Virus record (IMG/VR): IMGVR_UViG_3300042350_003801
Source: a virus
Lineage: Duplodnaviria > Caudoviricetes
Length of the DNA stretch: 64,000 bases
Direction: 5' to 3' (one strand)
Part shown: positions 1 to 64,000 of the stretch, in pieces
Position numbering within the stretch: the first letter of the stretch is position 1
How the letters are laid out: each line of letters opens with the position of its first letter
Made by a program: the position numbers and the translations under genes
Notes under the pieces: generated by a model
What the model was told of the DNA's origin: nothing
Database searches by the model: none
The model's input: only the letters and a program-made list of their open reading frames with translations

Positions 1-891
1 TGTTGGTGTGATACCATCACCAGCCCTAATTGCCGAAATGCTTACCTCTCTACCTCTAGAACCTACAATACGATATTCATCAAGTCTAGGTTGAATATCA
101 ATAGAAGTTGAAGGATAGTCGGGTTGAATTTCTCTACCAGATGATGCACCAAATGCAAGACCAATCTTCTCATAATACATCTGAAGATCAGTTCTAGAAG
201 ATGTATAAGACTGGAATATATCATTAATGACTACTGGATTGACACCATCGGCATTTTCGTGGTTGGTTAGTTTATGCTGTGAGAATAACGGGGCATATCT
301 ATTTGCTGTATAATCTTTATAGACTGTTACATCCGGGTCTTCAATTGTGATTTCATTGAAGAAGTTTTGTCCAGTAAGAAGGAAAATTGAGCCGCTTTCA
401 ATTGAATCATTTTCAGGATTAGGAATATAATCGGGAATGATAATCGTCTTACGATAATCTTGACCAATAATACTAACGCCACGGGGCAAGAAAATACCAC
501 CGTGAATTGAGTTTAATTTGTATAGGGCATTATTGTTGGTGGTAATATCAAAATTGGTATTGCTATCCCATTGTGTAAAATCACTTGAGGATGTGCCGCT
601 TCTTAGCCTAAAATTGTTTGTGCCATCTGGAATCCAACCTGGGCGGTTTGTTACTCTGTGGATACCAGGAGAAAGAATGATTGTGCAACGGGCAAAACGA
701 TCGTTGTTTGGGCCAACTTGGTATGAAAATCTCACTGCTTCTGCAATAGCCCGGTTTAGATTATAAAACGGGCGAGTGGGCGAATTGCCACGATTATCAA
801 TAGTGTCTGTAGAGTCTATTGAATCTGGGTTTACATATAAACATCTTCCAGTTGTATTTGAAAGCAGTTGGCTAAGTCTTGATAACCCCAT
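1..891 (-). CDS. Large cyanophage virion structural/tail protein, N-terminal part (runs off window start)
   Basis: My translation from ATG at 891 stays open to base 1 (MGLSRLSQLLSNTTGRCLYVNPDSIDSTDTIDNRGNSPTRPF...), resembling a conserved cyanomyovirus structural protein N-terminus; late-promoter-like CTAAATA upstream. Not in the ORF track. Confidence 0.7.
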   Translation of the reverse strand, partial: MGLSRLSQLLSNTTGRCLYVNPDSIDSTDTIDNRGNSPTRPFYNLNRAIAEAVRFSYQVGPNNDRFARCTIILSPGIHRVTNRPGWIPDGTNNFRLRSGTSSSDFTQWDSNTNFDITTNNNALYKLNSIHGGIFLPRGVSIIGQDYRKTIIIPDYIPNPENDSIESGSIFLLTGQNFFNEITIEDPDVTVYKDYTANRYAPLFSQHKLTNHENADGVNPVVINDIFQSYTSSRTDLQMYYEKIGLAFGASSGREIQPDYPSTSIDIQPRLDEYRIVGSRGREVSISAIRAGDGITPT

Positions 892-998
892 TCTTAATCC
901 ACAATTATTCCTATGGATTATTTAGTCGTGTTTGATAATATTAAAAAGTAAACAACTTACTGCAAAGATTATAAAAATTTCCAGTAGCGATGAGGTCG

Positions 999-1277
999 TC
1001 ATTCTACTGGAAGTTCTTCGGGGTTTTTAATATTCATTTCAAATAGAAGTGGATGGGCTTCTTCTGAAATCAAATAATCGGACCACTTTAACATTTGTTC
1101 AGATTTTATTCCAATCTTTTGATTTGCTTCCGTAAAGATTGTTGGGTCGCTTTTTGCAATTTCTGGAAGAATGTCAAAAGAAAAGGGAATTCCTTCAATG
1201 CAATAAACCTTTACCAACTCATTTGGTGTTTTGGGAACAATAAACCACCGGTAACAGGTGGTTATAGAATATTGCAT
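999..1277 (-). CDS. Hypothetical protein
   Basis: 92-aa ORF co-oriented with neighbours, plausible composition. Confidence 0.6.
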   Translation of the reverse strand: MQYSITTCYRWFIVPKTPNELVKVYCIEGIPFSFDILPEIAKSDPTIFTEANQKIGIKSEQMLKWSDYLISEEAHPLLFEMNIKNPEELPVE

Positions 1278-1418
1278 TTTTGATGCCGCGGCTAACAGTA
1301 TTTATTCATCGTCCTTAATATGCCGACGATTCAAAAATTCCTCAACTATCGAAATTATTTAAAGACCGTTGTAGATAAAAAATGGAAAACTTAGATGAAA
1401 GGTCCAATAAAAACTTCA

Positions 1419-1516
1419 CTAAATAAAGATGCCTGGTTGGTTGGCGCTTTTCAGGTGGGGGAGAATTTCTTCTCCCCTTATAAAATAAAACTTTACTAAA
1501 TAATATTGCCAACCAA
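1419..1516 (+). promoter_or_regulatory. Dual late-promoter/antisense hairpin module upstream of tnpB
   Basis: CTAAATA 1419-1425; stem CCTG/CAGG with loop GTTGGTTGGCG; hairpin GGGGAGAA..TTCTCCCC 1457-1477; second CTAAATA 1496-1502; complement TGCCAACCAAT 1507-1517. Confidence 0.65.
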
Positions 1517-1528
1517 TAAACAGAGCAG

Positions 1529-2725
1529 ATGCATTTAAAAGCATACAAGTTCAGGATTTATCCAGATAAAGAACAAGAAGTTATATTGGCGAAGACTTTC
1601 GGTTGCTGTAGGTTTGTTTGGAACAAACTCGTTGAAAACTTCAACAGTAACTCCAAGGAATTCATAAACGAAAAAACTTTGAAAGACACTCCCGAATTTG
1701 AATTTCTTAAAGAAGTTTCTGCTGCTGCTATTCAACAAAAAAGAAATGACTTTATTGATTTCAAGAAGCAGTTTTTCAATAAGAAAAGAAAGGCCAAATT
1801 AGGACGACCTTCTTTTAAGAAAAAATCAAATCGTCAGTCTTTTAGACTTCCCAATCAGAAGTTCGTTCTAGACCAAGAAAACTCTTTAGTTAGACTTGAA
1901 AAGATTGGTTGGGTTAAAGTTGTCGTTGACCGTGAAATTCCCGAAGATGCTGACTTTAGGAACATCACTGTTTCTAAAACACCAACCGGTAAATACTTTG
2001 TTTCAATTTTAGTTAAGCAAGAACTCAATCCAATACCCTCAACCGGCAAGGTAGTAGGTATTGATTTGGGCATTAAAGACTTGTTCATTCTTTCAAACGG
2101 ACAAGCAATTAACAATCCTAAATGGTTTCGCAAGAACCAAGCGAAACTCAAAAAAGCCCAGAAGCATTTAAGTAGGAAAAAGAAGGGAAGTAATCGTTAC
2201 ATTAAGCAACGAATTAAAGTTGCTAAAGTACACGAATACATTACAAACAGTAGAACTTACTTTCTTCATAACGTGTCTACTGCTTTAGTGAACACTTTTG
2301 ACTTGATAGTTCTTGAAGATTTAAACGTTTCTGGAATGCTGAAGAACCGCAAGTTGTCTAAATCAATCTCGGATGCTTCTTGGTCTACTTTTGTGTCTAT
2401 GCTGGAATACAAGTGTAACTGGTATGGAAAATTGTTGGTTAAAATTAACCGTTTCTTTCCGTCAAGTAAGACTTGTAGTTCTTGTGGTTACAAGAAAGAC
2501 AAAATGCCTCTTTCGGTTAGAGAATGGACTTGTCCATCTTGTGGTTGTCAACACGATAGAGACTTGAATGCCTCTATTAATATTTTAAAGGAAGGTTGGA
2601 GAAATCTAACCGACCGAGAACTTTCATCGGCGGAGTACGTCGATTACGGACGTGGAGCGGAATTAAGACTGAATGGTAATTCACATCATTTAGCATCTGC
2701 TATGAAGCGTCTAGAGAACCAATAG
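1529..2725 (+). CDS. tnpB: RNA-guided endonuclease TnpB (OrfB)
   Basis: N-terminal KAYKFRIYP HTH, RuvC-I GIDLG, RuvC-II IVLEDL, Zn finger CSSC..CPSC, RuvC-III DRDLNASINI; all catalytic acidic residues present. Confidence 0.95.
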   Translation: MHLKAYKFRIYPDKEQEVILAKTFGCCRFVWNKLVENFNSNSKEFINEKTLKDTPEFEFLKEVSAAAIQQKRNDFIDFKKQFFNKKRKAKLGRPSFKKKSNRQSFRLPNQKFVLDQENSLVRLEKIGWVKVVVDREIPEDADFRNITVSKTPTGKYFVSILVKQELNPIPSTGKVVGIDLGIKDLFILSNGQAINNPKWFRKNQAKLKKAQKHLSRKKKGSNRYIKQRIKVAKVHEYITNSRTYFLHNVSTALVNTFDLIVLEDLNVSGMLKNRKLSKSISDASWSTFVSMLEYKCNWYGKLLVKINRFFPSSKTCSSCGYKKDKMPLSVREWTCPSCGCQHDRDLNASINILKEGWRNLTDRELSSAEYVDYGRGAELRLNGNSHHLASAMKRLENQ

Positions 2726-2774
2726 AGTTTTTTGACTTTATTAGTTTTTATTACTATTTAACTGGTTCGGGAAT
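2626..2774 (+). ncRNA. TnpB omegaRNA (reRNA) scaffold plus predicted 20-nt guide (2755-2774, TATTTAACTGGTTCGGGAAT)
   Basis: Overlaps the tnpB 3' end as is typical for omegaRNAs; stems ATCGGCG/CGTCGAT and AATAGAGTT/GACTTTATT; conserved with the copy at 34635-34793 up to TTAC(TAT); true 5' end probably further upstream. Confidence 0.75.
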
Positions 2775-2960
2775 GATAGAATTAGAAAGAATGGCTTCAA
2801 GAACATCATTAATCTTAGAAACCAGTAGAAACATTAAATGCAATGGAAGAAGAATAATAATTCTAAGAATCAGATAATGGTAGCGAATATGAATAGTGTA
2901 GCCGGGAAATTTTTGATACTTTGCTTTCATCTTGTTGTCAATGAACTTAAAGGGATTCAT
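2754..2960 (-). CDS. Small hypothetical membrane protein; stop codon supplied by the TnpB element end
   Basis: 68 aa with hydrophobic stretch; TAG at 2754-2756 straddles the element junction. Confidence 0.6.
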   Translation of the reverse strand: MNPFKFIDNKMKAKYQKFPGYTIHIRYHYLILRIIILLPLHLMFLLVSKINDVLEAILSNSIIPEPVK

Positions 2961-3409
2961 AGTTCCGCTCCACCATATGAATGCAATTGGGGGAGCTTAG
3001 CACTTTCCACAACTTGCCTTAGCCGAAACCTAGTTGCGCGGTCTGGTAGTTTATTTCCATATGCCTGCTCACATTCTTTCTCGTGGTTAAGAAAATTAAC
3101 TAGCATTTCCCACCTTTCTGTGTATGGTTCTAAAAAGATAAGCTCATTAGTGGCGTCTTCTATGCGGTAAGACTTATGAAAAGACCCATATGCGAATGGA
3201 AAATTACTAGCCCAAAGTCTCAAGTCTCCTAGAATTATTGTATAATCACTTTCAATGACAAGCTCGGTATTCGGATCATCTAGAAGTTGATTTATTTTTT
3301 TAGACAATGCTTTAGAAGTTTTATAATTACTAATATAGGCGTTGGGATTGATCCAGTAGAAAAATTTCTCCATTTTGCTGGATTTGATGGTGATGTCGGA
3401 GATTTTCAT
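2957..3409 (-). CDS. Hypothetical protein
   Basis: 150-aa ORF, overlapping start/stop with neighbours. Confidence 0.7.
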   Translation of the reverse strand: MKISDITIKSSKMEKFFYWINPNAYISNYKTSKALSKKINQLLDDPNTELVIESDYTIILGDLRLWASNFPFAYGSFHKSYRIEDATNELIFLEPYTERWEMLVNFLNHEKECEQAYGNKLPDRATRFRLRQVVESAKLPQLHSYGGAEL

Positions 3410-3648
3410 TAGAGTCCTAGTAAATGAGCAAGAGCTGTTTCAGTTTTTAAAATGACAGTCTTATAATATATGAGCCTATTAATAAGACTTTCCTGGTTAG
3501 CTACATATTCTCCACCGTGATTTGTCATTTTTAGATAACGGGTTCCATCTGGTTTTTCCATTACCCAGGCCGTTCCATCACATTCCTATTCGTGCCATAG
3601 GACTGGAAATGTGAAGATGATCTTATCTTCGTCTAGGGTTTGGTTCAT
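3409..3648 (-). pseudogene. Small ORF with one internal TAG (codon 21)
   Basis: MNQTLDEDKIIFTFPVLWHE*ECDGTAWVMEKPDGTRYLKMTNHGG...LLGL*; TAG at 3586-3588, one base from TGG. Confidence 0.55.
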
Positions 3649-3650
3649 AA

Positions 3651-3935
3651 TTAAAGGGTTTCTAGTGCTTGGGGGATAGCGTCGTGTTGCATAAAGTGAG
3701 TATCGTAAATATTTGGCTCCGGTTTACGGAGTGTCCATTGTTGTTCAAAGTCAACGAAACACCAGCATCGCCCCCGTTTGTCACAAAATCCAGGCGTCTT
3801 CAGGGGCAGCGCACTGGCCGATATGGGAACAATCGCTGAGTCTAATGCTTTTAGTAATGCAGTGCGTTATTGCCCCATTGATTGAAAACTCATAGCGTAA
3901 CCATCGTTTGCGATCAAGTCTCTAATACTTTTCAT
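3651..3935 (-). pseudogene. Small ORF with one internal TAA (codon 23)
   Basis: MKSIRDLIANDGYAMSFQSMGQ*RTALLKALDSAIVP...QALETL*; TAA at 3867-3869, one base from a Tyr codon. Confidence 0.5.
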
Positions 3936-4202
3936 AATCAAAGAGTTTCTAGTGCGTGGATTTGGGGTCGTCAGATCATCATTAAGGAAAATTTGTCAGT
4001 CGTCAATGGCAACCCCTTCAACAAGCCAGGAAAGGCGTTGAAACCGAGAAGATGTGAGAGGAACAAGGGATCCTTCTTGTTCAAGGCTGTTCTTGAGCAA
4101 GAAATCAAGAAAAAGTGCCAACCTTTTATAATAATTGCGCTCTTTATCATCCATTTGCTTTTTGGGTGAGTTCATCGGTGGTTGTTAAAGACTCTTATAT
4201 AA

Positions 4203-4227
4203 TACAAGAAATCCCCCAAAAGGGGGA
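4203..4227 (-). terminator. Intrinsic terminator after the NAD operon
   Basis: TCCCCC-TTTT-GGGGGA hairpin followed by ATTTCTT on the minus strand, just after the nadV stop. Confidence 0.6.
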
Positions 4228-4241
4228 ATTTGTGTGCCACT

Positions 4242-5615
4242 TCAGAATGTGACCCTGCTCCTGACGGTTTCAAAGTCTACAAGATTGTGCAACTGTCCAT
4301 TTTCAAAGACAGTTTGAAGAGCGATCGGATAATCCAATGCACCTTCAATATCTGTTACAAAACCATTTTCGGTCTTATAAAGAGTTACACGACCCTTCTT
4401 GGATTCCTTACCGAAATCTGTGATTGGTTGCTTGTAAACATCTCGCCATTCACCATTGACCTTGGCTGCAGAGCATTTCATTGCAAACTTCAAGGTATCC
4501 CTATCCACTTGCTGAAGAAGTCCACCACCTTGACCGAAGGTAATATTATCTGCCGAGAAACCAGCAGTGGTTGCACGATAGAGAATTCGGTCAATTGTTG
4601 CCTGATTGATACCGTCGCCTTGAATAACACTAACATTGTTAAGAACCTTATAGCCCTTATCGTTGATAGTATGCCCGAAGTGTTCGTCAAGAATTCGCAG
4701 ACATTCTGCTACAACTTGTGGAGAGTCGCCGCTGTCTGGTCGAATTCCGACGACTGCACCAGAATTGATAACTTCATCTTTCAACTCTGTTCCCCAGAGT
4801 TTACTACAGGCATCATAGATGTTGTAACTATCGCTAACAACTGCTAGAACTGCTCCAGGTTTACCGAAGAGTTTTAGCATATTGCGATAAGCCTCAACCT
4901 CGTTTTCTCGGCCCCAAGATACCATCGAGCTGTGTTCACTAGCCGGGATAGAGAATCCTGCCATCTTGGCATCATAATACTTTCTTGCATAAAGAAGGGC
5001 TGCTACAGTATCAGTTCCTTTGAAGTTGACAAGATGGGCTGCCCCACCAATGCCAGCAGATTCATAAGAAGAGACACCTCGAAATCCGAAATCTTGCAGC
5101 TTGAAATCAATCAAATCTGGATTACCCGTTTTATGAAGATACTCTAGGATGATTCTCTTACTGGTGTAAGAATTCGTGCAGACTGTCGTTGGATACCATA
5201 CCGCTCGGAGCAATGCCGTCTCCAAGAAAGAACTTAACCACCAGCACTTGGGGTCAGTTGGTTCAATCGTAACAAGAACATTCTTCGTTGGAACAACTGT
5301 TCCTTCTGGAACTGCCTTGATTATAACTGGAAGCCAGCCATTATGCTCTTTGAGAATGTATTCCCAAAGTTCACGGTAGAATGGTTCACCGTGAGCCGTG
5401 ATAATCTCTTCTGCAACATCAATGTCTTCTTGTGTGATCGGTTTGGACATATATTCCTTGAGGAACATCTGTAAACCAAAGAACACAGTTTCATCCCATT
5501 TACCACCTCTACTCTCAATGTAAGAGTAGACGCTTTCAGTTCCAGGAGGATACTGATAAGGTTGGGAATACTTGTAGGAATCAGCGTTGAGAATTAGATT
5601 TTTAAAAAGGTCCAT
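4242..5615 (-). CDS. nadV: Nicotinamide phosphoribosyltransferase (NAMPT)
   Basis: NADSYKYSQ, DFGFRG, IPASEHS, VVSDSY, IRPDSG, IQGDGI, FGQGGGLLQ motifs. Confidence 0.95.
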   Translation of the reverse strand: MDLFKNLILNADSYKYSQPYQYPPGTESVYSYIESRGGKWDETVFFGLQMFLKEYMSKPITQEDIDVAEEIITAHGEPFYRELWEYILKEHNGWLPVIIKAVPEGTVVPTKNVLVTIEPTDPKCWWLSSFLETALLRAVWYPTTVCTNSYTSKRIILEYLHKTGNPDLIDFKLQDFGFRGVSSYESAGIGGAAHLVNFKGTDTVAALLYARKYYDAKMAGFSIPASEHSSMVSWGRENEVEAYRNMLKLFGKPGAVLAVVSDSYNIYDACSKLWGTELKDEVINSGAVVGIRPDSGDSPQVVAECLRILDEHFGHTINDKGYKVLNNVSVIQGDGINQATIDRILYRATTAGFSADNITFGQGGGLLQQVDRDTLKFAMKCSAAKVNGEWRDVYKQPITDFGKESKKGRVTLYKTENGFVTDIEGALDYPIALQTVFENGQLHNLVDFETVRSRVTF

Positions 5616-5697
5616 TTTAAACTCCTTAAAATGTAGTGTGTATTTGTGCCTTCCGTCTATCGGGAGGACTTTCGTGTTTTAAAGTCTTTACACCTGA

Positions 5698-6198
5698 CTA
5701 TGGTTGATACTCTACAACCGTAACCTCTGCAAAGTCTTTAACTCTTTCAGAGAACTCTTCAATCATTTTAGAAATTCTACTCCAATCGCCGCAAGCAAGA
5801 CCAGCGCCAATCATTGGAAATCCGATATTGATTTTGTCTGGATATAACCAAATCGCAGATGTAATAGTAGCTGCATAATTATTCAAAAATTCCCGAAAAG
5901 CATCATATTCAAAGACATCCTTTCCGAGTCCAAAAAAATATTGAGTATATACATTAATAACAATGAATGTAGTTTCACCCACTTCTATATTCACCTCGGT
6001 AGATTTTCCTAATTTTTCTTTATCTCCATATTTGGATTGGGTTTTATCTGCTTCTAATACTTGTGGATATTTACGTGCAAGCTGCCCCGCAAGACCAGAA
6101 GATTGGGTATGAAAGCAATTACACCCCTGCACAATCAGGTCAAACACACCTTGTTCGGCAAGTTTGATTAAGTCTCCTTTAACGATTTTCATAATCAA
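5698..6198 (-). CDS. Macro-domain (ADP-ribose binding/hydrolase) protein
   Basis: VKGDLI, QGCNCFHTQSSGLAGQL, FPMIGAGLACGDW motifs. Confidence 0.9.
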   Translation of the reverse strand: MIMKIVKGDLIKLAEQGVFDLIVQGCNCFHTQSSGLAGQLARKYPQVLEADKTQSKYGDKEKLGKSTEVNIEVGETTFIVINVYTQYFFGLGKDVFEYDAFREFLNNYAATITSAIWLYPDKINIGFPMIGAGLACGDWSRISKMIEEFSERVKDFAEVTVVEYQP

Positions 6199-6725
6199 AA
6201 CATTACCAATTCAGGTTTACCAATAATATCCTCTCGTAGTTGAGTAAGAACTTGACCCAACCAATTAGTTCCTTGCCAGTTTTTGGGGTCTTTAATTCCT
6301 TCCTCATAACCACCCATTCCAATCCCCCATACAGTATCAGTTGGAGAGGCTTCTACAAGAAGATAACCATCAGTTTCCATCAGGTAATTGTAAGCATCCT
6401 CGTTTTGAGTGAACTTGTAATAACACCCTTCATAAACAATCTGACGAGCGTGTTGGTCCCAAACGGTTTTATCAAATCCCTTCACCTTTCGCCCCAATGC
6501 TTTTTGGTCGCCAGGGAAAGTCTTGGACATAATACGTTTGGCGATTTCATAGTCTTGAAAGAGAAAAGCCTTTTTCTCCATCATATACTGCTCTGCACAG
6601 TTATAGGGTGTTCCTGAACGAGTATCCAAGAAAGGGGTATCCGCCCAGTTGGACAAATAGCCATTGAAGAAAAACACATACTGATTGTATTTTTCAAGAA
6701 AGTTCTGCTCTGTAAATCGTAACAC
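6195..6725 (-). CDS. NADAR family ADP-ribosylhydrolase (YbiA-like)
   Basis: LSNW, AEQYMM.KKA.LF.D, KALGRKV, KFTQN, LVEASP.D..WGIG, G.N.LG..L motifs. Confidence 0.92.
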   Translation of the reverse strand: MLRFTEQNFLEKYNQYVFFFNGYLSNWADTPFLDTRSGTPYNCAEQYMMEKKAFLFQDYEIAKRIMSKTFPGDQKALGRKVKGFDKTVWDQHARQIVYEGCYYKFTQNEDAYNYLMETDGYLLVEASPTDTVWGIGMGGYEEGIKDPKNWQGTNWLGQVLTQLREDIIGKPELVMF

Positions 6726-6727
6726 AA

Positions 6728-7759
6728 TTAAACTCCAGTAAAATAAGAAATAATTTCGTAGTGGTCTTCAAAAGTCTGGGAGGAATCTACTTGAGAAAGG
6801 GGAATCCAAGTTGCAGAAGTTGCATCAGAACCTCCCCGGACTTTCGGTAGTTCGCCATCGGGAAGACAAATGTTAAAAGCGTGAGTAATAGTTCTACCTC
6901 TTGAACTACGTTGAATTGCATCAAAAACGCGGGTGTTCTTAATGTTTCCGCGAAGAACAGGAGAAGGAACTTTAAGACCAGTTTCTTCTCGGAGTTCTCT
7001 AATCATTGCATCCTCAAGAGATGCATCACTATTTGCATCCAAGAAGCCTCCTGGAAGTGCAAGCAATCCTCGCCCAGGTTCAGAGCGACGATTGATCATC
7101 AAGATGTGGCCAGATTGAATAACTACTGCATCTACAGTCACAAATGTTGGAGGATAAGGATATGATGCAAATTGTTGCTTATACATTTCCTCAAAGTGTC
7201 TTTCTCGGACAACTTGAGCAAACTCTTCAGTTTTCTTAAACACTTCAAGATATTCTAGAATACGTTGTGGAACCACTCCTTGTATGAAATTAAGATTAGA
7301 ATCATCCCGGAAATACAAATTCCTAATGTTAGTTGCACTCAATTCTTCAACAAGAGGAACCTCAACAAGTTCCCATTGGGGGAACATTTCAAGATAGTAA
7401 GAACTTTCATCTTTTTTGTGACCGATGATAGCCACCTTATCAGTGGGTGCAGTTTCAGCCTTTACGATTTCTTGAACTCGGACTGCCCAGGCGGTGTCAT
7501 TGTATAGACTATCTCGGGTTCCTACGACTACAAAATCCAGTTCTTCTTCGTATCCAAGATTGGATAGAGTAGGAGAAATCATATCATAACGGTCGCAGAG
7601 TGTAAATGGATTCTTATAGGTTCGCGGCTGATGTGCAGAACCGACTACAAGAATAACTTTATCTGCTAGCGCTGCTGCTTGTTTGAAAATTTCTAAGTGT
7701 GCATTGTGAAACGGCTGAAATCTACCGATGAACACGATGGCATCGTATTGTTTGGTCAT
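6728..7759 (-). CDS. nadM: Bifunctional NMN adenylyltransferase/Nudix ADP-ribose pyrophosphatase (NadM-Nudix)
   Basis: IGRFQPFHNAH, SATNIR, Nudix box ALPGGF...RELREETG. Confidence 0.95.
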   Translation of the reverse strand: MTKQYDAIVFIGRFQPFHNAHLEIFKQAAALADKVILVVGSAHQPRTYKNPFTLCDRYDMISPTLSNLGYEEELDFVVVGTRDSLYNDTAWAVRVQEIVKAETAPTDKVAIIGHKKDESSYYLEMFPQWELVEVPLVEELSATNIRNLYFRDDSNLNFIQGVVPQRILEYLEVFKKTEEFAQVVRERHFEEMYKQQFASYPYPPTFVTVDAVVIQSGHILMINRRSEPGRGLLALPGGFLDANSDASLEDAMIRELREETGLKVPSPVLRGNIKNTRVFDAIQRSSRGRTITHAFNICLPDGELPKVRGGSDATSATWIPLSQVDSSQTFEDHYEIISYFTGV

Positions 7760-7881
7760 TGTAAGCTCCTTACAAATGGTTTATGTGTGGGGCGTCTATC
7801 GCTCCAGGATTATATAGTAACACGGTTTGTGGGCTTTGGGAAAACTATGTGCCACCGCTTAAAGCGGCACACAGAAAACAA

Positions 7882-8994
7882 TCACATCGCAAATCCAATA
7901 GCGCGGGCTTCTTTCTTCTTGGTGTATTTTTGGGAGTTAAAAATCTCAGCAATCGTGAAATTTTGCTCAGGAAGTTCAACTTCTACGCCTTGCTTCTCCG
8001 CAACAGCAATTGCCTCATCTTTAGTAAGTTGACGGAACTGTAGAACATCAAAACAACGACCGGGACGAATAAGGGCTTGGTCAACATCACTGAGACTAGC
8101 AAGATTGGTCGTAAAGATAATCTTTTTATCTGACGAAGAAATTAGACCATCACCAGCATTAAGAAATTTGTGAATGGTCCGGTTTCCGCTCTCACGGGAA
8201 GTCAAATATGCATCGGCATCCTCAAAAATGAGGTAGTTTACCGAAGAGTCATCAATGAAACTACTCAAAAAATTGTCGCTTTTAAGAATCGCATCATCAT
8301 AAGAGAGTAGTGCATTCTTTTTAAAATGTTGTAGTAGCCCCCGAATGAACGTCGTTTTACCAGTTCCAGGTGGCCCTTGAAGGAGAAGAATAGAGGCAGA
8401 AGATGAGTTAAACCGTTCATAATATTCCTCAAGGCTTTCACCATTGAGGAAAGGATACATCTCAGTGAAAGGAGTATTCTTTACCTCCAGCTCTTTTCTA
8501 ACTTTAACCATTTTATGATTGTCATCCGTAAAACACCAGTTAATCATACATTTTTGTTCTTCGGTGTATTTTTCAAAATGTTCATATAGAACTGCGATAA
8601 ATTTTTCAATTTCTTCTTTATCTCCACGCATCATTACATTAAAACTACGAGTATTAGATGTAATTGCGAAGTTTACAATAATATTATCAAAAATCAAACT
8701 ATATGTATTAGTCGGACAAGTTGTGAATACTTGTGGTTTAGGATCGGGAAAAATTGTAATAAAATCTTCAAATTTTTCCCGAAATGCTTCATTAACCCCA
8801 TTGTTTATCTGGCCTTTCGGGGCCTCTAGACACACTTCTTCTGTGTGTAAATTTTTTCCTGCGTTAATATAATTAACAATAAATTGAGCATTGATGGCGT
8901 TACGAAGCTCGTAACTACCAAAAGAACTATTATTTTGATGAAGAGTTGGGGCTGGAATAGTAAGACGGGTTTCGGTCATCTTGATTAATTTCAA
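7882..8994 (-). CDS. AAA+ ATPase (paralog of 37577-38650)
   Basis: Walker A GPPGTGKT, Walker B LIFEDAD, FTTN, ALIRPGRCFD. Confidence 0.9.
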   Translation of the reverse strand: MKLIKMTETRLTIPAPTLHQNNSSFGSYELRNAINAQFIVNYINAGKNLHTEEVCLEAPKGQINNGVNEAFREKFEDFITIFPDPKPQVFTTCPTNTYSLIFDNIIVNFAITSNTRSFNVMMRGDKEEIEKFIAVLYEHFEKYTEEQKCMINWCFTDDNHKMVKVRKELEVKNTPFTEMYPFLNGESLEEYYERFNSSSASILLLQGPPGTGKTTFIRGLLQHFKKNALLSYDDAILKSDNFLSSFIDDSSVNYLIFEDADAYLTSRESGNRTIHKFLNAGDGLISSSDKKIIFTTNLASLSDVDQALIRPGRCFDVLQFRQLTKDEAIAVAEKQGVEVELPEQNFTIAEIFNSQKYTKKKEARAIGFAM

Positions 8995-9049
8995 AGGTTC
9001 CTAGAGCCTAACACTTCTAGGAACCTTTGGTGGGGTTGTGTGCCAGTTA

Positions 9050-9726
9050 TCAAACCGTCACGGTGTAGGTGCGGGTGATGACACTATTAACGATGAAGTC
9101 TTGCTCAACACACAGTAGGGCAAACTTAAGAGCATCCTGCATTGTGTAACACTCTTTCCTGAGAATCGTAAGGTCGTGCTTGTGTTGATACAAAACAACA
9201 AAGTTACCTTTAATTTCTTGTTCAATAGGTATAGTAAATTCTTCGCCGAGATATCCTTCGTATTCATCATAGACTTCACCGGGACAATCGGTATAATACA
9301 TAATGGTTTTTAAAAACTTATACTAGCATCAAAATAAGGGACTCGGCTTTTACTGTGCCACTTCAGAATCTGTCACATAAGTCGGAGCATTTAAACAACA
9401 AAATTCGTTAAAGATGATCTTCATTTCTTTGTTAGTTAGATTTGCATTGTCTGCGGCTTTAGGAACATTCCATTTTGCAGCAAATAGCATCTCAAGTGAT
9501 TTTTTAGTTTCAGGTCTTGTGCTCATTCTGACACATCCTCCCAATCTTCTTTTTTCAAGGTCTTGTCCATATACTCAACAATATTCAAAAATTCGGTTGG
9601 GGTATCACAAACAATTTCTTTTACATTTCCAGTATTAGAATAAAGTCTAACCGACCTTTCTAAAACATTAACCGCATAGCCAATTAAATAATCATTCATC
9701 AACTTCAATCTCCAATGGGGAAACAT
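9050..9726 (-). other. Three small hypothetical ORFs (9050-9301, 9350-9544, 9523-9726)
   Basis: Co-oriented ORF-track entries; 9350 and 9523 look like conserved small cyanophage proteins. Confidence 0.6.
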
Positions 9727-10348
9727 CTTTTCTTGTTGCCGTAACTGTATAAAAACAGTTAATAATTTCGTCGTTATTTGATTTAATTCTTATATCTGGG
9801 TATGTTGACTCTACAACTAAATCTTGAGACGTTCCAATCTGAGTTAGACTTACATTAATTGTTGTGTGGTCTACAAGGTCTTCCCAATAATCTGGAACTT
9901 CAATAATTGAAGAATCAAACAACCTACCTCTGATATAAACTGCAATCTCTGGCCCTTCCAAACAAGCGTGTCTTAAACGCTTTTTTGGTTTTGTTGGATG
10001 TGGAATATCAAAGAGTTTATATGGAGCAGAAAGACTAGTAAAGGTTCCGAGTGGTGCTCTTATTTGGTATTGACACTCAACCAGCGGGCTATTTAGAGAG
10101 ATTAAAGTTGACTTAACTGAAAACTCAGAAAGTTGTCCAACCGAATGGCTGAAGTTTAATTTAGTATCAGTTGAAAGTTCACAATATGCATATTGGCTTG
10201 GGTTACTACCAACCCAAATAGCAGCCACATTGCCAGAATAATTGATACCAAAGTTAAGGGCATCTGGGTCATATTCATAATCCTCATTTGGATAATCGTA
10301 TTGGTTACGGATAAAAGACCCGTAATAGCGGTTATAATCATAGGCCAT
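9692..10348 (-). CDS. Cyanophage tail-associated protein (shares C-terminal domain with 10338-10967)
   Basis: FDIPHPTKPKKRLRHACLEGPE.AVYIRG...PDYW motif; lies in the tail cluster. Confidence 0.65.
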   Translation of the reverse strand: MAYDYNRYYGSFIRNQYDYPNEDYEYDPDALNFGINYSGNVAAIWVGSNPSQYAYCELSTDTKLNFSHSVGQLSEFSVKSTLISLNSPLVECQYQIRAPLGTFTSLSAPYKLFDIPHPTKPKKRLRHACLEGPEIAVYIRGRLFDSSIIEVPDYWEDLVDHTTINVSLTQIGTSQDLVVESTYPDIRIKSNNDEIINCFYTVTATRKDVSPLEIEVDE

Positions 10349-10967
10349 ATTCTTCTGGATTCACCTCTACTTTAAGTTTTTCAATATCTTTTCTTGTTCC
10401 ATAAACGTGATAGTAACAGTCAATAGGAGAGCCAATGCTAGATTCTTTAATATAAATTTTGCACCCTTTGATTACCTCAACAAATAGATTCTGCGAGTGC
10501 CCAATCGGTTGAAGTTGAACTGTAATGGAATCTTCATCAACAAAGTTTACCCAATAATCCGGCAGTTCAATATAATTTTTATCGGTTATTCTACCTCTTA
10601 CATAAACACCGTTTTCTGGTCCCTCTAGGGCAACGTGAACTAGCTTCTTATTTGGTTTTGTTGGGTGGTCAATAACAAATGGCTTAGCCCTTGTTGCGGC
10701 AACAACATCTCCGACAATAACTCCTTTGACTCTAACTCCACCGTGAAAATATGCGGACCAAAATGCAGGAGTTTTTACCTCATCATTAACCTGTGGAGCA
10801 ACCATAAGGGCTGCGGGAATTACTGGAAATCTTGCAACATTACCAACTGCAAGTGGCCCTTCAATATATGAAGAACCTCTTACTTCAGTTGGCCCCCTAC
10901 CCAATGCATTCGGAGCACCTTCGCCAACAAAAAGCCTTTTACCAACATATAAATCTGGAACTTTCAT
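10338..10967 (-). CDS. Cyanophage tail-associated protein
   Basis: FVIDHPTKPNKKLVHVALEGPENGVYVRG...PDYW; paralogous domain to 9692-10348. Confidence 0.65.
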   Translation of the reverse strand: MKVPDLYVGKRLFVGEGAPNALGRGPTEVRGSSYIEGPLAVGNVARFPVIPAALMVAPQVNDEVKTPAFWSAYFHGGVRVKGVIVGDVVAATRAKPFVIDHPTKPNKKLVHVALEGPENGVYVRGRITDKNYIELPDYWVNFVDEDSITVQLQPIGHSQNLFVEVIKGCKIYIKESSIGSPIDCYYHVYGTRKDIEKLKVEVNPEEYGL

Positions 10968-11549
10968 TTACTTGTACCTGTCCTCATTTGTTGAACCACC
11001 TTTTGAGCCGTTAATTTTTGTTGCACCATCTGCACAATCAACCAAACCCCCATAGATATTAAGTATTGCCTTTCCGACTAAATCGATTTGATTATCGGAG
11101 ACCAATCTCGTTGAAACTTTTGACTTTACTGAAATGATTGGGGCAGTTACAATTACCTTCTCGTTTGCATCAATAGTTATGTTACCATTTTGGCCATCTC
11201 CACCTCTGGCAATAAGGTCAATATTTTCTCCAATGAATCGGATTCTACCCCTTCCAGCATTAATAACAATGTCGCCATTAACCGCCTCAATATAGACCCC
11301 AATATTTTCTTCAATGCCAGAACTTTTTACATTATCTCCGGCTTTAATCTGAAATGCCCCTGTTGATCTACAGATTGTTCCGTGTTTTCTGTGTGGCTGG
11401 CCTTCGGAATCCATTGAGATATAATGATTTGATTCCGCACCACTTCTCAGAAGAACAGCAGCAATCTTGCTATCATCGTGAATGTGACCAAATTTTAATT
11501 CACCGTCTTTTGTTCCATATCTAACGGCATTATCATTTTCTGCGCTCAT
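10968..11549 (-). CDS. Putative baseplate spike-related beta-helix protein
   Basis: Beta-strand-rich repeats, directly downstream of the gp5-like gene. Confidence 0.55.
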   Translation of the reverse strand: MSAENDNAVRYGTKDGELKFGHIHDDSKIAAVLLRSGAESNHYISMDSEGQPHRKHGTICRSTGAFQIKAGDNVKSSGIEENIGVYIEAVNGDIVINAGRGRIRFIGENIDLIARGGDGQNGNITIDANEKVIVTAPIISVKSKVSTRLVSDNQIDLVGKAILNIYGGLVDCADGATKINGSKGGSTNEDRYK

Positions 11550-13832
11550 TTATTTTCCGGGGCAATCTACGACGTTAATGACCTTTTCAAGGTTCACTGG
11601 CACAATAGTTAGGTTATCACCAACTCTCTCTACACAGAGCCGTGCAATAAGATTTGCCCTATAGCCAGTTTGAGACTGAATATAGATTTTTGGCATTTCT
11701 GTGAATCCTTCACCTTTTGTAAGAACATCAATTTTTATGATGGCTCCATTAGGACTTATTGTTGCTCTTGCGGTTGCTCCATTTGGAGGTTCAATAATAA
11801 CTTGATCGCCTTGCGAGTAGCCAAATCCACTTTCTCTAATAATAACGTCACAGAGTTTTAGAATGACTGGGTATTGGCCATTTGATTTGGATGGATAGAT
11901 TGCAGTTGGGGGTTTAACTGGATCAGTCAAGGTTCTACCATCTCCACCTAAACTTCCATCTGGTGCAGAAAGATAACCGGAGCCCATATCTGTTATAACT
12001 ACTTTAGTTACTCCAGTTGTAGTTGTTCCATTTGTTCCGGTTGTAGTTGTTCCATTTGTTCCGGTTGTAGTAGTGGAGGTGGTTCCAGAAATTTGAGCAT
12101 TGACCACACCAATAATAGCAGTAGCAACCGCACCAGAACCTTTACCGCAAGCATCATAAAACTTTATTAGAGGAGAAGATGTATAACCCCCACCTGGATT
12201 TGTTATGTCAATTCCGATAACCTGACCCAATGCACTAACAATTGCATTACCGGCTGCACCGGTTCCACCTCCACCAGAGAATTGAATAGTTGGGGGACCA
12301 CAAGAAATAGCACCCACATTACAGGTATCTTGAAATGCATCACTAAAATCTAAATCAAAGTTAAAATTATCGGGGTCAACAGACTGTTGGACATTTGTAG
12401 CAAATGACTTCATTTTACTAATCAATCCCGAAATATCCGTGATATCTCCCGCAATAGATTCCGGCCCTTCCCATATACTCCACTCTTTTATCTTTGCACA
12501 GGATGGTTCTTCATCACAAGAAATACCCGAAAGAAGATCGCTAACAAACCCGAGAATATCTGAAACAACATCAAATATACCGAAAACTGCCTTCAACGGG
12601 GCAAGAATTACATCAATTGCACTGGTAAGGAGCCCTGTAATTTTACCAATAAGAGCCCCAACAAAGTTTTCAACCGCGCACCGTGGAGTATTGATAAGAT
12701 AATCCACTGCGGATGCAAGAAATTTTGCAACCAATTTAATAAGATTTTTGATTATCTTCCTGAACAAACAGGCCAATAAATCATTTGCTTTTTCAACCTT
12801 ATCTATTGCCTTCTGGAGTTCACTTGGAAATAGAGTATAATATACATTCTTAAGTTTATCGTTAATTTGATTAATTATAAATTGTTGTATTTGTGTGATT
12901 AGGGTTTTCAGAGGAACAGAAATAAATTTTGAGACCTCTTGAATTTTTACCTTAAGGTATTCATCAATGCTATATTGTTTTCCTTCTTTATTTTGATATG
13001 TATCAATTGAATTGGTAAATCCAGATGAGAATACTTCATTTAAAGTTGTGCTAACCCCGATAGGAGAGTTAAAAGAGCCAAGTGCATTAAAAGGAATAAA
13101 TGCTGCTGAATATGCTCCACTCGCAATGGTGCTAATACCTGATGAATTAATATTGAAATTTTGAAGAGTCGTTGATCCTATTTCAATAGAAGGGTTCTGA
13201 CCAATACTGGCAAGACTATTTTTTTGATTGGCAAACCACAATTTTGCATCAGTTATTTCTCTGATGAACTTCTTTAAACTGCTCTGAATTGCCCCGAGTG
13301 GCACTTTTTCACAGGTTGTTGGCGCCTCAAGAAATGTCGTAAAAACTCCATCTTGAAGTTCAAAATAGTTGGCAACATTTTCGTAGAACATTGCATTCGC
13401 CGAAGACTCAATGAATCCTTTCTTTGGCGAAATATTATAAACTGGTGGTTGTTCTTTGCCGTTAAAGGCACTAAATGGAGTAAACCCTACGGCAGACGTT
13501 CCAAATAATGTTTGTTCATTAGTGCCAAGACAGCCAGTAATAAAGTATCTTTCTCCAATTTGTGAGACCCAGACGAATGAACCCTCGGTCAAATTTGCAG
13601 TTTGATAATTAGCCCTATGGCCAGTTCCTGCGGTTACAGGATACATTACTTCCAACCAAGGAAGATTTATATCAGGAAGAATTGACTTATTTTCAGAATG
13701 AATACCTTGGATTCTTACGGGATACCTTTTACCCCATCCTTTATTTGCTCCAGGTTTCCATTTTCCAGATGCAGAATTGCTTTTCCAAAAATCGGGTGGT
13801 ATTTGGCCGATAAAAAAGTTATTATTTCCCAT
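11550..13832 (-). CDS. gp5-like baseplate hub/spike protein
   Basis: N-terminal Gp5 OB-like region (RYPVRIQGIH..LPWLEVMYPVTAGTG); GGGY repeats of cyanophage type; no recognisable lysozyme domain. Confidence 0.75.
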   Translation of the reverse strand: MGNNNFFIGQIPPDFWKSNSASGKWKPGANKGWGKRYPVRIQGIHSENKSILPDINLPWLEVMYPVTAGTGHRANYQTANLTEGSFVWVSQIGERYFITGCLGTNEQTLFGTSAVGFTPFSAFNGKEQPPVYNISPKKGFIESSANAMFYENVANYFELQDGVFTTFLEAPTTCEKVPLGAIQSSLKKFIREITDAKLWFANQKNSLASIGQNPSIEIGSTTLQNFNINSSGISTIASGAYSAAFIPFNALGSFNSPIGVSTTLNEVFSSGFTNSIDTYQNKEGKQYSIDEYLKVKIQEVSKFISVPLKTLITQIQQFIINQINDKLKNVYYTLFPSELQKAIDKVEKANDLLACLFRKIIKNLIKLVAKFLASAVDYLINTPRCAVENFVGALIGKITGLLTSAIDVILAPLKAVFGIFDVVSDILGFVSDLLSGISCDEEPSCAKIKEWSIWEGPESIAGDITDISGLISKMKSFATNVQQSVDPDNFNFDLDFSDAFQDTCNVGAISCGPPTIQFSGGGGTGAAGNAIVSALGQVIGIDITNPGGGYTSSPLIKFYDACGKGSGAVATAIIGVVNAQISGTTSTTTTGTNGTTTTGTNGTTTTGVTKVVITDMGSGYLSAPDGSLGGDGRTLTDPVKPPTAIYPSKSNGQYPVILKLCDVIIRESGFGYSQGDQVIIEPPNGATARATISPNGAIIKIDVLTKGEGFTEMPKIYIQSQTGYRANLIARLCVERVGDNLTIVPVNLEKVINVVDCPGK

Positions 13833-13838
13833 TAAATT

Positions 13839-15146
13839 TTATACTCCGTAGCTATCTCTTACGAGATTCAATTTAGTAAAGTTTGGGCCGGCTGGACTAA
13901 TATAATGACATAAATCAACAATCAAGTATTTACCTGATTTCTTTTTGCTAACCATTTGTGTATATTTAGAGGACACTTCTGGAAAAGAACATTCAATAAT
14001 ATCTCCAGCGTGAAGTGTTAAATCACAGAAGATTGTAGTCTGTAGCTGAATAGAAAATAATTGGTTATACCTCATTGTGCTCTGATTGAGGATTCCGCGA
14101 ACATTAAAGTTCTCTTTTATTGAGTTTTGTAGCTGGTCATCTACTGTTACACCATAAGACAGTTGACCAATATCAAGCGTTGAGAAATTTGTTTTAGATG
14201 ATTTATACAGTTCTTCAGGAATGAACGGAAGATTCTTTGCTGCTCTTACTGCACCAGCATTTTGTTCCGTTGAATTAATTGTTTTTCTATCGTATTGTTG
14301 AGTGACCGGATTAAATGTGATGATTGTTGAGGCATTTGTTCCTGCCTTCATTTGTTCAATCAAAGACGGCCCTTCTGAGAATGAAAAATTTAAAATCTTG
14401 CCATCATAACCAAACGGTAGTTTTGTGGTATTGTTCATAATATACCGTTTTAATGGTTCTTGGCTCAATAACTTATCAACAGATTTAAAATGATAGCCGT
14501 CCGAAGTCTCATAAAAGAAATAACCAGCAGTATTTCCTTCAGTCTTTTTAGATTGAACAATGGGAATAGACTTTGCGGATAACTGATTGAGAACATTAAA
14601 CGGCATTGCCTCATCATTAATTCTACCCGCAATCTTTAGATTGTTTAAGGTATCTTCAATGAATAGTGGTTTTTTTGTTTTTAGATGTTCAGTGAAGATT
14701 TTCTTAACGGTTTCAGATATTTTTCCTTCATATGTTCTTGCAACTCTATTCTCTTCAAAGTTGTTGGTTAGATATTCTTTACTTGACAGACAGGCCGTTA
14801 CAATTTCAGAACGAGTTGTTCCAATAACCTTTGGTCTTGCCATAAAATGGAGACAGGTATCATTCGTGATGAATTGCAGTCTTCCTCTTTCATCATCTTG
14901 TATGTCAAGAAAAACCTTTTCGGCATATTGTAGGTCTACATCATTTGCCTCAGTTGTTGCTGAAGTTTCTCCTGCATAATTTCTGTTGCCAGTATCTGCA
15001 TATGTTACAGTTACCTTTACTGTGTTTTCTAGGATACTCTCATAATAGTATAGTTGAGCAAAGCCATTAGAGATTTCAACCGTCTTTCCTTTATTGGAGA
15101 CGATTTCAAACCTTTTAATCTGAATATCTGACCTTGATTCGTTCAT
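13839..15146 (-). CDS. Baseplate hub protein (gp27-like)
   Basis: YYESILENTV, YFFYETSDGYHFKSVD, LHAGDII, SGKYLI..LCH motifs; position upstream of gp5. Confidence 0.65.
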   Translation of the reverse strand: MNESRSDIQIKRFEIVSNKGKTVEISNGFAQLYYYESILENTVKVTVTYADTGNRNYAGETSATTEANDVDLQYAEKVFLDIQDDERGRLQFITNDTCLHFMARPKVIGTTRSEIVTACLSSKEYLTNNFEENRVARTYEGKISETVKKIFTEHLKTKKPLFIEDTLNNLKIAGRINDEAMPFNVLNQLSAKSIPIVQSKKTEGNTAGYFFYETSDGYHFKSVDKLLSQEPLKRYIMNNTTKLPFGYDGKILNFSFSEGPSLIEQMKAGTNASTIITFNPVTQQYDRKTINSTEQNAGAVRAAKNLPFIPEELYKSSKTNFSTLDIGQLSYGVTVDDQLQNSIKENFNVRGILNQSTMRYNQLFSIQLQTTIFCDLTLHAGDIIECSFPEVSSKYTQMVSKKKSGKYLIVDLCHYISPAGPNFTKLNLVRDSYGV

Positions 15147-17906
15147 TTATGTTAATATTGGTTGAATAAGAATTTGAGTTTCTTTTTCAATATTTGTTGT
15201 TATCCTGCTTGCAATATTACTTATCTGTTGTAATCTTTGTTGTTGCGGGGAGGATGCTATGGCCAGAGGTTTAGCCCCAGAAAGATTCATTTGTTCAGAC
15301 GTTTGATTGGAAGAAATTAAAGGGCCAGAATCTCTTCTAAATCGTGCCCTACTGGCAGGAGTTTTAAATCTAACGTGAATGTGATTTGGATGTTTAAAAT
15401 TACCCGGCGCCGAATGCATCGGCATACCTTCAAACCACTGTCCAACTGGGTCGAATATAAGTTCATCAATTCCCAATTGTTTCCGCCTAGAAAACAACGA
15501 TTTATATAGAACCTTTAATCTTTCAATCCCCTCACTTTCTTCCCCACGAAAATCGGTAATATCCAATGAATGTTCAGCGTGGTCTGCACTATTTGAATGT
15601 GATCCAACATAAGAAGACCCTAAAGGATTGAATCCCTTAAATTTAGTGAAGAATCTGTTTTCAGCAACAGTAAATCCCATTTTTAATAAGGACTTACCAA
15701 CTGTTATTGGGTCTGAACCACCAAGATGAAATCCTTTAATCTCTTTTCCAATATTTCCACTTTTGGCTTTTTGTATCGCGGACTGAAGTTTTGTTTTACT
15801 GACAAAGCTCAATCCTCTCCATTCATTAATAAAATTCTCAACAGTTGCTCCAGTTGAAAGCCTATATTTTATCAAGGCTATTGCTAGTTTATCTTGATTT
15901 GCTGGTGAAAATTTATCGGTTGTTCTTACGCCAGTATCTCCATAGCTCCCAGACATAAGCCCGCGCATTGTCTTTCCTATAATTTGATATCTTCCCGCAG
16001 CGTGTATTGGTGGATTTTTATTTGCTTGGTGTTGCATTATTTCTGCAATGGTCATATCAGTAAGATTTTTTCGTATTGGACCAGAAGATGACGGGCCACT
16101 ATAACCAACAGTTTGATAGCCATCATCTGCACCACCTTCATTATAAGCATTATAACCTCCAGATGTGGCACTTTCTTTTTGAGCAATAAGATTCAATAAA
16201 TCGGCATAATCTCCATCGAAATAACTTCCATCGCTAGGCATATCCCCAGAATCCCCGGAAGATTTAATTTCGGGTCTGTGCAACTCTAATTCTTTACGAA
16301 TATTCTGAAAAATTTCAGAACTTCTATTGTCCAACATTGCAGTAAATGACCGAACAATTTCCTTTGCAACAACCTGGCCCGGTGATGCTCCAGATTGACT
16401 AATCGTTCTACTAGCGGGAACAATACCACCACCAGCCATTGCAAACATAGATGAGCCGAGCATCTTTGCATTTGTTGCGGTTTGGTCATCAATAGAAGAA
16501 TCAATAACAAATGCAAGATACTTCTCGAGGCCCATTAAAGTTGGTCGTTCAATCTTCTGGCCGAGTGCCAACATCTCAACACCAGAACTAAGAAAATTAC
16601 CAAAAACACCAGCCTTTTTCATAACCCCAGCGTTTTTCTTCAAGAGCCTCAGCGGACTTATTGTATTATCATTATCGCTGTCAGGAAATAACTTCTTGAT
16701 GTTATCTTCACCGCCAACATTTTTACCGGGAAGTGTGCGCTGACGTAACTGTTTAGGTGGTCTTTTTGGCTTGGCTTTTTTTATTGTTCTAGGAACTCTT
16801 GTATAAGATTTTGAACCAACTCTACCACCAGTTGCGTGTTTTTGGGGTTTACCAAATTCAGACAGTGTATCATAAAGAGCACCGCCAACAATGTCACCAA
16901 TAATACCACCTAAAATCGTGCCAACTCCTGGAACTGGAATAAAACTGCCTAATACTGCACCAATAGTTGCACCAATAGCCTTTGCGGCGGCCTTACCCGG
17001 TTTTTCACCCATCATCATAGAAATGGCAAAATTAATCAGGCCACCAACGATTGGAACTCTACCAAATATTCTTCCAAACTTACCAATAAACTTTCCGCCA
17101 GTTTTTGCTGCGGTTTTTTTTGTTCCACCTTTAGTTGTCGCTTCTCCGACATTAATATATCCACGCCTTGCAAGTCTTGCCCTGTCTCCGATATTTGCTT
17201 CTCCAGCAATAAAACGGGCATAAGAATCATTAACCCTACTTAAAGAGCCAGGTTTTAATGTGGGGACTTTACTGCCCTTTGGCCCCTTTGGCATAGGAAT
17301 GCCGCCACTTCCTGCAACAGCAAGACCTAATACAACTGCAAGATTTAAAAAGGTATTAAGATTTTTATCTAAATCTTCAAATGACTTTTCAAACTTATCT
17401 CCAGTAGTTTTCTTTAAAATTCCTTTTATTTTATCGTGAACCTTATATCCAAAATCTACTGCACTAACAATACCACCTAAAACATTGCCAGCAAAGTTCT
17501 CAAAAACTTTATAAAAAGGAGTAATGAACTTTACAATGCCTAGTATTTTTGGAAGATTTTTTAGGGCAAAAGGAACTGCCATTCCCATTGCGGTGTATAA
17601 AATAAAATTGCGGATTGCATCTAGAAATCCAGTTCTAGGAAGTTTCTCTTTAATGAAGTTAATTGGATTAACTTTTCTTTGTTTCTCAATACTAAGTTTT
17701 TTATCTCTTCTCTTTGAGTCTGTGTCTTTTTTTCTTTGGTCCTCTAATTGTTTTCTCTTTCCCTTTATCCCCAATACAACATATGCATCAATTTTACGCA
17801 TATTGTTGTTAATGCCCTTGAGTTCTAGAACAACAGGGTCATTTCTACACTCTGGATTAAGTGTGATACTTTTTGGAATAAAGGAAGAACGAGAAAATGA
17901 TTTCAT
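15147..17906 (-). CDS. Large baseplate/tail protein with lysozyme-like domain and C-terminal putative peptidase domain
   Basis: IAQKES..GGYNAYN...AAGRYQI...FSPANQDKLA (lysozyme-like); H..HSLDITD...HPNHIHV (M15-like); Gly/Ala-rich tape-measure-like stretch. Confidence 0.7.
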   Translation of the reverse strand: MKSFSRSSFIPKSITLNPECRNDPVVLELKGINNNMRKIDAYVVLGIKGKRKQLEDQRKKDTDSKRRDKKLSIEKQRKVNPINFIKEKLPRTGFLDAIRNFILYTAMGMAVPFALKNLPKILGIVKFITPFYKVFENFAGNVLGGIVSAVDFGYKVHDKIKGILKKTTGDKFEKSFEDLDKNLNTFLNLAVVLGLAVAGSGGIPMPKGPKGSKVPTLKPGSLSRVNDSYARFIAGEANIGDRARLARRGYINVGEATTKGGTKKTAAKTGGKFIGKFGRIFGRVPIVGGLINFAISMMMGEKPGKAAAKAIGATIGAVLGSFIPVPGVGTILGGIIGDIVGGALYDTLSEFGKPQKHATGGRVGSKSYTRVPRTIKKAKPKRPPKQLRQRTLPGKNVGGEDNIKKLFPDSDNDNTISPLRLLKKNAGVMKKAGVFGNFLSSGVEMLALGQKIERPTLMGLEKYLAFVIDSSIDDQTATNAKMLGSSMFAMAGGGIVPASRTISQSGASPGQVVAKEIVRSFTAMLDNRSSEIFQNIRKELELHRPEIKSSGDSGDMPSDGSYFDGDYADLLNLIAQKESATSGGYNAYNEGGADDGYQTVGYSGPSSSGPIRKNLTDMTIAEIMQHQANKNPPIHAAGRYQIIGKTMRGLMSGSYGDTGVRTTDKFSPANQDKLAIALIKYRLSTGATVENFINEWRGLSFVSKTKLQSAIQKAKSGNIGKEIKGFHLGGSDPITVGKSLLKMGFTVAENRFFTKFKGFNPLGSSYVGSHSNSADHAEHSLDITDFRGEESEGIERLKVLYKSLFSRRKQLGIDELIFDPVGQWFEGMPMHSAPGNFKHPNHIHVRFKTPASRARFRRDSGPLISSNQTSEQMNLSGAKPLAIASSPQQQRLQQISNIASRITTNIEKETQILIQPILT

Positions 17907-20056
17907 TAGGACATATTACCTGCTCTAATTCCAAGTGTTGCAAGAGTTCCATTATCTCCATATCTATCTGAATAAGGTGGAATTGCAGAGAAGTCTGGAA
18001 CATCTGTTGATGCACTTTCTCCACCTTTAGGGTCTTGATTTTTGAGGCTAATCGGGGGTAACTCTGTTATGGTTACTTTACCAGCGGTTCTAGGACCGGG
18101 CGCTCTAACTGTCGGTGCCATAGAAGCAAGTTGAAGACTGTTTTTTGGTAAAAACGACTGCTCATTTCCCGGTTGAGAATATAACATTGAAGGAATTGGG
18201 GCAGCAACATTTCCTCGTTCTTTATGGTACTTTGTATTTTCTGCAGGATAATTTGTAAAGAAATTATCCTTTCTCGGAACCTTCTTGCCGTTAACCATAT
18301 CATAACGAATGGCATCATCTCCTTTCATATGCTTGAGTTGAGATGTTCCAAAGAATGAAGGTCTTCCGCCAACGTGTTGTTGGGCATTCATTTGGAGTTG
18401 ACTATTTCTCAATGCTCTTTCGGTTTCGTTCAACATTTGCATCGCTGAACTAATATCGACATTTTTAGCCTTGGCTAGAGCAATAGCAGCGGATTTTCTA
18501 TCATTAATATTTAACCAATCGCTTCTATTTTTAAATGTTGGCTCATATTGACCCTCTCCAGTGATAATATCCTTTATGGTATTCCTTCTGGCAGTTGGCA
18601 TAAAATTTACGCCATATGCCGATGAGCCAGCATATAGGCGATTGTAGATGGATTGGGCAACATCTGCTCTTCCTTGTGGGTCTGAATCTTCAGCAGATGC
18701 AATAGCAAGTAGGGAATTATAATCTGCTTGACTTATTTTAGGTGAATTTTTTGGTGGAGTGAATGAATTTATTGCCTTGGCCGGTCTACCAAACTGTGGC
18801 ATACTTTTCATCATATTTGAGCCAACGGATTTAATACCGCTCATAATACCACCGACAATACCGCCATCTTTAGCGAATTGGATATTGTTTGCAAATTTTG
18901 GTCGGTTGCTGGAACCAGCCTGTAGATTCATTTTTAAAAATGTATCAGCCCCAAACTTATCAACGGCGGCCTTTGACATTACAACCTCTCCAGGTTGTGC
19001 TGCAATTAGTTGCGTGTCTGGTCCTGCTCCAGTAATTGCAATACCACTTGCCTCATCAATATGCCCACCTTCGGCATAACGAATTTCGTTAACGTGCCTT
19101 TCTTCGGGAAGGAAGAAATTGATTCCTCTCACCAAACCGCCGCTAGAATAAGCACCAGTAGGTGCCATCGGAGAAGAAGCGAAAGAAGTTCCACCTTTAT
19201 TTGGAGTTTTGTTGAATTCTTGTTTACTCCCTTCATCTGCCGTATTGAGTAGCTTATAACCAAGAATACCCGCACCCACCAATGCTCCAGCAGCAAGACC
19301 TTTAACTCCTATTGATTTTAAACCGAAAAGAATACCGGGAATACCGATTTTTCGTAGATATGAAATAGTAGAAATAACGGCTCCGATAGATGCACGGATT
19401 GCACCACCAAATTTAGTTCCAAAAAGAACAAATGCACCTAGTAATGCTGGCCACCAATCTTTTAAGAATCTAGTAAGAGACTTGACTTTCTTCTCGTTTG
19501 CTGGATCTGCAAACCATTTTAAAATCTTACTAATGGCCCGACCGGCTAAAGTGAATAGGATGAATTTAAAAATTGCATCCATTGCACCTTTAATCGGAGT
19601 GAATGCCTGTTGAAATGTTCTCGATAGCTTTCTACCAGAAGACTCTAATAGGTTCTCTTTCTCTTTTCGTTCTTGATCTTCTTGGTTTTTTCTTATCTCA
19701 TCTGTCTTTTTTTTATCTAAAAGGCTTTCAGCTTTGAGGGCATTTAAAACCCTAGAAACTGATTCATTAATTATATTGAGCATCCCCAACATATCATCAC
19801 AACAGTTGCAACAGTTGTTAGATTTATTATTTCCTAATAATAGTCCAGTTTTGGTTATTCTTCTTGGTGTTTTACTTCTTCTTGGTGTTCTCTGCCTTTG
19901 AGTGGGTTGAGTTTCTTGTTGGACTTCCGCTTTTTCTTCCTGTTTAATTTGAAATAAAAGTTCTTCAATCCTATCACCCATAGACTCCCCCCCAACAATT
20001 TCAGGTTTAGGAAGAGGCTTTTTATTCGGTTTTTTATTAGAGCGCCTGGGTGCCAT
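17906..20056 (-). CDS. Large baseplate/tail protein with SleB-like cell-wall hydrolase domain
   Basis: AIASAED..QGRADVAQSIYNR...IITGEGQYEP motif; coiled-coil N-terminus. Confidence 0.7.
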   Translation of the reverse strand: MAPRRSNKKPNKKPLPKPEIVGGESMGDRIEELLFQIKQEEKAEVQQETQPTQRQRTPRRSKTPRRITKTGLLLGNNKSNNCCNCCDDMLGMLNIINESVSRVLNALKAESLLDKKKTDEIRKNQEDQERKEKENLLESSGRKLSRTFQQAFTPIKGAMDAIFKFILFTLAGRAISKILKWFADPANEKKVKSLTRFLKDWWPALLGAFVLFGTKFGGAIRASIGAVISTISYLRKIGIPGILFGLKSIGVKGLAAGALVGAGILGYKLLNTADEGSKQEFNKTPNKGGTSFASSPMAPTGAYSSGGLVRGINFFLPEERHVNEIRYAEGGHIDEASGIAITGAGPDTQLIAAQPGEVVMSKAAVDKFGADTFLKMNLQAGSSNRPKFANNIQFAKDGGIVGGIMSGIKSVGSNMMKSMPQFGRPAKAINSFTPPKNSPKISQADYNSLLAIASAEDSDPQGRADVAQSIYNRLYAGSSAYGVNFMPTARRNTIKDIITGEGQYEPTFKNRSDWLNINDRKSAAIALAKAKNVDISSAMQMLNETERALRNSQLQMNAQQHVGGRPSFFGTSQLKHMKGDDAIRYDMVNGKKVPRKDNFFTNYPAENTKYHKERGNVAAPIPSMLYSQPGNEQSFLPKNSLQLASMAPTVRAPGPRTAGKVTITELPPISLKNQDPKGGESASTDVPDFSAIPPYSDRYGDNGTLATLGIRAGNMS

Positions 20057-20063
20057 TTGTTAC

Positions 20064-20234
20064 TTATTTCTGTTTGGCCTTTTCCTCTTCCTCTTGAAGA
20101 TGGTTTTGTAACAGGGTTGAATAAATCTCACGCTCATATGGAATCATATTTTCAATAAATTCAGGACTCCATTTATGAAACTGCCAGAGGGCAAAAATCA
20201 ATTTATAATAAGTCTCAAGGTTATTATACATCAT
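20064..20234 (-). CDS. Baseplate hub assembly catalyst (gp51-like)
   Basis: My translation: MMYNNLETYYKLIFALWQFHKWSPEFIENMIPYEREIYSTLLQNHLQEEEEKAKQK (56 aa); start overlaps the gp26 stop. Not in the ORF track. Confidence 0.85.
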   Translation of the reverse strand: MMYNNLETYYKLIFALWQFHKWSPEFIENMIPYEREIYSTLLQNHLQEEEEKAKQK

Positions 20235-20953
20235 TACGATGCGAAAAAAGATGATAACCCTTCTAGAGTAACAGTGCTTTTAACTTCAGTTTTTGGATTT
20301 GTAATCTCAATTTCGTGAGATAGTTTGGGCATAGTCTCAAAGAACTTCTCAATGCTCTTGAATAGTGAACTATTCATTTGCTCAAGGAAATCCTTCCACT
20401 CTTGTTTAGTACAATCGGAGAAGGCATAAACTTCGTCTTTATCATAAAGTTTATCAATACAATCAACAATTAGGTCAAAAGATTGCTCAGTAGTAATTCC
20501 TTCAAGATCAAAGTTGTTTCTAATAAACTGGTCAAGAGAAGGATACCTGAGTTCAAGAATCATTGAATCGTTGATTTTAATCTTGTTTGAATGTTCAGGA
20601 TTCTTTTTAACCTTAATATCTTCAAGGTCAATTTTGATTTTGACTTCAGTTTCTTCATCGTCTGGACAGAACACCGTTACCTCAACTTCTTCACCAACGG
20701 ACTTTGCGCGAATGTTAAGGAATAGAAACTCAATATCAAAAGTTGGTAGATTTTCTACTTTGATTCCTTTTGTAAGAATGCAATTGGTTAGAATGGTTTT
20801 AATTGCGGTGGTAATCTCTTTATTATCACCAGATTCAAGGGCAAGAAGAAGAAGTTTTTCTTCCTTCACAAGAAATGGTCTAAATTTAATTGCCTTCTCA
20901 GTTGAAGGAAGAATCAGTTCATAAGTGGGAGTAACTAAAAGGGGTAAAGGCAT
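20234..20953 (-). CDS. Baseplate hub subunit (gp26-like)
   Basis: MPLP...PTYEL.LPS...IKFRPFLVKEEK.LL.A.E, FDIEFLFLNIRAKSVGE; CTAAATA late promoter at 20978-20984. Confidence 0.92.
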   Translation of the reverse strand: MPLPLLVTPTYELILPSTEKAIKFRPFLVKEEKLLLLALESGDNKEITTAIKTILTNCILTKGIKVENLPTFDIEFLFLNIRAKSVGEEVEVTVFCPDDEETEVKIKIDLEDIKVKKNPEHSNKIKINDSMILELRYPSLDQFIRNNFDLEGITTEQSFDLIVDCIDKLYDKDEVYAFSDCTKQEWKDFLEQMNSSLFKSIEKFFETMPKLSHEIEITNPKTEVKSTVTLEGLSSFFAS

Positions 20954-20976
20954 AACAAATTAATGGTGTTGTTGAG

Positions 20977-21675
20977 TTATTTAGTACCGTTTCCGACGAT
21001 TCTTGAGCGAACATAACGAATATATGTAAAGTTTACTATACATTTGAGAACAGTTGAACCCTCATAAGAAACTGGCAATGAATCAATAGAAATTGGATAT
21101 GCCTTAACAAAGTTATAATCCATTCTTGTTGCATTAAGAGATGGAGTTCCGGCATTTTTACCAGTATTAATAACCTGACCCATATTCCGCTCAAACTTTG
21201 AAATTGCAATCGTGCCCGCATAATCGTTTCTAAAATTCATTCTATAAGAAGCATTATCGGATAAATATTTTTCTTGACTATCTTCATTTACAATATAATT
21301 CATCCAACCTTCTAAAAACTCAATAATACCGTAATCTTGGTCAACATAAAATGTAAATGAAGATTGGTCATCGTATTGCCTACGATAAACCATCTTCTCA
21401 GTTGCACCAGTGAAGTCACCGGTTACTTCATTTGTAAATAGTGAACTTCCAGGGAGAGTGGCTTCGCTGCAGAGTAATGATAAATCATCCAATATTCCTT
21501 GGCTGAAGCCCTCATATCTATTTACATTTCCAACAAAAGACATTACTTTAGGAGGAGGCTGTATTTTTACCGCAAAATGAGACGTTAAAGCGGGTTGGAG
21601 AAGTTTAAGTTTAAGATTATCAATAGTTTTAAAGTTAACGTCTGGTTTAACTATATTAATGGGCATAAATAACAC
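20977..21675 (-). CDS. Baseplate tail-tube initiator (gp54/gp19 fold)
   Basis: LLCSEATLPG, RQYDD..FTFYVD, AYPISIDS, VNFTY motifs. Confidence 0.75.
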   Translation of the reverse strand: MLFMPINIVKPDVNFKTIDNLKLKLLQPALTSHFAVKIQPPPKVMSFVGNVNRYEGFSQGILDDLSLLCSEATLPGSSLFTNEVTGDFTGATEKMVYRRQYDDQSSFTFYVDQDYGIIEFLEGWMNYIVNEDSQEKYLSDNASYRMNFRNDYAGTIAISKFERNMGQVINTGKNAGTPSLNATRMDYNFVKAYPISIDSLPVSYEGSTVLKCIVNFTYIRYVRSRIVGNGTK

Positions 21676-22147
21676 TAAACGCTATCTATTATTTAGAGTG
21701 GCCGAAAAGAACTACGTTCAAAACTTCTTTACACCATCTAATCCTCAAAAATATATTGGGGATTTGGGTAATATAGTCTATAGAAGTAGTTACGAACTCC
21801 GGTCATTTAGATGGTGCGATTCAAATCCTTCTATTTTAGAATGGAGCAGTGAATCTATTATTATAAAGTATTTTGACCCAACAACACAAAAGATAAGAAG
21901 ATATTTTCCAGATTTGTATGTAAAACTCCAACAACAAACTGGAGAGGTTAAACGTTATATTCTTGAAATCAAACCTAAAAGACAAACAATTCCACCAAAT
22001 CCATCACCAAAAAAGAAGACCAGAACATATCTTACTGAAGTTAAAACATATGCAAAGAATAAAGCAAAATGGAACGCGGCGGAAAACTTCTGCAAAGATA
22101 ATGGCATCATTTTTAAACTTGTTACTGAGGATGAACTAGGCATATGA
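21659..22147 (+). CDS. Head completion nuclease (gp4-like); true start probably GTG at about 21698
   Basis: NPQKYIGD..NIVYRSSYE, WSSE.I.I.Y, RYFPD, EIKP, N.AKW.AA..FC motifs; ATAAATA at 21665-21671. Confidence 0.92.
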   Translation: MGINNTKRYLLFRVAEKNYVQNFFTPSNPQKYIGDLGNIVYRSSYELRSFRWCDSNPSILEWSSESIIIKYFDPTTQKIRRYFPDLYVKLQQQTGEVKRYILEIKPKRQTIPPNPSPKKKTRTYLTEVKTYAKNKAKWNAAENFCKDNGIIFKLVTEDELGI

Positions 22148-22749
22148 AATTTCCAATTCAACTTAATTCTATTGCAAAAGCCGCTCTTGGCACAATGCAA
22201 AGTCTTAAGGGATTCTTCTCAAGACTTGGAAAAGCAAGTGAAACTAGATTACAGCGAATTTCTGACCAACTTAAAACCTTGGTTGCAAAAGATGAAGCTG
22301 CCGGTATTTATCATCCTTCTCTTTCAATTTTTGAAGTTGACAGACTTAAGAGAGAAAGTGAGGAATTTTATGCAGTCAAAAACTTTGTTGAGAAACTTCC
22401 TCCAGGTTTATCTCCTCCACAATACTTTAATCTTGTTCTGGAACTTTTGAGAAAGTTAGGTAGAGCCGAAGAGGCAATGGATATGCACGGCATTTATACT
22501 TTTAAGTATGTTGCAGTGACTAAAGGAAAGTATTATGATGTGTTTCCTGTTATTATGTTAAACTCAGTAAGTTCAACTTATTATCGTGGATTTAACTTTC
22601 ACTGGGAACGTGCTCCGCAATATGTTGAGAGCGTTATCCGCACTTATAATTTTTCAAGAATACAAAGTAGGTTTTATAGAATTAAACCACACGAATTGGA
22701 ATATTTTCTACAAATTCCCACATTTATGCCGATTTATATACCGGAATAA
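22144..22749 (+). CDS. DNA end protector (gp2-like)
   Basis: YTFKY..YYDVFP....GFNFHW motif; follows gp4. Confidence 0.65.
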   Translation: MKFPIQLNSIAKAALGTMQSLKGFFSRLGKASETRLQRISDQLKTLVAKDEAAGIYHPSLSIFEVDRLKRESEEFYAVKNFVEKLPPGLSPPQYFNLVLELLRKLGRAEEAMDMHGIYTFKYVAVTKGKYYDVFPVIMLNSVSSTYYRGFNFHWERAPQYVESVIRTYNFSRIQSRFYRIKPHELEYFLQIPTFMPIYIPE

Positions 22750-22775
22750 ATAAGGTATACAAATAGCGTTAAATA

Positions 22776-24134
22776 ATGGCCTGTAAAATTATAACTCTTA
22801 CACCTTTTACAAGAAAAATTGAGAGTCCTAACCCAAATTTCGTAAGAGGCGGGCTTGCGGATAAAATTCTTGGGCCAATAAAAGAAGATAAAATTTATAC
22901 AACAGTTATTAATGAGTGTAATGGGAATACTACAGTTTTTGAAATTAATAAAGATAAATCTAAAACTCCAATACTAACAATATCGGGGACAAAAGAAGTC
23001 CAATTTGTTAACAAAGAAACTGATAATATTACCAAAAAAAGTTTAATAGCAAACGTTCAACCTGAGGCATTAAAACAAAGACTTGAGCATATTAAGTCTC
23101 TTCCACCAGATGACATAATAAAAAATGGTCTAACAGATATTGTAGAAACTCCAGAAGATGCACCTCCAGATGCCAAAGCAGAAGGAACAGCAGCAAATAG
23201 AGAAGATTTAGATGTTCTTCAAAATGCGGGAGTTGATAATGCAAATAAAGATATATCACCATTACCAACAAATCTTTATTATCCCGAAAAATATAAACAA
23301 TATAAGCAAGATTATATCAAATTTCAAATTTTAGAATATAAACCTCGTATTTTTACTAAAAATAATTTGGCAAGAAACGAACGATACAAAAATGAAAAAG
23401 GTGAATCAAAGAAAGATAAATTTATAAAATCTACAATAATTTTACCGATTCAAGGTGGAATAACCGATAGCAATACTGTAAATTGGAATGGAGATCCAAT
23501 GAATGCGATTGAACAGGCAGCAGCATTCGCGTCGTTGCAATCTCAGACAAGTATGGATTTAAAAGCAGATTCAAGCACAATGATAGACGCTTTGGGTAAT
23601 TTGGCAAAGGGCGAATCTTCTAATAAAGCAATTAAAAGTTACATCCAATCATACCTTTCTAGAATGGCCGCAAATTCTAGTTCTAATTTCTTTAGCAGAG
23701 GTTTTGGTGCAATTCTGAATCCTAACCTTGAATTACTCTTTCAAACACCAGAACTCCGCTCATTTGGTCTTAGATTTGATTTAACCCCAAGAGATAAGGA
23801 AGAAGCAAAACAGGTTAAACAAATCATAAGAGTGTTCAAACAAACTATGGCACCAAGAAAAGGGGTTGCTGAAATATTTTTAAAAACTCCAATGATTTTT
23901 GATATTACTTACATAAATGGAAAACTTGAAAAAGAACATACCTCAATTAATAAAATCAAGACTTGCGCCCTCAAAATGTTTAATGTTAACTATACTCCAA
24001 ATAATCAGTATATGACATATGATGATGCTGAGGCAACAATGACTGGCTACTCATTGGAAATGCAATTTCAAGAACTTGAACCAGTATTTTACGATGATTA
24101 CATTGGTATGCCATATCAGGAAATCGGGTATTAA
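22776..24134 (+). CDS. Baseplate tail tube cap (gp48-like)
   Basis: ILNPNLELLF..PELRSF...FDLTPR...EA..V..IIR.FK, CAL....VNYTP motifs. Confidence 0.88.
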   Translation: MACKIITLTPFTRKIESPNPNFVRGGLADKILGPIKEDKIYTTVINECNGNTTVFEINKDKSKTPILTISGTKEVQFVNKETDNITKKSLIANVQPEALKQRLEHIKSLPPDDIIKNGLTDIVETPEDAPPDAKAEGTAANREDLDVLQNAGVDNANKDISPLPTNLYYPEKYKQYKQDYIKFQILEYKPRIFTKNNLARNERYKNEKGESKKDKFIKSTIILPIQGGITDSNTVNWNGDPMNAIEQAAAFASLQSQTSMDLKADSSTMIDALGNLAKGESSNKAIKSYIQSYLSRMAANSSSNFFSRGFGAILNPNLELLFQTPELRSFGLRFDLTPRDKEEAKQVKQIIRVFKQTMAPRKGVAEIFLKTPMIFDITYINGKLEKEHTSINKIKTCALKMFNVNYTPNNQYMTYDDAEATMTGYSLEMQFQELEPVFYDDYIGMPYQEIGY

Positions 24135-24137
24135 ACA

Positions 24138-25148
24138 ATGTCTTTCTACTTTCGCTCAGTTCCAAATTTTGAATATGTTAATCCTTTAAGCGATGCATCC
24201 ATTTCCGATTATGTTCAAATTAAGAACCTATTTAAAAAAAGTAAACTTCGGGAGGACATCTTTGGCAGTCTAGTCTACTTCACAAAGTATAATGTCGTTG
24301 GCAACGAAAGACCAGATCAGATTGCCGAGAAATTCTACGATGACCCAACTCTCGATTGGGTAATTCTTTTGTCAAATAACATCCTAGACATAAGAAGTGA
24401 ATGGCCATTGGATAATACCTCATTTGATAAGATGTTACTTGATAAGTATGGCTCTTATGAGAACCTACACGGTGGCATTCATCATTATGAAACAGTAGAA
24501 ATCAAAAACACACTGGGTATTACCTTACTTCCAGCCGGTATAAGACTGAATAAACAGTGGAGAACCAATGGAAACTTTATTGAAGTAAATGTCCAGAAAA
24601 TCAGTCAAATCTTCTGCGGCAATGGTGTAGTTCCTTCATCTACTGCAACGGTTACACTATTAACAGGCGTTCAAGGATTGAAAGTTGGAGATGAAGTAAT
24701 CGTTGCCAATATCTCAGAAAACTTGTTTAATGGAACATTCAAAGTTACAAGTGTTACCATTCCATTTAACGATAACATTACTCGTTCTTTCACTTACCAA
24801 TTGGCAACAACTCCAGGTGTTGCAATTCCAATAATGAGCACAAGTCAACAGGAAGAAATTTCTATTGTTGTTTATGACGGTTCTATTAGTGGAAATACTT
24901 ACTACTTTGAGTATTATGACCAAGGTTTATTAAATCGTCGGTCTTCTACTAGTGTTCTAACTGAAGTTACCAATTATGATTACGAACTGAATCTCAATAA
25001 CAAGAAGAGAGAGATTTATATTCTAAAACCAAACTATCTTGGAATCATTCTTAATGATGCTGAGGCTGCAAGTAGTTATAAAACTGGCGGGGTTCAGTTT
25101 GTCAATGATACCTTAAAGCGGGGAGATAATATTAGGATTTATTCTTGA
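24138..25148 (+). CDS. Baseplate wedge protein (gp53-like)
   Basis: YFRSVPNFEY, ERPDQIAEKFY.D..LDWVILLSN, HHYET motifs. Confidence 0.9.
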   Translation: MSFYFRSVPNFEYVNPLSDASISDYVQIKNLFKKSKLREDIFGSLVYFTKYNVVGNERPDQIAEKFYDDPTLDWVILLSNNILDIRSEWPLDNTSFDKMLLDKYGSYENLHGGIHHYETVEIKNTLGITLLPAGIRLNKQWRTNGNFIEVNVQKISQIFCGNGVVPSSTATVTLLTGVQGLKVGDEVIVANISENLFNGTFKVTSVTIPFNDNITRSFTYQLATTPGVAIPIMSTSQQEEISIVVYDGSISGNTYYFEYYDQGLLNRRSSTSVLTEVTNYDYELNLNNKKREIYILKPNYLGIILNDAEAASSYKTGGVQFVNDTLKRGDNIRIYS

Positions 25149-25717
25149 AGATAAAACCGGTCATTATTTGTATTTTGATTCCTTATTGGTGGGTATTCCG
25201 CATTTATAAAATCAATATATGGTGACTGGAGTGCCTGCCTCTCAATAAGTAAATCTTGAAATGCTTCGTTTAGGGAATATCTTATTGGAAATTCATTTAA
25301 ATAAAAAGCGCGAGGTGGCGACTCGGTGATCGTTTTCATATTGTCAAAATCAAACATTGGAACAAACAATAAGGCATTACCGTCGTTCAATAACGTGTGC
25401 ATACCGATAAGTTCCCAAGTGGCATACGTGACGACATTCGCGTGATACGCGACAGGGGTGAAATACCTGGCGGCATCCCTGGCGGCATTCCAGGCGGCAA
25501 AATAGGCGGCATTACTGGCAGCCACCTTGTCTGCATGGTCTAAAGCGTAATAGCGGTGGTTAACTTCTTCACATTGTTCTTGCGTAGGATTATCAATAAA
25601 CCACCAGAAGTTAATGACGGTTTCGTAGTTTGGTCCTAGAAAATTCTGTGGATTTGTTAGGGCTTCGGGATTTTGAAGTTCGTTGGAGAAGTTTTGATGG
25701 GCTTTAGAATAATGCAT
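25139..25717 (-). CDS. AAWDAA-repeat family protein, copy 1 (few repeats, extended C-terminus)
   Basis: [35 protein letters not shown]-terminus and [14 protein letters not shown]-terminus shared with three paralogs; start placed at MHYS. Confidence 0.8.
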   Translation of the reverse strand: MHYSKAHQNFSNELQNPEALTNPQNFLGPNYETVINFWWFIDNPTQEQCEEVNHRYYALDHADKVAASNAAYFAAWNAARDAARYFTPVAYHANVVTYATWELIGMHTLLNDGNALLFVPMFDFDNMKTITESPPRAFYLNEFPIRYSLNEAFQDLLIERQALQSPYIDFINAEYPPIRNQNTNNDRFYLQE

Positions 25718-25796
25718 AAACTCCGTTGTCTTTCTATAAGAATACCCCATCTGGAGACCAAATGGGGTAAATCGTGGACAGTTTAAAAACCGTCTA

Positions 25797-26744
25797 TCAG
25801 CCGTCTGCTAGGGCCATAAAGCGTTGTAGGTCTTCATCTTCTTCATCTTCGGCAATTGCTGCTTTTGAATTAGAATAAGAAGTCTCAAGTTCAGCAAGAA
25901 TATCCTCTTTTGGATTGAGAAGTTCTTCAAGGTCTTTTTCCTGCTCTTCAACTGAAGGAGCAGACGTTGCTGGACGGGAGTTAGTCACAGCAGAAAGACG
26001 CTTTTCAAGTTCTTCGTAAGACTTGAACTTTTCGGGAGCAACGATTGCTTGTAGTGAGTGTAGTTGTTCATACACAGTTTCAAGTTTATCATCATCACCA
26101 CCCAAAAACTCCGTCTGAGATTCAAATTTGCTGTCATCGTAATTGGGCATACTGCGCTCTTTACCACCAATAATAGTTTTGATGGTTTTAGAAATAAGAC
26201 GGAAGTTAGCACCTTCCCAAAAATCAAAGGGTTGAATAACTGGGTCACCCTCAAATTCGGGCTTCATTGCAGCAACAATCTTGTCAAAGATTTTCTGTCC
26301 GAATCGGAAGATTTTGACAGTCCCTTCTACTGAAGGATCTGCAGGATTGCTCACCACATAAACATTGGCATAATATGAAAGTTTACGTTTCCTGTCGCGG
26401 GCAACGTTCTTATCAGAGTCGTTTCCGCTATTCCAAAGTGCGCTGTTAGAGGTGCAAATCGAGCACTGTTCGCCTAGAGTAGTCGGGCAGTTTTCAATAA
26501 GCCACTTACCATTCACCTGGAAGCCGTGATTATAGAGCCTTACGAATGGGGCGTCTTCACCGCCGGGAGCGGGTAGAAAACGTAGAATTGCACGACCATT
26601 ACCAGCCTTATCCGTTTCAAGTTTGAAAACGTTAAGGTCGTCGGAATATGAACCGCTATTCAGTTTTTCGGCTTCCTTCAGAAGTTTTTCTGTAAGAGCA
26701 CCGATACCTGACTTGCTCTGCTTTTTAAGTTGTTTGAAATCCAT
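25797..26744 (-). CDS. Single-stranded DNA-binding protein (gp32-like)
   Basis: DKAGNG.AILRFLP, IENCPTTLG..C..C, KIFDKI, FDFWEGANF, acidic tail. Confidence 0.95.
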   Translation of the reverse strand: MDFKQLKKQSKSGIGALTEKLLKEAEKLNSGSYSDDLNVFKLETDKAGNGRAILRFLPAPGGEDAPFVRLYNHGFQVNGKWLIENCPTTLGEQCSICTSNSALWNSGNDSDKNVARDRKRKLSYYANVYVVSNPADPSVEGTVKIFRFGQKIFDKIVAAMKPEFEGDPVIQPFDFWEGANFRLISKTIKTIIGGKERSMPNYDDSKFESQTEFLGGDDDKLETVYEQLHSLQAIVAPEKFKSYEELEKRLSAVTNSRPATSAPSVEEQEKDLEELLNPKEDILAELETSYSNSKAAIAEDEEDEDLQRFMALADG

Positions 26745-26822
26745 AGTGCGTTAAATTGCGTTAAATGTTTGTGTTTGCGTTTTGGAAACTTTTTGAAATC
26801 AACGGTTTGCCAACCAATTTAT

Positions 26823-27563
26823 TTAGAAGAGTGTGTCTAGGGCATTTGGAACGGGAGTTTTGTTTATTCTCTCGGAGCCAAGTTTGAAATACTCCCCATC
26901 TAATTCAATACCAATAAATCCTCTTCCCGTCTTCTTTGTCGCAACACCGGTAGTGCCACTACCAAAGCAATTATCTAAAACTACATCGTTTTCATTTGTG
27001 TAGGTCTTAATAAGATATTCCATTAAAGGAACTGGCTTTTGAGTTGGGTGTAATCCCTTTTCCTGTTTAAATTGAAGAACAGTTTTAGGATATCTTGTTC
27101 CTTCTGGGTTATCTCTATGTTTGGAATCTAGGTCACCATACACTTCACCCAACTTCTTCTGTTTTGATTTAAACCCACCATAAGGAGTAGAGATTGTCAT
27201 CTGTGGGTTATACTTCGGCCTCTTTCTATAAAAGACAACGATGTTTTCGTGAGCTTTTAATGGTTGTATCTTGGCAACCATTGGGTTTGTACCCTGTGGC
27301 TTTTCCCATATCCATTCATATCTAAAGTTTTTTAGATTAGATGAAATAAGAGAAGTGGTAAAAGGTTGAGATGCAGTGAATACCATTGCGGCATCTTCTT
27401 TTGCAATCCGGTTGTATTGCTCCCATAGCGGCTCAAATGGAATAAGAATATCAAACTTTGCGGCAGTTATTTCATAAGGAAGGTCAGCAAGAATCATATC
27501 AACTGAATCATCTGGAATAGTCTTCATTATTTCGAGACAGTCACCCTGATAAAGTTCAATCAA
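26823..27563 (-). CDS. DNA N4-C/N6-A methyltransferase (beta class)
   Basis: DMILADLPY catalytic motif N-terminal, HPTQKP, VLDNCFGSGTT SAM-binding motif C-terminal. Confidence 0.93.
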   Translation of the reverse strand: MIELYQGDCLEIMKTIPDDSVDMILADLPYEITAAKFDILIPFEPLWEQYNRIAKEDAAMVFTASQPFTTSLISSNLKNFRYEWIWEKPQGTNPMVAKIQPLKAHENIVVFYRKRPKYNPQMTISTPYGGFKSKQKKLGEVYGDLDSKHRDNPEGTRYPKTVLQFKQEKGLHPTQKPVPLMEYLIKTYTNENDVVLDNCFGSGTTGVATKKTGRGFIGIELDGEYFKLGSERINKTPVPNALDTLF

Positions 27564-28143
27564 TCGTAATTACCTCCGGTTGAATATTTGATACTTCTAG
27601 ATTTATTGTAGTCCAGAGTTGTCCACTTAAAGATTGTTGAATTACGGCTTGGTATCTATCAGTTTTACAGAACCAGCCACTTTGTTTTCCCATCTTTGAA
27701 TATTTCGGTTGCCAGTCGGCCTCTGAGTAGTTGAGAATATTGGTATCAAAAGAGAATAGGTAGTATTCTTTTCTTTCTGCTTTCCTTGTACTTGTTGCAA
27801 GACAGACATATGCATCTTCTTGCTTATCGGAAAAGAACTTTAGCTTTTGCCTAAGAGTTTTATATTCTCCACTTCTTGAACCACTAATTTGTAGGGTATT
27901 GTTGGTTGGGCTATATTTTCCACTCTTATTTGAAATCTTAATGGTTCTTCCTTCAATCGTGCAGATTTGATCTTTTCCTACAGAATGAGAGCGATCTGGC
28001 CTCCAATCTGAATAACCTTCAATATCTTCAATGGACTTTGCAAATATCTCTTCCCAGTATTCGGCAATAACTGGTAGTTCGTAAAGTTTATGGTGTTCTC
28101 TTATTCTATATTCAATTCTGGTTTTTAAATCATTGTCTATCAA
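27556..28143 (-). CDS. Putative PD-(D/E)xK restriction endonuclease
   Basis: EYWEE...D..HSVGKD...ISNKSG pattern compatible with a PD-(D/E)xK core; overlaps the MTase start by 8 nt. Confidence 0.5.
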   Translation of the reverse strand: MIDNDLKTRIEYRIREHHKLYELPVIAEYWEEIFAKSIEDIEGYSDWRPDRSHSVGKDQICTIEGRTIKISNKSGKYSPTNNTLQISGSRSGEYKTLRQKLKFFSDKQEDAYVCLATSTRKAERKEYYLFSFDTNILNYSEADWQPKYSKMGKQSGWFCKTDRYQAVIQQSLSGQLWTTINLEVSNIQPEVITID

Positions 28144-28453
28144 TTTCCTTTCTCATTTCATCAATTAAGTATTGGACGCTATTAAGAGCATCTTGAATTG
28201 TATCCTCGCCAAATAATCTTGAACAATCTTGAATTCTTTGCTTCATTTCTTGGGCTTCTTTATCTTCTGATAGACTCAATCTTGCATAAAATAGATTGAT
28301 TTTATCTAGCATATTCTGAAGAGTATCAACTCTTTCAGACTTCTCTCGTAGACTTAGAGTTGGAAAAATTAAGATATTTTCAGATATAACTGAACCAAGT
28401 TTTGAAATATTTTCAATTTCTTCTTGAACAATAGGAGAATCAAAGAAACTCAT
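28130..28453 (-). CDS. Conserved cyanophage protein (DUF1825-like)
   Basis: MSFFDS.IVQEE...FYARLSLS.D.EA motif; usual position between gp32 and gp59. Confidence 0.7.
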   Translation of the reverse strand: MSFFDSPIVQEEIENISKLGSVISENILIFPTLSLREKSERVDTLQNMLDKINLFYARLSLSEDKEAQEMKQRIQDCSRLFGEDTIQDALNSVQYLIDEMRKEIDRQ

Positions 28454-29040
28454 TGAATGTATTTGCGTATTATGTTCTTGTATTTAGAGGAATCAAAATC
28501 AAGAAATGGTGCAAACTTTTCAATTTTATTGCTAACTAATGTCCATATTGGGTCTTGCAATGCCTCATCATATTTTTCCTTCAAATTCAAAATCTCAACA
28601 AAGAGAAAGAAGGTTTCAAATTTTATTGAGTTGTTAAGGTAACTTCTTAGAAGTTTTGGATGCTTTGAGCTATCTACCTTAACAACTTCAAATAAGTGTT
28701 GTGACTCCGTTAATTTTTTAAGATCTTGCTCAAAGATATAAGATAGAGATTCTCTAATTCTTTTACTCTCTAGGTAAATTTTTTCCCCATTTTTTATAAT
28801 ATCTCCCACCCAAAGAGAGGATGGATTATCTGATGCAACAAAGTTAGAAACAAAGAAATCTACAATCTCCTGGGGCTTTTTCTTTCTACTCAGTCGTTCA
28901 AAAAACAACCGGTCTTTACTCTTTTTGAATGTTTCGGGGGAGCATTTAATCTTTCCTTGATACTTAAAAAAGTCGTATGAAGGTGTAGAAAAATGCCTCT
29001 TTATTGCCAAATATTTTACATAAGTCTCATAAGGATTCAC
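28450..29040 (-). CDS. Helicase loader (gp59-like)
   Basis: YVKYLAIKRHF...YDFFKY.GK, D..FFE.LSRK, FFVSNF motifs. Confidence 0.9.
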   Translation of the reverse strand: MNPYETYVKYLAIKRHFSTPSYDFFKYQGKIKCSPETFKKSKDRLFFERLSRKKKPQEIVDFFVSNFVASDNPSSLWVGDIIKNGEKIYLESKRIRESLSYIFEQDLKKLTESQHLFEVVKVDSSKHPKLLRSYLNNSIKFETFFLFVEILNLKEKYDEALQDPIWTLVSNKIEKFAPFLDFDSSKYKNIIRKYIQ

Positions 29041-29240
29041 GGGTTTTTAATAATTTCGGGTATAATATATGTTTGAAAATACTCTTCAAATTTTTTCTTC
29101 AATTCACGGTCTTCAATTCTCTGGGAAAATCCTAAAACCTCTTTTGTTGCTAACCAGTAGATTGTTCCATTATTATCTTTAGTTCTCGTTAGACTAGAGT
29201 AACCTAGGCCAGTAAAATGATAAGAACTTCTAATTATCAT
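29037..29240 (-). CDS. Hypothetical protein
   Basis: 67-aa ORF overlapping both neighbours by 4 nt. Confidence 0.55.
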   Translation of the reverse strand: MIIRSSYHFTGLGYSSLTRTKDNNGTIYWLATKEVLGFSQRIEDRELKKKFEEYFQTYIIPEIIKNP

Positions 29241-29500
29241 AAAGGTAGCCTTGCCTTTGATGTTCGCTTCAAGAAGTTCAGTTTGATTGCATCTCCTTGA
29301 ATTCTATCTTTGAGGGTCTTTGAAATTAGTTTTGTAATCGACTCAATATCAATGCTATTGACCTCACAATATTCAGTGATTGCGGTAATATAATTCAAGT
29401 CATCCCTTTTAGAGACAAGAATCTCTATCTCTTTGGCAAACTTGTCTGGACAGAGAAACTTTTTTTCTAGTTCTTTTTGTAGTTCTTCAGAGGCATTCAT
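29237..29500 (-). CDS. Late promoter transcription coactivator (gp33-like)
   Basis: FAKEIE..V....NYITAI..YCE.N.ID.E...KLISK.LK..I..DA..LNFLK..S.A.LP. Confidence 0.9.
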   Translation of the reverse strand: MNASEELQKELEKKFLCPDKFAKEIEILVSKRDDLNYITAITEYCEVNSIDIESITKLISKTLKDRIQGDAIKLNFLKRTSKARLPL

Positions 29501-30204
29501 TGATTATCGGTGATAAATTTGTTGATATATTTTCTAAGAAGTTTGACATATTTTTGAAGGTCTTTCTCGATGTAAACCTCAACTTCTCCGTTTTGACAAG
29601 ACATAATAATCACAAGTTGTTTTGGCATTACACCAAATCGTTCAGCATACATATAGGCATATGAAAAACACTGAACAAAATAACCTTCAATCCACTCTAA
29701 TTTTTTGGGCTCCACAGAAGTCTTATGGTCAATAACACTAAGAACTCCATCAAACTCTGCAATCATATCTGGAGTTCCAGCAAGTTCCCAATCAAAAGAA
29801 TAAAGAGGAACCTCAATTGTATGAATCTTTCCAATTCTATTGAAGGTAGAAAGAGCATTGTTGAATAAAAACTTAGCGAGGGCAGACTTTTCAGGAATGT
29901 CTTCGTTTTTAAAGTATGACTCAGAAAGAGCGTGATATTGAGTTCCTAGGGTTGTTGCAAACTTGATGACACGTTTTGCCTCATCTTCACCAACTCTTTC
30001 TCTCCATTCGGCAATCTTCTCTTTAGAGTAATTAGAAGTAACTGATGTAACGGAGATAAAAGTTTTATAGTCTTCAAAATCTGGAACTTTATAATACCGG
30101 TTGCCGTCTAGCGTCACTCTTTCTATTTTTGGGATATTTAAATCTAGATGTTCAAATAACGGACGTTTGATTTTATTTATTTTTTGTTTTAGGGTGATAC
30201 CCAT
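29497..30204 (-). CDS. PD-(D/E)xK exonuclease (cyanophage exonuclease, Cas4-like fold)
   Basis: SVTSV, W..RVGE.EA, GT.YH, AGT.D..AEFDG..SVID.KTS. Confidence 0.88.
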   Translation of the reverse strand: MGITLKQKINKIKRPLFEHLDLNIPKIERVTLDGNRYYKVPDFEDYKTFISVTSVTSNYSKEKIAEWRERVGEDEAKRVIKFATTLGTQYHALSESYFKNEDIPEKSALAKFLFNNALSTFNRIGKIHTIEVPLYSFDWELAGTPDMIAEFDGVLSVIDHKTSVEPKKLEWIEGYFVQCFSYAYMYAERFGVMPKQLVIIMSCQNGEVEVYIEKDLQKYVKLLRKYINKFITDNQ

Positions 30205-30253
30205 TTTTCCTCGCTCTGGAGTGGTAACACCCTAGCACATCTTCTCGAATTTG

Positions 30254-31015
30254 TCAAGTGGTCGCGGTTTCCTGCTCGTATTCGTGTTCCGCAATTAGGA
30301 AGCTGCGAACCAAACCTGAGCGGATCACATCTTCAATGCCAAACTGAACCAAATCAAATTCTTCCATTCGTTCAAGAACTTTAGCAAAATCAAGAAAACC
30401 TTTACGTTCGCTCATTTTTGTCAAGTCCGATTGCTTAGAATCACCGGCAAAGAAGATTTTACTATCTTGACCAACACGAGTAATAACCGTTGATAGATGA
30501 TGATAGTTAAGGTTCTGGCACTCATCTACAATAAGTATGCAGTTATCATAAGTTGTTCCTCTAAGAAAAGATACACACATAAAGTCTAGAACTTTTTCGG
30601 CCTTAAGTAGACCATATAGCATTTCAAAATCTTCTTCTGTTGGCAAGTCAAACATAGACTTTACCATATGTTTGTATGGAGATTCAAATGGTGCAATCTT
30701 ATCGCTGACATTACCTGGAACAAAACCAATTTCAAGGGATTGAACAGTTGAACGCACAATGATAATTTTATCATAAGGTGTTCTTTCATTAAGAACATCT
30801 TTAAGGGCATTGTATAATAGAACGTGTGTTTTACCGGTTCCAGGAGAACCATAAGCCAGAATATTTTGTCCTCTTTCGTATGAATCAAAAAGTTTAGCCT
30901 GGTTATCAGTTAGTGGATGCATTTTATGCAATACATCTAAACTGATTGTTCTTTTATTTCTCTTTGGTGCCCTATTGTAGCCTTGTGCGTCTGCGGTCCG
31001 TCTTTTACGAGTCAT
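30254..31015 (-). CDS. phoH: PhoH family ATPase
   Basis: G.PGTGKT, IIVRS, IGF.PG, SFLRG.T, VDECQNL, TRVG, GD..QSDL. Confidence 0.93.
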   Translation of the reverse strand: MTRKRRTADAQGYNRAPKRNKRTISLDVLHKMHPLTDNQAKLFDSYERGQNILAYGSPGTGKTHVLLYNALKDVLNERTPYDKIIIVRSTVQSLEIGFVPGNVSDKIAPFESPYKHMVKSMFDLPTEEDFEMLYGLLKAEKVLDFMCVSFLRGTTYDNCILIVDECQNLNYHHLSTVITRVGQDSKIFFAGDSKQSDLTKMSERKGFLDFAKVLERMEEFDLVQFGIEDVIRSGLVRSFLIAEHEYEQETATT

Positions 31016-31038
31016 TTAGGTTCGTTTAAGGAAATGAG

Positions 31039-31284
31039 TTAGATTTTGCTGATTTTATTTTGAGACCCGGCAGATTTTGAGGCTTTTTGTAGAACCTCAT
31101 TCCATCCCGGATTCTTTTTAACTAGTTTTTCGCGCCATTCTCCGACTTCACCAACATTTATTTGAGTTGGAATGAGTGGTTTGAGATTGGGATTTTGTTC
31201 AAGATACTTTGGCTTTTCATCCATTAGCATCCATTTTTCAAAAATTTCACCAGTTTCTGTATTTTCAAATCTGTATGTCGGCAA
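31039..31284 (-). CDS. FmdB-like small conserved cyanophage protein
   Basis: MPTY.F.N..TGE.FE, GW.EVL motifs; ATAAATA at 31309-31315. Confidence 0.7.
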   Translation of the reverse strand: MPTYRFENTETGEIFEKWMLMDEKPKYLEQNPNLKPLIPTQINVGEVGEWREKLVKKNPGWNEVLQKASKSAGSQNKISKI

Positions 31285-31323
31285 CTAATAACTCCTTAAT
31301 GTCTTGACTATTTATCCAAAAAG

Positions 31324-32079
31324 TTACGGGCTTAACCTAGCTTTACGGAATCTCTTCTCTTCATAATAAGCCCAAACATTTGGAGCCCAGCGTTGTAGTT
31401 CTGGTGCAATGCCGGCACATAGAGCCTGAATTTCGAGTTGTGCATCAAGTTTGGCTCTTAGGTCTAGAAAATGTAGAACCGAACGAAGATTAAATGAAAC
31501 TACAAAATTTTGGCGAATAGCCTGGGTAAGGTAATCTCTAATGTGTTCTTCACACATTCCCCTCTCATACTTTGCGGTATAACGTTTACAGCTTTCTAAG
31601 ATATAATTAAATTCGTCTAATCTATCTTCCTCTGTCCATTCATACTTTTTACCCTTACGATTGGCATAGAAGCCAACTGGACGAACATAAAAAACGTCTT
31701 CTACATCTAATTCTCCGCTAGCAACTTTTAAAACCCGCTTCCCGGTATAACGCTGAGACTGAACATCCCAAGTAGTTCCGATGCGATGAGTTCTACCTTG
31801 AACCATAACATTATGCACAAACCCGGCACAAGAAAACGTAATCTGCGGATGCTCTAAGCATCCAAAGTGACCGCGATCATTAGCGAGAAGTTGTTCAACG
31901 ATCCATTCACCACATTTCTGAGGAGTAGGAGTTTCAACTTGATGAATAGGAACTTCCGAGTAATCATTTTTACCCGCTTGCCATACAACCTGTTCTGGAA
32001 TTGGATAGCATTGTAGCATCACAACTTCTAATCTTGGATCTAGGAGTAGAAGGTCTTCCGCTTTAACTGGCCTGCTCAT
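31324..32079 (-). CDS. thyX: FAD-dependent thymidylate synthase
   Basis: GHFGCLEH, RTHR.G..WDVQSQRY, LHFLDLR...AQLEI motifs. Confidence 0.92.
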   Translation of the reverse strand: MSRPVKAEDLLLLDPRLEVVMLQCYPIPEQVVWQAGKNDYSEVPIHQVETPTPQKCGEWIVEQLLANDRGHFGCLEHPQITFSCAGFVHNVMVQGRTHRIGTTWDVQSQRYTGKRVLKVASGELDVEDVFYVRPVGFYANRKGKKYEWTEEDRLDEFNYILESCKRYTAKYERGMCEEHIRDYLTQAIRQNFVVSFNLRSVLHFLDLRAKLDAQLEIQALCAGIAPELQRWAPNVWAYYEEKRFRKARLSP

Positions 32080-32472
32080 TCTCTTGCTCTCCTTTTGCTT
32101 TCTTACGTGATTTTTTTAGGTCCTTCATCAATAGTTTAATCTCTTGATAGGCTTCTTCTGCGGTCATCTTATCGCCAATCTCCAGGCCCACAATAATTTC
32201 AATTCTATCGGCAAAAGCCGCCATATCCTTTTCAAACGGGGTTAAATCATAAGCCATTAGTCTTCCTCTTGGTATTCGGGGTCTTCATATTCGTCTTGTA
32301 TCTTTTGTATCATATCTTCAAAACGAACAATATTCGTTTCTTCTTCCTCAACACAAACCTCATCTTTAAGAAGTTCAACAATATTCTCTAAATTTTGAAT
32401 CAAAAGTTTAAGACGTTTATTGTTTACTTTCTCGGGGACGGGCTGCTCTTGAGGTCGGTAATACCCTAGCAT
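32063..32472 (-). other. Two small hypothetical ORFs (32063-32257, 32257-32472)
   Basis: Co-oriented, overlapping ORF-track entries. Confidence 0.65.
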
Positions 32473-32487
32473 AGTTCCTCCATTTTG

Positions 32488-33204
32488 TCAAGTCCCGAAC
32501 GTGCGGGTGGTATAAATTCCGTCCTTCTCTAAAACTGCGCTACACGTATCGACCCAATCTCCACAGCAGAAATACTGATAATCATCAATAATTCTATGAT
32601 TGAGATGATGAATGTGGCCAACAATCGCCCCAGTGTATAGTCTATTGTGGAGATTTTCCTTAATTTTTAGACCGGAAATAACATCCCGTTCATAAGAATC
32701 AATATAATCTTTTCCGCGTTTTGTTTTCTTTAAGAAGTTTACCAACGATACATTGAAATTCTTCTTTAGAAAATGATTAAGAGGCGTAATCCATTCATAG
32801 CCTTTATGTAAGAAAAACTGTTTCCAATCTCCAGATGAATGAGTTGAAAGTTTATCTCCGTGAATGCACAAGAAGTTATTCCCCTTTAAATCTGTATGAA
32901 CATATTCTCTACAGAATTTAATCCCATTTAAGATGGATGAATATCTTGATAGATCCTTTTCGTGATTGCCGTAAATATAGACAATTTCACAACCGTTTTT
33001 CTTCTTTTCTAGAAGTTTATGAATGATAAGAGTATGAAGTCTATTCCATTTTGAACCTCTTTCTAGGCACATTAAATCAATAACATCACCAACGAGAACA
33101 AGTTTCTTCGTCTTAATTTCCGAAAGAAATCCCAAAAGGGCCTCGGCATTGCATCTGCTAGTGCCAATATGTAAATCCGAAATGAAAACGGTGTCGTGAA
33201 TCAT
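32488..33204 (-). CDS. Metallophosphoesterase (LpxH-like calcineurin family)
   Basis: ISDLH, VGD.ID, GNHE, IHGD, GHIH, CGDWV motifs. Confidence 0.9.
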   Translation of the reverse strand: MIHDTVFISDLHIGTSRCNAEALLGFLSEIKTKKLVLVGDVIDLMCLERGSKWNRLHTLIIHKLLEKKKNGCEIVYIYGNHEKDLSRYSSILNGIKFCREYVHTDLKGNNFLCIHGDKLSTHSSGDWKQFFLHKGYEWITPLNHFLKKNFNVSLVNFLKKTKRGKDYIDSYERDVISGLKIKENLHNRLYTGAIVGHIHHLNHRIIDDYQYFCCGDWVDTCSAVLEKDGIYTTRTFGT

Positions 33205-33584
33205 CGTCCAATATCAATAAGTGTATGATAGCCTGCATTCATCTGTTGAAGAATCCATTGGGCGCCAAGTTTTGAATCTGCAATACCGCAAGTATAAATG
33301 TCAAAGGCTGCGGTTCCTTTCTCTGGAAAGGTATGAACTGAAATATGCGATTCAGATAAAAGAAGTATTACGGTTATACCTTGCGGGTCAAATTTATGAG
33401 ACACGACATTTAAAATGGTTGCTCCACATTCATCAGCGGCTTTTCTTAAAACACGAATCATAAAGTCTTCGTTATCAAGAATCTCAAACTTACAACCATA
33501 AACATTGAGTAGACAATGATGCCCCATACTAACCATTTGGAGTATCCTCCAAAAGTTTAGAGACGATTTGTTCGGTTCCGTCAA
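33201..33584 (-). CDS. speD: S-adenosylmethionine decarboxylase proenzyme
   Basis: HKFDPQGIT...LSESHISVHTFPE.G.AAFDIYTCG. Confidence 0.93.
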   Translation of the reverse strand: MTEPNKSSLNFWRILQMVSMGHHCLLNVYGCKFEILDNEDFMIRVLRKAADECGATILNVVSHKFDPQGITVILLLSESHISVHTFPEKGTAAFDIYTCGIADSKLGAQWILQQMNAGYHTLIDIGR

Positions 33585-33692
33585 GAGTTTTCATCTCGTA
33601 TAGACTACTCCTCATATATTTTTTAATCTTCTTATATCGTTTGAGGAGTTTATTCAACTCATTATCATTAATAATTGCTCTTGCAAAACCGC

Positions 33693-34013
33693 TCATTTCT
33701 TTTTGGTTACCTCTTCCTCTTTTTTCTTATTTTGTTTCCAAAGTCTTGGAATAACTCTCCCATTGGAGTAATCAATCTTTTTAATTACTCCCCCGAACCG
33801 GTCGTAATATAAATCAAAAATGTCAACCATTCTTGCTGCTCTACAAATGTCCACTTTTTCTCCTTCTTTATCCTTATAGTGAATTAAATAAGAATCCGAA
33901 GGAAGGTCATATGTATTAACATCTAAAGTGTTGGTAAAGAGAAGTTCGCACCTATAAGAGCTGGGAATGGCTTCTTTTTCTGGTGAAGACCAAGGTTCAA
34001 GAGTTGCGATCAC
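33693..34013 (-). CDS. Conserved cyanophage hypothetical protein
   Basis: LP.DSYLIHY, DICR...VDIFD.YYD motif. Confidence 0.7.
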   Translation of the reverse strand: MIATLEPWSSPEKEAIPSSYRCELLFTNTLDVNTYDLPSDSYLIHYKDKEGEKVDICRAARMVDIFDLYYDRFGGVIKKIDYSNGRVIPRLWKQNKKKEEEVTKKK

Positions 34014-34585
34014 ACTCTATTCCCCCATTGAATCTCGGGAAATGCTTCTTTAACAACATCGAAGGAAATGTTATACTTTTCTTGTAGCTTTTTATCTGTT
34101 ACAAAACAAATAATTTCAGCCTCACGAGGATGTAGACCTTGTAGCAGATTGATGAACATTGTTTCTCGGCGAATTTTAGATAATTCTGCATTTCCACCGT
34201 GAATGAAGTTTCGGAAATTATTATATTCCTTGCGAATAGTTGTTCGGTTATTACTACCATAAGAATCTAACATCTCAGTAGTCTTTAGTTGCTTATTCAT
34301 ACTATCTGAAAAGGTTGTATCATTTCCAACAACACCAATTTCCCTGGCATCGGCAAATGGAACATCCCCCGAGGGAACTGCCGAAACTAAGCTCGGGTCA
34401 TAATTCCAAATGAATACTGCCATCATAGATGGGTCCTTATATTCTTGAAGAACTTCTACTTTTTTGGCATTAGAACGTTGTTTTACAACAAGGTCAAAAA
34501 CTTCAAATAAAAAGGGATTGGCTGGAAGTTTTTTAGGCGTAGTCACCTTCGTCGTCTTCGTCTGTGTCGTCATAATTTTGATCAA
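34010..34585 (-). CDS. Conserved T4-like cyanophage protein; likely start MTTQ lies inside the duplicated segment
   Basis: LPANPFLFEV, RRETMFINLLQGLHP.EAE motifs. Confidence 0.8.
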   Translation of the reverse strand: MIKIMTTQTKTTKVTTPKKLPANPFLFEVFDLVVKQRSNAKKVEVLQEYKDPSMMAVFIWNYDPSLVSAVPSGDVPFADAREIGVVGNDTTFSDSMNKQLKTTEMLDSYGSNNRTTIRKEYNNFRNFIHGGNAELSKIRRETMFINLLQGLHPREAEIICFVTDKKLQEKYNISFDVVKEAFPEIQWGNRV

Positions 34586-34634
34586 ATGTTACTGCGTAAA
34601 GTATGTCTGGTTTGATAGGCCCGTCGCTATTATA
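34533..34634 (-). repeat. Diverged duplicate (old 3' end) of ORF 34839-35060; its first 20 nt are the guide of the orphan omegaRNA
   Basis: Encodes YNSDGPIKPDILYAVTFDQNYDDTDEDDEGDYA* versus YNYDGSIKPDILYAVTFDQNYDDTDEEDYEDA* at 34839-34937. Confidence 0.9.
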
Positions 34635-34793
34635 GTAACAAAAACCAATAAGAGCCAAAAACTCTATTGATTTTATAGACGCTTCATAGCAGATGCTAAA
34701 TGGTAAATAACCTTTTTAGTCTTAATTCCGCTCCACGTCCGTAATCGGTGTACTCCACCGATACCCGAAAAGTATTAACTAGCCGAGCGTCTT
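34615..34793 (-). ncRNA. Orphan (protein-free) TnpB omegaRNA with guide TATAATAGCGACGGGCCTAT
   Basis: Shares CGATTACGGACGTGGAGCGGAATTAAGACT and CATTTAGCATCTGCTATGAAGCGTCTA exactly with 2640-2713; compensatory stem changes; own ATAAATA promoter at 34794-34800. Confidence 0.85.
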
Positions 34794-34838
34794 TATTTAT
34801 CTAACTTTTGTTTGTGGATAACTGAAAATACTCTATTC

Positions 34839-35060
34839 TCAGGCGTCCTCATAATCTTCTTCGTCTGTGTCGTCATAATTTTGGTCAAAAGTTACTGCAT
34901 AAAGGATATCTGGTTTGATAGACCCGTCGTAGTTATACATCTCAGGGTGAAGTCTAGGAGCCGGGGGATAAAACTTGGATGCTATAAATCCAATAATACC
35001 ACCGAGCATTAAAAAGCAAAGAACTAGTAGAACAGTTAGAGCAGTTAGTAGGCTGAACAT
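34839..35060 (-). CDS. Small membrane protein with recoded 3' end
   Basis: N-terminal hydrophobic helix, acidic tail; last 33 codons duplicated downstream. Confidence 0.8.
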   Translation of the reverse strand: MFSLLTALTVLLVLCFLMLGGIIGFIASKFYPPAPRLHPEMYNYDGSIKPDILYAVTFDQNYDDTDEEDYEDA

Positions 35061-35212
35061 TTTAGTTTTCTCCTGAATGTTTTTTAGTTATTTTTAACTC
35101 AATCTTCAGGTGAATTTCTTTTGAAAAAAATGAAACTACCTTAGCAATTCTAAAATTGAATAGTCCCTCCGTTTTTTCCTGCTTTTTACTGCGGAGCATA
35201 AACTCCACACCC

Positions 35213-35566
35213 CTATTTAGTTTTAACTTTGGCTCTCCTTCCCGGTCTCTTGTCATAAACATATTTCTCGGCGTCGTTAATGAATGATTCCAGGTAGGTC
35301 TTAATACGCCGAGCAAAAGGCTTTGAGAGGTGCCCATAAGCCTCTCTAAGGTAGCAGTGGCGAGGGTCCTGCCCACCCTCAAGGTATTCGGACAATTCTT
35401 GTATGGTGGTCTTTAGATTGACTACTGTGGGGCTACCCAAAAAATCCTGGGCATCAGTTCTTCTAAATTCTTTTTGCTGAAGATATGTATATAAATTAAG
35501 AATGAACTTACTTTCCCCAAAGGCGAAATCAATTGCTCTTTCAACATCAATGTAAACTTCTTCCAT
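35213..35566 (-). CDS. Conserved cyanophage hypothetical protein
   Basis: LREAYGHL.KP.AR.IK.YL...DA..Y..DKRPGRR motif. Confidence 0.75.
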   Translation of the reverse strand: MEEVYIDVERAIDFAFGESKFILNLYTYLQQKEFRRTDAQDFLGSPTVVNLKTTIQELSEYLEGGQDPRHCYLREAYGHLSKPFARRIKTYLESFINDAEKYVYDKRPGRRAKVKTK

Positions 35567-35802
35567 TACAGAATTTTCTGCTCCTTTAGGAATAGGATTG
35601 TATCTTTACAACCGCCCAATTTTTTATTGCCCATTAAAACTTGAGGAAAAGTTGTCCCCTCACCAAACTCATAGTAAAAATCATCTTTTGAATAATGCTC
35701 ACCAAGATTATAAACAACGTGTTCTAACCCAGCAAGGTGCATCACTTTTTTAATTTGGTCGCAATATGGGCAACAGTCTTTTGAGTAAATTACGAATTTC
35801 AT
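35566..35802 (-). CDS. grx: Glutaredoxin
   Basis: CPYC active site, TFPQV, LGGC.D. Confidence 0.92.
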   Translation of the reverse strand: MKFVIYSKDCCPYCDQIKKVMHLAGLEHVVYNLGEHYSKDDFYYEFGEGTTFPQVLMGNKKLGGCKDTILFLKEQKIL

Positions 35803-37574
35803 TTTTGGGTTTCAATATCGGAGATTCTTTTTCTTAGGGTGTCTATTTGTCTCTGCTTGCTTTCATCTTCAGCAGCTTTTCTCTGTGCATCTGCGCTCTG
35901 CTGAAGTTTCTCTTGGTTACTTTGTCGCTGCTGTTCTTGTTCTGCGGCGATTTGTTCTCTTTTTTCTACAGAGTTTTGAGCAGAGGTTGAACGAATAACC
36001 CGTCTGCGTGTTTCTATGTTTGAATTATCTTCGCAAAATTGTTGAAAGGTTTTCATCCTACTTTTTAAATTAGAACTATTTAGAGGTCAAAAATCTTTCC
36101 AGCCGCAGATTGCTTATAGAACTCCAATTCTTGTCTCAGTTTTTCGTTCTCGGAAAGCAAAGAAGTAACATTTGCATTTACTCGTTCTGATTCAGTGAGA
36201 TTGTTGCGAAAAACATCAAGAGCAGTTTTAAATTTGGTAACAAACATTTCAATTGCGGGTGAGAGGGTGTGAATCGTCTGCACCATCCAATGACTTGACG
36301 AATAGTTCGGCGAACTTTTGCATTCGTTCAGGAATGACGCTAGATGGTTGCTCGCTGATTGCCTTGCGAAGACTATCCATCTCTTTCCATTCTTCTATTG
36401 TCATTGGTTCGGTTGCATTCATTTTTTATTTAGAGTTTAGTGAAGTTTACAGAGTAGTTTTCGTTTTCTTTAGATTTAAAGAATAGTTGCTGGGTTACAT
36501 TATCCCAACCAAAGGTATTCGGTTGTAGGTCATCAAGAAACTCATCGAGAGTTAACTTATCAGTTTCTCGTCTGTAGAACCAAATAGTGAAACTATCGGG
36601 CTCTTCTTCGGTTTCAATGAATTTCGTTGAAAGTTTTTTTGTAATTTCAAAGAAACCTTCAAAGGGTTGTTGAGTCTCCGCCATTGTCAATCTTTTTAAG
36701 AAGGGTTTCTTGAAGGGTTTTTAGGGCCTCGTATTGTTGGTCAACTACAGAGATATTCTCAATAGAAACAAGAATTTCACCTATTAGACGAATCACTACA
36801 GGCTTTTCAGTTCTAGATGCAAAACTTAGTGCATTGCGAATATGTGAGGCGGCTTCACTAAGTTCTTCTTGCACTCTTTCAGAAATTTGGTTCATTGTTG
36901 GTTTTGCAGGGTTTTGAGTTTAGGATAAATCGTTTCAGCTAGATGATACCGGCCACTATCAAAACTATCATACCAGCCAGCCTCTCTGTTGGAAAGAATT
37001 TCTTCTAGTTCTTTTAGAATAGAATCAAGCATTTCCGGCGGGTTGGGTAGAGATGGAGTTGGGCCGTAATCTGTGATAAGAGACGCTGTTCCAAAAGTCT
37101 CTTTCATATAAACTGGATCTCGGTCTGTTTTTGCCATTGTTTTAGTGAGTTGTGTCTCTGGTAATAGTTGGATAAATTGGTTCAATTTTACTTATGTTGC
37201 ACCAATCTGGTTTTTCCTTAAAGGTGCTACAAAGTTTTTGTTGCTCAGTTTGAGTTTTTGTGGTAAGTTGCCTATGAATGCAGGGAATGAAGACAACTCC
37301 ACAAACTATAGTTGCGGTGATTACATCAATCATCCGCCGAAACAAAACGTTGTGGATGTTGAGTAATTACAGAGTTCCAAACTTCTGGAAACTGCAAGTC
37401 AACTCGCTCAATAGAATATTCTAGAAAGGCAATTGCTGCATCTAATGCTACATCTGGATTTTCAGATTTTTCACGAGTATAATAGAGCATCTGTTTAACG
37501 TGTTCAAAGTTAAACAGAAGTTGTTCCATTTCACTTAATGAATCAAAAGAAGAAATGTAATGTGCGTCAAACAT
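35799..37574 (-). other. Cluster of small hypothetical ORFs (35799-36056, 36080-36286, 36430-36690, 36659-36895, 36892-37185, 37142-37345, 37326-37574)
   Basis: Tightly packed co-oriented ORFs; no recognisable motifs. Confidence 0.65.
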
Positions 37575-37576
37575 GA

Positions 37577-38650
37577 TTAAATGAATCCTACAATAGATTT
37601 TGATTTAAGTTGGCTAGAAAAAGGCTGACGATTAAAGACTTCAGCTAGTGAAACCTCTTTTTCAAAAGGTGTTTGTTCAAGTTTAAGAGCCTCGGACACC
37701 GTATTAGCCTGCTGAGCTGTAAGATTCTCAAAATTAAGAATATCAAAGCACCGGCCAGGGCGAATAAGAGCAGGATCAATTTCTTTAACCGAAGGAAGAT
37801 TTGTTGTAAAAATAATCTTCTTATGTTGATTGCTAACTAATCCATCCCCAATATTGAGGAATTTCATAATCATATGATTTCCGTCCTTTCTCGGCCTAAG
37901 GAAAGTGTCGGAATCCTCAAGAACCAAAAGTTGACTATTATCATCACCAATAAAGTTGGCAAAGAAACTATCGTCTTCAAGAATCTTTACATCGTAGGAG
38001 ACGATAGCATTGCTTTTAGTATGTGCAATAAGACCCCGTAGAAATGTAGTCTTTCCGGTTCCAGGTGGACCAATAAGAATGAGAATAGAAGCCCTGGACT
38101 TCATATATTCATCATAATAATCTTCAAGTGACTTTTCACCGAGAAATGGATAGAACTCTTTAATTGGATAGTTGTCAGTTAAAACCGGAAGAGTTATGCT
38201 ATCACCTTTTCGGTTGTAGACCCATTCAATCGATGAAACAACTTCCTCAAAATTATCTTTAAAGAGCTGTTGCACTCTTTGAACCTCTTGCTCTTCTCCG
38301 AAAATTTGAACACTTGTTGAGTTTCGGTGAATAGCGCGAATTTCAATAACACATTGTTCACTCTTAAGAAGAAATGAATATTGCGTCTGCGAAATAACGA
38401 AATCTGGTAAAACCGCTTTTACAAACTCTTTGAGATTTTCTGGATTAGTGTAAAACTTGTAATCGGCCTTAAATACATTTTCTGAATTTTCCCAAGAAGA
38501 GTTGAGGAACTTGCCGAGAATGAAGTCTGAATAACAAATTTCTTGATAAGAGATGGAGTCGTTTGGCATTTCCTTTTTCATTGGTTCGTTCACATCATAG
38601 AACATTTTCGAGCGTGTTGGGTAGTAGGTGGACAGTTTTGTAACCGTCAT
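37577..38650 (-). CDS. AAA+ ATPase (paralog of 7882-8994); true start probably downstream of the ORF-track start
   Basis: GPPGTGKT, LVLEDSD, FTTN, ALIRPGRCFD; promoter box overlaps the annotated start. Confidence 0.9.
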   Translation of the reverse strand: MTVTKLSTYYPTRSKMFYDVNEPMKKEMPNDSISYQEICYSDFILGKFLNSSWENSENVFKADYKFYTNPENLKEFVKAVLPDFVISQTQYSFLLKSEQCVIEIRAIHRNSTSVQIFGEEQEVQRVQQLFKDNFEEVVSSIEWVYNRKGDSITLPVLTDNYPIKEFYPFLGEKSLEDYYDEYMKSRASILILIGPPGTGKTTFLRGLIAHTKSNAIVSYDVKILEDDSFFANFIGDDNSQLLVLEDSDTFLRPRKDGNHMIMKFLNIGDGLVSNQHKKIIFTTNLPSVKEIDPALIRPGRCFDILNFENLTAQQANTVSEALKLEQTPFEKEVSLAEVFNRQPFSSQLKSKSIVGFI

Positions 38651-40434
38651 AGTTGGTAATAATCGTCTTTTGGCTTGCTCTTTTGAAGTTTAATGAAATC
38701 TTCCGCCCGGTCGTATGAACGAAAAAATATCCTGTGCGGCGGAAAACTGGTTTCCCAATAATCCCAGTACACAAAAAAACGTTTATACTGTGGAACATAA
38801 ATGGTTAAGCCTTCTATGTCTGTTGTTTTTTTGATTCTGTGACTCATTTTTTGGGTTGCGTTTTTTGGAGGGTATAATCTTTTGCTTTTAAAGCATTCCG
38901 TTTAATATATTTTTCCATATCAATTTTATCTTTAAACCAACAAGTCTTCTTTTCGCCCCTATCTGAATGTTGCAGCTCAAATGGAAAGCTCAGATGAAAA
39001 GGCTTTGCATTCGGCTGTTCAACTGGTAGCGGGGCATTTGCAGGAGGATTTACCTTTGTTGTTGCATTGAGATTTCTACGCTTTTTTGCCACTTTCTCGT
39101 CCTGCTTCAAATGCTGCTTTTAACCAAGATAGAAAAACTCTCTCGGCTTCCTTCTTTTGCAGTTCGTCACCATCTTTTAAATAATGGTCACAATCTCCGA
39201 AAAACCTTTCACTCTTAAGAGAGAAATATTCAAGATAATAAAACCATTCGTCAAATGTGCTTTTTGTTTCCATTATCAACCCTCAAAGTCTTTAAATAAT
39301 TTTGATAACGGAGAAATTTTTGAATCGTTGGTTCTACCCCTAGACTCTCACAACAAAAAGTGTAACTAAGGAACTCGAACCAGGGGGCAGTGGAATCAAA
39401 ATCACTCATCATCTTCTTCTTCAGGTTTAAGGTCATAGTAGCACATATCTTCTTCATATCGGTGAAAAATACTACTACACGCCTCAACAAACGAATTTGA
39501 GATTTTCATAACATTCTCGTGACTGTCCTCAAAGTTATTCGTCAAAGAATCAATAAAATCTTCAGAAGGAATTTTAGCAAACAAAAGAGTAAGGGCGGCA
39601 ATCAAATAACCACCAATCCAATGGGCAGGAGAAACATCTCTCATAACTAAGATTCTATCAAAAGTGCTCGGCTCATCTTCTTCTAATTCTTCATCCTCAC
39701 TATAATATGCGATTCTCTGCATTCCGCAGAGCCATACTAATTCCATCATTAGATAGTTTTGCCCGTCGCTATCCAATGGCAATAAGTCTTCTTTTGTTGG
39801 AACCTTTCCACACTGCAAAACCTTAATAATCTCATCTGGAACATCTTCCAGTTCAATGTCTTCATAAAGAGCAGAATCCAGATTATAGCGGCTTTGTAAA
39901 CATTCAATAAACTCAACGGTAAATTCTGATGTGGATTCACTTTCAGCCTTAAGAGAGGCAACCATACTATTCAGTTGGGTAAAATCAAGTTCTTCAGTCA
40001 CAGTTTTGGTTCCTCACTTTTTTTAACATTTTTGACAAGTTCTCTGATAAGGAGACGGTATTCAATTTCCATTCTTAGACGGACTAATGGATTTTTTGGA
40101 TGATTATTCATCAACCACCATAAACCAGCAATCTTAACCCCGAGAAATTTAAGATTAAGAATAATGTATTCGGCAAACCTCGGTTCTATGTAAAGAAGGT
40201 AAAACAAGAAGCCAAAAAAGATTATAAGAGTTTGAAAATAAAGATTCATTTTTTGTGGAGTTTAATTGTTTGCTCTGGGCCAATTTGGACTGGACAATTG
40301 GGAACCGCTTTTCGGAGTTCACGAAAAATATGAACTTTTTGTTTAAGTGATAAGTTAGCAGATTTAACTAATCTTTCAGAAATGTCCACAAGTTGATTGC
40401 AAGTAAGAGTAGTTACAAGTATAAAAGGAAGCAT
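38647..40434 (-). other. Cluster of small hypothetical ORFs (38647-38847, 38844-39110, 39076-39279, 39402-40001, 39998-40249, 40246-40434)
   Basis: Overlapping start/stop chain on the minus strand. Confidence 0.65.
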
Positions 40435-40446
40435 TATCTTCTGTCC

Positions 40447-41226
40447 TCAAATTTTAATAAACAAGTTTGGATTATAGCCCGTGTTTTGTCCGGGATACCC
40501 GACGGGATTACATATAACCCGACACTCTCCAATTTTGTAATCAAAAGGAGTATGCGTATGCCCGTGGATAAAGTATTTAATTTGAGGGTGTTTCATAATC
40601 AACTCATCTAAATCACTACAATACGCACTATTACACGATGAAGTTTTATACTCATCTGCAACGGAGCGATAACTTGGAGCGTGATGACTAATCACGAATA
40701 CATTCTCTTTGAGAGTTTCAAGTTGATTGAGAAGATAATCCCTACTTTTAAGATGAAAGTTTAGCGTATCTTGTGCCCTCAACTTTCTATAATTGGAACC
40801 AATACGAATGACTTTATAATCATTCATATATTGCTCCGCATCCATCATTTCTATAGGATTTCCATTACGAAAGTTAGTCCATAGAGTGAACCCCACAAAA
40901 GCCCAATCCCCAATCTTAATGGTATCATTCTCTAATAGATGGAAGTTATTGGAAAGATGCGCCCTTAGGGTTTTAAAGGTTCCTTCATAGTTAAATCCGA
41001 AGTGTTCGTGATTTCCTAACACATAAAGAACTTGATTAAAGTTCTTGGAACAATTCTCCAGAAATGTATCGTAAACATTGTGAAGGTACCCATCAGTCTT
41101 AAAATACTTAACCGAAAGAATATCTCCCGCTAAGATTAGTACATCTCCGCATCCTAAATCTGGAAGTATTTGACCAGAAATATAATGGTCAAGGTGGATA
41201 TCCGAAAAGGCCTTAATTTTTATCAT
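40447..41226 (-). CDS. Metallophosphoesterase
   Basis: SDIH, LAGDI, GNHE, ISHHAP, HGHTH, CNP.GY. Confidence 0.9.
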   Translation of the reverse strand: MIKIKAFSDIHLDHYISGQILPDLGCGDVLILAGDILSVKYFKTDGYLHNVYDTFLENCSKNFNQVLYVLGNHEHFGFNYEGTFKTLRAHLSNNFHLLENDTIKIGDWAFVGFTLWTNFRNGNPIEMMDAEQYMNDYKVIRIGSNYRKLRAQDTLNFHLKSRDYLLNQLETLKENVFVISHHAPSYRSVADEYKTSSCNSAYCSDLDELIMKHPQIKYFIHGHTHTPFDYKIGECRVICNPVGYPGQNTGYNPNLFIKI

Positions 41227-41470
41227 CTTTAAGTTCGGTAATTTCTTCCTGAATCCGACAATGGAGTTCTTTTAGTTGAGTTGTAGAAACATCATAGTCG
41301 TCAAACTCATTATACTTTTTAATTGACTTAATTGCCACGGAAAGGCAATAATCAAGATTTTGGAGGTCGTTCAAATTAAGATTCATAGTTCTTTCTTAAT
41401 GAAGAGTTGATGGTTACACCCTACTAGATTTCGCTGGGTTGTGGGTATTTAGTGGACGGTTTGGGTACTG

Positions 41471-42001
41471 TCACAAGTCGTTAAAAAGAGGAACGAACAA
41501 CAAAGTCTTACCGTCGTTCAATAAGGTATGCATACCAATTAGTTCATAAGTGGCATCACTGGCGGCATCCCAGGCGGCATCCCAGGCGGCATCCCAGGCG
41601 GCATCCCAGGCGGCATTCCCGGCGGCATCCCTGGCGGCATCCCAGGCGGCATTCCCGGCGGCATCCCTGGCGGCATCCCAGGCGGCATTCCCGGCGGCAT
41701 CCCTGGCGGCATCCCAGGCGGCATTCCCGGCGGCATATCCGGCGGCATATCCGGCGGCAGCCCCGGCGGCAGCCCCGGCGGCATTCCGGGCGGCAGACCA
41801 GGCGGCATTCCCGGCGGCGGAATCTAGGGCGCGGTAGCGGCGGGCAACCTCTTCCCATTGGTCAGCGGTAAGACTATCCATAAACCGCCAGAAGTTCAAG
41901 ACGGTTTCGTAGTTTGGTCCTAGAAAGTCTTGTGGGTTAGTAAGAACTTCTGGATTTTCTAGTTCGTTGGCGAAATTTTGATGGGCTTTGGAGTAATTCA
42001 T
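41471..42001 (-). CDS. AAWDAA-repeat family protein, copy 2 (longest repeat tract)
   Basis: Conserved ends; about 22 units of 12-nt GCCGCC(T/A/G)GG(G/A/T)AT at about 41550-41820. Confidence 0.85.
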
Positions 42002-42082
42002 AAATTCATTAAGATGTGATCACCATATCGCAAACAATGGAGCGACGGTTAAATTGGTGGACAGTTGAGCAACTGTCGGGGT

Positions 42083-42490
42083 TTACCATTCATCTTCCGG
42101 TAATTTATTCTTTATATCATATAGGTCATCATCAATATTTTTGATTTTACATTCAATATCCTGAAGACGACCAAATAGATTTTTTAAAAACAGTTCCATT
42201 CCAGACTTTTCATACTCGTCATCTTTTAGGAAAGTTTCTATTTGGTTGCCCGGTATTCCATTAAACATTTGGCTTGCAAAATTCCACGAGTTAACATTTC
42301 CAAGAAATTCCTCGTGCAACCGAAAATCTTTAAAATCCTCTCTAATCATACTAAAACCATAGGCAGAGGGAACATCGGTATAACCCATTTTCATTCCGTG
42401 TTTTCCATACTCGGGAAGATAAGGAAAAGTTTTTTCCCATTTGGCCTTACCCTTTTTCGTTAATCCATTTGGTTCTAAAAATACTAACAT
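42083..42490 (-). CDS. Hypothetical protein
   Basis: 135-aa ORF behind a TTGACA/TG-TATACT promoter (about 42520-42543). Confidence 0.7.
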   Translation of the reverse strand: MLVFLEPNGLTKKGKAKWEKTFPYLPEYGKHGMKMGYTDVPSAYGFSMIREDFKDFRLHEEFLGNVNSWNFASQMFNGIPGNQIETFLKDDEYEKSGMELFLKNLFGRLQDIECKIKNIDDDLYDIKNKLPEDEW

Positions 42491-42539
42491 TGTTTTAGTT
42501 CTTTAACTATTATGAGTATACCACACCATCTTGATTTTG

Positions 42540-43340
42540 TCAAGCCCCCTGTGCCACTTGTCCAGATGGCTCGGCAATGCGCCCGTGATAAGGATTAAAA
42601 TCTGTGATTTGTTCAAGAGAAACCTGTGCTCCCATTTGAGACCAGAAATTAAAAATGCCATCATAAGAATTGCGATGAAATAACTCTAAATGGTCACTAT
42701 GTATTGATGAGCCCATATCCAACTTATATAAGAAAAGCGGGCAGGCATACGTCATACCAGCATTATAGATTAGGTCATCTGCGGTTGCTCTTGGTTTTAC
42801 TCCATTGTCTAATTTATATTTGTCATCCCTAATGTGTAGGTCAATAAGTTTTTTTGCATACCTGCGTGTAATGATATAACAGGCAGTGGAAAAACTGTTG
42901 ACGAATCTTGTATGAATTGGAACACTGATATCACCGGTTGAGATAATTGCAAGTTGAATACAATCCCAGGCATAAGGAACTCTGCCAATAAAATCAGCAA
43001 AAGTGAAGTTCCAGAAGCGAGCAATGCTAATGTCTACATCATCTTCCATAAAAAGAGCATAAGGAGACTCAGAAGTTTCATACCACTCCTTGATTGCTTT
43101 TAGATGACTACAAGTGCAACCGATTTCACCACTTGTCATATTCTCTGGATAGGTTCCTCTTAAGATTTCACTAAGATCAGATACTCTCCCATCATATGCA
43201 GAGATTCTTGTGTAGTTTTCAATTTCCCAATAAGAGAACTGCTCCTCCATATATTTACGACGGTTTTCCTGATCATCTAGATTAATATAATAGATTGAAG
43301 GAAGATTCTTTAGTTTATATGCTGATTTGTTGGTGTCCAT
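42540..43340 (-). CDS. Glycosyltransferase family 25-like
   Basis: YYINLD...RR..M, RISAYDG, EIGC..SH..A, EDD. Confidence 0.85.
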   Translation of the reverse strand: MDTNKSAYKLKNLPSIYYINLDDQENRRKYMEEQFSYWEIENYTRISAYDGRVSDLSEILRGTYPENMTSGEIGCTCSHLKAIKEWYETSESPYALFMEDDVDISIARFWNFTFADFIGRVPYAWDCIQLAIISTGDISVPIHTRFVNSFSTACYIITRRYAKKLIDLHIRDDKYKLDNGVKPRATADDLIYNAGMTYACPLFLYKLDMGSSIHSDHLELFHRNSYDGIFNFWSQMGAQVSLEQITDFNPYHGRIAEPSGQVAQGA

Positions 43341-43348
43341 AATTAAAA

Positions 43349-44101
43349 TTATTGAAGAATATCATCCAAAATATACAATAAAAGATTTGTCTTATTTCCA
43401 TCTTTTACAATATAAAATGTGTCCCAGTTGCAGGCATTTCTAGAATGTAAAAATTTACCATCAAAATGAAGTTCAAAATTATAGCCCAATGTGACACTCT
43501 GATCGGTTAAATCAATGTCCTTGTATGCTTCTGGATATGTTACTCCAGTATTTTTAAATTTTATGTTCTCGTCTCTTAAGATTGTATATGTTCCACCACC
43601 ACTATCAACTTTTTGCCCTTCCACTTCCCCACATTTCCAATTTATTTCATCAAAAGAACTAGTCTTAAATGCAACAAGACCTGGCCAAATGTATTTAACG
43701 TGTTCCCGCTCTTGTAGCAGCCCGAGAATATCGTAACCATTCAACTCTTCAACAAGATTCAAGTCTTCGGTAAGGAAAATATCGTGATCTAAAAATAAAA
43801 CAATCTTATCGTCTAGCCGTTTAACTACACTATCATAAGTCCACTGAAGGACTTCTGAATGATATTGTGATGATTGTAGCCCATTTGGAGATTGGCGGGT
43901 GCGATAGTATAAAGTAAGTTCTTGATACTTTTCACTTATCTTTTTGCAGACAGTTTCAAACTCATTTACCAAACTACCATTTCTAGTGTCGTGAATGACA
44001 TTTAAGTTAAAATCATTTAAAAGAAATTTTTTAAGACAATCTACTTGCAGTTCCAGTAAATCTGGCCTATTAAATGCAAACGTAAATATTTCTATTTTCA
44101 T
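43349..44101 (-). CDS. Putative glycosyltransferase (GT-A-like)
   Basis: FLDHD DxD-like motif, D.GG.T; inside the glyco cluster. Confidence 0.55.
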   Translation of the reverse strand: MKIEIFTFAFNRPDLLELQVDCLKKFLLNDFNLNVIHDTRNGSLVNEFETVCKKISEKYQELTLYYRTRQSPNGLQSSQYHSEVLQWTYDSVVKRLDDKIVLFLDHDIFLTEDLNLVEELNGYDILGLLQEREHVKYIWPGLVAFKTSSFDEINWKCGEVEGQKVDSGGGTYTILRDENIKFKNTGVTYPEAYKDIDLTDQSVTLGYNFELHFDGKFLHSRNACNWDTFYIVKDGNKTNLLLYILDDILQ

Positions 44102-44988
44102 AATTGCCCCCTAATCCACTCAATTACACTGACCTTTGGCTCCCATTCTAAAATGCCTTTGATCTTATCAATATTTGCTCTAGAATGAATAACTTCACCA
44201 ATACGTTCGGGTAAATTAATTTGATTCAAAGAGATAAGATTCGCAATAAATTCAATGGATGTGCCTAGCCCAGTTCCCACATTAAAAACCTCACCATACT
44301 TATATAAGTTTTTTTGGCTCGCAATAATGTTTGCAGATACCACATCAGAAACGTGAACGAAATCCCGTGTTTGATAACCTTCGCCAATAAGAGTAAGAGG
44401 TTCATTATTATTTTTCTGCCTTAGAAAAATTCCCAAAACTGGAGCATAACTTCCAACAAGAGGCTGCCTCTCGCCATAAACATTAAAGTACCGGAAGATA
44501 ACTGTTTTCACCCCGTAAAGGTTGTAATACATCTGGCAAAGTTGTTCACCAGAATATTTTGAGATAGAGTAAGTATTCAAACAATCAATAGGATTAGTTT
44601 CTACACTAGGTAGAAACAGACTATTACCATAAACCGCAGAAGTAGAAGAAAATACTACTCTTTTAATGCCATATTTTCTTGATGCCTCTAGGACATTTAA
44701 AGTAGAAATAACATTATTCTGCATCGTTTCTCGGGGATGCTCTACACAGTATGGAATGGAAATCTCTGAGGCAAGATGAAATACATAATCCGCCCCTTCA
44801 AATAGCCATTCGCTACTATAATCAGATAAGTCTCTCTTATAATAAAGAGCATCATCATTAAAGAAGTATTCAGTTCTCGTTGAAGATGTCTGACTGTCAA
44901 TGACAATAACTTCGTGTCCAAATTCAATAAGTTTATCTACAATATGGGATCCAATAAAACCACAACCACCCGTTACAATACTTTTCAT
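44098..44988 (-). CDS. NAD-dependent nucleotide-sugar epimerase/dehydratase
   Basis: TGGCGFIGSH, SSTSAVYG, YSISK (YxxxK), RYFNVYG, TRDFVHV. Confidence 0.93.
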   Translation of the reverse strand: MKSIVTGGCGFIGSHIVDKLIEFGHEVIVIDSQTSSTRTEYFFNDDALYYKRDLSDYSSEWLFEGADYVFHLASEISIPYCVEHPRETMQNNVISTLNVLEASRKYGIKRVVFSSTSAVYGNSLFLPSVETNPIDCLNTYSISKYSGEQLCQMYYNLYGVKTVIFRYFNVYGERQPLVGSYAPVLGIFLRQKNNNEPLTLIGEGYQTRDFVHVSDVVSANIIASQKNLYKYGEVFNVGTGLGTSIEFIANLISLNQINLPERIGEVIHSRANIDKIKGILEWEPKVSVIEWIRGQL

Positions 44989-45743
44989 ACAATTCTCGCT
45001 GGAACAAAATAACCGGGAATGCCATTAACATCCCGTCTACTTATTAGCGGTCTGAGTGGCGATTTAAACTCTTCATTCAACTTATAGAAGTTCGCATCAT
45101 CAATTAGGATCTGCCGAAAAAAAGACTCTGCATCAGCGGCATCTATTGAGTTCTCTGACAGTTTGCCGGTTGTTACTGCCGACCATTCATATTGCCTGAA
45201 CAATGGTTCGTCCAGTGCATAAACATCAAAGTATTTTTGATTTTCGGCAAAACCAATGTCAAGATGATTATTTACTTCGTAACCGTGATGATATGCAATC
45301 CGTGAGCACATTTGAGTATATTCTTCACTAAGATATAGAATTGCGTGGGTTGCTAGCATATTGTAGACCCTTACACAATTTGCATTAGATTTAGATTTAG
45401 ATGTATGAACATATGGCCCAGAATGATTCAGATATCTGCCCCAATGCGAAATACCAAGATACACAGCATCTGCGGTATTTGGATATTCTATTACACCATT
45501 GAACTCTTTATTTAAGGAACAGTCATCTTCTAGAATAATTGCTGGACCACTAAGAGAAGAGAGAATCTTATGATGTGACCGGGCACAACCAACAATTCTA
45601 CCAGCCTCGTGCTTAATAGCAGAAACGCGGGTTACATCTTTAAACCCCATTTCGCCAAGAAGTTTTTCAGTTCTTTCCTTCTTTTCTACTTCTTCATCCA
45701 GATTAATATAATAAACTGGAATTTTTTTTAAATCGCGTTTCAT
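44985..45743 (-). CDS. GT25-like glycosyltransferase
   Basis: YYINL, GCARSH, ILEDD, RVYNMLATHAILY; paralog of 47142-47801. Confidence 0.7.
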   Translation of the reverse strand: MKRDLKKIPVYYINLDEEVEKKERTEKLLGEMGFKDVTRVSAIKHEAGRIVGCARSHHKILSSLSGPAIILEDDCSLNKEFNGVIEYPNTADAVYLGISHWGRYLNHSGPYVHTSKSKSNANCVRVYNMLATHAILYLSEEYTQMCSRIAYHHGYEVNNHLDIGFAENQKYFDVYALDEPLFRQYEWSAVTTGKLSENSIDAADAESFFRQILIDDANFYKLNEEFKSPLRPLISRRDVNGIPGYFVPARIV

Positions 45744-46468
45744 TGCCGAACTTCATTATGATTCTTCTGCAATGCCATAATCTTTGGAGGGAATGGAACT
45801 CTCCAGCCGTATGGGTAATATTTAGTTGGAGCCCCATTCTCATCTGCACCTTCTGGAAAGCAATAAGATGGATTAAGTTCAAGAGTTGGGGGATTATCAA
45901 TAAGATAACGATTCATATGAGATTCATCGTGCCATTCTGCAATGATACCACTATCAAAATCTCTATTAATATTTTCAACAATTGTCTCAGCCATACTCAA
46001 AAAGTTCACTGGGGTTCCTCCATTAAATCCTCCAGCATAGTATTTTCTTCCCGCACCATATGGAACATATGCGGTGCTCTGAGGCCGCCTTTCGTAGGTA
46101 AAAGAATCTAATGTCCCATTCCACATTCCAGGATGTTGGGTGGCAACAAGATCCCCAAAAATTTCTTCCCCGACTTTATCTACAATCATCATATCAACAT
46201 CAAGATAAAAACAATAGTCATATTTTTGAATATGTTCCTTTTCTTGAAGAAAATAATGATACCTCTTAAGAGTTGGCATTGGCCAAGGCTCGTGTTGAAT
46301 TTGTGAAACCTTAATTCGTTCAGATTCCACTTCAAGCTCTTGATTAGTAAACACTAGAGCATCAACCATATGACCATTTAAAAAATTTTCATCAATAGAG
46401 TCTAGCAAAGGATTGATGAACCTAATGTAGTGGTTCGTTGCCACATTTAAAATACAAATTTTTTTCAT
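45740..46468 (-). CDS. Glycosyltransferase family 6
   Basis: YLDVD, HPG, YERRPQSTAY, YYAGGFNGG, WHDESHMNRY motifs. Confidence 0.9.
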   Translation of the reverse strand: MKKICILNVATNHYIRFINPLLDSIDENFLNGHMVDALVFTNQELEVESERIKVSQIQHEPWPMPTLKRYHYFLQEKEHIQKYDYCFYLDVDMMIVDKVGEEIFGDLVATQHPGMWNGTLDSFTYERRPQSTAYVPYGAGRKYYAGGFNGGTPVNFLSMAETIVENINRDFDSGIIAEWHDESHMNRYLIDNPPTLELNPSYCFPEGADENGAPTKYYPYGWRVPFPPKIMALQKNHNEVRQ

Positions 46469-47142
46469 TGCTTCTCCCTATAAAATTCATCTGCTACAAA
46501 AACGGTGTTATGAATATCGCTATAAATTTCTACATATTTTTTTGATTTAATAAATTCTCTTAGTTCCCTTATTTCTAGAATTAGATCTGGATATTTTTGA
46601 AACGAGGGATGTTCATCTTCTAATTCAACAATTAGCATTTTGGGTCGCCACTCATCAATATCAAATGTCTTAAAGATTTCAGACTCTTTTCCTTCTACAT
46701 CTACAACAAGAATATCAAAGTTTTTGGGAACCTCTAACCTATTCATCAAAGTGTCCAAACGCATTTGGTCACACATTACTTCATCAAACTGAATATGGGC
46801 AGACCAGTCAATTTCCTTATATCTATCAACTTGTTCAGGATTTAGGGTTGAAAGGGTTTGCCCCCTATACATTTTAATTTCACCCTCTTCTAGACCAATA
46901 GCAACGTTAGCAACTGTAACGTCATTCAGTTCGTGTCGCTTTAGGCATTTTAAATAATATTCATAAACGGGCTCAATATACAGTCCATTCCACCCAATAT
47001 CAGCTAAAAAAGATGTATTTGAAACAAACTCCCCATCATAGGCACCAACTTCAACAAAGAAGCCTTTTGTTGGATAACCGAAATATTTTTGGTAAATTTC
47101 ATTGAGAGTTTTAACTTGACAATCTGGAGTTATATTATACAT
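46465..47142 (-). CDS. FkbM-family methyltransferase
   Basis: FVEVGAYDG..SNT..L...GW.GLYIEP, D.LVVDVEG.E. Confidence 0.9.
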   Translation of the reverse strand: MYNITPDCQVKTLNEIYQKYFGYPTKGFFVEVGAYDGEFVSNTSFLADIGWNGLYIEPVYEYYLKCLKRHELNDVTVANVAIGLEEGEIKMYRGQTLSTLNPEQVDRYKEIDWSAHIQFDEVMCDQMRLDTLMNRLEVPKNFDILVVDVEGKESEIFKTFDIDEWRPKMLIVELEDEHPSFQKYPDLILEIRELREFIKSKKYVEIYSDIHNTVFVADEFYREKQ

Positions 47143-47801
47143 TATTTCAGAGGATAAGGATAAAACTGAAGTGAATTAATTTCCATACATTCAGTGTGAT
47201 TAACAGAGGTTATGGATCTATTTGTGGCATTTTCATTGCTACTCTGAGCAAACAATGGGTCGTTAAAGGCATAAACATTAAAGTATCTTTGCACTTCAGC
47301 GAAGGCAACATCGTTATAATTTTCTATAACATAACCAGTATGATATGCTATCCTTTTTATCAGTCTGGTGTATTCTTTACTTAGGTATAGAATGGAATGA
47401 GTCGCCAACATATTGTAAACCCGGAGCAACCCTGGATAATTGTCCACATAATCATATTGAATAAATTCTCCGTTGTGTCCATTCATTCTTCCCCAGGTTG
47501 AATTACCCAGATATATTGCATCGGCATCATCTGGAACATTAATTATTCCACCGTTCCAGTTTTTTTCAATTAAGAACGCATCATCTTCTAGTAAAATAAA
47601 TGGGACTTTTTCGGGGTTCAACGAGTGATAATGTGCCCTAGAACATCCTGCTACGGGATTTTCGGGGTAAATTGACCCATCTAACCGTTGAACGTTTTTA
47701 AAATTTAAACCGGTCAATAGAGTTTCTATCTTTTCTCTTTTGCTTGTGTGTTGCGGCAAATTAATATAATATGTTTGCAATTCAGTTAAATCAATTTGCA
47801 T
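47142..47801 (-). CDS. GT25-like glycosyltransferase (start moved to MQIDL)
   Basis: YYINL, GCSRAH, LLEDD, RVYNMLATHSILY. Confidence 0.7.
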   Translation of the reverse strand: MQIDLTELQTYYINLPQHTSKREKIETLLTGLNFKNVQRLDGSIYPENPVAGCSRAHYHSLNPEKVPFILLEDDAFLIEKNWNGGIINVPDDADAIYLGNSTWGRMNGHNGEFIQYDYVDNYPGLLRVYNMLATHSILYLSKEYTRLIKRIAYHTGYVIENYNDVAFAEVQRYFNVYAFNDPLFAQSSNENATNRSITSVNHTECMEINSLQFYPYPLK

Positions 47802-48573
47802 TTTTACCGTAAATAATATGAACAGTGTGTGGAGGTCTAATTTCTGTTTCAAACGTAATAGAAAAGTCTTTGGAGGCCATTTCAATAAATGCCTGAGAGT
47901 TTAAATTATTTTCAGTAAAATTATTATAGACGATATAGAAATTTTTAGCAGTTTTAATGAAGGAGTCATAATAAAGTTCTTGATATTCTCTAGAACATTC
48001 AGAGAAAGCATAGTTACTAATAACCAAATCTAAGTTATTATTTTCTACGACTTCACTTGTTGAGATGTGCTTGATTTTAGTTTTAAGGGACTTGAACTTA
48101 TTCAAGTATTTTTTTGATAACCCATTTACTTCTGGGAAGTCTACTAGATGATAAGTATCAAACCTATTAAAAGAACTGAATACTTTACATAAGCCACCAT
48201 ATCCACCACCAATTTCTAAAACATTCCTAAAAGGCATCTCTGAGCCAAAATATGAAATGATATCAAGACTATTCTTAATATATCTAACAGTTGTTGGTGA
48301 AATAACACCGAGTTCGGGGTGATTAAATAGTAAAGGCGAACCATATGCGTCGTTTTCCTTTACTGAGTTTATAAGAGCTTCAGTAAGAATTTCTTTAGAT
48401 TTCATTTCCGAAAAATAAAGATTAGCATCGGTCTCTGTTAAATGTTCAAGAACTGGTGTATATCTTGAATCTACCTTAAAAACATTAAACAAATCATCAT
48501 TTTCTACAAATTCATTACAAGCCTGCAAATAATTGTCAATCATAGACTGATTGACATCCCAAAGTTTATTCAT
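47791..48573 (-). CDS. Putative sugar O-methyltransferase
   Basis: SPTTVRY, LEIGGGYGG, DLVISNYAFSE. Confidence 0.75.
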   Translation of the reverse strand: MNKLWDVNQSMIDNYLQACNEFVENDDLFNVFKVDSRYTPVLEHLTETDANLYFSEMKSKEILTEALINSVKENDAYGSPLLFNHPELGVISPTTVRYIKNSLDIISYFGSEMPFRNVLEIGGGYGGLCKVFSSFNRFDTYHLVDFPEVNGLSKKYLNKFKSLKTKIKHISTSEVVENNNLDLVISNYAFSECSREYQELYYDSFIKTAKNFYIVYNNFTENNLNSQAFIEMASKDFSITFETEIRPPHTVHIIYGKNAN

Positions 48574-48579
48574 TCCGTT

Positions 48580-49368
48580 TTATATTGTCTTCCAGGACTC
48601 CCTATATATTCCGGTTGAATCTGCTTCCAGCATAGACTTTCCGAACCACAGTTTAGGTGCAACAGTCTTTTTGCTATTTGCCAAATAACTTCCCCACCAC
48701 GAAAAAGAAGAGTTGCAGATAATATGATAAGAACACATACTCTGCAGACATAAATCAACCGCTGTTGTATTATTTTCCGAAATCAAAAATCTATCAACCC
48801 CAAAGAGTTCCTGTTCATAGCACCATTGATGGTCATCCGAAAATACAATAACAGGTAAAGAAGAGTCAAAATGCTTCAAGGCATCTTCATAATAAGACAT
48901 TGGCTGAAGAGGGTGGTTAGGATTATTAACATAGTCACACCTTCGGATGTGTAAAGAGATGTATTCTTCATTGCCTAGAAGATTTCTACAAAGACCTTGA
49001 ATTTCTTCAGAGAACGTAAAGTCTTTTCTAATTTCCTCTTCAATATGTTTGAAGTAGTTCTCGTTTTGAAAGTAGCCAAGAAGATTGGTATTATCTGGGC
49101 AATTGTCAAACAGATTTTGGTCAAAGTTAAATGTTGACTCAGTAACCGTTTGATAATCAGTGATACTATATTTTACTCCGCTAAATTGAAAAGTGTTGTA
49201 AATATTGGCATCAGAGTGTCTGACGTTTAAATCAGTTTGTCCTGCAACATTTGGAGATGGAATACAAAAGTCAAATCCTCTATTTCTTGCAATACCCCTA
49301 AGAGATGCATACTGAAACATCTGATTGCCGAGTCTTCCAAGATTTGCTAAATTGTTAAATGAAATCAT
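48580..49368 (-). CDS. Glycosyltransferase family 11 (alpha-1,2-fucosyltransferase-like)
   Basis: GRLGNQMFQYA, GYFQ, SLHIRRCDY, FSDD, NSSFSWWG. Confidence 0.92.
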   Translation of the reverse strand: MISFNNLANLGRLGNQMFQYASLRGIARNRGFDFCIPSPNVAGQTDLNVRHSDANIYNTFQFSGVKYSITDYQTVTESTFNFDQNLFDNCPDNTNLLGYFQNENYFKHIEEEIRKDFTFSEEIQGLCRNLLGNEEYISLHIRRCDYVNNPNHPLQPMSYYEDALKHFDSSLPVIVFSDDHQWCYEQELFGVDRFLISENNTTAVDLCLQSMCSYHIICNSSFSWWGSYLANSKKTVAPKLWFGKSMLEADSTGIYRESWKTI

Positions 49369-49808
49369 AAGTCGTTAAAAAGAGGAACAAACAATAAGTC
49401 CTTACCATCGTCCAAAAGCGTGTGCATACAAATTAATTCATAAGTTGCATCACTGGCGGCATCCCTGGCGGCAAACCCGGCGGTGTCCCTGGCGGCATCA
49501 CTGGCGGCATCACTGGCCGCCCGCCAGGCGGCCGTGGCGGCAGCATCAGCGTCAGCTCCGGCGGCATCCCAGGCGGCATCCCAGGCGGCATTCCAGGCGG
49601 CATCCCTGGCGGCAACCCTGGCGGCAAGGGCTAGGGCACGGTAACGGCGAGCAACTTCATTCCATTGGTGTCTCGTAAGACCGTCCATATACAACCAGAA
49701 ATTCAGGACGGTTTCGTAGTTTGGTCCTAAAAAGTCTTGTGGATTTGTTGGGGCTTCAAGGTTTTGAAGGCGGTTGGAGAACTTTTGATGGGCTTTTGAG
49801 TGATTCAT
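49365..49808 (-). CDS. AAWDAA-repeat family protein, copy 3
   Basis: Conserved ends plus GC-rich 12-nt repeat tract at about 49450-49625. Confidence 0.85.
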
Positions 49809-49809
49809 T

Positions 49810-50472
49810 TTACAGAATAAAGTTGCAAAAGTTTGGTCCCTTCAATAATTGCGAAAAACTCCCAATTAAAACTGCATCCCACATTTTTAGTTGGATAAAA
49901 GAAGGAAACATTATGATGCCGCCAATAAACTTAATACCGAGACCAATTTTTACGTCACAATATAGAAGTATACAATAACCAACTATGAGAAGTAAATTAC
50001 CAAACCACCGCAATTTAGTCATTTTTCAAATATGCTGGTTGCCCAGTCAATAGTTTGGCATATTCCTGATCTTCCATTGCATAAGAGCATTGAATGCTAT
50101 TATCAAACAGGACTGAATCTTTCCAGGTTTTAAAGCGAGGATGCCTGATTTGAAGTCTATAATCTGGCATACCATTATGGAAGATGGTTCCCTTAATCAC
50201 AAAGCGAAACTCTTTTGTTTCAAGTAATACTTCAGGTTGAGTTGCCATCAGACCATCACCTCAATTCCGAGTTCTTCTGAAATAAGATTGAGAATCATAA
50301 TATAGTCAGCTTCCACTTCACCGTAAAATGAGACATTCTGATCTTCGTAAAACTTCACAATCTTTTTCCAGAGTTTTGGTTTATCAATAGGAAGAATAAC
50401 TTCTCGGTCAAGGGCTCGCTGGAGAGTATATTTTTCCTTGCGAAACTTTTCGGCAAAAGTTTGTTCAGACAT
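49810..50472 (-). other. Three small hypothetical ORFs (49810-50022 membrane, 50015-50248, 50248-50472)
   Basis: Co-oriented overlapping ORFs resembling conserved small cyanophage proteins. Confidence 0.65.
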
Positions 50473-50583
50473 ATGTGGCTAGTTTTTATCTTTGGTAAAG
50501 GACAGATGAGATTTCTCTCGGTTTTAGTATAGGGTTTATTGCCCGTTTTGTCAGGCATTAGTGGACGGTTGTGATAGTGTCCA

Positions 50584-50671
50584 TACCAGCCGAGGGTATT
50601 GAACCCTCCCAAAGGCCGTAATCTGCGGCAAAGGTATTATAAGCACCCTCTGAACACCTGTTCTGACTGGC
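50584..50671 (-). tRNA. trnI: tRNA-Ile(UAU)-like with long variable arm and shortened D-loop
   Basis: Acceptor GCCAGTC/GGCTGGT+A73; anticodon stem GGGTG/TACCT with loop CTTATAA; V-arm GCCG/CGGC; T-arm GAGGG-TTCAATA-CCCTC; D-arm GAAC-AGGT-GTTC. Confidence 0.7.
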
Positions 50672-50927
50672 TTAAAAATCAACAACCGTCGTTATGCGCT
50701 CTAAGATAGTTAAAAACGACACTATCTTCTTTTTCGTGTGATTGGCTATAAAACGTATAATTGTAATCCGATTCTTCTTTAAATGAAATTAACCGACCAT
50801 TTTTAACTTCAGTGTTTTTCATCATCATTCACTACTATCATTATCCCAAGTATCGGGACCACTATCAATGAAAAACACAAAAGAAAAATAAAGACTTGGG
50901 TTTCCATTAGTCTTACAATAAGTTCTT

Positions 50928-51548
50928 TCATAAGTATTCGGGTGGGTCATATGGTTCCTGGAACATTTCTCGGGAGCGCATTTTTATTGCTCTTTGAGTT
51001 ATTGCATCTATAGAGGAATCTTCAACAAATCTGATTGCTAAAAGAAGTTCCCCTTCTTGTATTGTATTTAGTTCGGGATGACTGCTACTCTTAAATGGAA
51101 TCCAACTTGAACTAAAAATCATTTTTTGTTGAAGAACATCTCCATTGGGTCTATTCCGGTTTTTAAAATTGCACAAGCTCTTTTATAAAACTGACAATCT
51201 GTTTTTCCAGATTCTTCTAAAACGTCTTTAATCTTTTGCCAGTTTTGGCGGGTATGGTCATCCATTTGATTAGTGCATTGAGTTAATTTTATCTTCATAT
51301 TCTTGAAAAATATTCATTTCCCAATAATCAAACTCCTCGTGAATTTTATATACTGCATCCTTGTATGCTTTTTCAGTAAGACAACCAGGATTTTGATAGA
51401 GGACTTTCAGTTGTTCAAGAGCATTTTGAAGGCCTTGAATATATTCAAAACGATATTTGCGGTCATTATATTGCTCTAAGGTCTCGGTTACCCCATCTGG
51501 GTATTGAAACGTTTCTGTTTGAGAATTAAATGTAATTTGGTCAGTCAT
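50928..51548 (-). other. Two small hypothetical ORFs (50928-51176, 51270-51548)
   Basis: ORF track, co-oriented. Confidence 0.6.
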
Positions 51549-51943
51549 AAGTCGTTAAAAAGAGGAACAAACAATAAGTCCTTACCATCGTCCAAAAGCG
51601 TGTGCATACCCATTAGTTCATAAGTGGCATACCCGGCGGCATTCCAGGCGGCATTCCTGGCGGCATTCCTGGCGGCATTCCAGGCGGCATACCCGGCGGC
51701 AGACATGGCGGCAGACATGGCGGCAGCCCCGGCGGCAGACCCGGCGGCAGACCTGGCGGCATCGTCTAGGGCATGATAACGGCGGGCAACTTCATTCCAT
51801 TGGTTCTCGGTAAGACCATCAATAAACCACCAGAAGTTAATGACGGTTTCGTAGTTTGGTCCTAGAAAATTCTGTGGATTTGTTAGGGCTTCAGGGTTTT
51901 GAAGGCCGTTGGAGAAGTTTTGATGTGCTTTAGAATAATGCAT
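51545..51943 (-). CDS. AAWDAA-repeat family protein, copy 4 (start moved to MHYS)
   Basis: Conserved ends; repeat tract about 51630-51762; promoter (TG-C-TATTGT at 51968-51976) lies inside the longer ORF-track call. Confidence 0.85.
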
Positions 51944-52020
51944 CTCTCGCTTTGTTTCATTGTATAAACAATAGCACAAACCGCGAGCATTGGGCGAAAC
52001 AGTGGACGGTTTTGAAACTG

Positions 52021-52278
52021 TCACCGCTCCTCAAACGCTATTCTACGAACACCACGCTTTTTTCTTTCTTCCTGCCACATTAAATCAGAAGAAGACAGGA
52101 CACTCGCGGGCTTCTTATAGGAAGGGCTACCAGAAATAATAACAACTTGAGAAAGGTCAACCGCAGATACAGAATCTCCACGAATGGTTGCCATATTTGA
52201 ACATTTACATACTGAAGATTGGCCGGGTTTTGCAAGAACTTCAGTATTACAGGCAAGGCACCGAATTTTTAACATCAT
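52021..52278 (-). CDS. Small Cys-containing conserved cyanophage protein
   Basis: C..C....CKC.N..RGD..SA.DLS motif. Confidence 0.7.
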   Translation of the reverse strand: MMLKIRCLACNTEVLAKPGQSSVCKCSNMATIRGDSVSAVDLSQVVIISGSPSYKKPASVLSSSDLMWQEERKKRGVRRIAFEER

Positions 52279-52331
52279 AAATCACTGAATAACGGTGATG
52301 CTATTTAGTTCTAAAACTACGGAGCAGAAAA

Positions 52332-52775
52332 TTATTGGAGATAAGACCTCAACTTATAAACATTCTTACCGTGGGATTCCATCAAATCCTGCGAAAGATT
52401 TGCAGTTGCATAACTTCTTTGCTTTTCCGCTTCTTCGGAAATGTCCGTGAGCATCTCAATAAGACGCTCATTATCAGCAAGTAGTTGTTCTACCATTCCC
52501 CCTGCATCAATCTCTTGATTGGCATTGGCTGGGCCTTCAATAGCAGAAACCTCAACAATTCGCTCAAGTCGTGAAACCGGGCGAATGTTGAGGTAGCGCA
52601 TATGCTCACTGAGCCTATCAATCTCATCAAACATTTCAGTATATTGGTCACCAAAGAGTTCGTGCAACTGAGGAAAATCAGTTCCAACGACATTATGATG
52701 GTAGTTCCAGGTTTTCTGGAATAGAACAAACAATGTGGCTTGGGTGTCACTCAATAGTTTGAATAATTTTTCCAT
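52332..52775 (-). CDS. dps: Dps/ferritin-like DNA protection protein
   Basis: YHHNV.G..F..LH.LF..QY......D...E.MR.L ferroxidase pattern; CTAAATA at 52791-52797. Confidence 0.9.
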   Translation of the reverse strand: MEKLFKLLSDTQATLFVLFQKTWNYHHNVVGTDFPQLHELFGDQYTEMFDEIDRLSEHMRYLNIRPVSRLERIVEVSAIEGPANANQEIDAGGMVEQLLADNERLIEMLTDISEEAEKQRSYATANLSQDLMESHGKNVYKLRSYLQ

Positions 52776-52801
52776 TATAGTCTTTTTGACTATTTAGGAA
52801 A

Positions 52802-53575
52802 TCATATCAGCTGTAGTGAAGTTCCACACTCTGAGCAAAAGTTAGAAGTGGCAGGATTAACCGTGCCGCAAGTTTTGCACTCTAATTTTGTTTTAACTGT
52901 TACAGGTTCTCTGACTTTTTTATTTTCTTCAGTTTCACCTAGCATCTTAATGTTTAAGACATTCATTCCTCCAATTGAGCCATTCCAGAGAGTTGTATTG
53001 AATTTTTGTTTGCTTCTTGAGCCCTCAACAGTTATTCCAGTTTCATTTACTGGAAGTGTGGCATTTGTATTAATGGAATTTTCTACCGAATGATTTAAAC
53101 TGCATCTTGCGATATAATTATATTCTAAACTTTGACCCACATAATAGTTAATTGGGACAGATTTAGTATAAGGAGTCTTTTGGGCAAAAGGTGTATACAA
53201 CGGAAGAGAAATTTCAAACTCATACCGAATAGTAATCAAACCATCATCAAGTTTAATCCCCCTATGGTCTTCAATTTTCTCTGTCCGTTCAATAAATTTA
53301 AAACGGTTGCCTTCGGACAGATTGCCGTTTTTTATAAACCTTTCTAGGTCTACAGTCTCGGATGGGTTTAGAATTAACCCACCTCCAGTTACATTTTCAC
53401 CATCAATTTCTATGGTTACTTTTGTTCTGGATGTATTAATATTCTTTAGGCGGATCTCATATTCAGAGCCAAAGGGTAGATACACAGTATCTCCAAACTC
53501 TCTTAAGATTTTACCGTTTACTTTAATTGCCGCAGCAAAATTTTTTGCGTACATCATCGTTTTCAATACGAGCAC
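52802..53575 (-). CDS. Hypothetical protein with C-terminal zinc ribbon
   Basis: LPFGSEYEI.LKN...LERF...FKF; C..CG......FC..CG. Confidence 0.75.
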   Translation of the reverse strand: MLVLKTMMYAKNFAAAIKVNGKILREFGDTVYLPFGSEYEIRLKNINTSRTKVTIEIDGENVTGGGLILNPSETVDLERFIKNGNLSEGNRFKFIERTEKIEDHRGIKLDDGLITIRYEFEISLPLYTPFAQKTPYTKSVPINYYVGQSLEYNYIARCSLNHSVENSINTNATLPVNETGITVEGSRSKQKFNTTLWNGSIGGMNVLNIKMLGETEENKKVREPVTVKTKLECKTCGTVNPATSNFCSECGTSLQLI

Positions 53576-53629
53576 ACAGACTAAATGCTCGTTTTGGTTA
53601 GTGTTAAAGTCTGTCAGTTTATTTAGGCC

Positions 53630-53995
53630 CTACAGCAACTTCAAATGACCAGTAATATCCTGAAGTTCTTCCTTTGTTGCAGGACCAATTGCACAGCAAG
53701 TAAGGGTCTTAACCCCTTTAAATTCGGTAAGTCCCGAGTCCTCAATAATCTCGCAAATTTGATTGGTTAGTTTTGCCTTATCGTAGATGGCTAAAAGTTC
53801 TTCTTCGGAATCCACTGATACACAAATCTTAGTAAATGCACCCTTTAGCCACTCTTTGACCCGCCAATCAATTAGATGTGGTAGAATGGCAGCCACAGAG
53901 GCGTGTGCGCCTTGTGCGACCATCTTACCCTTCCGCATATTTAAGTCCTTTCGTATTACGATGACTTGTTGTAGTTTGTTTTCTTCAGTATTCAT
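53630..53995 (-). CDS. pth2: Peptidyl-tRNA hydrolase, Pth2 type
   Basis: QVIVIRKDL.M.KGK..AQGAHA, K..V, D.GLTE, T..AIGP, ITG.L.LL. Confidence 0.93.
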   Translation of the reverse strand: MNTEENKLQQVIVIRKDLNMRKGKMVAQGAHASVAAILPHLIDWRVKEWLKGAFTKICVSVDSEEELLAIYDKAKLTNQICEIIEDSGLTEFKGVKTLTCCAIGPATKEELQDITGHLKLL

Positions 53996-56900
53996 AAAAA
54001 TATTCCATCTCTACATCACCATCATAAACTGTACCGGTATAAGGATAACAGTCTTCAATAGTTTGCTCCGAATCAGAATTAACACTAAATTTATAGATAT
54101 CATCTGAATTACCACCATAACCAACAGAAATAGTTTTACTGTCTGAAAGTGTTGCACTATAAGTAAATGTATATTTGTAGTAAGACTCAAATTTTACCTT
54201 TACCGTTCCATACTTTTCAATAAATTGTTCTTTTGTGATTTCTGCCATTTTAATTACCCGGTTTTGTTGTTTTAGTATTTTGAACTTGTGGAGTAATACA
54301 TTCAACCAATCTAATTTTTTGTGCTACAGTAATTCCAGCAGTAAATGTAATGGGAACGGTAAATGTGACATAAGTTACCATCAGCATAATAGTCGCAGCA
54401 AATCTAAGTTCTTGAAACATTGAAAATCTCCTTTGAGTGTATGAGTGTATTATATGGCATTCTGGATGGTTATGGAGTTCTCTTGTGCCAGTTTCTTAAG
54501 TGTCCATTAAATCAATGATAAATCTATCCCGTGGGTTTTAGAAGACTTTTAAATTCCTCATAAGTATTGAGACCACAATAATATTTGGTTTTTGAACTTT
54601 CAATCTCTTCTTCTGTTATAGTACATTCTTTTTGAATGTACTCCTTTTCCCATTCTTCGTAAGATAGTTTGGTCATACTCTTATAAATTCCGATTATTCA
54701 ATAAAATGTAAAAGTCATCAAATGCAGTCAAACCATTACATCTTTTATTTAAAGTTTCTAAATCCGTAGTCATAATATACCCCCAAATATAAAACGCCAT
54801 TTGAATAGTATGAAACCCACTCATACTTAAATCATCTTTTTTACTATTCATAACCTGTTTCCTCGCCCCTCAAAATTAGGTATATATGGGCAATATCCAA
54901 AACCTTCACTAATCACTAATTTATTTTCCTTTGCTTTAACGCAAAAGGAATGATGAAATCCACCATCCATAAAAACTGTAATATTAAGGGTTCCTTCTGC
55001 AGTATATCCTTGGGCATTTTCAGTTATAGAAAAATTTACCCGTTTAACATCAGTATATTCTACCAAAGTTTTATCATTCATAATTCCTCATCCAAATAAG
55101 CAATCATTTTTACTATATGATAGTTTTCTTTAAAGTGCGCATCGTAATAAAAATCCTCTAAAGCGTCCTCATACTCAAGATATATTTTCTGATTTGTCTT
55201 ATGTAAGTCAGCATAGACCTCTCTATCCTGGCGCTTAGTCATAATCACCCAGAATTCGTGTCCTACTTTGTTAGTCATTTTCAAATTCCCTCCGTTTTTT
55301 GATTAAAAGTGTTTGAAGTTCTTTTACCTTATCTACATCGCTTTCTGCAAATGAATGTTTATCCATAGCAGAACGATAAAAAGAGCAAACAAGACAAAGA
55401 GTTTCTATCTGTTCTTTTATGAAGGTAATTGTTGCATCAGTCATTTGAGTTCCTCATCTAACCACTGACTATCCATACCAATCTCCCACCCGTCAAGAAA
55501 CAAATACCAATTTTCATTATCTTTATCTGGATAATCTCCGTAAAGTTCTTTCCAACACTCTTCTGCTTCAGTTCGCTTCTCATTCATAACCAGTCTCCTC
55601 ACCACTCAAAATCTCCCAGAAGTCCCATTCTTCACCTTTCATATGCCCCTGCCAGTTTCTAAAGTTATCACGACAACCATCAAAACCCCATTTAATTTTC
55701 TGTAAGAATTTTTGAGCGGAGTTTTGATTATTGTAGTCTTCAATTAGTTTAGCAATGTCTGGATGAATGATGATGGAATTCGCACTATCATCATATAGGT
55801 CCCAGAGATTATCACGAAGAATTTTCTCAAAGTCTTTATCTAACTTTTCTTTACACTCATTTAGAATGTTATCCCAAATGAGTTGTTCTAAATTTACACC
55901 CCCATAAAGTTCTTGAAGTAGTTCCGCTGTGATTGGAGGTTCTTCCATTGCCAAACGGTGCAGACATTCTCCATTCTCATCATAAAGACGGTCTAATGCA
56001 GCAAAGGCATTCTCTTTTGCTTCTATATTGTCGTCTAATGATTCAGCCATTTTAGATTCAAGAAGTAAGTGTTTTTTGAATTACTGGCCACCATAATTCC
56101 TCGCGCAAATTATCAATATCGTCCACGGCAATTACACGTTTTCCTTCATTATCAACATAAGTCATTTGTTCAGTCAAAAAGGTTAAAACGCAATCGGAGA
56201 GACTCTCATATTGTGTCCCGCTCTTTGGGTTATGAACCCTTTGTTTTACCCGATCAATGAGAATTTGCGAGCGTGTCGTTGTGGAGTCAATCATTCGGTC
56301 TCCTCGTTGGTTAAATAATCATTATATTGGTCAAGAATAGCATCAACGCGAACTAAGGTTTTTTGTGAAACGCTGATAGTTTTTCCATTCTTATGTGCAT
56401 TATCTATCCCAGTTCGCAGCATATGAAGAACCTCCGCAAGTTCTTGTGCGATGGGTTTTAGTTCAGTCATTTTCAGTTTCCATTAGTTCGGTTACTTATG
56501 CTAGTATTATGGCACCCTTGGTGGCGGGTTTGGTTCTGGAGGGACAGCTAGTGAAGCGTCGGGTTGAAGATATTCTACTTTATCTTTTTGAGATTTTTGA
56601 AAATCCTCAATAATAGAATCATTTGCCCAGTATTTGCTTGAAAAGGAACCACACTTGGAAATATCTACCCAGAAAAACCACAGGACTTTCTTTTGGGGAC
56701 TATACCAAACGCTTCCGTCACCTTTGGTAATTTTTTTAATGCGATAATTATTCATTGAGTCTCGTTCTGGTAAGAAATCTTCACGGATTAATTGGGGTTT
56801 AGGAAATTCAGGTTTCATATATTTTTTAAATTTAAGTGGTGGTTCGTTTTTTGGTGGATTTCGGTTTTCGTATGAACTACCTCCCAACCAGAAAACACCG

Positions 56901-58422
56901 GGAGCAATTTCTCGTTCATTTGAGAAGAGAAACATTAGGACATTAATTAATTTAGTCATTCTTCAACACTTCAAGTTTAGTTACTAGCATTTTATCTAAC
57001 CGCCATTTCGTCGGTGTATACATAAAAGCATAAAATATGAACCCAGCAGTCATATCTCCTGCCTTCACGATTTGCCTCTCAATTCCTTCTATAGTGCAGT
57101 AATCTTTCAACTCCACCGGTTTACCAACTGGAATTCCACCCCACATACTAAGCTGAACTTTGGATTTTATCTGTTCTTTTGAAAAATTATCGAAATTATT
57201 TTTAAGGAACGTTCGTTGTTCTTCGGTTAGTTTTAATTTAGTCATTCTTCAACCTCCATTTCCACTACACGAAACATATCGCGGTAATATTGATAGTCGT
57301 TGGTTTTACGATACTCTTCATCACAAACATAATCATAATCTTCTAGAAGTTTATCTCTCTTCTTATATGCCTTTTTTTCTGTCGAACAGATGTTGCAAAT
57401 GTTTAGACTTGCAACTCCAGGTCCACTGTCAAAATCTTCCACGACGACATAGACTTTCATTTTAGTTTCAAGTGATTATCAAGTTCATATCTATACCGTT
57501 CAAAGCAACCCATAGCAGTTCCGAATGCCCAGTTATCATAATCTTCCTGAGTTGGTTCTGCATCATTACCATCTTCCCATTCCTCAAAGAAGTCTTCAAT
57601 AGGACAATCAAATTCAATGTATGCGGTTTTTGGTTTTATATGCATTTTCCCTAATTCATCGGCAATTTTATAAAGAATACTAGGATAACCATTCATATTG
57701 TCGGCAAATGTTCGCAGAGAAGTAGAAAGTGCGCCCTTCATATCATCGGTTGGCGGCTGGGCTAGTTCACTACAGAATGCTTCCCACATTTTTTGTGCTC
57801 GTTCAGACATTTTCCAGTTCATCGATAAGAGATAAAATACTATTCCGTAAGAATTGATTATTTTGCCATTCGCGGTCTGCTTCATCATCCCAAAATTGAA
57901 AGTCTCCTGGATGCGGATCATTAGGAACAATCTCGTTGACAATAACGAGAAGAATAATACGGGTTGTAGTTAAACTTTTTCCAGTTTGTCTACACTGCTC
58001 GCAAACCTCATTAGACCGAATAATATTTAAAACTTTTTGAGCAGTTGAAGAGATTTGTTTTTTAGTCATTTTCCGTATTTTAAAATCATTTTGAGAGTTG
58101 TTGCGGGTTCCATATTATCTTCAAGTTTATGAGGTTCTAGGAGTTTTGCAAGTTCCTCATATTTTGCTTTGTAGTTAGTTCCTAAATCTACATCCTCATC
58201 ACAAAAAGCATCTTGAACAATTCTCAAAGATGCTCCTATTTTATTTGGATGGTCTTTGGGCGAGTGCTCAAAGTTCTCAAATACACCTCTCAACCATTCT
58301 GGGGTATATGCATACTTATGAATAACTTTTCGGATATCATCTTCATCTAAGGTGTAGCTAAAGTGATATACTGGGAAATATCCAGTATCTGCTGATAGGT
58401 CTTTATAATAATCAAATTTCAT
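53985..58422 (-). other. Long run of small early hypothetical ORFs (53985-54248, 54848-55081, 55078-55284, 55580-56050, 56058-56294, 56507-56959, 56952-57245, 57242-57460, 57803-58069, 58066-58422 and others)
   Basis: Co-oriented short ORFs with start/stop overlaps; no recognisable domains. Confidence 0.65.
54449..54506 (-). promoter_or_regulatory. Representative early promoter: extended -10 (TG-CCA-TATAAT region) with a 22-bp palindromic box about 30 nt upstream
   Basis: Box GTGCCAGTT-TCTT-AAGTGTCCA at 54485-54506; at least 17 related boxes in the window (see findings). Confidence 0.7.
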
Positions 58423-58454
58423 TTTAGTTCCATTGGTGACTTATTTATTAAAAT

Positions 58455-58620
58455 GAATCCCCAACCGAAGTCGGGGATTCTAAATGGTAATTCTCTAAGT
58501 TTTTCTAGAATTCTTAGAGAACGATGAATCTGATACTCAAAAGAGTAGAGCAGCGACGGTATGAAAGGGTTATCTCGCAAGGTGGCGATTTTAAATCACC
58601 GGGCGGGATACACTTTCCAA
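58455..58620 (-). ncRNA. Candidate structured ncRNA
   Basis: ATAAATA at 58626-58632; no convincing ORF; long irregular rod, two further hairpins, and terminal GAATCCCC..GGGGATTC hairpin with U-tract. Confidence 0.45.
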
Positions 58621-58691
58621 TTCCTATTTATTATTAAGACTTTCATCACAAAACAGGCAAAACTATGTGAAAGAATTTGGCTAAAAGCCAA

Positions 58692-58764
58692 CGACCAATA
58701 GGAGATTTGAACTCCTGTAACCTACTAGACAGGTAGGTGTCCTAGACCACTAGACGAATTGGCC
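58692..58764 (-). tRNA. trnD: tRNA-Asp(GUC)
   Basis: Acceptor GGCCAAT/ATTGGTC+G73; anticodon stem CCTAC/GTAGG with loop CTGTCTA; T-loop TTCAAAT. Confidence 0.9.
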
Positions 58765-59214
58765 ATATCCAGACCGCCCCAAACGGTGCCGTCTACCGCT
58801 GACTTATTCCTGGATGTGTCAACTATTTAGGTTGGCAGCGATGTGCTATTACGCCAAAAGAAACTGCATTTTTCCTCGCCACATCACTTACATATGCCAC
58901 CTCTAAGGCCCGACATTACTAAGCATTTCGCAGTCTTGGTGCATTTTCTACTCTTTAAAGGATGGCTGCTTCTAAGCCTACCTTTCGCTGTTAATGAAAA
59001 GAAGTTTTGGGTATTTCCTTTCATTGCCTATTTATCATACACTAAAACTGGGGTTGCGGGAGAAGCGTGTGCCAGTTTGGGAGGTGTCTTAAATGTGGCT
59101 CCAATGTTTTTGAAACCTTGGTTACCTTAGGATATTTAAGCGATTTTGTCAAGGGGTAGTGGACGGTTGGGGGAGTGTCTACTTTTTATTTTGATATTTT
59201 TTGATGGGACGTAT

Positions 59215-59637
59215 TCACTCTGGTATATTTAAATAATCTTCAGCCATATGTATTTTTACTTTTTGATTACTTTTCGGTTTGGATAATCTCAGTCCAAGCC
59301 ATTTTTCACACTTGTTGGGGTTAACATAATAGCATTTATCCGTATCTGGACAATAAATGCACATTAAATCTAATTCATTTTTATCGTAATCTTTATGATG
59401 TGAGCCATTTCTGTCGGCCCAAGATGTTCCAAAACGTACATTAATTACGTTATTATTAGCCGCTCTATATTTAACTTGAACTCTTTTAAAAATGCCGTCT
59501 TTATACGCGACTAAATCAAAAGATTCGTGCTCTGTATGCGGGGTAAGAATTAAATAACCCTTTTCATACAAATCAAGTTGGGCTTTTAACACACCAAGGT
59601 CGCCTTTATTTTTAGTATGGTGATACCTCATACTCAT
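59215..59637 (-). CDS. Free-standing PD-(D/E)xK homing endonuclease, I-Ssp6803I-like
   Basis: TK.KGD.....A...L...G..IL.P.....FDLV...G.F.RVQVK; D....Y matches the I-Ssp6803I/PDDEXK_5 pattern as I recall it; AAGGAG RBS. Confidence 0.82.
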   Translation of the reverse strand: MSMRYHHTKNKGDLGVLKAQLDLYEKGYLILTPHTEHESFDLVAYKDGIFKRVQVKYRAANNNVINVRFGTSWADRNGSHHKDYDKNELDLMCIYCPDTDKCYYVNPNKCEKWLGLRLSKPKSNQKVKIHMAEDYLNIPE

Positions 59638-59640
59638 ATT

Positions 59641-59738
59641 CTCCTTTATTAAGTTCGCATTTCTATTTATAAAAATGGGGAGGTTGAACCTCCCCGGAGC
59701 CTTAAAGGTGCGAACTTAATAAGGCATCTCTATTTATA
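59641..59738 (-). promoter_or_regulatory. Dual late-promoter/antisense hairpin module upstream of the endonuclease
   Basis: TATAAATA 59731-59738; stem GCCTT/AAGGC with loop; terminator GGGGAGG-TTCAA-CCTCCCC-ATTTTT (59672-59695); TATAAATA 59664-59671; 14-nt perfect complement 59709-59722 versus 59646-59659. Confidence 0.75.
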
Positions 59739-59756
59739 GTAGAAGAATAATTTCAA

Positions 59757-60041
59757 CGAGAACGGCGTGACTCGAACACGCGACTTACTGCTTAGCTTAC
59801 CACTACGGATTTCCCCGCCATTTCTGTTTGTGGTCTGGACCATCTCTTCATCTTATCTTACGACTTAGATGCTTCCCGTATGGCCTCTACACGTTCAGGA
59901 TTTCTCCCGCTTCGCTCGGGATTGCCATAGTCTTACGACTTTAGGGTTCCCCGAATTTGAGAAGTTACATTTATGAAGTTTCCCTCGTAAAGCTCCTATT
60001 TTCGAAGGCAGTTGTTCTAAATCCAACTGAACTACGTTCCC
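59757..60041 (-). tRNA. trnR: tRNA-Arg(UCU) split by a group I intron (exons 60005-60041 and 59757-59795)
   Basis: Spliced 76-nt cloverleaf GGGAACG..ACTGC-CTT|CTAA-GCAGT..GCGTG-TTCGAGT-CACGC-CGTTCTC-G; A20 Arg identity element. Confidence 0.88.
59796..60004 (-). mobile_element. Group I intron (IC3-like), 209 nt, no internal ORF
   Basis: P1 CUU/GAG with U-G at the splice site; P2 GAAA loop; CTCAAATTCGGGGAACCCT, GGCAATCCCGAGC, GTGTAGAGGCC..CGGGAAGC, AAGAGATGGTCCAG core elements resembling the cyanobacterial trnL intron; terminal G. Confidence 0.88.
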
Positions 60042-60173
60042 ATAATAAAACCCGAAATAACTCGGATTATGGTTTATTTAGTAAGAATCAAAAACACCCC
60101 AAATAACACAAAACGCTCCGGACGCTGAACCGGCACAGTTAAGCACCTGAACACCTATTACAATAAGTCAGGC

Positions 60174-60437
60174 TTATTCATTCACTTCATCAGACAAATC
60201 AAAGGTTTTTCTAAACATATTGCGCCCATAAAAGAAAAGCTGTATCATTAAAACATCAAGAAGAACGGTAACAATGAATGCACCGGCAAGAGAGGATACA
60301 TTATTATCGTTTACATAAACACTAACCGAGGAACTAACTCCTTGGTCTAAAAAATAAAATAGTGGAATCCAAAGTAGAATAGCAAGAAATCGTTGTAGAA
60401 TAATCATCGTTAAAATGCATAGGACGTGAATTTCCAT
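60174..60437 (-). CDS. Small membrane protein
   Basis: Hydrophobic 87-aa ORF behind an early-type promoter. Confidence 0.55.
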   Translation of the reverse strand: MEIHVLCILTMIILQRFLAILLWIPLFYFLDQGVSSSVSVYVNDNNVSSLAGAFIVTVLLDVLMIQLFFYGRNMFRKTFDLSDEVNE

Positions 60438-60504
60438 TCACCCGTTAAGAATAGCACAAAACCACAAGAACGGGGAAAACGTGTGTCAGTTCGTCAATTG
60501 TCAC

Positions 60505-60526
60505 AAAAAGAGCCCCGAAGGGCTCC
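60505..60526 (-). terminator. Intrinsic terminator with UUCG loop
   Basis: GGAGCCC-TTCG-GGGCTC-TTTTT on the minus strand. Confidence 0.8.
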
Positions 60527-60622
60527 AGTCAACTCAACAACAGGAAACAGTTGGGCGCTTATCCCCAACTCATTAAGAATAACACAAAACCACCAAAACG
60601 GGGAAAGCGTGTGCCAGTTTGA

Positions 60623-61063
60623 TTACTGGCTAATTTCTTCAAGATGTGGCGGAACAAAAGAAGCCCGAATACCCATAACGCCGCCCAACTCACTTTGAGC
60701 CTCGCTATTATCGGGTCTGAACTCATAATACACAGCATTCTCAATAAGAACCCGCTCGGGTCTATACCGATACTCATCAAGTATCTGCTGGTTCTTCATT
60801 TTAGGTTTATGCATTCTCTTTTCTTCTCGTTCATACTGCTCTATCGCAGAATCAACATCGTATTTTACTCTGCTGTTTAACAATTCAGGCGTTTTGATGA
60901 TGTATTCATTTAACTCTTTCGGAGAGTATTTAGTGTTTCTTTGAATCTGGTCATTAAGAACCCAAACTTTCTCTTCAGATAAACCGGTGCAACGGGAAAT
61001 ACAGAAAACAATCGTTGTTAATGTCAGAGATATAACTGTCCATCTAATAGCTTCTTTTTTCAC
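60623..61063 (-). CDS. Hypothetical protein with N-terminal membrane anchor
   Basis: Hydrophobic N-terminus, 146 aa. Confidence 0.7.
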   Translation of the reverse strand: MKKEAIRWTVISLTLTTIVFCISRCTGLSEEKVWVLNDQIQRNTKYSPKELNEYIIKTPELLNSRVKYDVDSAIEQYEREEKRMHKPKMKNQQILDEYRYRPERVLIENAVYYEFRPDNSEAQSELGGVMGIRASFVPPHLEEISQ

Positions 61064-61066
61064 CTA

Positions 61067-61597
61067 TCAATAAGAGCCAGGTTCTTGAAACACAGAGAGA
61101 AATACAGTTCCCTTCTTATAAAGTGGTAGAAGTTTATCTCTTAGATCAATGTTATAAAGTCTTACACAACCTAGTGTGGGGTATAGTGGTTGTCTGGGTG
61201 CCCAGGCTCCTGGCCAAAATGCGGCAGATCCGCCACCGTGAACCATAAGACCGGCTCTACCGTGACGAGCTTCCTGCCCTTCTAGTTCTACCATATCAAA
61301 TGACATCCACCCATATGCCATTAGGGTGCGATCATAGCGGGGGTAATCGCCGTAAGTTGCATAATCATTGTAAAGCTGTCCTAGCTTATAAAGGCCAGGA
61401 ACAGTATCACTTCCAGTTGCAGAAAATAGATAATCGCTACCTTGACCGCGAGCAAGAGCGGGGATTTCCCATAGAAGATTACCATAGAAATCGTATGCCT
61501 TTGCAGTCTCTACAATATCATTAACGACGATGTGAGTATCGCCAGGTTTAAATCCGAATTGTTTTGGACTTTTTCCAGGACCTACAGGTTTAGTCAT
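61067..61597 (-). CDS. L,D-transpeptidase-like (YkuD) catalytic domain protein
   Basis: PGLY.LG, MVHGGG...TLGCVR His/Cys motif. Confidence 0.7.
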   Translation of the reverse strand: MTKPVGPGKSPKQFGFKPGDTHIVVNDIVETAKAYDFYGNLLWEIPALARGQGSDYLFSATGSDTVPGLYKLGQLYNDYATYGDYPRYDRTLMAYGWMSFDMVELEGQEARHGRAGLMVHGGGSAAFWPGAWAPRQPLYPTLGCVRLYNIDLRDKLLPLYKKGTVFLSVFQEPGSY

Positions 61598-61628
61598 AAT
61601 TGCAGCATATTGAACTGTAATTATTTAT

Positions 61629-62126
61629 TTAATATGGATTGCCAGTGAAAACGACAAATAGAACAAAAAGAAAAACCGCAAATCCAATACCAGCAAAAAT
61701 ATTAAATTTAATTATTGGCACAAAAACAAATCCAATAAAAAGAAAAATGCCACCCAAAGTGCCAGCAATTCCCAAAGTAATGCCCAATGCGATAAGAACT
61801 TTAGAGAAAAAAGGTTCCCATAGAAATTCAAGAATATCCCAAATCTCTTTAAAAACAAAGACTATTCCGGTTCCACAAAAATTTAGGAATTTTTTACAAA
61901 GTCTAAGAAGGCCTTTACTTTTATCTCTAGGTGGATTCTTATACTCACTAAAAATTCTAAAGTTTTCAATAGCAGTAGGATCAGCAGAATCTAGCCACTC
62001 TAAAAATTTCTCAGAGTCATAAGAGTTAATTTTTTGCCAATCTTCTTCAAACTCTTCAAAGTAGTCTGGATTATTTTTCAGGAATGCAGTTGTGATTGGT
62101 CTGGTGTGTTTCATTGGTGGTTTCAT
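61629..62126 (-). CDS. Hypothetical membrane protein
   Basis: Two C-terminal hydrophobic segments. Confidence 0.65.
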   Translation of the reverse strand: MKPPMKHTRPITTAFLKNNPDYFEEFEEDWQKINSYDSEKFLEWLDSADPTAIENFRIFSEYKNPPRDKSKGLLRLCKKFLNFCGTGIVFVFKEIWDILEFLWEPFFSKVLIALGITLGIAGTLGGIFLFIGFVFVPIIKFNIFAGIGFAVFLFVLFVVFTGNPY

Positions 62127-62190
62127 AATAATACGGGCAAAGGGCTTCTCAAAAGAGAAACCCTTAACATTCCTAAATCAACCGTTTGAA

Positions 62191-62655
62191 TCAGTTAAGA
62201 ACTTCAAGACGAACATCGGCAAGACCACTGGAGGTTACTCCAAGATGACTTGCAATGCCTTGTCCAAGGTCTACAATACGGCCACCAACATAAGGTCCAC
62301 GGTCATTTACTCTTGCAACGGCACTACGACCATTGTTAAGATTAGTGATGCGAACTCTCGTGCCAAATGGCAGGCTACGGTGAGCAACAGTAAAGGTTCC
62401 CGGTCGGTAAGTTTCACCATTAGCAGTGCGATTACCATAGAATCCAGGACCATACCAACTTGCAACACCAGTGTATGCATAGGCAAGATTATGTTGAACC
62501 GAATGATTCTCCTCCATCATCCATTTATTCGTGTTAATAGAAGTTTCAGGAGAAACATCTATAGAATAAGAACTAGAAGAAATTGCTCGTGCCTGAACTG
62601 GGGCTAGCAGAACTGCACCGGCAAAAAGGATTGAGATAGTTTTGTTAATTTGCAT
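62191..62655 (-). CDS. rlpA: RlpA-like lytic transglycosylase (DPBB) with signal peptide
   Basis: G.ASWYGPGF.G..TANGE, AHRSLPFGT.V..TNL.NG.S...RVNDRGP..GRI.DL. Confidence 0.92.
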   Translation of the reverse strand: MQINKTISILFAGAVLLAPVQARAISSSSYSIDVSPETSINTNKWMMEENHSVQHNLAYAYTGVASWYGPGFYGNRTANGETYRPGTFTVAHRSLPFGTRVRITNLNNGRSAVARVNDRGPYVGGRIVDLGQGIASHLGVTSSGLADVRLEVLN

Positions 62656-62664
62656 TTAATTGAA

Positions 62665-62736
62665 TAGAACTCGACATCCAGGCTTGAGTACCGTCGCAAC
62701 GCCCCCGTTCTAAAAGGCAGCACTCCCTGGCTCTAG
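62665..62736 (-). ncRNA. Candidate structured 5' leader of rlpA
   Basis: Nested pairings TAGAGC/GTTCTA, CCAGG/CCTGG, GAGTGC/GTACTC closing a two-hairpin junction, ending 10 nt before ATG. Confidence 0.5.
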
Positions 62737-63172
62737 TAACACTTATTTCATTATGAAAAAGTATTTAGGATGAAATTAAACATCCTAATTAAGGATAACA
62801 CAGTTTTAAGGCTTATGGGGCAGCAGTGGCCAGTTGTGGTTCCGACCACTCTTCCACGATTGCTTTTGTGTAATCAGGAAGATTTTTGTCCGTGAGATGT
62901 TTACAGCGTTCAGAAACCCACTTCTTGTTGGCTTCTTCAATTTTTTGTTCGTTGTTCATAGTTATTTAAAATCTACAATGCAATCAAGAACGACGAAAAT
63001 TTGGCAGTAACTACCAAACATAAACCGATTCCAAAAATCAAGGCACTAACTCCTGCTGCAATTTTAATAAATTCCATCATTTGTGGTTAAAGGCATCACT
63101 AACATACATCATTTATTGGCCGATGGACCGTTCAGTGGACACTTCTTAAACTGTCCATAAATAGAAAGAAAA

Positions 63173-63631
63173 ATGTGGCTGTATAATAATCAAGTTCTTG
63201 AAACTGTTCCAGAAGGAATGGAGGGGTTTGTATATCTTATTGAGAACTTAACAAACAATAAGAAATACATCGGTAAAAAGCACTTCTGGGAAAGGAGAAA
63301 GGACCGTAAGACGGGTAGAAGAAAGACAAAAGAGAGCAGTTGGCAATCTTATATGGGGAGTTGCGATGAATTGATTGCCGATTATAAAGAACTAGGAAGG
63401 GTAAACTTCAGGAAAACTATTCTTTATCTTTGCCCGCATAAGAAATCAATGTCTTATTTTGAAACATTAGAGCAGTTCAAAAGAGATGTTATTATGCGCG
63501 AAGATTATTACAATACTAATGTTGAAGGCAAGTTTTTCACTTCAGAGAAAGACAACATTTACAGTAAGGTTTTAATATCTGAAACGGTTCAAGACCAATC
63601 TTCAAACATAAATCCACTTGCAGTTGAATAG
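63173..63631 (+). CDS. GIY-YIG Seg-like endonuclease
   Basis: GFVYLI.N..N.KKYIGKK, W..Y.GS, E......V.....YYN; ATAAATA at 63157-63163. Confidence 0.88.
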   Translation: MWLYNNQVLETVPEGMEGFVYLIENLTNNKKYIGKKHFWERRKDRKTGRRKTKESSWQSYMGSCDELIADYKELGRVNFRKTILYLCPHKKSMSYFETLEQFKRDVIMREDYYNTNVEGKFFTSEKDNIYSKVLISETVQDQSSNINPLAVE

Positions 63632-63993
63632 TGAATCTTTGTTATTCCATTATGTTTAAGAAACAAAGTACATAGAGGACACGGGCGGGAGTTTCGGAGT
63701 TTATTACCACCGTGGCCTCCAACTCTTGCGATAATAATTGTATCACCTTCCTCTTTCGCTCTTATTGTGGCCAAAATTTCGGAATGCAAAAACTGCTTTT
63801 TTGAATACACGTCATTATCGTGAATGCGACTTGCAAGAATAGCATACTTCTCTTGAATAGGATGAGTCTTTCTATCATAATTACAGGCAGCGGAGATAAT
63901 TTTTCTTTTTTTAAGAAGTATACTTCCAACTCGTTTTTTAGAAGGAGATGCCATTGCAACCGAAATTGCACTATTAAGAATCTCCGGTTTCAT
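63589..63993 (-). CDS. Cytidine/dCMP deaminase-fold protein
   Basis: HSE and RPCPLC zinc-binding motifs. Confidence 0.8.
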   Translation of the reverse strand: MKPEILNSAISVAMASPSKKRVGSILLKKRKIISAACNYDRKTHPIQEKYAILASRIHDNDVYSKKQFLHSEILATIRAKEEGDTIIIARVGGHGGNKLRNSRPCPLCTLFLKHNGITKIHYSTASGFMFEDWS

Positions 63994-64000
63994 TTGCGAC

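Follow-up and report, generated by a model that had tools for sequence, protein, structure and literature searches.

A lake T4-like cyanophage carries an intact element that encodes TnpB, an RNA-guided nuclease, and no transposase. The element lies in the 64,000-nucleotide stretch of DNA analysed here (the window), and we somewhat favour an explanation in which the anatomy of an IS1341-type insertion is combined with RNA-guided homing that would need no transposase. Taken by itself, the anatomy, a 1,433-bp insertion at 1322-2754 with tnpB as its only gene, is highly probable, and a homing function has about an even chance of being correct. TnpB is the ancestor of Cas12, and its proven role is to prevent loss of the transposon after excision by TnpA. 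Natural spread of TnpB from virus to virus without a transposase would show RNA-guided homing to be a complete mobility mechanism. The locus offers exact borders, natural empty alleles and a motif prediction, T[G/A]TAT, to be set against the AGATG of an initial annotation, and within the window a single nuclease gene and a single guide-only copy form a two-part system. The features are as follows.

1306-1321, minus strand: 3' tail of the target gene, displaced by the insertion (..IKDDE, with its stop TAA at 1306-1308), placed by the alignment of L131 and L132 to 1321 and by the ends of the proteins P0024 and P0025
1322-1379, plus strand: first part of the carried "fossil" flank, the spare 3' end of another phage gene (homologue of window 39254-39409, minus strand), from identity to L171 and within the window
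1380-1402, plus strand: second part of the carried flank, 23 nt of a neighbouring phage gene (coding PFHLSFPF) in inverted orientation, containing AGATG, from identity to L171
1403-1528, plus strand: left end common to all copies, from a 10-copy alignment
1529-2725, plus strand: tnpB, 398 aa, ISDra2-like and catalytically intact, from Pfam, PDB alignment and dN/dS
2620-2754, plus strand: predicted omegaRNA scaffold, ending in TTAC (2751-2754) and overlapping the last 35 tnpB codons, from a nine-copy fold, a covariance model and a drop in dS
2755-2777, plus strand: target-derived TAT (2755-2757) and guide, from the native allele and matches to empty alleles
2754-2960, minus strand: target gene truncated to 68 aa, with a stop TAG made at the junction, from the ORF list
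34533-34634, minus strand: original 3' end of a 73-aa gene, now the guide of the mini-element, continuing into native downstream sequence as in L033
34635-34818, minus strand: protein-free mini-element (the orphan), a left-end remnant (34818-34763) joined directly to an omegaRNA scaffold (34762-34635, ends TTAC), 86% identical to 2626-2757
34839-34937, minus strand: spare 3' end of the 73-aa gene 34839-35060 (YNYDGS...EEDYEDA and stop), from an 83-nt direct repeat, 88% identical, and from empty alleles
39254-39409, minus strand: resident gene that corresponds to the spare tail within the element, from sequence matches to the carried flank

The borders were fixed with two relatives, L131 and L132, in which the target gene is uninterrupted. 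Their alignment covers window positions 944-1321 and 2755-3064, and because the left and right sides meet on one base, the insert is 1322-2754, with a one-base T ambiguity. The block consists of 81 nt of foreign DNA, the conserved left end, an intact tnpB and the omegaRNA scaffold, and it interrupts a small opposite-strand phage gene within its last codons. Three filled/empty comparisons set the right junction exactly at 2754, at the end of the scaffold's TTAC, and the native target begins with TAT, which the native allele has unduplicated. No target-site duplication was found: in empty alleles the flanks of the filled allele abut, with an overlap of one base here and of 0-2 bases at the L005 site. 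A crossover of 2 bp or a duplicated TA (serine recombinase or Tc1-like) is rejected, since native and filled alleles do not differ in their number of bases at this site. Conservation across copies had pointed to a right end of TTACTAT, but three empty sites have TAT natively; TTAC and TTACTAT are both retained as parses of the end.

The initial annotation had placed the element at 1398-2754, with an empty site TTAGATG^TAT (the caret marks the junction) and AGATG as the TAM. In favour of that version, AGATG occurs both at 1393-1397 and before the target at 34942-34938, and joining 1397 to 2755 gives an open frame ending in TAA. The second occurrence is real, as GAGATG (34943-34938, minus strand) precedes TAT there and likewise in seven empty relatives. 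However, the left homology of both empty alleles stops at 1321, which puts the real border between 1321 and 1322, 76 bases further left than the proposed junction between 1397 and 1398. A different left junction in element-free relatives was the outcome that the initial annotation had named as contrary to its reading, and this is what the empty alleles have. With the border so much further left, AGATG at 1393-1397 is internal sequence and not a motif; it lies within the 23-nt inverted fragment 1380-1402, a perfect inverted copy from another phage gene. An empty site AGATG^TAT common to both loci is likewise contradicted, the native bases before TAT being TTAA(T/C)A here, and other sites show TA or TG, not AGATG, before TAT. 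Judged from these alignments, the resemblance between 1393-1397 and the second locus is a coincidence, and the earlier version of the element retains next to no probability.

Full-length relatives of the target gene encode 74-75 aa (93% and 81% identity) and have the native C-terminus PVK-YVKEDK or PVK-YVKGDK followed by a stop (P0024, P0025), while the window's own left flank, when rejoined, gives YIKDDE and a stop. These native ends also count against the earlier junction, which would have restored PVK-Y-I and a stop. The statement that the element supplies the TAG ending ORF 2754-2960 holds, the codon being made from the C of TTAC and the TA of TAT. That the insertion spares the host gene is half right: 68 aa remain, but the 74-75-aa opposite-strand gene loses its last 6-7 codons, and the spare gene end within the element belongs to another gene and not to the target gene. 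AATAT (1317-1321), the last bases of the displaced tail, may be a retained copy of the motif.

Further empty alleles were sought by several routes. Four lake metagenome contig sets contained only the filled allele with these flanks and no empty-allele joint. The one joint reported from the metagenomes, from 1366 to 2626, has its two sides separated by unknown letters and is probably a product of repeat copies. An IMG/VR search through the neighbouring 150-aa gene returned no relatives, and a search through NAMPT returned relatives of at most 67% identity. In L126 the gene order is kept and the element is absent, but the junction is too diverged. At the L008, L003 and L015 sites, where a fourth clean filled/empty pair was sought, matches were distant or one-sided only. 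Relatives that are 99-100% identical all have the element at the same place, which would suit an inert relic, a dead passenger whose similarities reflect inheritance only.

The coding sequence argues against such a relic. The 398-aa product matches the Pfam families HTH_OrfB_IS605 (E 9e-18), OrfB_IS605 (RuvC; 5e-27) and Cas12f1-like_TNB (zinc ribbon; 4e-27). Residues D179, E263 and D345 match D191, E278 and D361 of ISDra2 TnpB (8bf8_A, E 3e-74), and C316, C319, C335 and C338 form the CxxC..CxxC zinc finger, so the RuvC acidic motifs and the Zn finger are intact, as first described. With three of three RuvC catalytic residues present, the protein does not have the catalytic-residue loss of the TldR proteins, nuclease-dead transcription factors derived from TnpB. 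Compared with five other copies, dN/dS is 0.04-0.11, with dS saturated over codons 1-360; by this measure tnpB is under strong purifying selection, and TnpB looks active from its sequence. Given also the RNA-level constraint on the scaffold and independent insertions at more than 10 sites across contigs of related phages, a relic is very improbable.

Depending on the copy, the native left flank is separated from the conserved left end by 47-120 nt of unrelated DNA. Here the carried flank is 81 nt of foreign phage DNA, in which a spare 3' gene end is fused to the inverted 23-nt gene fragment. Part 1 is missing from the empty alleles; it matches L171 2508-2559 at 92% identity over 52 nt (E 1e-16) and window 39328-39288 at 88% over 41 nt. 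Read in the frame of the source gene, 1323-1391 gives PTIQKFLNYRNYLKTVVDKKWKT, with the stop TAG at 1392-1394. Part 2 matches L171 2855-2833 on the opposite strand at 100% identity (E 6e-9) and window 38979-38999 at 90%. Homology between copies at different sites begins at 1403. The shared left end has the core TCCAATAAAAAC, two ACTAAATAA motifs (1418-1426 and 1495-1503) and a hairpin pairing 1458-1465 with 1470-1477, in which three of eight pairs show compensatory changes; a separate DNA hairpin near the right tip was not identified. A longer common left end was considered and rejected, as left of the core only L006 and L008, which occupy the same site, are similar when judged against shuffle controls. 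No homologue was found that would give the origin of the L005 filler. A reverse-transcription (target-primed) model of the variable left ends is ruled out by strand polarity, on reasoning only.

At the other end of the element, an alignment of nine scaffold copies yields a fold of 30 pairs (two compensatory) that is kept in the protein-free copy. The scaffold covariance model finds 26 copies, and no Rfam family covers the scaffold. Synonymous divergence drops from 0.9-3.5 to 0.1-0.8 where tnpB overlaps it. A structured omegaRNA is predicted across the 3' end of tnpB and into the right flank; no RNA run was listed with the sequence, a negative without weight. The sequence comparisons support the earlier proposal that the guide is read from that flank. 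The guide would start at 2755 if the scaffold ends in TTAC, or at 2758 if TAT ends both motif and scaffold. The empty alleles match guide positions 1-14 without interruption and mismatch at positions 15, 17 and 18 (L131) or 15 and 20 (L132). Uninterrupted alleles with a 14-nt guide match fit the layout expected of RNA-guided homing.

At five reconstructed sites the bases preceding TAT or TA are TA, TG, TG, TG and TG, with only T-R shared. Filled/empty pairs give the native sites TA^TAT, TG^TAT and TG^TAT, and the spare and old tails at gp44 give TG^TAT and TG^TA. Right flanks read TTAC^TAT in 11 of 12 copies and begin with TA in all 12, the frequency of TAT in the window being 0.022. From these five sites the motif is likely T[G/A]TAT rather than AGATG, a correction that spares cleavage assays from misdirection by AGATG. 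Should the scaffold end in TTAC, the shared upstream bases are T-R only, which is short for a TnpB motif. Both known empty alleles of the 1322-2754 site read CATAT and not TATAT, and for this reason L131 and L132 may not be cut.

As the initial annotation stated, no TnpA lies nearby: the flanking ORFs have no Pfam match, and no transposase was detected in the window. Neither Y1_Tnp nor Resolvase appeared among the best 25 of 41 families for 63 window ORFs of 90-300 aa, and a tblastn search of the window with a 197-aa serine TnpA from a relative gave no match. A six-frame HMM search of a complete relative of 249,820 bp found no Y1 transposase; this genome has four TnpB-family genes, and its only serine recombinase belongs to a separate IS607-like unit whose TnpB is at least 469 aa long. 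The element is a non-autonomous member of the IS200/IS605 family, of the IS1341 type (tnpB only). IS605 proper has a Y1 TnpA within the element, and only 126 nt are available here from the conserved left end to tnpB. No serine-recombinase TnpA stands beside tnpB as in IS607, and the window's only group I intron match, at 59814-60014, is far from the element and does not make it an IStron.

Such an element could be an ordinary non-autonomous insertion sequence, moved by single-strand peel-and-paste beside T[G/A]TAT by a Y1 TnpA that the cyanobacterial host or another part of the phage genome encodes, with TnpB only restoring excised copies, without homing between phages, and with the odd left flanks due to surrogate cleavage at more upstream positions. 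For the roughly 75% of tnpB genes that have no tnpA close by, movement in trans is the assumed route (PMC10055086), and a host-encoded TnpA may act in trans here. The conserved left-end hairpin, the exact right end and the missing target duplication agree with such movement, and at the orphan and gp44 the spare tail begins directly after TGTAT, as cleavage at the motif predicts. Neither the complete relative nor the window yielded a Y1 transposase, however, and a lytic T4-like phage leaves little time for transposition in the host. Moreover, GTAGA and not the motif precedes the carried flank of the present copy in available relatives, and the left borders differ at every site. We regard movement of this kind as unlikely.

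In the homing explanation that we prefer, RNA-loaded TnpB would cut the uninterrupted allele in a co-infecting relative, beside the probable T[G/A]TAT. The break would be repaired from the element-bearing genome by recombination-dependent replication, and the element would be copied with no need of a transposase. It would escape its own TnpB because its junction reads ACTAT. The same TnpB would also serve, in trans, the protein-free copy at 34635-34818. Relocation to new sites would be rare. The right end (TTAC^TAT) would move precisely and the left end would not, so that DNA of the left flank is dragged along; this left-imprecise relocation is inferred from anatomy alone. A new site slightly upstream in the same gene would produce the duplications of a spare tail plus an old tail at the orphan and gp44, and a new site elsewhere would leave a useless fossil tail, as in the 1322-2754 element, whose predicted previous location is the gene at 39254-39409. 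This molecular fossil suggests that cassettes move between genes with rescue modules. A broader and tentative idea is that phage TnpB cassettes are self-sufficient RNA-guided gene drives, which home, relocate sloppily at the left and thereby create rescue modules; if it is true, the spare tail of a different gene is direct evidence of a cassette jumping between genes.

The orphan has a scaffold that scores 140 bits with the covariance model, its left-end homology appears in the copy alignment, and it is absent from L026-L033. The spare end 34839-34937 differs from the orphan's guide at four positions (6, 7, 8 and 16), and 34533-34634 includes the start of the next gene (ATG 34573-34571), which encodes a DUF6433 protein (Pfam). 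TnpB and its guides could be a weapon rather than a drive, cutting rival phage genomes or host DNA without being copied in. The guides do match conserved genes of relatives, and phage homing endonucleases are known for nuclease-mediated exclusion (PMC13565253). Yet most relatives in the databases have already diverged from the orphan's guide in motif-proximal bases, and the family is inserted at many sites in related phages with its own flank as guide each time, which points to spread of the element itself and makes a pure weapon quite improbable.

The homing explanation can be compared with known systems. The protein is homologous over residues 4-356 to ISDra2 TnpB, described with its reRNA/omegaRNA (Karvelis 2021, PMC8612924; PDB 8BF8, 8EXA, 8H1J), and has the same D-E-D triad and zinc finger. 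As in ISDra2, scaffold and gene overlap at the gene's 3' end and the guide comes from the right flank, and the inferred T[G/A]TAT follows the pattern T-N-N-A-T, as does TTGAT of ISDra2 (PMC13565253). Unlike ISDra2, the element has no tnpA in cis and resides in a lytic-type T4-like cyanophage, not a bacterial chromosome; its left border is not fixed beside the motif and holds foreign flank DNA, and the native TAT adjoins its right end. With the IS1341 group and its PATE-like derivatives (Meers et al. 2023, PMC10055086) it shares the tnpB-only state and a protein-free copy that keeps the ends and the omegaRNA. Guide-only PATE-like elements dependent on TnpB in trans are known (PMC10055086), but those groups presumably depend on a genomic TnpA in trans for movement, whereas the complete related phage genome has none. 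TnpA-free spread driven by TnpB has been shown for plasmids (IS605; PMC11870625, PMC13565253). The logic is the same, with the orthologous empty site cut and repaired from the filled copy independently of TnpA; there spread was demonstrated, whereas here the natural anatomy of a phage is consistent with homing. "Non-restorative homing" into co-infecting phages appears in a review as a theoretical possibility only (PMC13565253). The free-standing T-even homing endonucleases SegF, SegB and Mob ("intronless homing") are likewise selfish nuclease units between or within conserved phage genes (PMC13565253). They too have self-immunity through sequence differences in nearby genes and take flank DNA along by co-conversion (PMC13565253), but they recognise targets by protein-DNA contacts, whereas here an RNA guide, the displaced gene end, would pick the target.

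Flank duplication was considered as a general trait of full-length copies and rejected, as it is absent from seven loci and occurs only at the orphan and gp44. To the left of the L008 copy, the remainder of its target gene is missing, so some copies involve replacement instead of a clean insertion.

The window derives from a ~250-kb contig of a T4-like cyanomyovirus whose top phage matches are Synechococcus/Prochlorococcus myoviruses (66-72% identity), and several lake-water metagenomes contain near-identical sequence. A search with the truncated 68-aa ORF at the insertion site recovered intact homologues, 74-75 aa long and 93% and 81% identical to it, with the C-termini PVK-YVKEDK and PVK-YVKGDK. 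On the contigs of these homologues (L131 and L132) the neighbouring genes follow the same order and tnpB is absent. The L131 alignment covers window positions 944-1321 and 2755-3064, joining at a single base, and L132 aligns likewise. On this evidence the insertion spans 1322-2754, ambiguous by a single T. The rejoined window flanks encode an ending of PVK-YIKDDE, colinear with the relatives. The initial annotation had placed the element at 1398-2754. Its right border, TTAC at 2754, is correct, and the TAG ending the truncated ORF is indeed contributed by the element. Its left border must be moved to 1322, and the PVK-Y-I ending that it predicted agrees neither with the homologues nor with the rejoined flanks.

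The tnpB ORF (1529-2725, + strand) encodes 398 aa with all three TnpB domains present. The protein aligns to ISDra2 TnpB (8bf8_A) with an E-value of 3e-74; residues D179/E263/D345 fall on the catalytic D191/E278/D361, and the zinc finger residues are C316/C319/C335/C338. TnpB relatives with 80-91% amino-acid identity were found in IMG/VR phage contigs, at different genomic sites. When six tnpB copies were compared, codons 1-360 gave dN/dS of 0.04-0.11 at dS of 0.9-3.5, which is near saturation, and so the TnpB protein is kept by selection. Across the last ~38 codons dS drops to 0.1-0.8, placing the 3' end of the gene under a second, nucleotide-level constraint.

The omegaRNA scaffold (2620-2754), aligned with eight other copies, forms a stem-loop and a long bipartite helix with 30 pairs, two of them showing compensatory changes. 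A covariance model made from this alignment was run on the fetched loci and gave 26 matches. Among them is the window's second locus (34635-34768, - strand), where a scaffold 86% identical to 2626-2757 occurs without tnpB. This orphan retains ~55 nt of the left end, fused directly to the scaffold, and is a PATE-like deletion derivative; guide-only elements of this kind have already been described (PMC10055086). Contig L175 has a second scaffold match (5942-6071, 65 bits), which ends TGAC/TAT (slashes mark junctions) and lies 2.3 kb downstream of the tnpB there; it may likewise be a guide-only element. Genome G001 has two remnants. At 35092-35138 (- strand; L169) a 47-nt right end, ending TTAC/TAT, stands 15 nt ahead of the left-end core motif CTTTACTAAATAG, an order which a circle junction or tandem copy would be expected to leave. 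At 56405-56515 (- strand; L170) a lone left end retains the hairpin and the two ACTAAATA motifs, and in place of tnpB an unrelated ORF comes next.

The orphan is missing from seven related contigs, which have a single gene end, GAGATG/TATAA. In the window, the original gene end is the copy downstream of the orphan scaffold, which runs on into the gene natively found there; the upstream copy differs in its last 8 codons and is the import. The next gene, DUF6433, starts within the duplicated stretch, so both genes stay whole through the duplication. The clamp-loader gene gp44 shows the same layout in contigs L001, L002 and L007, and loose contig ends of metagenomes holding the window sequence indicate that it also exists in the window phage's own genome.

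At the 1322-2754 element the spare tail comes from a different gene and is useless at its present site. Between-site homology of the copies begins near 1403-1410, and the preceding 81 nt are private to this copy. Positions 1328-1379 match the 3' end of a small gene in L171, from a 90%-related phage, at 92% identity, and the resident window copy of this gene (39328-39288) at 88%. In the small gene's frame the carried piece reads PTIQKFLNYRNYLKTVVDKKWKT and then stop; the resident gene ends in PKIQKFLNYQNYLKTVVNKDGNKKHI in L171 and PTIQKFLRYQNYLKTLRVDNGNKKHI in the window, each followed by a stop. Positions 1380-1402 match the opposite strand of an L171 coding fragment ~275 nt further on at 100% identity. 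The strand switch of this chimeric flank lies within an imperfect 21-nt inverted repeat (GTTGTA..ATGGAAAC), whose arms enclose a 67-aa gene plus the beginning of the gene after it:

L171, 2546-2567 and 2833-2872: 21-nt inverted repeat
Window, about 39265-39290 and 38960-39000: 21-nt inverted repeat

AGATG (1393-1397), which had been proposed as the target motif, sits in the inverted 1380-1402 fragment, where it overlaps the TAG of the spare tail. What was taken for a motif is thus phage sequence brought in from elsewhere. Most simply, the cassette would have resided formerly in the gene that gave the spare tail and then moved along with its left neighbourhood.

A third filled and empty pair is provided by the L005 element, which is not present in the complete relative G003. 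The native G003 site reads ..GGTTTTTG/TATAATGAC, and in the filled allele 47 private nt precede the left-end core and the right end is TTAC/TATAATG. Right flanks start with TA in 12 of 12 independent cases and with TAT in 11 of 12 (TAT frequency in the window, 0.022), and TAT is native and unduplicated in all three empty sites. It is preceded by TA at the 1322-2754 site and by TG at the orphan, L005 and two gp44 positions. These data fit two readings. In one, the scaffold ends TTAC and the guide begins UAU, with only T-R common upstream. In the other, which we tentatively favour for the TnpB motif, the motif is T[G/A]TAT and the scaffold ends ..TTACTAT. This gives a five-base motif shaped T-N-N-A-T, like the TTGAT of the homologous ISDra2 enzyme, and the element's own ACTAT junction would not be cut; it calls for a slip of 2 nt on the left side of the 1322-2754 site and for two transitions in the case of L005.

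No Y1 transposase was detected by six-frame HMM search of the complete DTR genome G003 (249,820 bp), with control genomes scoring as expected. Among the best 25 of 41 families matched by 63 window ORFs, there was no strong Y1_Tnp or Resolvase match. Movement in trans by a host TnpA is a live alternative. G003 has four TnpB-family genes, and its sole serine recombinase belongs to a separate IS607-like unit. The contig of L033, which is 90% related to the window, has the same recombinase at a distance of 1.5 kb from the empty orphan site; the window does not have it. The G003 unit lies in an island (L167, G003:20000-32500) together with two further TnpB genes:

20737-21330: 197-aa MerR-HTH serine recombinase of the IS607-like unit, which also has a TnpB of at least 469 aa
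26449-27582: TnpB, 377 aa
29677-30876: TnpB, 399 aa

Natural empty alleles match the guide over 14 nt. A cassette of this anatomy, selected as protein and as RNA, present at many independent sites and without a transposase in a complete relative, may spread through cutting of empty alleles and copying of the element by repair during co-infection, the orphan using TnpB in trans. Relocation would be precise on the right side only, with an imprecise left end. The left borders differ both ways, with extra DNA at the 1322-2754 element and L005 and a shorter end in L003, where the primase gene extends up to the ACTAAATAA motif; at the L008 site the rest of the target gene is absent. ISDra2 TnpB biochemistry, tnpB-only and guide-only elements and TnpA-independent plasmid spread are already known, and non-restorative homing into co-infecting phages has been suggested as a theoretical possibility (PMC13565253, PMC10055086, PMC11870625). 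A full-text literature search found no description of T4-like cyanophage TnpB cassettes with carried gene tails. New here are the corrected borders, the T-R/T-A-T consensus, the selection evidence and a fossil tail pointing to cassette movement between genes.

Pfam matches among window ORFs of 90-300 aa, taken together rather than ORF by ORF, include SegE-type GIY-YIG, PD-(D/E)XK and TnsA-like endonuclease domains, and therefore classical protein homing-endonuclease-like genes are also found in this phage. Rfam identified a group I intron (59814-60014, - strand, 66 bits), unrelated to the TnpB element, and a tRNA (58692-58764, - strand). Four paralogous gene segments, 63-83% identical, are located at 25352-25699, 41434-41983, 49364-49790 and 51544-51925, with 12-nt periodic repeats running within one copy (41434-41820). 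A 52-nt intergenic repeat, possibly a promoter or regulatory motif, occurs at 60440-60491, 60568-60619 and 4191-4242; its first two copies are 87% identical.

Follow-up and report, generated by a model that had tools for sequence, protein, structure and literature searches.

The TnpB nuclease gene near the start of this viral sequence raises a question about how it is expressed: why is its start codon preceded by two late-promoter motifs, a stem-loop and a GC-rich hairpin, and why does the same arrangement recur upstream of an unrelated endonuclease gene in the same DNA? The window, here and below, is the whole stretch of DNA that was analyzed, 64,000 nucleotides in length. The best explanation is that positions 1398-1528 form a portable RNA "lock" for the mobile-nuclease genes of freshwater T4-like cyanophages. 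From its sequence, the host phage appears to be an uncultured lake relative of the T4-like cyanophages, because several studies of lake water yielded metagenomes with DNA near-identical to the TnpB region and because the best isolate matches of the nicotinamide phosphoribosyltransferase gene of the window (4242-5615, minus strand) are Synechococcus phages B3 and B23 (64.5% at the amino acid level).

The cassette and the TnpB element

A reading of positions 1381-1560 recovers, letter for letter, every cassette element of the original prediction (Table 1). Directly after the first late-promoter motif, P1, the sequence AAGATGCCTG-GTTGGTTGGCGCTTTT-CAGGT spans 1426-1456, with AAGAT separating P1 from the GCCUGG strand of a local stem-loop, S1. 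The 5′ strand of S1 and the 5′ part of its loop together make up the 5′ arm (1430-1446), which is complementary to the tnpB leader. The GC-rich hairpin that follows is, on sequence grounds, homologous to the terminator hairpin found in the cassettes of endonuclease genes. The tnpB leader forms the 3′ arm, in which the partners of the 5′ arm are U-GCCAACCAA-U, CAG and GCA, in this order; a conserved AGAGCAG lies immediately 5′ of the AUG, and the Shine-Dalgarno-like motif of this leader is weak. Rfam holds no family for the cassette region (the best sub-threshold hit, uxuA, scores 17 bits where the gathering score is 66.8), and a megablast search of the region against isolate phages gave no match.

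Table 1 Coordinates of the TnpB element, the sister cassette and the half-cassettes. Half-cassettes lie in other phage loci, named by locus number.
Feature	Coordinates	Strand	Details
Outermost left-end segment of TnpB element, AAAGGTCCAATAAAAACTTCA	1398..1418	+	From comparison of upstream regions; boundary approximate
P1, late-promoter motif CTAAATA	1419-1425	+	Predicted +1 is G1431
Stem-loop S1	1431..1456	+	GCCUGG (1431-1436) pairs with UCAGGU (1451-1456); 14-nt loop; from fold of 1431-1482
GC-rich hairpin GGGGGAGAA/TTCTCCCC (3′ strand also UUCUCCCCU)	1457-1478	+	9 bp, 1457-1465 with 1470-1478
A-rich spacer, 17 nt	1479..1495	+	Specific to the TnpB-linked variant
P2, second late-promoter motif CTAAATA	1496-1502	+	Between the two arms; predicted +1 is G1508
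tnpB 5′ leader (3′ arm)	1507..1528	+	21-nt leader; ATATTGCCAACCAATAAACAGAGCAG, then ATG at 1529
tnpB ORF, 398 aa	1529..2725	+	Pfam OrfB_IS605, Cas12f1-like_TNB, HTH_OrfB_IS605
Conserved 3′ end of tnpB and 32-nt tail ending TTACTAT	2590..2757	+	Predicted structured; flanks diverge beyond
Sister cassette	59738-59640	-	Two TATAAATA (59738-59731, 59671-59664), stem-loop, arm, hairpin, leader
PD-(D/E)xK endonuclease ORF, 140 aa	59215..59637	-	Pfam PDDEXK_5, E 3.3e-36
Half-cassettes	L177:4085-4146, L186:3678-3739, L236:6202-6263, L158:7553-7658, L233:1904-1980, L197:4395-4478

The cyanomyovirus late promoter is NATAAATA and the T4 late promoter is TATAAATA (PMC2984593). Within the window, 20 of the 22 CTAAATA motifs lie on the gene strand, where they look from sequence like late-promoter sites belonging to the phage itself; the plus strand has just two, both in the tnpB cassette. 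According to the T4 late-promoter spacing rule, transcription starts about six bases after the motif. By this rule we infer that the P1 transcript would begin on the first paired purine of the 5′ arm, and that of P2 at G1508, the first base of the 3′ arm. As both predicted starts fall on the first bases of the arms, the predicted P1 and P2 RNAs would be complementary end to end.

The pairing between loop and leader comprises nine Watson-Crick and two G-U pairs, exactly as had been claimed. Shuffling this single tnpB leader gave at least nine Watson-Crick pairs in 158 of 20,000 cases. RNAduplex lengthens the helix past a 3-nt internal loop and a bulged A to 16 pairs (-22.1 kcal/mol), so that it runs from the first base of the leader to 3 nt before the AUG, covers AGAGCAG and would mask the start region. 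In the fold of a read-through RNA (1426-1545; -37.6 kcal/mol, z -4.2) the arms are likewise paired. On its own, the predicted P1 RNA (1431-1482, 52 nt) gives a fold of two well-defined hairpins, one of which displays the arm in its loop, and the first 15 nt of the leader alone are unstructured.

The gene behind this leader encodes a protein that matches the ISDra2 TnpB structures 8EXA/8H1J (E 3e-74) and, aligned to ISDra2-type TnpB, keeps GIDLG, LEDLN, HDRDLN and CSSCG...CPSCG, leaving the RuvC D-E-D triad and the zinc-finger motifs intact. When the upstream region of the window copy is compared with those of loci L116, L118, L120, L121, L123, L130 and L134, the TnpB loci are alike from about 1398 on, while the flanks further upstream are unrelated. 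Downstream, the likeness ends after TTACTAT, 32 nt past the stop codon, and the flanks beyond are again unrelated; the last letters are TTACTAT in eight loci and TTACTAC in L122. Because the flanks are unrelated beyond both ends, 1398-2757 is, as judged from these sequences, a mobile TnpB-only element with the cassette as its left end. This 1.36-kb element is filled by tnpB and contains no tnpA, and its right end has no hairpin resembling that of the left-end cassette. Searches for an exact empty site and for relatives of a neighboring 150-aa ORF found neither (over 700-3500, the lake-metagenome contigs were short and made a single weak joint, one side of which has 24 nt; none was usable), so the ends of the element are those given by the comparison of TnpB loci.

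Within the element, 2590-2757 is more conserved than the rest of tnpB and has several predicted stems, in which only 5 pairs co-vary. This segment is probably the omega-RNA scaffold together with the right end, an assignment in which we presume that the general features of the IS200/IS605 family hold here; the guide would then be the flank that begins near 2758. The gene tnpB is antisense to all neighboring genes in the window. Far from the element, at 36433 on the minus strand, AAACTTCACTAAA matches the TnpB left end over 13 nt directly before a CTAAATA, which may reflect chance or a related promoter context.

Homologous copies and co-varying arms

The sister cassette precedes a PD-(D/E)xK endonuclease ORF, which it is predicted to control. 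Its stem is CCUUA/UAAGG, its hairpin GGGGAGG/CCUCCCC is followed by AUUUUU, and its arm and leader form a perfect 14-nt match that ends at the AAGGAG of the endonuclease gene. The features ascribed to both modules by the original prediction are real, except that the "AGA" of AGATGCC varies across the family: the conserved start of the cassette is T-(G/A)-C-C, four bases after TAAATA. Across the window, AGATGCC...GGGGAG occurs only at 1427 and at 59729 (minus strand), with 0 expected in shuffles; GGGGAG..CTCCCC is confined to the same two places; and a covariance model run over the 64 kb finds two copies only (E 4.6e-14 and 7.1e-13, the sister match covering 59725-59636 on the minus strand). 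With GTTCGCACCTTT common to the loops of the L121 TnpB and PD-(D/E)xK copies, the two modules of the window are homologous copies of one cassette, as proposed. The motif TATAAATA is present twice only in the 64 kb, both times in the PD-(D/E)xK cassette. From its sequence, the endonuclease cassette may have been imported more recently than the TnpB cassette.

The surroundings of the sister cassette include a tRNA-like gene (60041-59757, minus strand) with acceptor strands GGGAACG/CGUUCUC and a T arm GCGUG-UUCGAGU-CACGC, possibly of Arg-UCU identity, at which ARAGORN makes no tRNA call. A group I intron (60014-59814; 66 bits to Rfam RF00028) splits its anticodon loop, and an I-Ssp6803I-family PD-(D/E)xK gene lies just 3′ of the tRNA, outside the intron.

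TnpB relatives were collected from IMG/VR and metagenomes, and the counts given here cover the matches listed and are lower bounds. All nine listed TnpB loci with 80-91% amino acid identity carry the cassette, namely the eight of the left-end comparison, window copy included, and L257, the one further cassette-bearing locus that a scan of metagenome TnpB genes added among the matches listed. The cassette is absent at 63 of 63 listed metagenome loci whose TnpB has at most 60% identity, the IMG/VR relatives at 35-56% identity give no covariance-model match among those listed, and the distant phage TnpB genes at L262:1350-1515 and L124-L140 (35-60% identity) are without it. At L262 a single ACTAAATA stands about 27 nt before the ATG. 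The nine cassettes contain seven different arm sequences, each leader carrying the matching changes, and their S1 stems and GC hairpins vary in sequence with pairing retained. When the duplex energies of all arms and leaders are compared (9 x 9), each arm pairs most strongly with its own leader and each leader with its own arm, at -19 to -24 kcal/mol versus -6 to -20 kcal/mol for non-cognate pairs. Among the loci listed, these sequences suggest that the cassette was taken up as left end in one young TnpB lineage only, whose arms appear to have kept co-evolving since the capture.

The two classes of cassette differ in what follows the hairpin. In all TnpB copies it is followed by an A-rich spacer of 14-18 nt and no U tract, whereas the GC hairpin of endonuclease copies runs into UUUCUUGU or UUUUCCUGU and adjoins P2, and the median gap from hairpin to P2 is 15.5 nt in the former versus 3 nt in the latter. 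The hairpin and U tract of the endonuclease copies make a credible intrinsic terminator by sequence. Since the spacer and P2 of the TnpB copies resemble the context of P1 (AAAACTT(C/T)ACTAAATAA), a local duplication is suggested as their origin.

Beyond TnpB, the cassette is spread widely among phages. A pattern built on conserved positions was used to search IMG/VR, and 85 of the 100 distinct matches listed had 8-17 contiguous Watson-Crick pairs between arm and leader. The same pattern gave 3 hits with at least 8 arm pairs out of 119 in bacterial and archaeal genomes, a chance-like yield, and for this reason the complementarity is no by-product of the pattern. (The pattern first used for collection, AGATGCC...GGGGAG...CTCCCC, was too loose and was rejected; its 115 loci are unrelated terminators.) The covariance model, built without the P1 region and without S1, has at least 141 matches in phage loci that hold cassette or TnpB hits. 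All 20 distinct copies found by the model only have an NTAAATA upstream of the arm, in nearly all of them at a spacing of four nt; because these copies were found without the use of P1 and still have the motif at the expected spacing, P1 is by sequence an integral part of the cassette. Similarly, the predicted promoter P2 lies between the arms in every copy, with CTAAATA alternating with (T/C)ATAAATA among the homologues.

Among the matches listed, nearly every cassette precedes a gene for a GIY-YIG, HNH or other homing endonuclease, in a census limited to copies that match the pattern or lie near such copies. The 81 distinct downstream ORFs of at least 100 aa in the matches listed were classified with PHROGs and Pfam: 54 belong to PHROG 314 "homing endonuclease", others to HNH families, seven are TnpB and one is PDDEXK_5, and NUMOD3 is present in 35. 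A further 21 of the 81 fall into two unannotated PHROGs with a GIY-YIG-like N-terminus (YxYAYLREDxxPYYIGKG), some of them with NUMOD3. The proposal of a portable cassette tied to mobile nucleases is thus upheld by downstream ORFs of homing-endonuclease, HNH, TnpB, PD-(D/E)xK and GIY-YIG-like families. Homologues without loop/leader complementarity, or without nuclease association, would speak against such a cassette, and checking homologues led to neither result. In the isolate Synechococcus phage S-SRM01 (NC_070963.1; L322-L330), the covariance model finds six cassettes, preceding gp030, gp066, gp075, gp091, gp114 and gp297 and co-oriented, together with their endonuclease genes, with the neighboring genes. 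Of the genes behind these six cassettes, four have endonuclease or NUMOD3 annotations; gp091 ("hypothetical") and gp114 ("translation initiation factor 2", a doubtful annotation) are probably unrecognized homing endonucleases. At six places (Table 1) half-cassettes are seen, with P1, stem-loop and hairpin and with no matching leader or nuclease ORF; these may be remnants after gene loss or stand-alone small-RNA units.

The arms co-vary across the family. Pairs were counted on model-based alignments, which lean towards structure, because MAFFT alignments of the leaders were not register-consistent for the outer helix. On such an alignment of 67 distinct copies, 88% of the cells of the arm/leader helix are paired and compensatory changes are seen at each of the 17 pairs. 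Double-change cells number 224, versus 57.5 in shuffles, and none of 500 shuffles reached the observed number. Sliding the partner columns, as a control, brings pairing down to 32-46%. The arm start T(G/A)CC and the AGAG(C/U)AG directly 5′ of the start codon co-vary, and the mean cognate duplex is -23.4 kcal/mol versus -10.6 kcal/mol for non-cognate ones. G-U pairs are frequent in the sense orientation, G6-U125 being the commonest state at its position, and it is this that points to pairing in the coding-strand RNA rather than to a DNA cruciform. In 117 distinct copies, pairing in S1 amounts to 92-93% and double-change cells number 13 and 6, the sequence conservation of this stem-loop being partly imposed by the search pattern. 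Matches found by the model only show three-way changes, such as UGUCUGU/ACAGACA with the leader changing accordingly.

The claim that loop and leader change together is therefore strongly borne out, both by the compensatory changes in 67 copies and by the cognate-best duplexes of the TnpB copies. The claim of gene-specific control is not, as the same arm class can stand before several endonuclease families that are unrelated to one another; TGGTGGTT, with 22 of 84 copies, is an example. The arms look like the product of neutral drift with compensation. Cassettes that reside together have different arms, and duplex energies of -16 kcal/mol or below are found for 1 of 38 of their ordered pairs versus 12% of random pairs, a comparison biased by ascertainment in that second copies in a locus are by construction those that the first pattern missed.

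Models for the action of the cassette

A translational lock based on pairing is the best explanation of these data, and we consider it reasonably probable. An RNA that contains both the 5′ arm (1430-1446) and the tnpB leader (1507-1527) would form the long-range helix, hiding the leader, its weak AGAG ribosome-binding motif included, to within 3 nt of the AUG, and TnpB would not be translated from it. Such arm-containing RNAs could come from the upstream late promoter P1 or from further upstream. In contrast, RNA from P2 would begin at the first base of the 3′ arm, lack the 5′ arm and keep its leader open, to be translated late in infection. That both motifs fire, where the transcripts start and end, and that pairing blocks translation are all parts of the model that we infer. 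P1 transcripts of the TnpB variant would probably read through, because its hairpin has no U tract, and be locked in cis, with action in trans possible and secondary. The purpose of P1 is puzzling in a pure cis model: tnpB opposes all its neighbors, which leaves P1 as the sole visible source of arm-containing RNA here and, apart from P1's own, no obvious upstream transcription to silence. S1 and the terminator of the endonuclease copies are likewise unneeded for a cis lock and better fit a separate small RNA.

A small RNA acting in trans is a serious rival, which we regard as possible though tentative. In it, a P1 RNA of about 50 nt, made up of S1 and the hairpin, would repress the P2 mRNA as an antisense; the free 5′ end of the mRNA would first pair with the loop, the helix would then extend down the 5′ side of the stem, and nuclease translation would be held low at a fixed ratio of small RNA to mRNA, like IS10 RNA-OUT/RNA-IN or a type I antitoxin. 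It alone explains the good conservation of P1, S1 and the terminator of the endonuclease copies. P1 is invariant, and transcription from it is predicted to begin exactly where the complementary segment does; S1 is conserved and shows some compensatory change, even though its 3′ strand is dispensable for a cis lock; and the endonuclease copies place the GC hairpin and UUUCUUGU, a plausible terminator, directly before P2. The two clean hairpins predicted for the P1 RNA, with the arm exposed in a loop, suit such a role, as do the position of P1 as the only visible source of arm-containing RNA in the window, the existence of half-cassettes without a cognate leader and the rare cross-pairing of co-resident cassettes, this last point being weak and ascertainment-biased. 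The P1 small RNA is, however, known here as a prediction from sequence, and it would share promoter class and timing with its target. The arm classes common to many unrelated genes would limit its specificity. Because the hairpin of the TnpB copies gives way to an A-rich spacer instead of a U tract, termination there is doubtful and a terminated small RNA appears the weaker reading for them. A joint reading strikes us as doubtful: nuclease and antisense RNA would form a self-contained pair, the P1 RNA of about 50 nt would titrate the mRNA in trans, arms would diversify so that co-resident cassettes stay orthogonal, and TnpB would be spreading through phage genomes as an RNA-guided homing endonuclease under small-RNA control. 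In the same doubtful reading, a TnpB lineage would have swapped its left end for the cassette, and locked P1 read-through would supply omega-RNA without protein.

It is improbable that the helix serves in RNA processing or stability, or as a transcriptional insulator, with no translational control as such. In the processing version RNase III would cut the arm/leader duplex, which at 16-20 bp is of sufficient length, and a terminator followed by a promoter would make the insert transcriptionally self-contained, the hairpin and promoters of the insulator version stopping and restarting late transcription. However, the T4 precedent is translational (PMC2988022), and the pairing always ends at the translation start region, including the conserved AGAG(C/U)AG, a position that a mere processing site has no need of. 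Very improbable, and rejected here, is a purely DNA-level role in which the hairpin and inverted repeat are the signals of an IS200/IS605 left end, namely the hairpin bound by TnpA and the cleavage guide. The cassette is indeed the left end of a TnpB element with a conserved right end (TTACTAT), and the ends of IS200/IS605 elements typically carry hairpins. Yet the same cassette stands before more than 100 endonuclease genes that are not IS genes, G-U pairs are tolerated in the sense orientation only, the right end is without a similar hairpin and the 1.36-kb element is without tnpA.

Comparison with known regulatory systems

Homing endonucleases and TnpB are unrelated nucleases, and one TnpB lineage uses an expression cassette of homing endonucleases as its entire left end. 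Bacterial TnpB behaves like a programmable homing endonuclease. The cassette adds independent genomic evidence that phage TnpB occupies the homing-endonuclease niche, with the same need for low and late expression. As a module of about 100 nt whose arms are free to change if matched, it would be a natural re-addressable translational lock, and the six copies in the culturable phage S-SRM01 make the choice between a cis lock and a small RNA directly testable.

Two transposon systems bear on this choice. In IS10, the loop of the small RNA-OUT stem-loop binds the transposase mRNA (RNA-IN) at its very 5′ terminus and covers its ribosome-binding site, and the pairing geometry matches that predicted for the P1 RNA and P2 mRNA; RNA-OUT is a true cis-antisense transcript, whereas the P1 small RNA is only predicted. 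In IS200, a stem-loop in the tnpA leader hides the Shine-Dalgarno sequence and an antisense small RNA, art200, also acts (PMC4513863). In IS200 and, by prediction, in the TnpB element, a member of the IS200/IS605 family limits translation of its own gene through mRNA structure at the left end and through RNA complementary to the leader, which is a small RNA in IS200 and the upstream arm in the TnpB element. The two differ in that IS200 controls tnpA and the present element tnpB, in the lack of any sequence relationship and in the promoters, which in the cassette are (predicted) phage late promoters. As expected of an antisense regulator, the cassette arm is complementary to the translation start region of its target; unlike art200, which is encoded on the opposite strand, it lies upstream on the same strand and is thus not a cis-antisense.

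An earlier sighting of the cassette or of a close relative is very likely to be found in the work of Dassa et al. (2009), as compared by description only. These authors described RNA hairpins in the leaders of 15 of 16 free-standing endonuclease genes at "fractured gene" loci from ocean and lake metagenomes, with TATAAATA in ten and two conserved motifs, usually complementary, on the stem (PMC2677866). Their description is without the upstream promoter, the local stem, the terminator or the link to TnpB.

The closest mechanism is that of the T4 family, in which long transcripts have their ribosome-binding site buried in a helix and late transcription, from a promoter within that helix, gives an open, translatable mRNA, as in I-TevI, I-TevII, I-TevIII, segB and Aeh1 mobE and also in T4 e, soc and 49 (PMC2988022). 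Both systems have an RNA helix that masks, or in the cassette is predicted to mask, the translation start of a nuclease, both have a TATAAATA-type late-promoter motif inside that helix, from which late transcripts of the cassette would likewise lack the 5′ arm, and both belong to mobile nuclease genes of T4-like phages. In contrast to the tight hairpin of the T4-type arms, those of the cassette are about 60 nt apart, with a GC hairpin between them that in endonuclease copies is a credible terminator; another late-promoter motif is placed 5 nt before the 5′ arm, and this arm is presented in its own conserved stem-loop. The cassette, moreover, is one homologous sequence family across many unrelated genes, now including TnpB. 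As such, the core logic of the lock is already known as the T4 mechanism (PMC2988022), which the original prediction did not name, and what is new is that the lock is linked to TnpB and that it has a constant upstream promoter motif and a local stem.

Follow-up and report, generated by a model that had tools for sequence, protein, structure and literature searches.

The window, by which we mean the whole 64-kb stretch of phage DNA that was analysed, contains a small cassette between two genes on the minus strand, gene A and gene B. The features of the cassette, of the genes beside it and of a tnpB element elsewhere in the window are collected in Table 1. Related sequences are referred to by numbers preceded by L.

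Table 1. Features of the orphan cassette, its neighbouring genes and the tnpB element in the window
Feature	Position	Strand	Remarks
Gene-junction fossil, left flank of tnpB element	1323..1397	+	3'-terminal copy from the gene at 39251-39407 (-), with the start of the next gene
Left end of tnpB element	1404..1528	+	Two CTAAATAA boxes (1419, 1496) around a structured leader
tnpB, 398 aa	1529..2725	+	ISDra2 TnpB-like; RuvC D/E/D motifs and zinc finger; 32 kb from the orphan
tnpB-linked omegaRNA scaffold and guide	2626..2777	+	Scaffold to 2757; guide 2758-2777 is TTAACTGGTTCGGGAATGAT
Gene B (DUF6433)	34010..34573	-	Pfam PF20025; start overlaps the old gene A end
Old gene A 3' end (..NSDGPIK...DYA, stop)	34533..34631	-	Displaced downstream; holds the gene B start from 34573
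Guide segment	34612..34631	-	First 20 nt past the right end, AATAGCGACGGGCCTATCAA; boundary from family alignment
Orphan omegaRNA scaffold	34632..34762	-	Five helices; right end TTACTAT 34638-34632; no TnpB frame; from alignment, structure and covariance model
Left-end remnant of parent element	34763..34817	-	Promoter-like box GATAAATAAAG; leader of ~30 nt; aligns to left ends
Spacer, gene A stop to left-end remnant	34818..34838	-	68% identical to L157; behaves as neutral sequence
Gene A, 73 aa	34839..35060	-	Small membrane-type protein with acidic tail; intact; resident 3' end 34839-34934
Unoccupied 'site 1' of the window	35191..35211	-	Equals the L157 site-1 guide over its first 16/16 nt; preceded by GGTGT, not GGTAT

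The cassette contains a second, complete copy of an omegaRNA scaffold, without tnpB, which matches the tnpB-linked copy at 2626-2757 (+). Blocks of 29 nt and 27 nt are identical in the two copies, so that both are present twice where shuffled sequences are expected to give none, and a repeat search of the window recovers the scaffold repeat arms (I1 and I2) at 87-92% identity. Column identity over the scaffold is about 83%. A covariance model (R1) scores the tnpB-linked copy at 152 bits and the orphan copy at 143.6 bits, with the rest of the window at 16 bits or less. The TnpB frame of the orphan is broken by a 1-nt deletion, which gives a frameshift and a stop, and stem 1 differs between the copies by two compensatory pairs. 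No Rfam family covers the scaffold, and a search of the 'phages' collection gave no match to it, with distant Synechococcus phage matches only.

Upstream of the scaffold lies a remnant of a left end, with an ATAAATA box at 34794-34800. The remnant aligns to 1404-1460 upstream of tnpB and to the left ends of relatives. A deletion junction (..CTTTTCGGGT joined to ATCGG) connects it to the scaffold, and the same junction recurs in L157, L152 and L153. Of the two ends, the right one is intact, and the left tip of about 40 nt and the left-end hairpin of full-length copies are missing. Going by its sequence, the cassette is an internal-deletion mini-element that consists of a left-end remnant with a promoter-like box, the scaffold and the right end. 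The original prediction had described the second scaffold without tnpB, the box, the stem changes, the loss of frame and the gene-end repeat, all of which are present in the sequence. It had also given the cassette a promoter of its own; the box is there, and it comes from the parent element, in whose left end it is conserved. For this reason the cassette is also a 'decayed element that lost tnpB', which had been offered as the alternative to a drive acting in trans, and the two readings are not mutually exclusive. The promoter-box motif is not enriched in the 64-kb window (9 found, 5.4 expected), a sigma-70-like -35/-10 pair that arises at the right-end/guide junction matches at chance level, and a search for RNA runs matching the cassette region found none.

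The product of tnpB has Pfam matches to OrfB_IS605, Cas12f1-like_TNB and HTH_OrfB_IS605. It aligns to ISDra2 TnpB (PDB 8EXA/8BF8) with E = 3e-74, and the GIDLG, LEDL and HDRD motifs are aligned. By these motifs the TnpB encoded 32 kb away looks catalytically intact, in support of the original prediction. The RuvC D-E-D triad and zinc finger of the protein would place the element (1529-2725) in the IS200/IS605 family as a tnpB-only, IS1341-like member; no tnpA ORF adjoins the family copies examined. The 3' arm of the left-end leader lies just before the tnpB start codon (fold z = -3.8), and the arms of this leader covary among relatives, as read from their sequences. An inverted repeat, I3 (44 nt, 86%), links the fossil on the left flank of the element to the gene at 39251-39407. 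A search for the empty site of the window's own tnpB copy found no relatives of the neighbouring gene.

The boundary of the guide was taken from an alignment of the family. The right end is TTACTAT in 15 of 19 members and all 19 end in CTAT, past which the flanks are unrelated among the aligned copies. The scaffold part of this alignment has 98.7% of its cells paired, with compensatory change at four pairs. Because the conserved right end is TTACTAT, the guide is placed at 34631-34612 and starts AATAGCGACGGG..., 3 nt later than first proposed. The claim of a protein-free omegaRNA cassette whose guide is an older allele of the neighbouring gene is supported in this corrected register. Six independent pairs of right ends and empty alleles give NGTAT as the TAM, with a target match of 24/24 between L126 and L028. 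Together with the TTACTAT right end, these six sites rule out the proposed AGATG TAM followed by a guide beginning at TAT. Exceptions are the sites of L008 (TATGT) and L108 (AATAG), and the variants GTGT, GTAC and GCAT recur at the TAM position of several target sites.

A direct repeat of 83 nt (34552-34634 and 34855-34937, 88% identical) flanks the cassette. The downstream copy is continuous with gene B, as in the cassette-free L028 and L026, and in these two phages the old-end sequence is continuous with gene A. The resident gene A end carries TGTAT at 34935-34939, before a protospacer-like sequence (34915-34934) that differs from the guide at positions 3, 4, 5 and 13, so the mismatched seed reported earlier holds in the new register. 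The old copy is preceded by ACTAT instead of NGTAT, and within the genome the guide is matched perfectly by nothing but its template, which has no TAM. The carrier would therefore be spared, because the resident copy is mismatched in the seed and the old copy has no TAM. This immunity had been attributed to recoding of the gene end. The EDYEDA-type end of the resident gene is a natural one, also present in the cassette-free L155, L159, L162 and L163, which rules out recoding de novo. Residue 44 of gene A, which corresponds to guide positions 4-6, is hypervariable inside an otherwise invariant stretch.

Every orphan of the window's lineage is flanked by a diverged duplication of 100-150 nt. Diverged duplications flank the orphan lineage and the tnpB copy at gp44/gp62 (L001/L002); the shortest, at gp44/gp62, is about 30 nt, and the longest reach 150 nt. 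No target-site duplication is seen in full-length copies whose left end is intact.

A search for further orphan scaffolds found them in related lake phages, where orphans with an identical deletion junction occupy two sites. L157 carries orphans at sites 1 and 2, L152, L153 and L154 at site 1 only, and the window at site 2 only. Several guides can therefore be in play. A left-end remnant and a right end with one junction, as in PATE/MITE-like elements, are found in the window, L157 (twice), L152 and L153. In a lake metagenome run a dominant relative, at about 650x depth, carries both orphans. L108 has a scaffold-only copy of independent origin, directly behind a promoter box; it does not count as another orphan that took its promoter from a left end, since the box is native to the downstream gene and the target lacks NGTAT. 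In this copy and in the window's lineage the scaffold-only derivative starts a few nt from the first scaffold stem.

Cassette-free alleles of the kind predicted were found at site 2, which is empty in L028, L026, L155, L158, L159, L162 and L163. The allele of L158 has TGTAT and matches the site-2 guide of L157 at the first 14/14 positions. The prediction that the empty allele would read AGATG followed by the exact guide held only as to the empty alleles; NGTAT stands in place of AGATG, and none of the alleles found is an exact natural target for the guide of the window. The best among them, in L153 and L154, has mismatches at positions 6, 13, 15 and 18, and an IMG/VR search for the exact empty allele gave only two unrelated chance matches. 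The change at guide position 13 is unique to the window and falls in an invariant Ser codon.

The orphans keep 97.5% of RNA pair cells, and one compensatory change, from A-U to C-G, arose within the orphan lineage. Of 65 columns without variation among 17 tnpB-linked copies, 2-4 have changed in the orphans, and 3 in the window orphan. The stem changes of the window orphan are weakened as evidence of selection, since the same variant occurs in the tnpB-linked L114 and L015 and so marks a different parent. Identity between the window and its orthologue in L157 is 95% over the segment from box to junction (box and leader) and 85.5% over the scaffold, and it falls to 68-69% in adjacent non-coding sequence.

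Between L157 and L152 the block of Z' and orphan cassette is 100% and 99.4% identical and the flanks 85-89%, and between L157 and L153 identity falls at the right-end/guide junction, which marks a breakpoint. A conserved block of this kind is not proof of drive, because mosaicism is general in these phages. In comparison with L157, the site-2 cassette of the window is conserved no more than its flanks, which gives no indication of recent spread at site 2. The site-2 guide of L157 has 0 unique changes over 14 nt and the 32 nt after these have about 9 (p ~0.03), which weakly suggests selection on the guide. Conservation of the first 14 nt of the site-1 guides was dropped as a sign of guide selection, since this stretch is gene Z's ribosome-binding site and start codon.

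The best explanation of 34612-34817 (-), judged from sequence, is that it represents a tnpB-less miniature of an ISDra2-like TnpB element family of freshwater T4-like (cyano)phages. An internal deletion took out tnpB, and what is left is the left-end box, the leader, the full scaffold, an exact right end and the guide. The element lies at NGTAT in the 3' part of the small gene A. A diverged second gene end upstream keeps gene A intact, and both the guide and the start of gene B come from the old end. The duplication around the cassette probably stems from an unequal join at short homology, on the side of the left end, of two diverged genomes, and such a join would rescue an insertion that would otherwise disrupt gene A.

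The best-supported reading of the cassette's activity, towards which we incline, is homing by TnpB acting in trans. A transcript from the box in late infection, or read-through from gene A, would be bound and trimmed by the TnpB encoded elsewhere in the genome; compatibility of the orphan RNA with this TnpB is assumed here, since the scaffolds are only about 83% identical. The complex would cut cassette-free alleles in co-infecting relatives at targets with NGTAT and a matching seed (for this RNA, NGTAT + AATAGYGACGGG), and recombinational repair would copy the cassette and its replacement gene end into the cut alleles. This reading is supported by the anatomy and descent of the cassette, the TnpB motifs, the one junction at two sites, the NGTAT motif and the empty alleles that bear it, and also by constraint on the RNA after loss of tnpB, the signs of spread, the recurrent TAM variants and the hypervariable residue 44 of gene A. 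As a wider proposal, and one that we consider possible but perhaps not quite probable, these phages may harbour a split, multi-guide RNA-guided gene drive, with one or a few TnpB genes, several protein-free cassettes that bring replacement gene ends, and targets that answer with escape variants in TAM and seed.

The main rival to trans homing is that the cassette is a decaying relic, in the degeneration phase of a homing-element cycle, which lost tnpB by deletion and whose RNA is inactive. We think this unlikely, if by no means far-fetched. The conservation would then reflect young age or gene conversion from tnpB-linked copies, and the box would have been kept as the promoter of gene B, where a promoter is useful in any case because the insertion severed this gene from upstream transcription. 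Decay products do exist in the family, namely a right-end fragment in L150, a 16-nt scar in L136 and L137 and, in L152, a 7-nt deletion at the guide junction. These products, a window guide with a unique position-13 mismatch and no exact known target, and the missing signal of recent transfer at site 2 favour a relic and count against trans homing. A relic fits poorly with a scaffold and leader that are 85-95% identical between the window and L157 beside neutral neighbours at 68-69%, with pairing that was kept through a compensatory change in the orphan lineage, and with the same mini-element at two sites, near-identical across diverged backgrounds. It also leaves two independent scaffold-only derivatives, in this lineage and in L108, that start near the same stem.

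The exact position of right-end junctions 3' of NGTAT at six sites is also what insertion of the TnpA type predicts, and the cassette could be a PATE/MITE-type transposon moved in trans by a Y1 TnpA, for example from IS200/IS605 copies of the host. The omegaRNA would then be incidental, or would serve only restorative homing after excision and not spread between phages. One mini-element at two sites agrees with this, and omegaRNA-bearing PATEs are known in Geobacillus (PMC10055086). We regard this origin as improbable; no tnpA adjoins any family copy examined, and the orphan has neither the left-end hairpin region nor the left tip of about 40 nt of intact copies. Canonical IS200/IS605 insertion, moreover, duplicates no target (PMC8612924), whereas the orphan lineage always has a diverged duplication of 100-150 nt. 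Least probable, and in our view barely credible, is a regulatory RNA or mobile promoter that mainly gives gene B late transcription or a structured 5' leader, or directs TnpB to bind DNA without cutting it, in the manner of TldR-type repressors. In its favour, conservation is highest in the box and leader (95%), the right-end/guide junction carries the sigma-70-like pair, and the L108 copy stands directly behind a native promoter box with a target that lacks a TAM. Against this, the sigma-70 match is at chance level, the only perfect genomic match of the guide is its own template without a TAM, and right-end conservation, NGTAT-adjacent targets and empty alleles would be left unexplained. A domesticated TnpB of the TldR type was rejected, since the nuclease motifs are retained and the guide matches a coding 3' end and not a promoter.

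TnpB is the ancestor of Cas12, and its proven natural role is to restore the transposon after excision. Spread to other DNA molecules has been suggested for plasmids only and is treated as theoretical for phages (review, PMC13565253). Under the wider proposal, TnpB cutting followed by recombination would carry cassettes from phage to phage in co-infection, and an RNA-guided viral arms race would be visible in lake metagenomes. The phages offer a natural system with nuclease and guide at separate loci, with guide cassettes that supply the gene repair themselves, and with occupied and empty alleles side by side in the same lakes. Trans action of omegaRNA-only elements, TnpB-driven horizontal homing between viruses and the origin of an array-like multi-guide arrangement from transposon ends could all be tested here. 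The defined NGTAT TAM, the compact scaffold and the natural guide/target pairs are resources for biochemistry.

The closest known system is ISDra2 TnpB with its reRNA/omegaRNA (Karvelis 2021, PMC8612924; PDB 8EXA), in which the protein is homologous (E = 3e-74), the scaffold is about 130 nt long and covers both the 3' end of tnpB and the right end, and DNA flanking the right end serves as the guide. Both systems have a 5-nt TAM that ends in AT (TTGAT in ISDra2, NGTAT in the phage family), and the phage element end, ACTAT, resembles the TAM without being identical to it, as in ISDra2. Unlike ISDra2, the phage family has no visible tnpA partner and resides in phages of lytic type. Some of its copies have a diverged target duplication of 100-150 nt, which differs from peel-and-paste insertion, and its scaffold also exists without any tnpB.

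PATE-like derivatives in Geobacillus stearothermophilus (Meers 2023, PMC10055086) are likewise ORF-less mini-elements that keep left and right ends and the omegaRNA, and they have already been proposed to need the TnpB of another element in trans. These PATEs are chromosomal, have intact TnpA-recognised ends and are mobilised by a resident TnpA, whereas the phage cassette has a truncated left end and a replacement gene end, is phage-borne, and has as its presumed targets the alleles of other phages and not a sister chromosome.

Intronless homing by free-standing homing endonucleases in T-even phages (SegF, SegG and MobE; PMC13565253) resembles the proposed system in that the cassette is set between conserved genes, the target is present in relatives without the cassette, sequence divergence of the neighbouring gene shields the carrier, and flanking markers are co-converted in co-infection. 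In the phage cassette recognition would be by an RNA guide and a TAM, not by a protein. One nuclease could then serve several loci, because the RNA specificity module is physically separate from the nuclease gene. In fungal mitochondrial atp6 and cox genes, insertions of mobile endonucleases supply the gene with a replacement 3' end, and the old one persists downstream as a pseudogene. The phage cassette is like these cases in its intact gene with a foreign 3' end, its mobile element and its displaced old end. The fungal cases differ in that they involve protein-guided endonucleases in organelle genomes, whereas the displaced end in the phage doubles as the guide template.

The 3' end of tnpB and the next 30 nt (2626-2757) recur at 34632-34762 on the minus strand. 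Two stretches, 29 nt and 27 nt long, are exactly the same in both scaffold copies; each is present twice in the window, where shuffles expect none. R1, a covariance model built from 19 copies of the family, scores the two scaffolds at 152 and 144 bits and the rest of the 64 kb at 16 bits or less. The TnpB frame is broken in the second copy by a 1-nt deletion. The original observation, a second copy of the tnpB-linked scaffold without tnpB, is borne out. This orphan lies between a 73-aa gene (gene A) and a DUF6433 gene (gene B), flanked on either side by an 83-nt direct repeat (88% identical), whose upstream copy forms the end of gene A and whose downstream copy leads into gene B. It retains the first ~55 nt of the parent left end, including box 1, joined directly to the first scaffold stem, which marks the cassette as an internal-deletion mini-element of the tnpB element. 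The promoter previously assigned to the orphan is present as a box, but it is the left-end box of the parent element and its activity is presumed, because the box motif was not enriched when the window was scanned. A sigma-70-like sequence (TTGGCT-18-TATAAT, 34629-34658, minus strand), composed of the right end and the first guide bases, is aimed into gene B; matches of this kind occur in the region at chance level.

About 25 close relatives of the window TnpB (77-91% identity) were gathered from IMG/VR and metagenomes. Upstream of tnpB they have a common left end, in which CCAATAAAAAC and a box (CTAAATAA) are followed by a long-range stem that covaries and encloses a GC hairpin; a second box and the start codon come after it. 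The stem arms of the leader covary among relatives (L003, L005, L006), and by analogy the leader looks like a translational control of the IS200-leader style. The copied gene junction in the left flank (1323-1397) suggests that the element formerly occupied the source junction (39251-39407, minus), or that flanks were swapped between copies by recombination. Besides a family copy, another contig encodes a further TnpB (L151:428-1615, record G001; 395 aa), a distant one that has a GC-richer scaffold of its own and adjoins a metallophosphoesterase gene.

The element terminus is TTACTAT in 15 of the 19 copies and the flanks are unrelated beyond it, which fixes the orphan guide as AATAGCGACGGGCCTATCAA. 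The TAM was read at six independent sites from unoccupied alleles in other contigs, as the motif directly before the match to the guide. All six have N-GTAT at this position, giving a TAM of NGTAT; these sites and the terminus displace the AGATG motif and guide register proposed earlier. There are two exceptions, the L008 site (TATGT) and that of L108, whose target is preceded in the empty allele (L168/L169) by AATAG, not NGTAT. In characterised IS200/IS605 elements the element end is a near-copy of the TAM, and likewise ACTAT resembles NGTAT in this family.

Features of the tnpB family in the window and in contigs of related phages (L-numbers)
Feature	Position	Strand	Remarks
tnpB	1529-2725	+	Pfam TnpB domains; ISDra2 TnpB structures matched, E = 3e-74; RuvC motifs present
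tnpB leader, long-range stem, two flanking CTAAATAA boxes	1404-1528	+	fold z = -3.8; stem 3' arm abuts start codon
Copy of small-gene 3' end and start of following gene, left flank of tnpB element	1323-1397	+	source 39251-39407 (-), 38 kb away
Orphan guide AATAGCGACGGGCCTATCAA	34631-34612	-	first bases after right end TTACTAT
TAM, gene A/B site			TGTAT
TAM, second site, before small gene Z			GGTAT
TAM, clamp-loader gene gp44, two positions in its 3' end			TGTAT
TAM, L109 site			TGTAT
TAM, L126 site			AGTAT; L028 matches 24/24 target bases
Solo right-end fragment, 47 nt (3' stem + TTACTAT), no scaffold core	L150:1501-1547	-	downstream of a gene
16-nt scar AAAACTTTTTGTTACT	L136, L137, ~60 nt upstream of gp62 start		between new gp44 end and remnant of old end
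7-nt deletion	L152:1355-1365		exactly at right-end/guide junction
Scaffold-only copy, no left end, no tnpB	L108:6970-7116		exactly between native CTAAATAG promoter box and downstream gene's leader

Cassette-free relatives, expected under the original prediction, were found. Gene A overlaps gene B in seven contigs without a cassette (L028, L026, L155, L158, L159, L162, L163), and the downstream (old) copy in the window resembles the ends in cassette-free syntenic relatives. The resident gene A end has an intact TGTAT and mismatches to the guide at positions 3, 4, 5 and 13 in the corrected register. The proposed seed mismatch is thus present, but recoding is not borne out: the resident end (…EDYEDA*) is a natural allele type also found in cassette-free phages, and the two window copies look like alleles of different lineages. 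Residue 44 of gene A is P, S, Y or R inside an otherwise invariant PRLHPEMYN-x-DGSI (proteins P0001-P0020), and its codon corresponds to guide positions 4-6, just 3' of the TAM.

The search for more orphan scaffolds with R1, foreseen as a check, recovered orphans from four more contigs, all joined between left end and scaffold at the identical point. L157 has two: that at the gene A/B site (site 2) is orthologous to the one in the window, and that at site 1 lies 450 nt upstream. The site-1 orphan alone is present in L152, L153 and L154. At site 1 the entire small gene Z is duplicated, with a diverged Z' upstream (TAM GGCAT or seed mismatches) and the old Z behind the right end. At gp44-gp62 in relatives a full tnpB has the same flank arrangement: the new gp44 end, bearing TGTGT, lies upstream, and the old one follows the right end. 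A second TGTAT, 16 nt deeper in gp44, is the site of the L113/L132 junction, which more likely represents a separate insertion. The left end is truncated in every duplicated case, and no duplication accompanies full-length copies whose left tip is intact. Insertions that would otherwise disrupt a gene or gene junction were probably rescued when diverged genomes were joined unequally, through short homology, on the left side of the element.

Several comparisons bear on movement of the cassettes. Z' plus orphan are 100% and 99.4% identical in L157 and L152, against 85-89% in the flanks. Identity between L157 and L153 is 90-100% as far as the right end and, starting with the guide, 72-85%; a conversion tract initiated by TnpB would be expected to stop at this point. 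L158 matches the site-2 guide of L157 at 14/14 first positions, with TGTAT; the window agrees with the site-1 guide of L157 at 16/16, but with the motif GGTGT. Variants of the TAM (GTGT, GTAC, GCAT) appear repeatedly, across several sites. A dominant relative (~650x) with both orphans was found in one lake run, in which the depth of the scaffold core is ~13-fold that of its flanks, and the right-end flanks are of several different kinds. The identity jumps, guide matches, TAM variants and residue-44 variation may be taken as evidence of the spread of cassettes.

Homing in trans, guided by the orphan and using TnpB encoded elsewhere, is on balance the best explanation of the cassette, although we hold it with moderate confidence only; the original sequence observation stands with its register corrected, and this interpretation of it is supported in part. 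The main rival, that the orphan is a decaying relic, we consider less likely. Decay products are common in the family and count against homing: these are the L150 fragment, the L136/L137 scar, which joins the left-end start to the right-end tip of an element almost wholly deleted, and the L152 deletion, after which the guide no longer abuts the TAM in natural targets. The independent scaffold-only copy in L108, behind a native promoter and without a TAM, and the general mosaicism of these phage genomes are further limits. Among known alleles no exact target for the window's own guide was found; the closest (L153/L154) mismatches at 6, 13, 15 and 18, position 13 being unique to the window. No recent-transfer signal was found at the site-2 cassette of the window.

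Over six orphans plus the tnpB-linked copy of the window, standard pairs make up 97.5% of pair cells. Single changes are wobble-compatible, and one double change, A-U to C-G, originated inside the orphan lineage. Of 65 columns that do not vary among 17 tnpB-linked copies, just 2-4 are altered in the orphans, despite the loss of protein coding. Between the orthologous cassettes of the window and L157, box and leader are 95% and the scaffold 85.5% identical, against 68% for the adjacent spacer and 69% for the old copy where it is non-coding. Together these patterns argue that the orphan RNA is still under constraint.

The source of the window is a lake-water myovirus of the T4-like type. Synechococcus myophages (64-71%) were its sole DNA matches in the phage collection searched, and the public runs that contain the region are lake-water metagenomes. 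Genes nearby include glutaredoxin, AdoMet decarboxylase and DUF6433. A second type of selfish element is present in the window, a group I intron (59814-60014, minus; 66 bits in Rfam) with an adjoining 140-aa ORF (59215-59637, minus) that could be an intron-associated endonuclease, near a tRNA gene (58692-58764, minus). Four related repeat blocks with 12-nt internal periodicity (25352-25699, 41434-41983, 49364-49790, 51544-51925) could mark paralogous genes that contain tandem repeats of short units.

Homing by TnpB is an established means of restoring transposons and has been suggested for plasmids; phage-to-phage homing is theoretical in a 2026 review (PMC13565253), and papers on phage tnpB merely speculate on its role. 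New here are the phage setting, guide and nuclease at separate loci, replacement gene ends and population evidence. Protein-free IS200/IS605 derivatives with omegaRNAs are known from Geobacillus, where a need for TnpB in trans was proposed (PMC10055086). The orphan resembles these derivatives in being protein-free with an omegaRNA, and differs in residing in a phage.

Follow-up and report, generated by a model that had tools for sequence, protein, structure and literature searches.

Can a phage tRNA gene whose anticodon is split by a group I intron still supply a functional tRNA, and how did such an intron come to lie there? This question is raised by a 64,000-nucleotide stretch of viral DNA (IMGVR_UViG_3300042350_003801, hereafter the window), which carries an intron-split tRNA-Arg(UCU) gene on its minus strand at positions 60041-59757. 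We put the probability at roughly 0.8 that both the tRNA gene and its trnL-derived group I intron are real and functional, that the phage needs the tRNA, and that the gene adjoins a homing endonuclease linked to tRNA-Arg genes. The phage itself is of the T4 type. Among the proteins encoded in the window are NAMPT, tail proteins and the hub, tube-cap and wedge proteins of a T4-type baseplate, and one of the tail proteins shares 30-38% identity with its counterparts in T4-like cyanomyoviruses. When 24 kb of the window were compared with GenBank phages by megablast, no relative was found at the DNA level. The stretch was found in lake-water metagenomes of many studies.

The split tRNA gene and the fold of its intron

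All parts of the gene are read on the minus strand. The 5′ exon (60041-60005, 37 nt, tRNA positions 1-34) supplies the acceptor strand, the D arm, which has G18, G19 and A20, and ACUGC as the 5′ half of the anticodon stem; it ends in CCUU, whose last three letters are C32, U33 and U34. The intron follows at 60004-59796. It is 209 nt long, starts with CGAAAAU and ends with GGUAAG, the terminal G (omega-G) being position 59796. The 3′ exon (59795-59757, 39 nt, positions 35-73) begins with CUAAGCAGU (C35, U36, A37 and A38) and continues with the stem strand GCAGU, a variable loop of 5 nt, a standard T arm, the acceptor strand and G73; CCA is not encoded. When the exons are joined without the intron, they form a 76-nt cloverleaf that ARAGORN identifies as tRNA-Arg(tct), with a perfect anticodon stem of 5 bp, U8, A14, G18G19, A20, U33, A37, a GTTCGA T-loop and G73. 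The initial annotation had described a 209-nt intron that separates U34 from C35 in a phage tRNA-Arg(UCU) and whose removal gives a canonical 76-nt tRNA-Arg with A20. The coordinates proved exact and the product is the one predicted, while the strand, which is minus, had been left unstated.

The junction was fixed by three rules, namely that the 5′ exon ends in U, that the intron ends in G and that a 7-nt anticodon loop is restored. Under these rules CUU|CUAA is the unique solution. Junctions at 33/34 or 36/37 were discarded because the letters they require are absent from the sequence. No tRNA was called at this locus by ARAGORN with default settings. The intron-allowing mode returned a 93-nt tRNA-Arg(tcg), a forced solution with many mispairs, and the hand-checked junction was preferred. 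Enumeration of splice pairs judged by ARAGORN together with a rule-based solver produced too many false solutions, and a covariance model was therefore used.

The intron was recognised by the Rfam group I model RF00028 at 60014-59814 (minus strand) with 66.2 bits (E 1.4e-14) over the full model (1-253). The gathering score of this model is 50 bits, so that the search with a group I model that had been proposed as a check came out positive. Our own covariance model, R1, scores the intron at 227 bits. The intron is ORF-less, the longest stop-free stretch being 48 codons. For comparative analysis, eleven introns were aligned, with relatives from IMG/VR, GenBank phages and bacterial genomes that all have the same insertion point. 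RNAalifold predicted 56 pairs in this alignment, 34 of them with compensatory changes, and these make up the anticodon stem enclosing the intron, P1, P2, P3, P4, P5, P6/P6a, P8 and a composite P9.0/P9. The P7 pseudoknot was added by hand before the pairing statistics were calculated. In the resulting fold 95.3% of the cells are paired, compared to 28-42% when the partners are slid, and double-sided changes occur in 37 of the 60 pairs, values reached by none of 500 shuffles. A similar result was obtained for 97 sequences (95.9% paired versus 35-44% slid), whose alignment was fitted to the covariance model built from the eleven.

P1 (59993-60007) is formed by the exon CUU plus the first intron base (60007-60004) with the guide GGAG (59996-59993). 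It thus reads CUUC/GGAG, with U34.G as the wobble pair at the splice site. Its C-G, U-A and U.G pairs are invariant in 11 of 11 sequences, and among the 97 the splice-site pair is U.G in 88 and C-G in seven. P2 (59972-59989) is a hairpin with a GAAA tetraloop in which seven of seven pairs show both-sided changes. The 5′ strand of P3 (59964-59959) opens the region 59891-59964, which continues with the P4-P5-P6 domain; here P4 pairs 59954-59949 with 59921-59916, and P6/P6a occupies 59915-59891. The core pseudoknot (59838-59885) comprises P7 (GGCCAU at 59885-59880 with AUGGUC at 59843-59838), the 3′ strand of P3 (59877-59872) and the P8 hairpin (59871-59849). Both-sided changes were found in five of six P3 pairs and three of six P7 pairs of the eleven sequences; P7 reads GGCCA/UGGUC in the window and GACUA/UAGUC, GAUCA/UGAUC or GAGCA/UGCUC elsewhere. 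In the P9.0/P9 domain (59799-59834), ACCAC pairs with GUGGU around a pair of small hairpins, of which the second has a GAAA tetraloop; UAAG with the omega-G follows. The omega-G position is G in all 11 aligned relatives, and the GAAA sequences of the P2 and P9 loops are both invariant across the 11.

Introns of subgroup IC3, for instance that of Azoarcus, are marked by two GAAA tetraloops, in P2 and P9, and by receptor motifs in P5 and P8. The window intron has a tetraloop-receptor-like motif in P5 (CCUAAAG and CUAUGG) and a receptor-like motif in P8 (UCUAAG and AUAAGA), as judged from their letters. It also has the other IC3 traits: the anticodon-loop site, the length of 209 nt, a simple P5 hairpin without a P5abc extension and the lack of an ORF. 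By these sequence features the window intron is classified as a group I intron of subgroup IC3, within the trnL-type (34/35) lineage. The CUU/GAG P1 and the IC3-like core elements noted at first sight are therefore borne out by the RF00028 score, the covariation and the P1 pairing.

Relatives and distribution of the intron

Homologous introns occupy this site in six phage loci, which represent five distinct sequences because L002 and L038 are identical. They are 77-82% identical over exons plus intron and differ by compensatory changes; the alignment of the window with these relatives covers only the tRNA and intron region. An exact 23-mer from the window intron gave no match in IMG/VR. In a tree built on intron-only columns, the window groups with the phage Arg(UCU) introns L002/L038, L230, L234 and L238 (SH-like 0.86), and this clade is sister to introns of phage tRNAs with a UAA anticodon (SH-like 0.87). 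The Arg(UCU) introns of bacteria make up a clade of their own (0.997), and three further phage Arg(UCU) introns are placed elsewhere in the tree. Forcing all Arg(UCU) introns into a single clade costs 155 log-likelihood units and is rejected (AU p=0.00017). These trees support repeated colonisation of Arg(UCU) genes by trnL-type introns. Such a move would be possible because the anticodon loops of UAA tRNAs and of Arg(UCU) both begin with C32-U33-U34. The initial suggestion that a trnL-type intron reached this gene by way of the common CUU thus agrees with the nested position of the window intron among those of phage UAA tRNAs and with the rejection of a single origin. In the preferred reading, the window intron descends from phage introns of UAA-anticodon tRNAs.

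To see how widespread such introns are, IMG/VR was scanned with one IC3 core motif, which yielded 47 loci; about 29 of these lie in a tRNA gene. Two classes can be distinguished. Class A introns lie after position 34, follow a 5′ exon ending in CUU, occur in Leu UAA, Arg UCU and Lys UUU tRNAs, and have the 3′ end CCAGACCAC...GUGGUAAG. Class B introns lie after position 36 or 35 in CAU tRNAs, Asn GUU and one Arg UCU, and their 3′ end is unlike that of class A. The window intron falls in class A. Viral contigs with the class A 3′ signature number at least 120, and the bacterial genomes that have it, which come from many phyla, also number at least 120. According to the anticodon loops in the model alignment, the viral matches comprise 33 UAA, seven UCU and three UUU loops and the bacterial ones 29 UAA and six UCU, while ARAGORN assigned Arg(tct) to 13 viral and 12 bacterial sequences. 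Arg(UCU) is the second commonest class A host, in viral contigs and bacterial genomes alike.

Split genes of this kind also lie unannotated in the genomes of cultured phages: a tRNA-Leu(UAA) in Agrobacterium phage Atu_ph07, a tRNA-Lys(UUU) in Gordonia phage Daredevil and a tRNA-Leu(UAA) in the 735-kb phage LR756501. Five loci (L001, L173-L175 and L170) were not reported by Rfam at the gathering threshold. With model R1, L173-L175 score 173-225 bits and L170 scores 61 bits, and the 3′ half of L170 shows a class A core by eye. Another phage tRNA locus, L171, contains a nuclease insert that has no ribozyme. A 2014 review of bacterial group I introns stated that all phage introns then known were in protein genes, despite the many phage tRNA genes (PMC3984707), and our literature search for later reports of group I introns in phage tRNA genes found none. 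Relative to the literature, what is unusual is that a phage tRNA gene of any kind carries a group I intron.

The classical intron of the tRNA-Leu(UAA) gene of Anabaena PCC 7120 (Xu et al. 1990 and Zaug et al. 1993, as cited in PMC3984707) is a close parallel. It shares with the window intron the insertion between U34 and N35, the CUU/GAG P1 with its U.G pair, the dependence on the anticodon stem and a compact ORF-less IC3 core. The differences are that the window's host tRNA is Arg(UCU), that its replicon is a phage and that the introns nearest to it come from phages and not from cyanobacterial chromosomes. The introns of Azoarcus tRNA-Ile(CAU) and Agrobacterium tRNA-Arg(CCU) sit after position 36, unlike the window intron, which sits after 34. 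They resemble it in being IC3 introns of about 200 nt in the anticodon loop, in which P2 and P9 have GAAA tetraloops and P5 and P8 contain motifs resembling receptors (Reinhold-Hurek and Shub 1992; structures as cited in PMC3984707 and PMC13168695). Phage class B introns (in CAU and GUU tRNAs, and in the Arg-UCU of L032 at 36/37) are closer to these two than the window intron is.

The initial annotation had called Arg(UCU) an unusual host site. This view does not hold, given the rank of Arg(UCU) among class A hosts and the tRNA-Arg(UCU) introns already described for the Beggiatoaceae Ca. Maribeggiatoa BOGUAY and Ca. Thiomargarita (MacGregor 2013, as cited in PMC4853749). The Beggiatoaceae introns have the same host tRNA and a related class A 3′ domain, but in the Thiomargarita and Parabeggiatoa genomes examined here the intron is, by our reading, at 36/37 (CUUCU|AA) instead of 34/35, and they fall with the bacterial Arg(UCU) clade, apart from that of the window. 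In summary, the window intron is ordinary in its chemistry, and what is new is the combination of host and replicon.

A homing endonuclease gene beside the tRNA gene

Downstream of the tRNA gene and on the same strand lies a free-standing gene for a putative homing endonuclease of 140 aa (59637-59215), which had been missed in the initial annotation and changes the reading of the locus. It is separated from the tRNA gene by a 119-nt spacer (59756-59638) in which we read two TATAAATA motifs resembling T4 late promoters, hairpins and, as ribosome-binding site, AAGGAG. Lying outside the tRNA gene, the ORF is not intron-encoded. Its product matches Pfam PF11645 with 124.8 bits (cut-off 26.1), the family of the homing endonuclease I-Ssp6803I (PMC3424549), which has a PD-(D/E)XK fold. 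A profile of ten homologues matched the I-Ssp6803I structure (PDB 2OST) with E 2.7e-12, and D41, Q54, V55 and K56, which correspond to the catalytic D...(Q/E)xK motif, are invariant in the 10 homologues. I-Ssp6803I is the enzyme of the tRNA-fMet intron of Synechocystis PCC 6803 and a tetramer that recognises the pseudo-palindromic DNA of the anticodon arm (PMC3384342; the primary accounts cited for it are Bonocora and Shub 2001 and Zhao et al. 2007, with PDB 2OST). The window enzyme belongs to the same family but is only distantly similar (single-sequence E 0.0015), and it is free-standing and linked to tRNA-Arg(UCU), whereas I-Ssp6803I is intron-encoded in tRNA-fMet.

Relatives of the nuclease were fetched by nuclease homology alone, which gave 26 viral loci. 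Eighteen homologues (17 with 71-88% identity, and L169 with 62%) are free-standing genes, each preceded at a distance of 13-70 nt by a tRNA-Arg(UCU) gene with the same orientation. The adjacent tRNA-Arg is intron-less in all 18, and the sequence beyond the nuclease varies. Two homologues from phage contigs, L170 (54%) and L441 (48%), lie inside introns of 636 and 653 nt at the 34/35 site of tRNA-Arg(UCU), and homologues with 53-59% identity lie inside introns of 637-672 nt at the same site in five bacterial genomes. In the nuclease tree, free-standing and intron-encoded homologues form one clade (0.93), which consists of a free-standing subclade (0.88), with the window enzyme branching first, and an intron-encoded subclade (0.94). 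As judged from these neighbourhoods and from the tree, members of the nuclease lineage keep to tRNA-Arg(UCU) genes. The nuclease-bearing ribozymes, whose ORFs were removed for alignment only, belong to the bacterial-type Arg(UCU) lineage and do not group with the window intron. The window intron and the nuclease beside it therefore differ in ancestry. No PF11645 gene is present in the complete genome of one relative of the window intron (G003, described below), and no such nuclease was found within the fetched flanks of L002/L038, L230, L234 and L238.

In DNA variants that are 3-8% diverged, nuclease, tRNA and intron are still linked. The nuclease ORF also appears among the contigs from two metatranscriptome libraries, in which DNA may be present, and this is at most a weak hint of expression.

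Splicing, mobility and meaning of the locus

From the anatomy of the intron and the established behaviour of IC3 pre-tRNA introns, we infer that the window intron is spliced. After transcription, the anticodon stem and P1, in which the exon CUU pairs with the guide GAG and U.G marks the cut, would align the exons. Exogenous guanosine would attack after U34, and the freed 5′ exon would then attack after the terminal G at 59796, which would release a 76-nt tRNA reading AGA, the commonest Arg codon of the phage. A gene that has ceased to splice and is now a decaying remnant is a very improbable alternative. Such a remnant would be in line with the failure of default tRNA finders to detect the gene and with the survey of two metatranscriptome and two DNA runs, in which we found no splicing reads, no contig joined across the intron and no intron-less allele, although contigs cannot show absence. 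(A 45-nt RNA match at 59796-59840 belongs to the unspliced tRNA-Leu(UAA) intron of another organism.) A remnant is, however, difficult to reconcile with core helices that are all intact and show compensatory changes relative to their relatives, with the retention of the splice-site U.G, the omega-G, the GAAA tetraloops of P2 and P9 and every identity position of the tRNA, and with the conservation of the gene in five distinct phage sequences. It also fits poorly with codon usage, AGA accounting for 43% of the Arg codons in the window's long ORFs (37.6% G+C). The genome to which L038 belongs (G003) is complete, with 249,820 bp and terminal repeats, and has only three tRNA genes, for Leu(CAA), Pro(UGG) and the split Arg(UCU), the latter being its sole tRNA-Arg. 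In so small a set of tRNA genes, the split one is unlikely to be dead. The initial annotation had also speculated that splitting the anticodon shields the precursor from anticodon nucleases of the host. Phage tRNAs can in general evade such nucleases, but only the precursor is split; the mature tRNA would have a standard CUUCUAA loop and be as exposed as any other, and the intron class is equally common in bacterial chromosomal tRNAs, where it would bring no such benefit. Moreover, the neighbouring nuclease is predicted to act on DNA, not RNA. We regard this speculation as scarcely tenable.

How the intron and the nuclease came together is less certain. Since relatives of the nuclease are encoded inside 34/35 introns, the recognition site of this lineage should span 34/35, which is exactly where the window intron splits the gene. 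In competing phages, the nuclease may then cut the tRNA-Arg(UCU) gene in the anticodon arm or close to it, and repair from this genome would copy the nuclease gene together with the nearby intron into the competitor, while the intron, by splitting the arm, may protect the phage's own gene. An identical and uninterrupted 17-nt anticodon arm is present at at least 120 viral loci, which are potential recipients. We propose such collaborative homing at a tRNA gene, with the intron giving immunity to the phage's own nuclease, tentatively and at somewhat less than even odds. Precedents are the free-standing F-CphI with the ORF-less psbA intron of cyanophage S-PM2 (Zeng, Bonocora and Shub 2009, as described in PMC6083498) and the trans-homing of the I-TevIII intron by T4 mobE (PMC2790892). 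These systems likewise involve a T4-like phage in which a conserved gene holds an ORF-less group I intron and adjoins a free-standing homing endonuclease gene. They differ from the window in that its target is a tRNA gene and its nuclease a PD-(D/E)XK enzyme, in that the window system is known from gene layout, and in that most relatives of its nuclease lie beside intron-less genes.

The last difference also suits a rival account, in which intron and nuclease are independent neighbours that both favour tRNA-Arg(UCU) without mutual help or protection: the intron would be a vertically inherited passenger, and the nuclease would home alone, with immunity from something else. That the tRNA-Arg adjacent to the close nuclease homologues lacks an intron in 18 of 18 cases speaks for this account, as does the finding that the closest relatives of the intron, including the complete genome G003, lack the nuclease. 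Since ribozyme and nuclease differ in ancestry, their meeting could be a coincidence. A comparison of anticodon arms, made to look for a signature of immunity, favours neither account: the window's arm (ACTGC/GCAGT) occurs in none of the 18 nuclease-linked intron-less genes, but its frequency in an independent sample is only about 5%. Against independence stand the related nucleases (48-59% identity) that are encoded inside introns at exactly 34/35. In addition, any double-strand break within this gene or next to it would lead to co-conversion of an intron that lies 120-330 bp from the break, like that of I-TevIII with mobE (PMC2790892). We consider independent neighbours a doubtful, though quite possible, explanation. 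If collaborative homing is the correct reading, which we can suggest only with reserve, every stage of the life cycle proposed for mobile group I introns would be represented in natural populations for one nuclease lineage and one target gene: the nuclease beside an intron-less tRNA-Arg(UCU) in 18 phage contigs, beside an unrelated ORF-less intron that interrupts its presumed recognition site in the window, and inside the intron in two phage contigs and five bacterial genomes.

The chief interest of the locus lies in the large unannotated population of phage tRNA introns to which it belongs and in a tRNA-Arg-linked nuclease lineage that occurs in several arrangements. Introns of the trnL type are common in phage tRNA genes and have jumped repeatedly among tRNAs with C32-U33-U34 (Leu UAA, Arg UCU and Lys UUU). 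Because split tRNA genes are missed by standard tRNA finders, here as well as in cultured and huge phages, phage tRNA complements, and the arguments on codon usage that are built on them, are incomplete. The window locus offers a compact system for studying how free-standing nucleases and introns come together. Should the collaborative-homing reading be true, phage tRNA genes would be a major overlooked reservoir of group I introns.

Intron sites in tRNA-Arg(UCU)

A second architecture of IC3-type introns was found among phage tRNAs. In these class B introns the insertion point lies 3′ of position 36, or of position 35 for some Asn genes, and the intron ends in ...CACACAAACCxG. Class B introns were present in tRNA genes with a CAU anticodon (loci L006, L012, L013, L017, L020-L022, L030, L033, L034 and L040) and with a GUU anticodon (L009, L019, L031 and L047). 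One further class B intron (L032:7345-7633) splits a tRNA-Arg(UCU) at UCU|AA, and phage tRNA-Arg(UCU) therefore hosts introns at both sites. Parabeggiatoa and Thiomargarita carry their tRNA-Arg(UCU) intron at 36/37 (CUUCU|AA; L296:257-509 and L318:5381-5663), and its 3′ domain is class A-like despite this insertion point. The published Beggiatoaceae cases thus differ in site from the intron in the window, which follows position 34.

Class A introns in sequenced phages and unusual tRNAs

Split tRNA genes that had remained unannotated were also observed in sequenced phages. The Agrobacterium jumbo phage Atu_ph07 carries a tRNA-Leu(UAA) with a 278-nt intron (L173:771-1132; NC_042013, about 112890-113251). 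In Gordonia phage Daredevil, an intron of 238 nt splits a tRNA-Lys(UUU) at CUU|UUAA (L174:778-1089; NC_048021), and a 735-kb huge phage carries a split tRNA-Leu(UAA) (L175:695-985; LR756501). With R1, the class A covariance model built from eleven aligned introns, these split tRNAs scored 173-225 bits; at the Rfam gathering threshold none of the three introns was reported.

The nearest non-Arg relatives of the window's intron (L029:10627-10919 and L042:3188-3479) reside in tRNAs of about 75 nt with a UAA anticodon, which, unlike a normal tRNA-Leu, have a short variable loop and may be tRNA-Leu or another species. Class A introns were moreover found in tRNAs with C34, with the loops CUC+CUAA (anticodon CCU; L176, L219 and L263), CUC+AAAA (CAA; L256 and L257) and CUC+AUAA (CAU; L218 and L206). 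In the alignment made with R1, 7 of 97 sequences have C-G rather than U.G as the splice-site pair. For the introns of C34 tRNAs, either a C-G pair replaces U.G at the splice site or the true insertion is 3′ of U33.

Nuclease genes and their surroundings

In the window, the spacer between tRNA-Arg and the PF11645-type nuclease gene (59638-59756) contains TATAAATA late-promoter-like motifs within hairpins. The same spacer design (GUCUUAUAAAUA...UAUAAGAC) precedes all 17 close nuclease homologues (spacers of L425-L440). At L171:1272-1760, a nuclease ORF of this type with its own GGAGG ribosome-binding site interrupts a tRNA-Asn(GUU)-like gene; it sits immediately 3′ of the anticodon loop and separates the loop from the 3′ strand of the stem. 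The insert measures 415 nt, with no space left for a ribozyme. The same locus contains tRNAs with inserts of 28-56 nt (1764-1874, 2285-2395 and 2494-2635).

Phage tRNA gene arrays that also contain split tRNAs or PF11645 nucleases harboured a GOLLD RNA (165 bits, L032:1207-1645) and a ROOL RNA (323 bits, L147:5852-6477). The very high contig depth at window positions 58947-58993, seen in all four metatranscriptome and DNA runs, originates from rRNA-like sequence and is unrelated to the intron.

Related cores outside identified tRNAs

A second, weak match to the class A model (36 bits) was obtained in the complete 249,820-bp genome of a relative phage (G003:182926-183178; L421:10927-11179). The core of this match (..GGUCCAAUC..) is recognisably group I-like, and the match lies outside the tRNAs that ARAGORN found. 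In crAssphage cr111_1, a stretch of 55 nt (L001:1501-1555; NC_055880, 66789-66843), not reported by Rfam at the gathering threshold, is 87% identical to the P7-P9 region of the window's intron and is flanked by a GIY-YIG 'intron endonuclease' gene and a replicative helicase gene. This stretch probably belongs to a group I intron of a crAss-like phage protein gene, with a 3′ core in common with the window's intron.
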